Shown here: piece by piece, positions 1-10,845 of the stretch
How the letters are laid out: each line of letters starts with the position of its first letter
Numbering within the stretch: the first letter of the stretch is position 1
Assembly: GCA_023245115.1 (NCBI GenBank)
Contig: JAHFKX010000004.1
Location: 1-10,845, forward strand
DNA from: Candidatus Woesearchaeota archaeon
GTDB lineage: Archaea > Nanobdellota > Nanobdellia > UBA10117
DNA: 10,845 nucleotides
Direction: 5' to 3'
The notes under the pieces: model-generated
What the model saw: the letters and a program-made list of their open reading frames with translations, nothing else
What the model was told of the DNA's origin: nothing
Databases searched by the model: none
Program-made: the position numbers and the translations under genes

Positions 1-722
1 TCATATTTAAAAAAATTCTTGCGAATTTCGCCCAAGAATAATTTATGGAGCGTTGCAAGAACATATTTTATAAGATTTTTCAGCCGGCCTTCCATTTCTG
101 CCCGCCTGACAGAAACAAATACAGATCTGCGCATCACCCTGAATTTTCCAAATTTCGAGGCTCGGCCAACATAATCAAAATCTTCGGCAAGCGTAATAGT
201 CTCGTCAAATCCATTTATTTTTTTGTGCAGTGTTTTTTTACAAAAAATACACACGCCAACCGCTCCGGGATAAATATATTGTGAAACACCTATGACCGTG
301 TTAAAAAATATCTGCCATACTAAGCGATCCCAGGCGCGCTTCCTGCCGAACAGGCCGAACTCACCCTCGAGCGGCCGCATATAAACACTGGCGGCTTCGA
401 GTGCCCGCTGCTTGAATTCGCGGAGTGCGTACTCAAGAAAATAATTTTTTAAAATAACGTCTGCGTCAAGAAATAATAAAACGTCAGAGCTTGCCAGTTT
501 TGCCCCAAAATTTCGCGCATTGGCAACGCCTTTTCCAAGTTGACGTGTCATAATTAGTTTCATTTTATGCGAAAATGAATTAACAACAGCCATAGTTTCG
601 TCGTCAGAATGGGCGTCTACAACTATCACTTCAAAATTTTTATACGTCTGCTCAGAAAGTGATTGCAGAAGCTTGCCCACATATTTAGATTCGTTATATG
701 TTGGTATTATGATTGACAGCAT
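1..722 (-). CDS. Family 2 (GT-A fold) glycosyltransferase, C-terminus cut by the window edge
   Basis: My own translation of the minus strand from ATG at 722. The frame stays open to position 1, so it is absent from the ORF track (no stop inside the window). N-terminus is MLSIIIPTYNESKYVGKLLQSLSEQTYKNFEVIVVDAHSDDET... The IIPTYNE start and the DxD motif (LLFLDADVIL) are typical of GT2 enzymes. Confidence 0.8.
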   Translation of the reverse strand, partial: MLSIIIPTYNESKYVGKLLQSLSEQTYKNFEVIVVDAHSDDETMAVVNSFSHKMKLIMTRQLGKGVANARNFGAKLASSDVLLFLDADVILKNYFLEYALREFKQRALEAASVYMRPLEGEFGLFGRKRAWDRLVWQIFFNTVIGVSQYIYPGAVGVCIFCKKTLHKKINGFDETITLAEDFDYVGRASKFGKFRVMRRSVFVSVRRAEMEGRLKNLIKYVLATLHKLFLGEIRKNFFKY

Positions 723-742
723 GATGTTTTTATATAAATTAG

Positions 743-751
743 GTTAAAAAT
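743..751 (-). promoter_or_regulatory. Candidate TATA box (minus strand CATTTTTAAC) for the glycosyltransferase gene
   Basis: A/T-rich octamer 20-21 nt upstream of ATG 722, the same spacing as the other promoters in this window. Confidence 0.35.
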
Positions 752-777
752 GTTAATGGAACTCAAGCATACGGAAT

Positions 778-2349
778 TTACAGTGCCTTCGTAACGTACA
801 CACTCTCGTCTTCGTAGCTTAGCTTTCTGTAATACGCTTTCACACCAACGCCGGATAATATTTTTATGGATTTATATTTATTTTCCTTTGTAATTCTTTC
901 TGCCTCAGCAAGAAGTTTTTTTCCGTAGCCACGGTGTTGTGCGGCTAAAATATTATCGCCTGCCTCATTGCCAATCGCAACAGCTTCTCCGTAAACGTGT
1001 AGTTCCCTGACAAAAGCACCCTTTGCGCACAAACGCAGGCGCAAAAAGCCCAGCAGAATGTCCTGTTCTTTATCTTCGAAAGACAAAAATATTTCTTTCC
1101 CGCCACTTGCATCATAATCTTGCCTGCAAAGTGTGACAGCTTGCGGCAGTATGTGAAACTCATTCCACCTGTGGCCAACTTCTCGGCATCTGATACATCT
1201 GCATCTTATGTTGTTGCTCTTCAAATAATTTTGCACCATTTGGCGCAGATTTGTTGATTTGTAACCCGCTTCAACAAAGTTGCTAGGTATGTCACGCATT
1301 ATTCGTTTGATGCGAACGTACGGTGGAATGTGTTTTGTTTTTATGTCTGCCAGAACCTCAGCAATATATTCGTCATTTATGGGCTGGTATTCACCGTTAA
1401 TCCACTGCGTATAGAGTTCTGAGCCTTTGATAACGCCGCATGGATAAATTTTCAGGCCATCAGGTCTGAGATCTTCATCTTCAAAAATGATGCGAAACAT
1501 TTCTTTATCAAGTTCTTTGGAAGAGCCAGGCAGGCCAAGCATCATATGCAGGTCTACTTTAAATCCGGCGTCCTTCAACTCACGTATTGCGCGCTTCGCT
1601 TCTGATAAATTATGGCCACGCTTTATTTTTTCAAGAACGAATTCATAAATAGATTGCAGGCCAAGCTCGACGCGCGTAGCACCAAGCGTTAGCATGCGTT
1701 CAATGTGCTCTGTTTTACACCAGTCAGGCCGTGTTTCAATTATCAAGCTAATGACGCGGTTCTGCGCAGTTTCATTTAGTTTATGCGATTCAGCAATATT
1801 TTTTGTTGTGTGTTTCTTGCATGGTACATCCTTAGTGCAGCAGCCAAACTGGTTGAATGCATCAAAAATATTTTTTATGAAGTCGTATTGATAATCAAAA
1901 GGCAGCCACGTGAACGTCCCGCCTTGTACTATTACCTCATTTTTGTCAGTGTTATGCCCTACGTTGTGCAGCTGTGCCAGCCTATTCTGTACAATTTTAT
2001 ATTCGTCATAATTATTTCTGATTGCGCGCATTGTACTTGGTTCATGTCCGGTGTATGATTTAGGCGCATTCACAGCAGTCGGGCAGTAGGTACAGCGCCC
2101 AACGCAGCCGGCTGGCTTTGTCATGACAGCTATTGTGGAAACGCCGGAGATTGTTCTAGTCGGTTTTGTAATAAGCATTTGTTTTAATCGTGCCACGCGC
2201 CGGCCAGAGAAATTATTTAGGCCTTTTAGGATATCCGAGCTCAGTGGAATCTTCCCTTTGTTCTTTTCTGCCCAGCGTATTTTGGCTAGCTCTATTGAGC
2301 CCTTGTCCAGTTTTGGCAGGCCAAGCAGTACGTCAATTAGGTTTTGCAT
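778..2349 (-). CDS. elp3: Elp3-type radical SAM / GNAT acetyltransferase (tRNA wobble-uridine modification enzyme, Elongator subunit 3 homologue)
   Basis: 523 aa. Radical-SAM cysteine triad C-x4-C-x2-C (AGCVGRCTYCP). Elp3-typical CRCIRCRE cysteine motif. C-terminal GNAT motif A (QHRGYGKKLLAEAE). The length and domain order are characteristic of archaeal Elp3. Confidence 0.92.
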   Translation of the reverse strand: MQNLIDVLLGLPKLDKGSIELAKIRWAEKNKGKIPLSSDILKGLNNFSGRRVARLKQMLITKPTRTISGVSTIAVMTKPAGCVGRCTYCPTAVNAPKSYTGHEPSTMRAIRNNYDEYKIVQNRLAQLHNVGHNTDKNEVIVQGGTFTWLPFDYQYDFIKNIFDAFNQFGCCTKDVPCKKHTTKNIAESHKLNETAQNRVISLIIETRPDWCKTEHIERMLTLGATRVELGLQSIYEFVLEKIKRGHNLSEAKRAIRELKDAGFKVDLHMMLGLPGSSKELDKEMFRIIFEDEDLRPDGLKIYPCGVIKGSELYTQWINGEYQPINDEYIAEVLADIKTKHIPPYVRIKRIMRDIPSNFVEAGYKSTNLRQMVQNYLKSNNIRCRCIRCREVGHRWNEFHILPQAVTLCRQDYDASGGKEIFLSFEDKEQDILLGFLRLRLCAKGAFVRELHVYGEAVAIGNEAGDNILAAQHRGYGKKLLAEAERITKENKYKSIKILSGVGVKAYYRKLSYEDESVYVTKAL

Positions 2350-2370
2350 GAATTAATGCAATAGAAAATG

Positions 2371-2378
2371 TTTATAAA
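2371..2378. promoter_or_regulatory. Palindromic TATA box TTTATAAA shared by divergent elp3 and sppA
   Basis: It sits exactly in the middle of the 50-nt intergenic region, 21 nt from ATG 2349(-) and 21 nt from ATG 2400(+). Both flanks are A-rich and BRE-like (AGAAAATG on the left, TCTTTAAT on the right). Confidence 0.5.
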
Positions 2379-2399
2379 TCTTTAATTTGAGCAAATAGG

Positions 2400-3293
2400 A
2401 TGGCCACTAAGAACAAACCATCTGTTTTGCCAGCACTTCTTATCACGGCGCTTATTTTGATAGCGGTTATTTATGTTGGCGTTAAGCTTTCTCAGGAAGA
2501 AAAAGTTCTCGCGCCAACTATGGCAGTTATAACGCTGGACAGCAGCATTGATTCAAATGTTGCGAAGGACATGGTGAAACTGCTGAGAAAGGCAGACAAA
2601 GACAATGATGTAAAAGCAATAATTATCGAGATAAATTCACCCGGAGGAACAGTAGTAGCATCAAAAGAAATTGCAACTGCAGTTAAGCAGACCAGCAAGC
2701 CGACAGTTGCGTGGATTCGCGAAGTTGGCGCATCAGGTGCGTACTGGATAGCTTCAGCCTCAAATAAAATTGTTGCTGATGAAGCTTCTATAACTGGCTC
2801 AATTGGCGTTACCGGTTCTTATTTAGAATACTCAAAATTATTTGACAAATATGGAGTGACATACAACAGCCTGACGTCTGGCAAGTACAAGGACACTGGC
2901 TCGCCGTACAAGGAACTTTCTGACAGCGATAGGTCATATTTACTCAGCCTGATTAATGCGCTGAAAGTACAGTTCGTCCAGGCAGTTGCCGAAAACAGGC
3001 ATCTTACTTTCGATCAGGTAAATAATCTTGCAACTGGGCAAGTCATGCTCGGGGCTGACGCGCAGAAATTTAAGCTCATAGATACGCTCGGTGGCAAGAA
3101 AGAAGCCCAGCAGGTTGCAGAAAAGCTGGCTGGCCTCAAGAGCTCAAGGCTAGTGCAATATGAGCAGTCACAGAGCATTTTCGGTTCTTTAAGTTCTGAA
3201 GCACAGTCACTTGCCTACTGGGCAGGCCGCGGCATTGGAGATTCAGTAAAGCCGCAGGCAGATTCTGAATTAAAATTAGTCGCAGAGATTTAG
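2400..3293 (+). CDS. sppA: Signal peptide peptidase SppA, 36K type (peptidase family S49)
   Basis: 297 aa with an N-terminal TM helix (PSVLPALLITALILIAVIYVGV). S49 motifs present: IIIEINSPGG, GASGAYWIASA (nucleophile Ser context), TGSIGV and GKYKD (general-base Lys context). Confidence 0.88.
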   Translation: MATKNKPSVLPALLITALILIAVIYVGVKLSQEEKVLAPTMAVITLDSSIDSNVAKDMVKLLRKADKDNDVKAIIIEINSPGGTVVASKEIATAVKQTSKPTVAWIREVGASGAYWIASASNKIVADEASITGSIGVTGSYLEYSKLFDKYGVTYNSLTSGKYKDTGSPYKELSDSDRSYLLSLINALKVQFVQAVAENRHLTFDQVNNLATGQVMLGADAQKFKLIDTLGGKKEAQQVAEKLAGLKSSRLVQYEQSQSIFGSLSSEAQSLAYWAGRGIGDSVKPQADSELKLVAEI

Positions 3294-3317
3294 TCAGTTA
3301 GCTGATACTTATCGTGC

Positions 3318-3330
3318 AAAGGTTTTTAAA
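3318..3330 (+). promoter_or_regulatory. BRE/TATA-like promoter core AAAGGTTTTTAAA
   Basis: The 11-mer AAAGGTTTTTA is identical to those at 5222 and 9130. TATA octamer 3323-3330 lies 22 nt upstream of ATG 3353. Confidence 0.45.
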
Positions 3331-3352
3331 ATCGATAACTTTGTTGTTAATT

Positions 3353-3784
3353 ATGAATGCGTCTAAAGCAATATATGTGGTATGCGGCGATAATAATAAA
3401 ACCAGAGTGTTAGCCCGGCGCAAACAACATATCGAGGGCAGGCGTCCGCGAGTGGCAAAATATTACGTGTTAATTGATGCTGCCTGTTTAGTTGGCTGCC
3501 CGCACTTTAGCACAGTAGTAGATGATCGCATACGCTGCAGATACGGTGGATGGTATGATAAAAAGCAAATGTACGCTGCCTCAGAATTAGATTTTATACT
3601 TGTTGAACAAGTAACACCCGCGCAAAAAGAAGCGGCTGCGAGGATCCGCGTAAAAGGGTTAGACCTTCAGCAAAAATTGAGAGATGAAAATGGGGCGTCA
3701 CTTCTCAAAGAAGAAGGTGCTGCAGATGTTTTAAAACGCATGAGAGAAATTGAAGAAAAGAAAGGTTTTGTTAGGTCACAGTAA
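3353..3784 (+). CDS. Hypothetical protein (143 aa from ATG 3353; track start 3314 is a GTG inside the promoter)
   Basis: Long ORF. The start is chosen from the TATA-to-ATG spacing. Sequence begins MNASKAIYVVCGDNNK..., has a Cys/His cluster (CLVGCPH...C) and a charged helical C-terminus. I recognise no family. Confidence 0.6.
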   Translation: MNASKAIYVVCGDNNKTRVLARRKQHIEGRRPRVAKYYVLIDAACLVGCPHFSTVVDDRIRCRYGGWYDKKQMYAASELDFILVEQVTPAQKEAAARIRVKGLDLQQKLRDENGASLLKEEGAADVLKRMREIEEKKGFVRSQ

Positions 3785-3794
3785 ATTGTCAATG

Positions 3795-4349
3795 CTATTT
3801 AACATCCATAAAACTCGTCAGTGCAGGCCCCTGCGGCTGCGCCACCCTGCCAAGCTTTTCCATGGAGAGCTTCACGATTGGCATGCCGGGTTTTAGCACT
3901 ATTGGAATTTTGTTTGCGTTAAAAATTTCCAGCGTTATAAAACCAGAAAAATTTGGGTCGACAAACCCTCCGGAACAAAAAACCTGCAGGCCAAGCCGGC
4001 CAAGTGATGCGCGCGCATTTAGAATTCCCGTGTAATTGTTTGGCATCGTGATTTTTTCTTTTGTAACTCCAATTACAAACTCGCCCGGCGCGACCGCGTA
4101 AGAGCCGCCGTTCTGAACTTCAATCGTTGCGAATTTCTGCGCGGAGGTGAGCATTGTTTCCTCGTTTAACTTGAATTTTGGGTCAGCCGGATCGATAAAA
4201 GCAGAGCCAGCAGATACTAAAGTTGTAAATTTGTTTCCAAGCTTCAGCTCAACGTGCAGCTGCCGCATAGCCCCGCGATCGAACGGCTCGATTTTAAGAA
4301 CGCCACCTTTAATCAGTTCGAGAATCTCTTCGCCAAATAAGTATGCCAT
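3795..4349 (-). CDS. dcd: dCTP deaminase / dUTPase-fold enzyme (Dcd family)
   Basis: Family motifs present: GVLKIEPF, HVELKLGN, ARASLGRLGL and GFVDPNFSGFITLEIFN (catalytic Glu context). I prefer ATG 4349 (MAYLFGEEILE...) over the track's GTG 4361, because TATA TTTTTATC (4371-4378) lies 21 nt upstream of 4349. Confidence 0.85.
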   Translation of the reverse strand: MAYLFGEEILELIKGGVLKIEPFDRGAMRQLHVELKLGNKFTTLVSAGSAFIDPADPKFKLNEETMLTSAQKFATIEVQNGGSYAVAPGEFVIGVTKEKITMPNNYTGILNARASLGRLGLQVFCSGGFVDPNFSGFITLEIFNANKIPIVLKPGMPIVKLSMEKLGRVAQPQGPALTSFMDVK

Positions 4350-4370
4350 ACCTAATAGCACATAGAAAAA

Positions 4371-4378
4371 GATAAAAA
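4371..4378 (-). promoter_or_regulatory. TATA box TTTTTATC for dcd
   Basis: Located in the 35-nt gap between the RNase III stop and the dcd start, 21 nt from ATG 4349. Confidence 0.45.
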
Positions 4379-4384
4379 GCTATC

Positions 4385-5152
4385 TCATGGCCTGCTAGTG
4401 TTTGATTCAGCAGCGTTTTGTTCTAATTGTTTGAGTGCCTGTAAAATTGCGATTGTTCTTGCCGCGCTAACATATAAGCCAGAGCCTGTTGCCAGCAGCG
4501 TTTCATTCGCATAGATTCCAACTGTAGCTATCGCGCCTTTTTCTGCTGGAAGTAATTTATAATTTGGAAATTTTTTATACGTATCCCAAACCAATCGTAA
4601 CAATTTTGACTCGTTAGTATGATATGGGGCATGAATATTTTCAAGTGCCTGCCCAATATGTGATATGACATGTTTGATTACAAATTTTCTCGCGGTTTCT
4701 AAATCGCGGCCAGCGTCTAGGTATATTGCGTAGGTGACTGCTTCAAATACATCAGCAGGGAATGTTCTGCCATCTTTTTTGCTGCGATAACGTAAGACAT
4801 ATTCGCGCACGTCCAGAGAGCTGGCAATCTCTGAAAAAAATTTATTGCTTACTAAAGTATTTTGAATTTGATTAAACAGCACTACATCATCCATGGGCAT
4901 TAAGTTTACAAGTTCTTCAGTTACAATCAAACCAAGGAGCTTGTCGCCCAAAAGCTCTAACGTTTTGGCTTTAGGCATAAATTTGGCATCCACGCGCCAG
5001 TCCAGCGCCGCAAGAAGTAAATCTTTGTCTTTGAATGTGTAGCCGAGTTTTTCTTCGAGGTCTGATAGCTTTGGTGCGCTGTCCGTAGCACAGCGGCCGC
5101 AATTCCCACCAATCATTAAAGAACTATGTTCTGTGCAAAACTGCCCATCCAT
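4385..5152 (-). CDS. rnc: Ribonuclease III (bacterial-type, with a short Cys/His N-terminal extension and a degenerate dsRBD-like C-terminus)
   Basis: RNase III signature block LELLGDKLLGLIVTEEL (compare ERLEFLGD). Second catalytic block ADVFEAVTYAIYLDAG. All four acidic catalytic positions are present. The C-terminal ~90 aa have an alpha-beta-beta-beta-alpha pattern (NYKLLPAEKGAIATVGIYANETLLATGSG...AARTIAILQALKQL). Confidence 0.8.
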   Translation of the reverse strand: MDGQFCTEHSSLMIGGNCGRCATDSAPKLSDLEEKLGYTFKDKDLLLAALDWRVDAKFMPKAKTLELLGDKLLGLIVTEELVNLMPMDDVVLFNQIQNTLVSNKFFSEIASSLDVREYVLRYRSKKDGRTFPADVFEAVTYAIYLDAGRDLETARKFVIKHVISHIGQALENIHAPYHTNESKLLRLVWDTYKKFPNYKLLPAEKGAIATVGIYANETLLATGSGLYVSAARTIAILQALKQLEQNAAESNTSRP

Positions 5153-5221
5153 ACAAAATAAAAATACGATAAACTAATAAGCTTATTTGCGAGATATATT
5201 GCGCACATACGGCCGCAGCAG

Positions 5222-5234
5222 AAAGGTTTTTAAG
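5222..5234 (+). promoter_or_regulatory. BRE/TATA-like promoter core AAAGGTTTTTAAG
   Basis: Same 11-mer as at 3318 and 9130. TATA octamer 5227-5234 lies 21 nt upstream of ATG 5256. Confidence 0.4.
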
Positions 5235-5255
5235 ATTATGGGTAACGATAGCGTT

Positions 5256-6038
5256 ATGGTGCAAATAAAAACAGCGGAACAATTTTTAGAAGCACTGGAC
5301 CGCGTTGCTATTGGAAAAATGCAGGATGACGCCAGGCGCAATCACGCAAGCAATCAGCCACACGTTATGGATATAGCATACCTTGCCAAAGGTGCCGGCC
5401 TGAAGGTAGAAAAAGTAGGCCATCTAACTGCTTGGGCAATTGATTCGTCACGCGGTGCCATACAGATTCACGTAATAAAAGAACAATATCAAGGCGGAAA
5501 AGTCCCGGTTGCAATACAAAATATTCTTCTTACAGAGCTAGATGTTCGCGGCAGAAGTGCGCGTGAAGTAGCATACAGAAATTGTTTGCTCAATAATGTG
5601 CGGCTGGAAAATCCAAGCCAGCTTGAGCAATTGCTTGTCGATTCCAGTTTGGAAGTTCCAGAAATGTCAATTTGTGTTGAAGATGAGCCAGAACACTTCG
5701 GCGAATTTTTAGTACTAGATGCAGCCCACAGAATAGGAGAGCGGGTAGAAGAATATGGTGCCGCAAAATGCCTCGTCAAAAAAGAAAATTACGTAATCGG
5801 TGAGAAAGGGCGCAATTATTTCATAGTGCTGCGCACCAAAACTGCTGGCAACACACTCGCCGTGGTAGCAGATTTGAGCAAAAAAGTATTCCGCATAGAT
5901 TATGTGCACAAGAGCGGATTTGCCGGCATGAGTTTTGAGTTCGGTGAGCGACCAAAGGCCAGAGACGAAGCAGAAAAATTAGCGTCCAGTGCAATCGGAA
6001 TTCTGGAAACGTATTTAAGAAAAAATAATAAATTATAG
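5256..6038 (+). CDS. Hypothetical protein (260 aa from ATG 5256; alternative in-frame starts are ATG 5238 and TTG 5187)
   Basis: Long ORF with protein-like composition and no family I recognise. I prefer start 5256 (MVQIKTAEQF...) because the conserved promoter core overlaps 5222-5234. ATG 5238 would lie only 3 nt past the TATA box. Confidence 0.6.
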   Translation: MVQIKTAEQFLEALDRVAIGKMQDDARRNHASNQPHVMDIAYLAKGAGLKVEKVGHLTAWAIDSSRGAIQIHVIKEQYQGGKVPVAIQNILLTELDVRGRSAREVAYRNCLLNNVRLENPSQLEQLLVDSSLEVPEMSICVEDEPEHFGEFLVLDAAHRIGERVEEYGAAKCLVKKENYVIGEKGRNYFIVLRTKTAGNTLAVVADLSKKVFRIDYVHKSGFAGMSFEFGERPKARDEAEKLASSAIGILETYLRKNNKL

Positions 6039-6042
6039 ACGT

Positions 6043-6837
6043 TTATCCCTTCTTCCAGGCCATCTCGAACAACTCTTGCAGGGCTGAAGCAAAGTAAGGT
6101 GTGTTTACCCACATGCCCAAATCATAAGTTGGGTGAACGTCCTTGTCGTCCATCAGCATGAACAAGACCTGCTTGCCATCTATGATGCAAAATCTTGCGT
6201 TCATATCTTTGACGTCCTTTATTTCCGCAACACCCTGAAGTTTGTCTATGACTTCCTTCGTTTTGTCGTTGATAGGCGCGGCAATTTTTACCTTCACTCC
6301 CCTGGCCTTTGCCTTGTCCAGCAATGGCTTGAGTGCACGCACCTTTCTGATAAGGCCGTCTTCAGTTGTTACAATGGCAATTGACTTTTCTGCTTCTTTG
6401 ACAAGCATTGAGAGGTGGTCGTATAGGTTGTGCCTGCCTTTTAGCGCGCCCGAAAAGTCAGTAATCTGCATTGGCTCAATTCCCTGCTTGTAAAGCTGCT
6501 GCAACTCCTTCAGAATGTCCGAAGTGTGCAAGCCTTCGAGCCTCTTTGTTCTCTCTTCAGTGATTTCTGCAAGCCTCTTTGTGACGCGGTCCAAAACTTC
6601 AGTCGGGGCGATCGCCATGTACTTGATTGGCTTTTCGGGTTTAACAATAACAAATCCTTTCCTTTCCAGTGATTCTAAAACATCATACGTTCTTGAACGC
6701 GGTACGTCCGCTATATCCGACAACTCGCCAGCGGTAGAAACCCCGCGGGACAAAAGTGCAGTCCATAATTTTACTTCGTACAAATTTAGGCTAAACGCTC
6801 GCCTTAGCTTACTTAAAAATTCTTCATTCACGATCAT
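6043..6837 (-). CDS. TrmB-family transcriptional regulator (N-terminal winged HTH plus C-terminal TrmB-type effector domain)
   Basis: 264 aa. The N-terminus LYEVKLWTALLSRGVSTAGELSDIADVPRSRTYDVLESLERKGFV is the typical TrmB wHTH. It is followed by a coiled linker and a C-terminal domain of TrmB-like length. Confidence 0.88.
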   Translation of the reverse strand: MIVNEEFLSKLRRAFSLNLYEVKLWTALLSRGVSTAGELSDIADVPRSRTYDVLESLERKGFVIVKPEKPIKYMAIAPTEVLDRVTKRLAEITEERTKRLEGLHTSDILKELQQLYKQGIEPMQITDFSGALKGRHNLYDHLSMLVKEAEKSIAIVTTEDGLIRKVRALKPLLDKAKARGVKVKIAAPINDKTKEVIDKLQGVAEIKDVKDMNARFCIIDGKQVLFMLMDDKDVHPTYDLGMWVNTPYFASALQELFEMAWKKG

Positions 6838-6843
6838 TTTCTT

Positions 6844-6852
6844 ACCTCCACC
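6844..6852 (-). promoter_or_regulatory. Shine-Dalgarno site GGTGGAGGT for the TrmB-family gene
   Basis: The GGAGG core (plus 6845-6849) lies 7 nt upstream of ATG 6837. There is no TATA box at the 21-22 nt position used by the other genes. Confidence 0.6.
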
Positions 6853-6971
6853 TTACTCTCTGTTTGGAAATTCACAAAATTTACTTCTGCGAAGCCCCAA
6901 ATCTTTACTACCTTGGATGGTCGAACCATCAATGGCCTATTCATTTTACGAACACTACTACTTAATATATG

Positions 6972-6993
6972 TTACGGTTGTGTGTAACCATAA
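6972..6993 (-). other. Stem-loop, 8 bp with a 6-nt loop
   Basis: TTACGGTT gtgtgt AACCATAA. The single C6975-A6990 mismatch on the plus strand is a G-U wobble on the minus strand. Confidence 0.35.
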
Positions 6994-7139
6994 AGTTCCG
7001 ATTCCAGAATTGACTTTTAACAGTGTCAAAATTGAAATCGTAACTGGCGGATACACATTTTTCATTCAGGATTGTTTCTAAAACCGAAGTACTTAAATAA
7101 CTTGCTAAAATTTGTTACTGTGTAGTAATATATTTTGTA

Positions 7140-7447
7140 AAATAGAGATTGGAAACTCTATTTCGCGGAATATATCGCGATTTATGAAAAATGCGCTAAA
7201 ATCCCGCTCTTCAGAGCGCGGGATGTGACAAAATGTTTCATTTTGCCACCTCGCCGAACAAGTTCGGCGTTGAAGCGCATTTTCCATTCCAAAAACTTGC
7301 CATTTAAATGAGCATCGTAAAACCACGGGCTTCAACGAAAATGCGTAGCATTTTCGGGTGCTGGAAAATCCCATAGGATTTTTCACATAGCCCGTGGATA
7401 TGAAAAAATGTTTACATTTTTCCATCCGCAAACTCCTAGAGTTTGCG
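7140..7447 (-). ncRNA. Candidate structured non-coding RNA of unknown class (about 12 helices, one 4-way and one 3-way junction)
   Basis: Helices read directly from the sequence. H1 7140-7163 (8 bp). H2 7163-7180 (5 bp). 4-way junction with closing stem 7184-7196/7275-7287, enclosing hairpins 7201-7224, 7225-7249 and 7252-7269. H4 7298-7314. 3-way junction with closing stem 7323-7331/7389-7397, enclosing 7336-7356 and 7364-7384. H6 7400-7425 (11 bp). H7 7427-7447 (9 bp). About two thirds of the nucleotides are paired. A-C mismatches at 7187/7284, 7228/7246 and 7403/7422 are G-U wobbles only on the minus strand. Confidence 0.55.
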
Positions 7448-7470
7448 TTAGATGCGAGCAGCGAGTTTTT

Positions 7471-7478
7471 GTTATATC
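7471..7478 (-). promoter_or_regulatory. Weak TATA-like element (minus strand GATATAAC) that could drive the structured RNA independently
   Basis: Applying the window's 21-nt TATA-to-start spacing predicts a start at about 7449, 1-2 nt before the first helix (7447). The box is weaker than the others. Confidence 0.25.
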
Positions 7479-7495
7479 GTTTAAGTAAATAATTT

Positions 7496-8221
7496 TTAAT
7501 TCATAACCTGAGATTCTTGGTATAAATTAACTTCTGTGTCTCCATTCAGCCAAATAAACTTGCAATTCCCTTTGGCACGCCGCGCAATCTCGCTAAGCGA
7601 TTCTTTTGATGGGCTTTTGAAGACACAGCGTTGCGCGCCTTCCCCGCTGTACTTGCCGGCAGATTCAAAAACGAATGTGGAATCTTCTACGCCTTGAAAT
7701 GCATACCAACTAACAGTGCCTTTAATAGTTATATCGCAGTGCTGAATATATCTGAGACATTTTGGCGGCAAGTCTGCAACAATCGTCAGCTTCAGCGGCT
7801 TATTGCTGGTGCCAGCTATGCGTGTCTGTATGTTTAATGACCGCAGGTGTGTTAGGTTCAGCGTAAAATTATTATAATTTTTGTTGTAAGCCTGCTGGAC
7901 AAGCAAGGCTAAGAAGTTGCCTGTGCGTTCAAAGTTTTCATAGTCTTCATAAGTAACAACGCGGCTTACAAATTCATTAATTGTGTGGGGCGTAACTTTT
8001 ATTATTCCTAAGATAGTTGCGGCGTACCCTGGCGCTGCTGCATCAACATAACGTGGCGGGAATAGTTGTGATATGTTTTGGCGTAGGTATTTCTCGTAAA
8101 CACGAAACAACTTTTCCAGCCGGCTTTCTAGCTTTTCATCTATCTTGACCTTGAGCTGTTTCTCTTCATTCAGCGGCTCCAAATCGCTTAATATGCCCCG
8201 CAGGTTGTTGGATTTTTTCAT
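7496..8221 (-). CDS. Hypothetical protein, paralog B of a tandem pair (241 aa)
   Basis: Long ORF. Clear homology to the upstream gene: LSDLEPLNEEKQLKVKIDEKLESRLEKLFRVYEK vs LRDLEEPTPEKQLRVEVDEDLDDKLEKIFKLYKK; VTPHTINEFVSRV vs ITPHIIEEFVLRL; TGNFLALLVQQAYNKNYNNFTLNL vs TGVFISTLISISYKQGHNNFHIPL; GNCKFIWLNGD vs EGCKFYLIKDG. Its ATG overlaps the upstream stop (ATGA at 8218-8221). Confidence 0.75.
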   Translation of the reverse strand: MKKSNNLRGILSDLEPLNEEKQLKVKIDEKLESRLEKLFRVYEKYLRQNISQLFPPRYVDAAAPGYAATILGIIKVTPHTINEFVSRVVTYEDYENFERTGNFLALLVQQAYNKNYNNFTLNLTHLRSLNIQTRIAGTSNKPLKLTIVADLPPKCLRYIQHCDITIKGTVSWYAFQGVEDSTFVFESAGKYSGEGAQRCVFKSPSKESLSEIARRAKGNCKFIWLNGDTEVNLYQESQVMN

Positions 8222-8937
8222 GTTTCTGCAATTAATTCCTCTTTCCCGTCTTTTATTAGGTAGAATTTGCAGCCCTCGCCAGCACCCTTTGCGTAGGTAT
8301 CTAATACGTCCCTGCGCTCGCTTTTGAGTGTACAGTTAGTTGCATAGCCAGTAATTCTGCCGTCAAGGCCAGTCCAGTCAGTTGGCATGTCAGTCAGCTT
8401 CACAGTTAAATTCTTTGACCTATCTAAACAGCCATAGTCCGGCGAGCCGACTACAGAAATTTCAATGGGCTTGCCTGTTTCTCCATCCAGACGGCCGCAA
8501 AGATACATTATAGATTCCAAACGCTCGCTGGCAATCAAAGGGATGTGAAAATTGTTGTGGCCTTGTTTGTATGATATGCTAATCAAAGTGGAAATAAATA
8601 CCCCTGTGTTTTCGGAAAAATTATGAGCAGTTTTTGATTTGTAATATTTTTCAAGCCTTAAAACAAATTCTTCAATTATGTGTGGAGTTATAGTAACTTG
8701 TTTTGCCAGCGTTTTCAGCCCTTTTTCTAATCCGCGTGCCAGCACCCATGAATCAAATTTATATTCATATTCCGGGAATCTAGCAGCATATGTTTGTTCC
8801 AATGCGAGTTTTTTGTATAATTTAAAAATCTTTTCAAGCTTGTCATCTAAATCTTCATCTACCTCGACCCTGAGCTGTTTTTCCGGCGTTGGTTCTTCTA
8901 AATCTCTAAGTAATTGCCGAGCTGCATCCCGTTTCAT
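8218..8937 (-). CDS. Hypothetical protein, paralog A of a tandem pair (239 aa)
   Basis: Long ORF with a TATA box 21 nt upstream of its ATG. Charged helical N-terminus and a Cys-containing, beta-rich C-terminal half. Paralogous to 7496-8221. I recognise no family. Confidence 0.75.
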   Translation of the reverse strand: MKRDAARQLLRDLEEPTPEKQLRVEVDEDLDDKLEKIFKLYKKLALEQTYAARFPEYEYKFDSWVLARGLEKGLKTLAKQVTITPHIIEEFVLRLEKYYKSKTAHNFSENTGVFISTLISISYKQGHNNFHIPLIASERLESIMYLCGRLDGETGKPIEISVVGSPDYGCLDRSKNLTVKLTDMPTDWTGLDGRITGYATNCTLKSERRDVLDTYAKGAGEGCKFYLIKDGKEELIAET

Positions 8938-8958
8938 ACCTATTTACGCAAGCAAACA

Positions 8959-8966
8959 CTTATAAA
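8959..8966 (-). promoter_or_regulatory. TATA box TTTATAAG for the paralog operon
   Basis: 21 nt upstream of ATG 8937, consistent with a leaderless transcript. Confidence 0.5.
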
Positions 8967-8985
8967 CTGAACGTATAGTTAGTCC

Positions 8986-8992
8986 AAAAAAA
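8986..8992 (-). terminator. Oligo-T tract (T7 on the minus strand), archaeal-type terminator candidate
   Basis: A7 on the plus strand equals T7 on the minus strand. It lies downstream of the orphan gene fragment's stop (9055) and upstream of the paralog-operon promoter. Confidence 0.3.
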
Positions 8993-9035
8993 TCGGCGGT
9001 TTCATGGCTAATCAGCAGAAAAACTGCATTTGCAC

Positions 9036-9059
9036 TTTTTCATAAAATTTTTCATTAAA
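9036..9059. repeat. Tandem 12-nt direct repeat TTTTTCATAAAA / TTTTTCATTAAA
   Basis: 11 of 12 positions are identical between the adjacent copies, and the region is AT-rich. Confidence 0.5.
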
Positions 9060-9135
9060 TCATTTTTAGCAGGGCCGCATCTTCAGAGCATTGGTTTGTG
9101 CGGGTATGCGGTTGGCTGGCTTGCTGCGGAAAGGT
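9055..9135 (-). pseudogene. Orphan 3'-terminal fragment of a paralog of the 133-aa secreted-protein gene (9658-10059)
   Basis: The minus-strand frame reads ...KTFPQQASQPHTRTNQCSEDAALLKMI*. The intact gene ends ...PTFTVEQIRPSRCLPRTNQCSEDAVGISVR*. Both share RTNQCSEDA followed by exactly 6 codons and a stop. The nucleotide core is 21/24 identical. Confidence 0.45.
9081..9104. repeat. Direct repeat core, copy 1 (CTTCAGAGCATTGGTTTGTGCGGG)
   Basis: 21/24 identical to 9684-9707. Weaker similarity extends across 9055-9135 vs 9658-9747, with a 9-nt length difference. Confidence 0.7.
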
Positions 9136-9142
9136 TTTTATA
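9130..9142 (+). promoter_or_regulatory. BRE/TATA-like promoter core AAAGGTTTTTATA
   Basis: Same 11-mer as at 3318 and 5222. TATA octamer 9135-9142 lies 22 nt upstream of ATG 9165. Confidence 0.45.
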
Positions 9143-9164
9143 GCCATAAGGTGCACATAATCAC

Positions 9165-9671
9165 ATGAATAATAATAAATTTTCGTTCAAAGATGGGCTG
9201 GTACATAGGCTTAGGTCGCAGTTTGGGTATGGACTATCACAAACTCCGCAAGGATATTTGTTGGCAACAAGACGCAATATTGGGCCGTTTGGTGGGCTGT
9301 CTGTTTTTTGTATCGGCAACGCGGATGGCCAGACAGAAACACTGCAGTCCATCACTAATTTTATAAATAGCACGTATGATCTTGGCGAAGAAGAACTTAG
9401 ACGCGTAGCAAAGATGTCGCCGGTTAGGTCGCGTGTTTATTTTTCTGTATTAGTATCAGAATCACATTTTCCAGAAGATTTAATAAGTATTTTAAAAGAT
9501 ACTCATGAGAATCGTAATATATTTGCATACGAAATTCCTGTTTTAGTCGAGGCGCAGCCCTTCAAAATAACTAAAATATTTCCATGGCAGTTTTCTGGTA
9601 TGGGGCTTTTTCCAGTATTCTGGTTGCACTTAAGAAGCGTATTAAAAGACACGCCAATTAGCGCACGCTAA
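9165..9671 (+). CDS. Hypothetical protein (168 aa)
   Basis: ORF with the conserved promoter at leaderless spacing and no family I recognise. Its 3' end overlaps the convergent 133-aa gene by 14 nt. Confidence 0.6.
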   Translation: MNNNKFSFKDGLVHRLRSQFGYGLSQTPQGYLLATRRNIGPFGGLSVFCIGNADGQTETLQSITNFINSTYDLGEEELRRVAKMSPVRSRVYFSVLVSESHFPEDLISILKDTHENRNIFAYEIPVLVEAQPFKITKIFPWQFSGMGLFPVFWLHLRSVLKDTPISAR

Positions 9672-10059
9672 TTCCAACTGCGTCTTCAGAACACTGGTTT
9701 GTACGGGGAAGGCAGCGAGATGGCCGGATTTGTTCAACCGTAAAGGTTGGCCCCTTACCACCATTAAAAATCCACGCAGAGCCAAGGGTGAATGCAGCTG
9801 GCCTGAATTTTGCCCCGTTGAGTTCGAACTGCAGAGTTGTAGTTACGCGCATTAAACCCTGTTTACTCATATTTACATTTATACTAACGAGATAAATTTT
9901 ATATGTGTCGCCTTTAACAATTTTATTGTCTACATATGTGAACGGCGCATTCTTTGTTACTACGCCTTTGTTTTGCAGTCCTATAAGTTGTGCATGAGCA
10001 ACAGGCACACTGAACAGCAGAATTGCTAATAGCAATATAATCATATGCTGCGATTTCAT
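9658..10059 (-). CDS. Small secreted hypothetical protein (133 aa) with an N-terminal signal peptide
   Basis: MKSQHMIILLLAILLFSVPVAHA|QLIG has the n/h/c regions and an AxA-type cleavage site. The mature part is beta-rich. TATA lies 21 nt upstream of the ATG. Confidence 0.7.
   Translation of the reverse strand: MKSQHMIILLLAILLFSVPVAHAQLIGLQNKGVVTKNAPFTYVDNKIVKGDTYKIYLVSINVNMSKQGLMRVTTTLQFELNGAKFRPAAFTLGSAWIFNGGKGPTFTVEQIRPSRCLPRTNQCSEDAVGISVR
9684..9707. repeat. Direct repeat core, copy 2 (CTTCAGAACACTGGTTTGTACGGG)
   Basis: Lies inside the 3' end of CDS 9658-10059 and matches 9081-9104. Confidence 0.7.
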
Positions 10060-10063
10060 TTAG

Positions 10064-10078
10064 TTGCTAACGTAGCAA
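10064..10078. promoter_or_regulatory. Inverted repeat TTGCTA-acg-TAGCAA between the TATA box and the start of the 133-aa gene (operator candidate)
   Basis: Perfect 6-3-6 palindrome. It lies in the 21 nt between TATA 10081-10088 and ATG 10059, the usual position of archaeal repressor sites. Confidence 0.3.
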
Positions 10079-10080
10079 GG

Positions 10081-10088
10081 TTTATAAG
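10081..10088. promoter_or_regulatory. Shared TATA box TTTATAAG for the divergent secreted-protein genes
   Basis: 21 nt from ATG 10059(-) and 24 nt from ATG 10113(+). The context AAGGTTTATAAGCTTT is nearly palindromic. Confidence 0.45.
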
Positions 10089-10112
10089 CTTTACTACTGC
10101 ATAATAGCTAAA

Positions 10113-10845
10113 ATGATAAACAGTATTTCGGCCCCAAAAAATTTATTTAAAAAAATAGCAGTTGTAATAACGTTGTGCTTATTTTTGTTAAGCTATGTGC
10201 CTGTTCCAGCGCATGCTGCGCTCAAGCTGACGTTCGACGTTGATAAACCTAATAGCGTTTATATTTCGGGTAAAGATAAAGTAACGTTTACAATAAATAA
10301 CACCGGACAGGATATAATATACGTTGACTGTAACGGGATATTAGTCGGACAACTGCAGGCCAATGGCCAGACAGATTTCATAACACAGGAAATGCATTCC
10401 TGCTATGTGCTAGCAGGTGCTAATGTGCCAATATCTTATGAAGTAGATCCAGGTCAAACACATACATGGCAATGGGACCAGAAAGATGATGTGTTTCAAA
10501 AGCAGGCTCCGAACGGAAAAAATTATTATGGGGAAATTGTAGTATACACTAGTTTAGTAACAGGTGCTTCTAATACATATACTACTTCTTATTTTAGTAT
10601 AGATTCTAATGGCGACGGTGATGGAGTTCCAGATAGTCAAGATATGTGCCCGCAGACTGCAGGCACTGGAAGCTGGGGAAGTGCTGTTGGTTGTCCGGAC
10701 TATGATAATGATGGTATACCAGACAAAAAGGACGATGGAAGCCAAAACGGGTTTAACGGTACTGATGCATGCCCAGGAGATCCATCACAAAGCCAAGAAT
10801 GGAATGGCGCACAGAAAGAAGATTATGAGGGCTGGAAAGACACCG
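10113..10845 (+). CDS. Secreted protein with thrombospondin type-3-like calcium-binding repeats, C-terminus beyond the window
   Basis: My own translation; not in the track because there is no stop inside the window. Signal peptide MINSISAPKNLFKKIAVVITLCLFLLSYVPVPAHA|ALKL. It is followed by a beta-rich domain and then Asp-rich repeats DSNGDGDGVPDSQDMCP and CPDYDNDGIPDKKDDG (DxDxDGxxDxxD pattern). Confidence 0.75.
   Translation, partial: MINSISAPKNLFKKIAVVITLCLFLLSYVPVPAHAALKLTFDVDKPNSVYISGKDKVTFTINNTGQDIIYVDCNGILVGQLQANGQTDFITQEMHSCYVLAGANVPISYEVDPGQTHTWQWDQKDDVFQKQAPNGKNYYGEIVVYTSLVTGASNTYTTSYFSIDSNGDGDGVPDSQDMCPQTAGTGSWGSAVGCPDYDNDGIPDKKDDGSQNGFNGTDACPGDPSQSQEWNGAQKEDYEGWKDT

Follow-up and report, generated by a model that had tools for sequence, protein, structure and literature searches.

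Does the gap upstream of a TrmB-family regulator gene in a DPANN archaeon hold the gene for a new structured RNA, or is it filled by palindromes that have piled up in the DNA itself? An earlier note, made from the sequence alone, had described positions 7140-7447 of the window (the whole stretch of DNA that was analysed, 10,845 nt) as a candidate multi-helix RNA on the minus strand. The organism is of the Woesearchaeota/Nanoarchaeota type, and relatives of its TrmB-family protein are found in 51 such MAGs. The segment in question, which we call the array, lies inside a gap of 658 nt, a length that we verified, with a 241-aa gene on one side and the TrmB gene on the other, in the following setting:

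778-2349, minus strand: Elp3-like radical SAM enzyme (Pfam match)
2400-3293, plus strand: S49 peptidase (Pfam match)
3795-4361, minus strand: dCTP deaminase (Pfam match)
4385-5152, minus strand: bacterial-type RNase III (Pfam match)
6043-6837, minus strand: TrmB-family regulator (Pfam match)
6838-7176, minus strand: conserved proximal intergenic region (TrmB promoter/operator and leader), common to the related loci L003, L004 and L005
7431-7105, minus strand: 108-aa ORF with a TTG start, an open frame across the array
7448-7495, minus strand: spacer from the stop codon of the 241-aa gene to the first helix (H1), with no T run of at least 5
7496-8221 and 8218-8937, minus strand: two overlapping paralogous genes (241 and 239 aa, 34% identical to each other)

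Results

The locus and its neighbors

The two orphan paralogs form a two-gene operon on the minus strand (8937-7496). The stop codon of the 241-aa gene occupies 7496-7498, and the array starts 49 nt downstream of it on the same strand, with H1 beginning at 7447. In the short spacer between them, a weakly TATA-like sequence, GATATAA (7472-7478), precedes H1 by about 25-30 nt on the minus strand; a local duplication, GAGTTTGCGTTAGAT / GAGTTTTTGTTATAT, is found there too. On the opposite side, the conserved region 6838-7176 falls outside the array and sets its inner boundary. This region includes a TrmB promoter/operator motif, CCGTAACATATATTAAGTAG, at 6958-6977 (more widely, 6958-6988), which is present in 13 of 51 loci, chiefly in closer relatives, and which was not found within the array.

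The 241/239-aa family is sparse: it counts 487 remote relatives, and in its C-terminal part it is similar to the FwdC/GXGXG beta-helix. The idea that the array travels with this gene family was tried and found no support: since the family occurs in 0 of the 51 TrmB loci, and the hairpin cluster is absent from both of the family's own loci that were retrieved, there is nothing to back a partnership between these genes and an RNA.

Folding strength and anatomy of the array

The dense multi-helix fold that had been proposed for 7140-7447 is borne out. When the minus strand was folded, the minimum free energy was -124 kcal/mol, as compared to -76.3 +/- 4.5 for shuffled controls (z -10.6), and 0 of 100 shuffles did as well. 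The plus strand reached -115.8 kcal/mol (z -9.25), so that both strands fold far better than their shuffles, and with DNA parameters the z-scores for the two strands were -12.6 and -12.9. Paired bases make up 214 of the 308 nt (69%), in agreement with the expected two thirds, and are distributed over 11 real helices and some small ones, where about 12 had been counted. Nothing else in the window is comparable: in a scan by 300-nt tiles, those off the array ranged in z from about -2.1 to +2.2 on both strands, and only two tiles, both overlapping the array, were lower. The array is, in other words, the only strongly structured 300-nt stretch in 10.8 kb. Of the 13 perfect hairpins in the whole window with stems of 7 bp or longer, 7 fall within these 308 nt; related DPANN loci totaling 456 kb have a background density of 0.71 such hairpins per kb, and nowhere in them do five or more cluster together.

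Read along the minus strand from the side of the 241-aa gene, the elements are as follows:

7427-7447, minus strand: H1, hairpin CGCAAACUC-UAG-GAGUUUGCG, 9 bp, first helix past the stop codon of the 241-aa gene
7400-7425, minus strand: H2, copy of a repeated unit, AUGGAAAAAUG...CAUUUUUUCAU, 11-12 bp, G-U at 7403/7422
7323-7397, minus strand: three-way-junction domain, outer stem 7389-7397/7323-7331 (9 bp), with H4 and H5 inside
7362-7385, plus strand: H4, the unit in inverted orientation, UGGAAAAUCC-CAUA-GGAUUUUUCA
7336-7356, no strand: H5, perfect palindrome CGAAAATGC-NNN-GCATTTTCG, 9 bp
7288-7322, no strand: weakly structured linker with a CATTTAAATG palindrome and an A5/T5 run at 7291-7295
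7184-7287, minus strand: four-way-junction, cloverleaf-like domain with H7, H8 and H9 inside
7252-7269, minus strand: H7, within the four-way junction
7225-7249, minus strand: H8, copy of the unit, G-U at 7228/7246, within the four-way junction
7201-7224, minus strand: H9, within the four-way junction
7163-7180, no strand: H10, CGCG-N8-CGCG hairpin
7140-7163, no strand: H11, AAATAGAG-N8-CTCTATTT, 8 bp
7132-7143, no strand: small palindrome ATTTT-NN-AAAAT

Both of the long-range stems that had been described are present. The one closing the four-way junction (H6, 7274-7287/7184-7197) is 14 bp long and is itself a copy of the unit, AUGGAAAAUGCGCU/AGCGCAUUUUUCAU, with a G-U pair at 7187/7284, while the 9-bp stem 7323-7331/7389-7397 closes the three-way junction. 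The CAAG/CUUG loop at 7259-7262 and the A-C positions of the plus strand (7187/7284, 7228/7246 and 7403/7422) were likewise verified. The stems are all perfect or near-perfect, with loops of 3-4 nt; bulges, internal loops, and GNRA or UNCG loops are absent from the fold. On the minus strand, runs of at least five U are found at 7403-7408 (a U6 tract, which belongs to the 3' arm of H2), 7291-7295 and 7187-7191; the stretch from the stop codon to H1 has none, and H11 is followed by UUUU.

A repeated unit and nested symmetry

One imperfect palindrome recurs through this structure. The unit consists of UGGAAAAU, a variable top and AUUUUUCA, and its third pair is G-U. It is found in H2, H8 and the outer stem H6, all oriented along the minus strand, and in H4 in the opposite orientation, where the wobble (7364/7383) reads G-T on the plus strand and A-C on the minus strand. 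H4 consequently forms 10 bp on the plus strand, including that G-T, whereas on the minus strand it is left with just 7 bp and the A-C mismatch. The core of H5 (GAAAAT / GAAAAUGC) is also the core of the unit, which gives 4-5 units in both orientations with the wobble at a fixed position; the remaining modules are GC-rich hairpins. H2 and H8, taken with their 4-nt flanks, are 86% identical, and the four base differences between their stems amount to two fully compensated pairs, with no uncompensated difference. Symmetry extends beyond the single hairpins, as whole segments are similar to their own reverse complement (7128-7175, 7184-7287, 7323-7397 and 7362-7424): identity is 69% for the four-way-junction domain (104 nt), and 63% for the three-way-junction domain. 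The array is built from a few hairpin modules, as palindromes within palindromes. No further copy of the unit exists in the rest of the window or in the 456 kb of related loci, and a metagenome scan with the H2/H8 pattern returned 0 matches. The unit also resembles a Shine-Dalgarno-plus-AUG region and is partly complementary to the start region of TrmB, a likeness that we judged to be generic.

This modular make-up bears directly on the strand. The earlier note had taken the G-U pairs as fixing the minus strand and as arguing for RNA over DNA palindromes, and neither argument holds. The three minus-strand wobbles occupy the same position of paralogous copies and therefore count as roughly one event; with the inverted copy H4 showing its wobble on the plus strand, a pair that had been missed, they do not fix the strand. 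Other plus-strand G-T pairs are found at 7358/7388 and, four of them, in an extended stem at 7125-7178, where they too had been overlooked, so that wobbles are not confined to one strand of the array. As for RNA over DNA, the two strands of 7120-7480 fold equally well (-135.8 kcal/mol for plus and -137.1 for minus), and, taken together with perfect stems, 3-4-nt loops and no GNRA or UNCG loops, this is a picture that DNA palindromes fit as well as RNA. The wobble does have another side. A G-T/G-U pair kept in four copies of the unit, between positions that changed in a compensated manner, is not explained by simple homogenization of the arms, and therefore hints at selection on pairing such as would act on a functional RNA or on a DNA hairpin recognized by a protein. 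Nothing else about the array argues as strongly for such selection.

A DNA-level role could also be envisioned for the repeats, namely as a protein-binding region, whether an origin of replication or iteron cluster belonging to the chromosome or an integrated element, or a group of operator palindromes. A decamer, ATGAAAAATG/CATTTTTCAT, is found together with its close variants in both orientations, 7 times in all within about 370 nt, and the array is AT-rich and adjoins the gene of a DNA-binding regulator. We nonetheless regard this explanation as very improbable: there is no orc1/cdc6, Rep or integrase gene among those of the window, no ORB-like dyad element was seen on reading the sequence, the stems differ in sequence, which makes a single binding protein unlikely, compensated changes in the arms are not expected of sites bound by dimers, and TrmB's own promoter/operator motif is located elsewhere.

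Searches for known RNAs, proteins and homologs

That the array belongs to no known RNA class, as had been suggested, is upheld by our searches. With Rfam 15, whose families include SRP, RNase P, tRNA/tmRNA, riboswitches, ribozymes, omega RNA/HEARO, OLE, GOLLD, ROOL and others, the whole window at E<=1 gave only an unrelated sub-threshold match at 3553-3779; a permissive search of 7050-7520 (471 nt; E<=10, lax filters) gave four matches of 14-17 bits, to be read against gathering scores of 38-95. ARAGORN found neither a tRNA nor a tmRNA, in line with the note.

The possibility that the 108-aa ORF is a protein-coding gene has in its favor an open frame that spans the array, and we give it virtually no credence. 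Its sequence is a direct read-out of the palindromes and has no match in Pfam, NCBIfam, PHROG or PADLOC, and the concatenated six-frame translation of 7100-7480 has no match among 5.8 billion protein clusters; the ORF itself is absent from those clusters and therefore is not a called gene there. The gene tables of two ENA contigs show the gap without a gene. The earlier note had named codon-level purifying selection on this frame as one of the outcomes that would overturn an RNA, and on this point it stands. No relevant family from the same four collections emerged for the ORF or its neighbors.

At the nucleotide level, a metagenome scan with the conserved flank pattern gave 7 chance matches with no extended similarity, and blastn against phages and plasmids yielded no match to the array. 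Pattern scans of viral contigs recovered chance hairpins only, in an RNA-phage-like contig and giant-virus contigs, which are not homologous.

Comparison with the closest genomes

Our comparison set consisted of 51 TrmB loci from GTDB species representatives, among which L003 and L004 are the closest (94% and 93% TrmB identity to the window, respectively); the TrmB 90% cluster is a single sequence. Synteny and nucleotide similarity with these two loci run from position 1795 of the window to about 7176 and then end. In L003 and L004 the spacer upstream of TrmB is about 300 nt long and is preceded by an unrelated gene, and the segment 7180-7447 has no counterpart; the array is absent across all 51 loci. 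The position of the array, upstream of the conserved TrmB promoter region, coincides exactly with the point at which the nearest genomes cease to be syntenic. Homologous loci with compensatory substitutions in the helices, sought in the 51 TrmB loci, by a protein proxy, and in the metagenome, phage/plasmid and viral scans, were not found. The array is a singleton; nothing shows that it is conserved, and some evidence speaks against it. A hint from nhmmer that it might derive from the 3' end of the gene upstream in L003 proved no better than shuffles.

The TrmB leader of the window has about 50 extra nt relative to its relatives, and its hairpin at 6916-6930 does not have the same sequence as theirs, so that turnover of palindromes would seem to characterize the intergenic DNA of this lineage.

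Only H10 and H11 fall in DNA that can still be aligned to L003 and L004, and neither forms the same hairpin there. The counterpart of H10 is a different palindrome, AGAATATATTCT. For H11, the 3' arm CTCTATTT is identical, and three substitutions in the 5' arm (7161, 7158 and 7156) separate a pairing of 8/8 in the window from one of 5/8 in the relatives. Next to it, the 2-nt spacer of the small palindrome at 7132-7143 is inverted on the minus strand, ATTTT-GT-AAAAT in L003/L004 and ATTTT-AC-AAAAT in the window. Differences specific to the window are concentrated here, with 9 of them in 7137-7176 versus 1 in the next 45 nt or so. All these changes, including the H11 substitutions and the spacer inversion, are unpolarized, because L005, as well as the more distant loci, does not align at this stretch.

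Clustered changes in one arm and inversion of the spacer between the arms of an inverted repeat are published signatures of template switching (PMC5453318, PMC8794818, PMC8604942), a process that, with no selection involved, yields perfect stems and changes that look compensatory. The H10/H11 stretch, with its clustered one-armed substitutions and inverted spacer, bears a template-switch signature, albeit an unpolarized one. The likeness to described template-switch hairpins (Loytynoja and Goldman 2017, PMC5453318; Monttinen and Loytynoja 2022, PMC8794818), and to de novo miRNA hairpins (PMC10710096), includes one-arm clustered changes that produce an exact reverse complement, the inverted spacer of a small palindrome, perfect stems and short loops. 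Those cases, however, are single hairpins, whereas the array is iterated and nested, with about 11 helices in 300 nt, and the direction of its changes is unpolarized.

It is against this background that the proposal of an RNA gene must be weighed, that is, of a lineage-specific, structured ncRNA of about 300 nt, transcribed from the minus strand by its own promoter, acting in trans or as a scaffold, and perhaps born de novo through hairpin duplication. The z-score of -10.6 and the two multi-branch junctions closed by long-range stems of 9 and 14 bp would suit such a gene, as would the weak TATA-like element upstream of H1, the UUUU after H11, the fully compensated differences between paralogous hairpins with their retained wobble, and the lack of support for the overlapping ORF. 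On the other hand, no Rfam family matches even with permissive filters, no homolog exists in the collections searched, the nearest genomes lack the array and do not form H10 or H11 as hairpins, the strand evidence cancels out (given the plus-strand wobble of H4 and equal foldability), and the fold is devoid of the bulges, internal loops and GNRA/UNCG loops typical of functional RNAs. All considered, we believe such a gene to be unlikely. Of the earlier interpretation as a whole, what stands is a real, multi-branched structure, well beyond chance and outside any Rfam family; the strand assignment does not, and nothing in the comparison with related loci described above shows conservation.

Assembly breaks and population variation

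Two further, independent assemblies of this sample are interrupted at the array or within it, Logan contigs at about 7164 and at 7446, and ENA contigs at 7335 and 7459. A Logan contig represents a different, co-occurring haplotype, which differs at 7134 and 7164 and stops there. The population is heterogeneous at the edges of the array, and the breaks indicate either micro-diversity or repetition. A 7-nt direct repeat, TATATCG (7171-7177 and 7473-7479), flanks 295 nt (7178-7472), and deletion of these in silico lets the alignment with L003 extend slightly further, an effect that is weak.

These data raise the question of a mobile or selfish palindromic element, of the REP/BIME or REPIN-like kind or an IS200/IS605-type hairpin MITE, that would have inserted at the margin of a variable island and partly into its own sequence. 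An imperfect palindromic unit with a conserved mismatch, present in both orientations and with a hairpin nested inside the loop of another, is what such an element could leave behind, and its position at a synteny breakpoint, the contigs of two other assemblies ending at the array edges as they do at repeats or insertion polymorphisms, and the flanking TATATCG repeat with the small gain in L003 alignment upon its deletion all point the same way. Yet the unit has no other copy in the remainder of the window, and neither the 456 kb of related loci nor the metagenome scan contained one; terminal inverted repeats were not seen around the array, the putative target-site duplication does not match the breaks at about 7164 and 7446, the homology gained upon deletion is weak, and no transposase, RAYT or Y1 (IS200-type) gene is found among the ORFs of the window. 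In our opinion this origin is quite improbable, somewhat more so than an RNA gene. It is worth adding that a REPIN-like reading would explain nesting by insertion of hairpins into hairpin loops.

Discussion

The array does not look like a conserved RNA gene or a new class of RNA; it looks instead like a fast-evolving pile-up of palindromes. The reading that we favor, tentatively and with a probability of roughly 45%, is that of a lineage-specific, fast-evolving cluster of nested inverted repeats, which would serve as a read-through 3' UTR or insulator ahead of the TrmB promoter. In such a scenario, a few hairpin modules would have been multiplied locally, giving rise to palindromes inside palindromes, and template-switch-type events during replication may have kept or made their arms complementary. 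The array would then be transcribed by read-through as the 3' UTR of the orphan operon, which is most likely, because no oligo-T terminator lies between the operon and the array, and its RNA would fold into a compact multi-hairpin shape. The role that we infer is a passive one, where U5-U6 tracts embedded in hairpins might terminate or insulate transcription before it reaches the TrmB promoter, and protect the 3' end. Oligo-U alone suffices for termination in archaea, and the array directly follows a gene of the same strand and does contain oligo-U tracts. Against a 3' UTR/terminator function, 11 helices far exceed what termination needs, and a scan for bacterial-type terminators (hairpin plus U) came back empty.

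How does this cluster of nested inverted repeats compare to known systems? REP/BIME and REPINs are repetitive extragenic palindromes of bacteria, mobilized by RAYT transposases, and their families count tens to hundreds of dispersed copies per genome. The array shares with them short, imperfect palindromic units with a conserved mismatch that gives orientation, clustered in both orientations in intergenic DNA 3' of genes (here H2, H8 and the outer H6 stem on the minus strand, and H4 on the plus strand), as well as pairs of units that form larger hairpins and, putatively, the ability to stabilize or terminate upstream transcripts. It differs in being known from one locus, with no dispersed copies in the available sequence (10.8 kb of the genome), in having no RAYT or IS200-type gene in the window, in its DPANN host, and in the multi-branch junctions that its two long-range stems create. 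Palindromic 3'-end or termination hairpins, such as those that follow the Mimivirus "hairpin rule" and the hairpin runs of the giant-virus contig L062, are also AT-rich, perfect, intergenic, downstream of genes and foldable on both strands; Mimivirus-type hairpins, however, occur once per gene end throughout the genome and share no sequence similarity, whereas the array is a single nested cluster. As to large RNAs (OLE, GOLLD, ROOL, HEARO/omega RNA, raiA, and the archaeal SRP and RNase P RNAs), a size of about 300 nt, many helices, multi-branch junctions and an intergenic location are common ground. Large prokaryotic ncRNAs are conserved across genera and have bulges, internal loops and conserved single-stranded nucleotides, while the array is a singleton with perfect stems, and none of them matches it by covariance model. 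The array is best filed among intergenic palindrome clusters, as a variant, and is in any case a real and striking feature.

If the array is only a pile-up of palindromes, it would be a local curiosity, a hotspot where template switching and duplication build multi-branched folds of about 300 nt with no conserved function, and it would warn that extreme z-scores and "compensatory" changes between paralogs do not prove an RNA gene. A bolder view, unlikely in our estimation, is that we are looking either at a multi-branched functional RNA that arose de novo by iterated hairpin duplication and template switching, or at the first REPIN-like family of self-propagating palindromes in DPANN. Were the array transcribed and functional, it would record a complex structured RNA being born de novo, in an archaeon with a reduced genome, from intergenic DNA that formed no hairpins; were it present in multiple copies, it would extend REPIN-like selfish hairpins to the DPANN archaea.

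Probable TrmB promoter and 5' leader

A short motif that resembles an archaeal promoter lies outside the nested hairpin cluster at 7140-7447 (hereafter the array), on the side of the gene for the TrmB-family regulator (6043-6837, minus strand):

6958-6988 region, minus strand: 20-nt BRE/TATA-like motif CCGTAACATATATTAAGTAG, upstream of the TrmB gene

This motif was found, identical or with two mismatches at most, in 13 of the 51 TrmB loci compared, mostly those of closer relatives, and its distance to the TrmB ATG in these 13 loci ranges between 33 and 121 nt. A palindrome at 6971-6988, GTTAC-N8-GTAAC, overlaps this motif; it is the hairpin that the earlier note had counted as the fourth of those with A-C positions becoming G-U wobbles on the minus strand. 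Together, motif and palindrome are probably the TrmB promoter plus an autoregulatory operator, and do not belong to the array.

The TrmB 5' leader, about 50 nt longer in the window, carries a hairpin directly 3' of a conserved CATTGA. The same arrangement is seen in L003, one of the two closest genomes' TrmB loci, and in the more distant locus L005, and is not clearly seen in L004, the other close locus:

window 6916-6930: TrmB leader hairpin, GATGGT-CGA-ACCATC
L003 about 4950-4985: TrmB leader hairpin, CGAATAG...CTATTCG
L005 about 4850-4890: TrmB leader hairpin

The hairpin has a different sequence in each of these three genomes, and may represent a position-conserved cis-regulatory element.

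The TrmB start region (GGUGGAGGUAAGAAAAUG, 6835-6851) is similar to the recurrent hairpin unit of the array, and the 3' arms of the unit are 76-80% complementary to it. Within 7225-7255 (minus strand), the 5' arm of H8, a copy of this unit, has the sequence GAGGUGGCAAAAUG, in which a good Shine-Dalgarno sequence is combined with an AUG that opens a 19-codon ORF (MKHFVTSRALKSGILAHFS).

Array edges and double-stranded RNA

An exact 7-nt direct repeat, TATATCG, occurs at 7171-7177 and 7473-7479, with 295 nt, helices H1-H9 included, between the two copies; this repeat may have arisen by target-site duplication, or else by chance in AT-rich DNA. Over 2.87 kb, the same-sample Logan contig L001 differs from the window at just two bases, both right at the array edge: its position 1 (window 7164) and its position 31 (window 7134). 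At each of these sites L001 has a base found in a relative (A at 7164, like L003 and L004; G at 7134, like L004), so that in a co-occurring strain the region may be less derived.

The window also encodes an enzyme that could process long stems and other double-stranded RNA, with the caveat that the array's stems are shorter than typical substrates:

4385-5152, minus strand: RNase III gene of bacterial type (host: DPANN archaeon)

Its synteny is kept in same-sample contigs. A sub-threshold Rfam match to TeloSII_ncR30 (3553-3779, minus strand; score 24 bits, gathering score 86, E 0.04) sits within an ORF (3314-3784) and is almost certainly due to chance. Long perfect hairpins also fill an intergenic run at 6900-7250 of L062, a giant-virus MAG contig, including duplicated GTATAGAAAATGC...GCATTTTCTAT stems; these are analogous to giant-virus 3'-end hairpins, and their sequences are unrelated to the array.

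Surface-protein island

The 241-aa and 239-aa genes (7496-8937, minus strand) are paralogs with 34% identity, and their products are similar in the C-terminal part to the FwdC/GXGXG beta-helix. The family is sparse, with 487 remote relatives. Because its members form tandem runs in other DPANN contigs (L058, 4183-5726; L059, 3406-5723), where RhuM, Bro-N and AAA_5 genes adjoin them, our results suggest a family of variable- or mobile-island genes. Two further genes follow:

10113 to beyond 10845, plus strand: predicted secreted protein, signal-peptide-like N-terminus
9658-10059, minus strand: predicted secreted protein, signal-peptide-like N-terminus

The former has thrombospondin-type-3-like DxDxDG calcium-binding repeats. 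These two predicted secreted proteins and the orphan paralogs make up a lineage-specific surface-protein island past the synteny break.

Follow-up and report, generated by a model that had tools for sequence, protein, structure and literature searches.

A translationally coupled gene pair

Two tightly coupled genes of a Woesearchaeota archaeon raise the question of whether their products work with the structured sequence that directly follows them and, if not, what kind of proteins they are. An earlier, sequence-only reading had proposed that the two proteins and the downstream RNA, possibly made from one transcript, constitute a dedicated ribonucleoprotein (RNP) or RNA-regulated module. We examined this proposal in the window, by which we mean the whole 10.8-kb stretch of DNA (10,845 nucleotides), and in homologous loci from other genomes and metagenomes.

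Both genes lie on the minus strand and start with ATG. ORF A (8218..8937) encodes 239 aa, with a predicted helical N-domain (about residues 1-125) followed by a shortened beta-helix and an alpha/beta cap, and ORF B (7496..8221) encodes a 241-aa paralog that retains one additional beta-helix turn. The two are genuine paralogs, with a similarity far beyond chance (BLASTP, 76/251 identities (30%), 49% positives, E = 6e-26), which bears out the earlier estimate by eye that about a third of positions match. All four of the conserved blocks listed at that time are present in the A/B alignment (EKQL.V..DE.L...LEK.F..Y.K, TPH.I.EFV.R, TG.F...L....Y....NNF and CKF), and these blocks are also motifs of the whole family described below.

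The ORF A stop and the ORF B start share an ATGA (8218..8221, minus strand; read from 8221 to 8218), an arrangement that indicates translational coupling, as had been proposed. A TATA-like box, TTTATAAG (8959..8966, minus strand), lies 22 nt before the ORF A ATG (8937); this candidate promoter was identified by reading the sequence, and its position would fit a leaderless archaeal transcript carrying A and B. A sigma-70 and terminator scan is uninformative for archaea. Similarly tight packing recurs in homologous arrays, where called genes have a 4-nt overlap or a 4-nt gap between them (loci L003 and L001). Co-expression of the neighbouring paralogs is plausible, and so is their physical association, because fused two- and three-unit proteins exist in other genomes.

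An undescribed protein family of DPANN archaea

Neither A nor B gave a direct match in Pfam, NCBIfam, PADLOC or PDB sequences, consistent with the earlier statement that the two proteins, taken alone, carry no recognisable catalytic or binding motif. A word-indexed homolog search returned only the query itself when started from A or B, and only seven proteins when started from the profile. Using a two-paralog profile and an exhaustive HMMER search of 1.84 billion cluster representatives, we recovered 487 representatives at E ≤ 1e-3 and 109 at E ≤ 1e-10. All family matches with an organism name are from DPANN archaea, annotated as hypothetical proteins of Woesearchaeota, 'DPANN group' and Nanobdellati MAGs; two further MAGs with family members carry an automatic 'Methanosarcinales' label. 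When the family profile was run against the window proteins (hmmsearch), it matched B at 231.8 bits and A at 211.5 bits, full-length in both cases, with the N-terminal motifs and the GHNNF block aligned.

Four motifs recur across the family (L.DLE.P.PEKQLKV, TP..I.EF, TG.F.S.LIQ.SY..GHNNF.L and C.FKS...CK.YLLKDG.E), and four positions are near-invariant (G112, N128, F130 and G152), none of which suggests a catalytic centre. The members appear to be soluble proteins: a transmembrane-like segment is absent from every one of them (maximum 19-residue Kyte-Doolittle mean of 1.36), and family members have no signal peptide for surface exposure. Isoelectric points are mixed, with values of 5.9 for A and 9.0 for B and a family median of 6.2. 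PADLOC defence models gave marginal and unrelated matches to two of 60 members. A viral origin was also considered and was dropped, the protein motif and the core of the structured element both being missing from viral contigs.

An AF2 model of ORF A built from a 60-sequence alignment is confident (pLDDT 87, pTM 0.83) and comprises about 125 helical residues followed by beta strands, one helix and a beta-hairpin cap. With just the two paralogs as input, AF2 gave a poor model (pLDDT 62). Foldseek comparison of the whole good model with PDB and BFVD found no neighbour at E ≤ 1e-3. The family is unannotated, and we found no description of it in the literature searched; its N-terminal helical domain is new.

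Remote homology to a structural beta-helix

The C-terminal half of the family is best read as a remote and degenerate right-handed beta-helix of the FwdC/GXGXG type, a relationship traced through intermediate sequences. A 60-sequence family profile matched FwdC/FmdC chains at E = 1.2e-10, aligning to repeated turns of about 19 residues, and a profile of 14 sequences, comprising A, B and the full-length members closest to them, matched at E = 8.4e-8. Among 60 members, TIGR03122 was matched by 18 (E ≤ 0.01, best 4.8e-9) and PF01493 by four. The relationship does not surface from the window proteins themselves: A and B gave no direct match to PF01493 or TIGR03122 even at E ≤ 10, and a profile of A and B only recovered no FwdC chain from the PDB. 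The helix is shortened in both, most strongly in A, and most of its turn glycines are gone, whereas longer family members have more turns. The earlier description of an unrecognised family consequently stands in so far as no curated library covers the family as a whole, and gives way for the C-terminal half, which can be linked to a known fold.

The GXGXG/FwdC beta-helix domain is structural in formylmethanofuran dehydrogenase and glutamate synthase, and the family beta-helix is probably non-catalytic. The family shares with FwdC/FmdC and the glutamate synthase C-terminal domain (PF01493, TIGR03122) the repeated turns of about 19 residues, but it differs in having a helical N-domain of about 125 residues and a C-terminal alpha/beta cap, in the loss of most turn glycines from A and B, which alone fall under every curated threshold, and in its genomic setting, namely tandem arrays of many divergent copies without Fwd or Glt context. 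The beta-helix type is known; the N-domain is new, and the array-forming hyper-expansion is unusual.

Tandem arrays, fusions and MoxR/VWA neighbours

A degenerate-motif scan of GTDB genomes identified 10 array loci in five MAGs. All 10 are co-directional, tightly packed arrays with 3 to at least 11 members, and MAGs contain several arrays each. We counted 60 members in the five MAGs and the window, with at least 14 to 25 recovered family genes per sampled MAG and at least 25 from three loci in one of them. The arrays are operon-like and differ even among close relatives. The family grows by lineage-specific duplication and fast divergence: most members find their closest match within their own locus or genome, and the median identity within arrays is only 32%. 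We found no conserved 'A-type' or 'B-type' orthogroups, and the window pair is the smallest array; the idea of a fixed A/B pair thus yields to one of variable arrays.

Some members are fused. The annotated protein P0003 (742 aa) contains three complete units and a 666-aa ORF at L009:2479-4476 contains two, and these forms suggest contacts between neighbouring units.

Genes for a MoxR-like AAA+ protein and a VWA protein flank three-gene arrays in L001 and L006, in differing orders, and are conserved between the two MAGs (31% identity for MoxR and 27% for VWA). The arrangement resembles systems in which a MoxR AAA+/VWA pair serves a dedicated client (CbbQ/O-Rubisco, NorQ/D and RavA-ViaA) and fits a chaperone-plus-client operon, with gene order suggesting the client relation. 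It differs from those systems in that the link occurs in only two of the 10 array loci and that MoxR AAA+/VWA genes are absent from the window. Further genes flanking the arrays are NadA, a transposase (near the L008 array) and unknowns. Neither Fwd, Fmd, GltB nor another candidate catalytic partner was found beside the pair or the arrays, and no toxin, nuclease or protease domain was found in or beside the arrays examined.

A dispersed structured element downstream of ORF B

The structured element in the window (7182..7474, minus strand, 293 nt, TAAC...CATAA) starts 21 nt past the ORF B stop. Folding of the region 7090-7500 is far stronger than that of shuffled sequence on both strands (z = -10.4 for the minus strand and -10.1 for the plus strand). 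Nested within the element is a mini-module of two hairpins (7399..7450, minus strand; 20.9 bits, E = 0.0012) that mimics a stripped-down copy and contains a T6 run; a similar module occurs at L011:7642-7723. As the sequence-only reading had stated, no T run of five or more lies between the ORF B stop (7496) and position 7447, the longest run on the minus strand being three. The T6 run itself (7408-7403) and T5 runs further in all fall within the folded region.

The first match to the element, found with nhmmer, was weak: it covered the core in L007, immediately following a fragment of a family gene, and its closing helix carried compensatory changes. Scanning metagenome contigs with the shared core GCCCRTGGYTTTACGNNNCTCNNTTA yielded 12 loci, of which two contigs supply two each and some are duplicated between two samples, against an estimate of about one expected. 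Copies outside the window number at least 14 in 12 loci, with several per contig. The core motif and the architecture are common to the 12 metagenome loci, L007 and L028. All copies are laid out as TAAC, domain 1 (P1-P2-P3 with conserved internal loops), a GGAA linker, domain 2 (a three-way junction) and a terminal TAA, and optional hairpin modules sit at fixed insertion points.

Covariation supports this architecture. An alignment of eight copies of the core pairs in 91.8% of cells, compared with 43-48% when partners are slid by one column, and at 14 pairs both partners have changed. With the window left out of its construction, a covariance model still recovered the window copy (7182-7359, 29.4 bits, E = 1.9e-4) together with further copies in L016, L023 and L028. 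Rfam yielded nothing in 7100-7500 at E ≤ 1, no gathering-score match in the array loci, and for a compact copy a best internal match at E = 1.1 that is far under the gathering score and not credible.

Several known classes were considered and set aside. RNase P, SRP, riboswitches, H/ACA RNAs and self-cleaving ribozymes have no Rfam support; a single-copy housekeeping RNA is ruled out by the multicopy state and varied contexts; and copies facing convergent genes speak against a 5' leader. A 108-aa ORF inside the element (7105-7431) was dismissed as a chance ORF.

The distribution of the element is that of a repeat. The L028 copy abuts a tRNA gene, and the orthologous gap in L026 is empty, with a TAA at the junction; from this comparison, which has one empty site, we read the filled and empty states as an insertion polymorphism. 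Every copy has TAA at both ends. As a repeat would lead one to expect, two short assemblies of the window region, made independently, stop at the element or within it. Among 12 copies, seven follow a co-oriented ORF at a distance of ≤65 nt, three of them beginning at its TAA stop codon. In our view this is probably a dispersed structured element of MITE-like or REP-like character, and we found no description of it in the literature searched.

In being multicopy, intergenic, strongly folding and often located past a co-oriented gene, the element is like the Correia/NEMIS MITEs of Neisseria and the enterobacterial REP/BIME elements, and the likeness extends to TAA ends, partial dyad symmetry, nested modules, assembly breaks and an apparent insertion polymorphism. 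It differs from them in its two-domain architecture, its conserved internal loops and 14 covarying pairs, and its position outside Rfam, and no transposase partner was identified for it. In its architecture and covariation it comes closer to a functional RNA than to a simple inverted repeat, and with its conserved loops it may yet have a genuine function as RNA.

The element is independent of the gene family

If A and B formed a complex with the downstream RNA, the gene family and the element should travel together, and co-occurrence fails in both directions. No family gene was found at the 12 core-motif metagenome loci, within up to 14 kb, where the neighbours are unrelated and, read from the first residues, mostly of housekeeping type (TFB-like, aminoacyl-tRNA-synthetase-like and small ribosomal proteins). 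Counting the 12 loci outside the window, 10 are without a family gene; the other two are the L007 family array and a locus whose MAG carries its arrays on different contigs. Conversely, the element is present in one of the 10 array loci (L007 only) and missing from nine, as determined over 74 kb with filters off. In the L028 MAG, where arrays occupy three other contigs, the copy of the element is found beside a tRNA gene, and at the window site L026 and L028 have neither the pair nor the element. Homologous pairs with no similar RNA beside them, the outcome that the sequence-only reading had itself named as refuting it, are thus what we observed.

Several observations speak for a dedicated module made from one transcript. 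The element shares its strand with ORF B and begins shortly past the stop codon of that gene, no T run of five or more intervening; the L007 copy begins right on the stop codon of a fragmentary family gene within an array; a variant module occurs 3 kb downstream of the L011 array; and B is basic. Against this stand, besides the failed co-occurrence, the mixed isoelectric points of a family that has no RNA-binding domain and the T6/T5 runs inside the element, which would probably stop archaeal read-through early. Read-through that makes the element a 3' UTR is plausible wherever a gene precedes it and is not specific to A and B. The resemblance to TnpB/IscB and their omega RNA, where a structured RNA also lies right past a protein stop codon on the same strand, ends at the missing co-occurrence and at the lack of a nuclease or nucleic-acid-binding domain in A and B. 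We consider the module proposed by the sequence-only reading extremely improbable and close to refuted.

A variable genome island

The window neighbours are Elp3 (closest proteins from DPANN MAGs, 77% identity), an SppA-type peptidase, dCTP deaminase (DCD), a bacterial-type RNase III encoded at 4385-5152, and a TrmB-family regulator. We compared this neighbourhood with two syntenic relatives, L026 and L028 (the latter from the same MAG as L001, L011 and L013), whose TrmB proteins are 94% and 93% identical to that of the window, respectively. Between the conserved neighbours at the window site, both relatives lack family genes and the element. Nucleotide similarity returns at about 7170, and the non-coding region upstream of the TrmB-family gene (6935..7175, minus strand), which is conserved in L026 and L028 without the pair, marks the end of the window-specific segment. 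The pair thus occupies a variable genome island, because close relatives are without it and similarity resumes right past the element.

Possible functions

We propose that A and B represent a minimal two-gene array of an undescribed DPANN multigene family. Each protein, most likely soluble, consists of three parts, a helical N-domain, a right-handed beta-helix that varies in length and a small alpha/beta cap. Both genes are probably carried on one transcript, started from the box at 8959-8966, and translated in a coupled manner. The most likely role of the products would be that of non-enzymatic scaffolds for interaction, joined to one another in hetero-oligomers, in keeping with the structural role of this type of beta-helix in Fwd and glutamate synthase, and in some genomes a MoxR AAA+/VWA pair may assist their assembly as a chaperone. 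The genes sit in a variable island, and lineage-specific duplication with rapid divergence shapes the family. The structured element is independent of the pair and happens to follow ORF B, serving at most as a 3' UTR or termination module. We are highly confident in the descriptive part of this account; the scaffold and oligomer function is put forward tentatively, as a possible role; and the account as a whole, joining a minimal family array, a soluble scaffold hetero-oligomer, a variable island and an independent element, strikes us as somewhat probable.

Small soluble beta-helix proteins are also found among the bactofilins and in the MinC C-domain, in which exposed ends or faces drive oligomerisation and paralogs are often side by side. 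The present family has no sequence or Foldseek match to them, and it differs in having a FwdC-type helix, an N-domain and far higher copy numbers.

The main rival to a scaffold role is a diversifying family engaged in conflict or host interaction, whose members would be variable intracellular effectors, decoys or immunity-like proteins directed against viruses, mobile elements or the episymbiont's host, with the beta-helix as a variable recognition surface and the N-domain as a constant adaptor. Such a role would account for lineage-specific expansion with fast divergence, for the high copy numbers in small genomes (in one MAG, three loci together give at least 25), for beta-helices that differ in length among members and for the placement of the pair in an island missing from close relatives; the transposase close to the L008 array points in the same direction, and MoxR/VWA pairs, which are found in known conflict systems as well, provide a lead. 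It sits poorly, however, with the PADLOC results (no match for A or B, and marginal, unrelated matches for two of 60 members), with arrays free of toxin, nuclease and protease domains, with proteins that have neither a signal peptide nor a transmembrane segment for surface exposure and with viral contigs from which the family motif is missing, and we hold it to be rather unlikely. A third reading, in which A and B are accessory beta-helix subunits that brace a catalytic partner in the manner of FwdC or the glutamate synthase C-terminal domain, draws on the homology of the C-terminal half to a domain that is structural in those enzymes. That reading is very improbable: no candidate catalytic partner accompanies the pair or the arrays, a stoichiometric enzyme subunit would hardly be expected in dozens of divergent copies per genome, and methanogenesis is not known from DPANN archaea.

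Implications for DPANN biology

DPANN genomes are about 1 Mb in size, and most of their lineage-specific genes are uncharacterised. The present analysis provides a usable definition of one such family, consisting of a profile, motifs, a confident monomer model, a remote FwdC-type beta-helix, fusions and a MoxR/VWA link. It also removes a misleading hypothesis, that of the RNP, which should be dropped, and yields as a by-product a dispersed, covariation-supported structured DPANN element that shows an apparent insertion polymorphism and is absent from Rfam.

In a more far-reaching reading, the family would be a signature invention of DPANN archaea that is central to episymbiosis, either as a heteropolymeric structure inside the cell or at cell contacts or as a new diversifying conflict system, built from dozens of paralogs per reduced genome in coupled arrays and sometimes assembled by MoxR/VWA; we think this unlikely. 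The relevance for DPANN biology is of moderate interest, and the family is a strong candidate for meeting a specific DPANN need, which may lie in structure, the host interface or defence.

Dispersed structured element

The structured element that begins 21 nt after the stop codon of ORF B (window 7182–7474, minus strand) recurs at L007:5205–5342, within a DPANN family-array locus, and in 12 metagenome loci (L014–L025), with further copies at L016:2388–2479, L023:927–1047 and L028:14073–14204. Its core of ~135 nt, bounded by TAAC...TAA, is modular, comprises two domains and matched no entry in Rfam; 14 covarying pairs were identified in the element. Several copies can share one contig, hairpin modules are nested inside copies and, in one case, an orthologous site was found both filled and empty. 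ORF B is also covered by two independent short assemblies, an ENA contig (3525 nt) and Logan contig L029 (922 nt), which stop about 50 and 160 nt past its stop codon, respectively. Both ends thus lie at or inside the element, as fits a repeat-induced assembly break. It may represent either a repeat of the MITE/REP-like kind or a multicopy non-coding RNA of DPANN archaea that has yet to be described.

When the syntenic loci of relatives lacking the pair were compared (L028:13850–14070 and L026:13830–13940), a tRNA-like gene with an apparent intron was identified by eye between the glycosyltransferase and TFE genes. In L028, AAAAATATAGCCCCGCTC occurs twice, representing a second, partial copy of the tRNA-like gene end, which suggests an old integration scar.

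Conserved stretch upstream of the TrmB-family gene

Upstream of the TrmB-family gene, a non-coding stretch of ~240 nt (window 6935–7175, minus strand) is kept in the same relatives (L026:4487–4722, L028:4457–4690), with ~77% column identity in a wider alignment. The sequence-only reading had assigned 7100–7175 to the structured RNA downstream of ORF B; this portion belongs to the TrmB-upstream stretch. RNAalifold returned a long structure from only three sequences, with a slightly unfavourable covariation term (+0.57), and in this three-sequence alignment six pairs have changed on both sides with pairing retained. The stretch may act as a 5′ UTR or constitute an independent non-coding RNA.

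Family fusions and neighbouring genes

Complete family units are naturally fused into single polypeptides, three in P0003 (MBI4453658.1, 742 aa) and two in L009:2479–4476. In L001 and L006, three-gene family arrays are flanked, in differing gene orders, by MoxR-like AAA+ (AAA_5/AAA_lid_2) and VWA-domain proteins (L001:272–3567; L006:1956–3353 and 5990–7951), and these proteins are conserved between the two DPANN MAGs. Directly downstream of the five-gene array in L011 lie two adjacent paralogous genes of ~500 aa each (4670–6175 and 6162–7643; 34% identity). One of them gives a weak winged-helix match, and a variant form of the 5′ module of the element comes after the two genes.

Elsewhere in the window, an ORF next to the variable island (10113–10845, plus strand) runs off the window end; its product carries a clear N-terminal signal peptide and is a secreted or surface protein. 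The window also encodes a bacterial-type RNase III domain protein (4385–5152, minus strand) in this DPANN archaeon. Correia elements are processed by RNase III and, by analogy, the window enzyme could act likewise on repeats rich in hairpins, the element among them.
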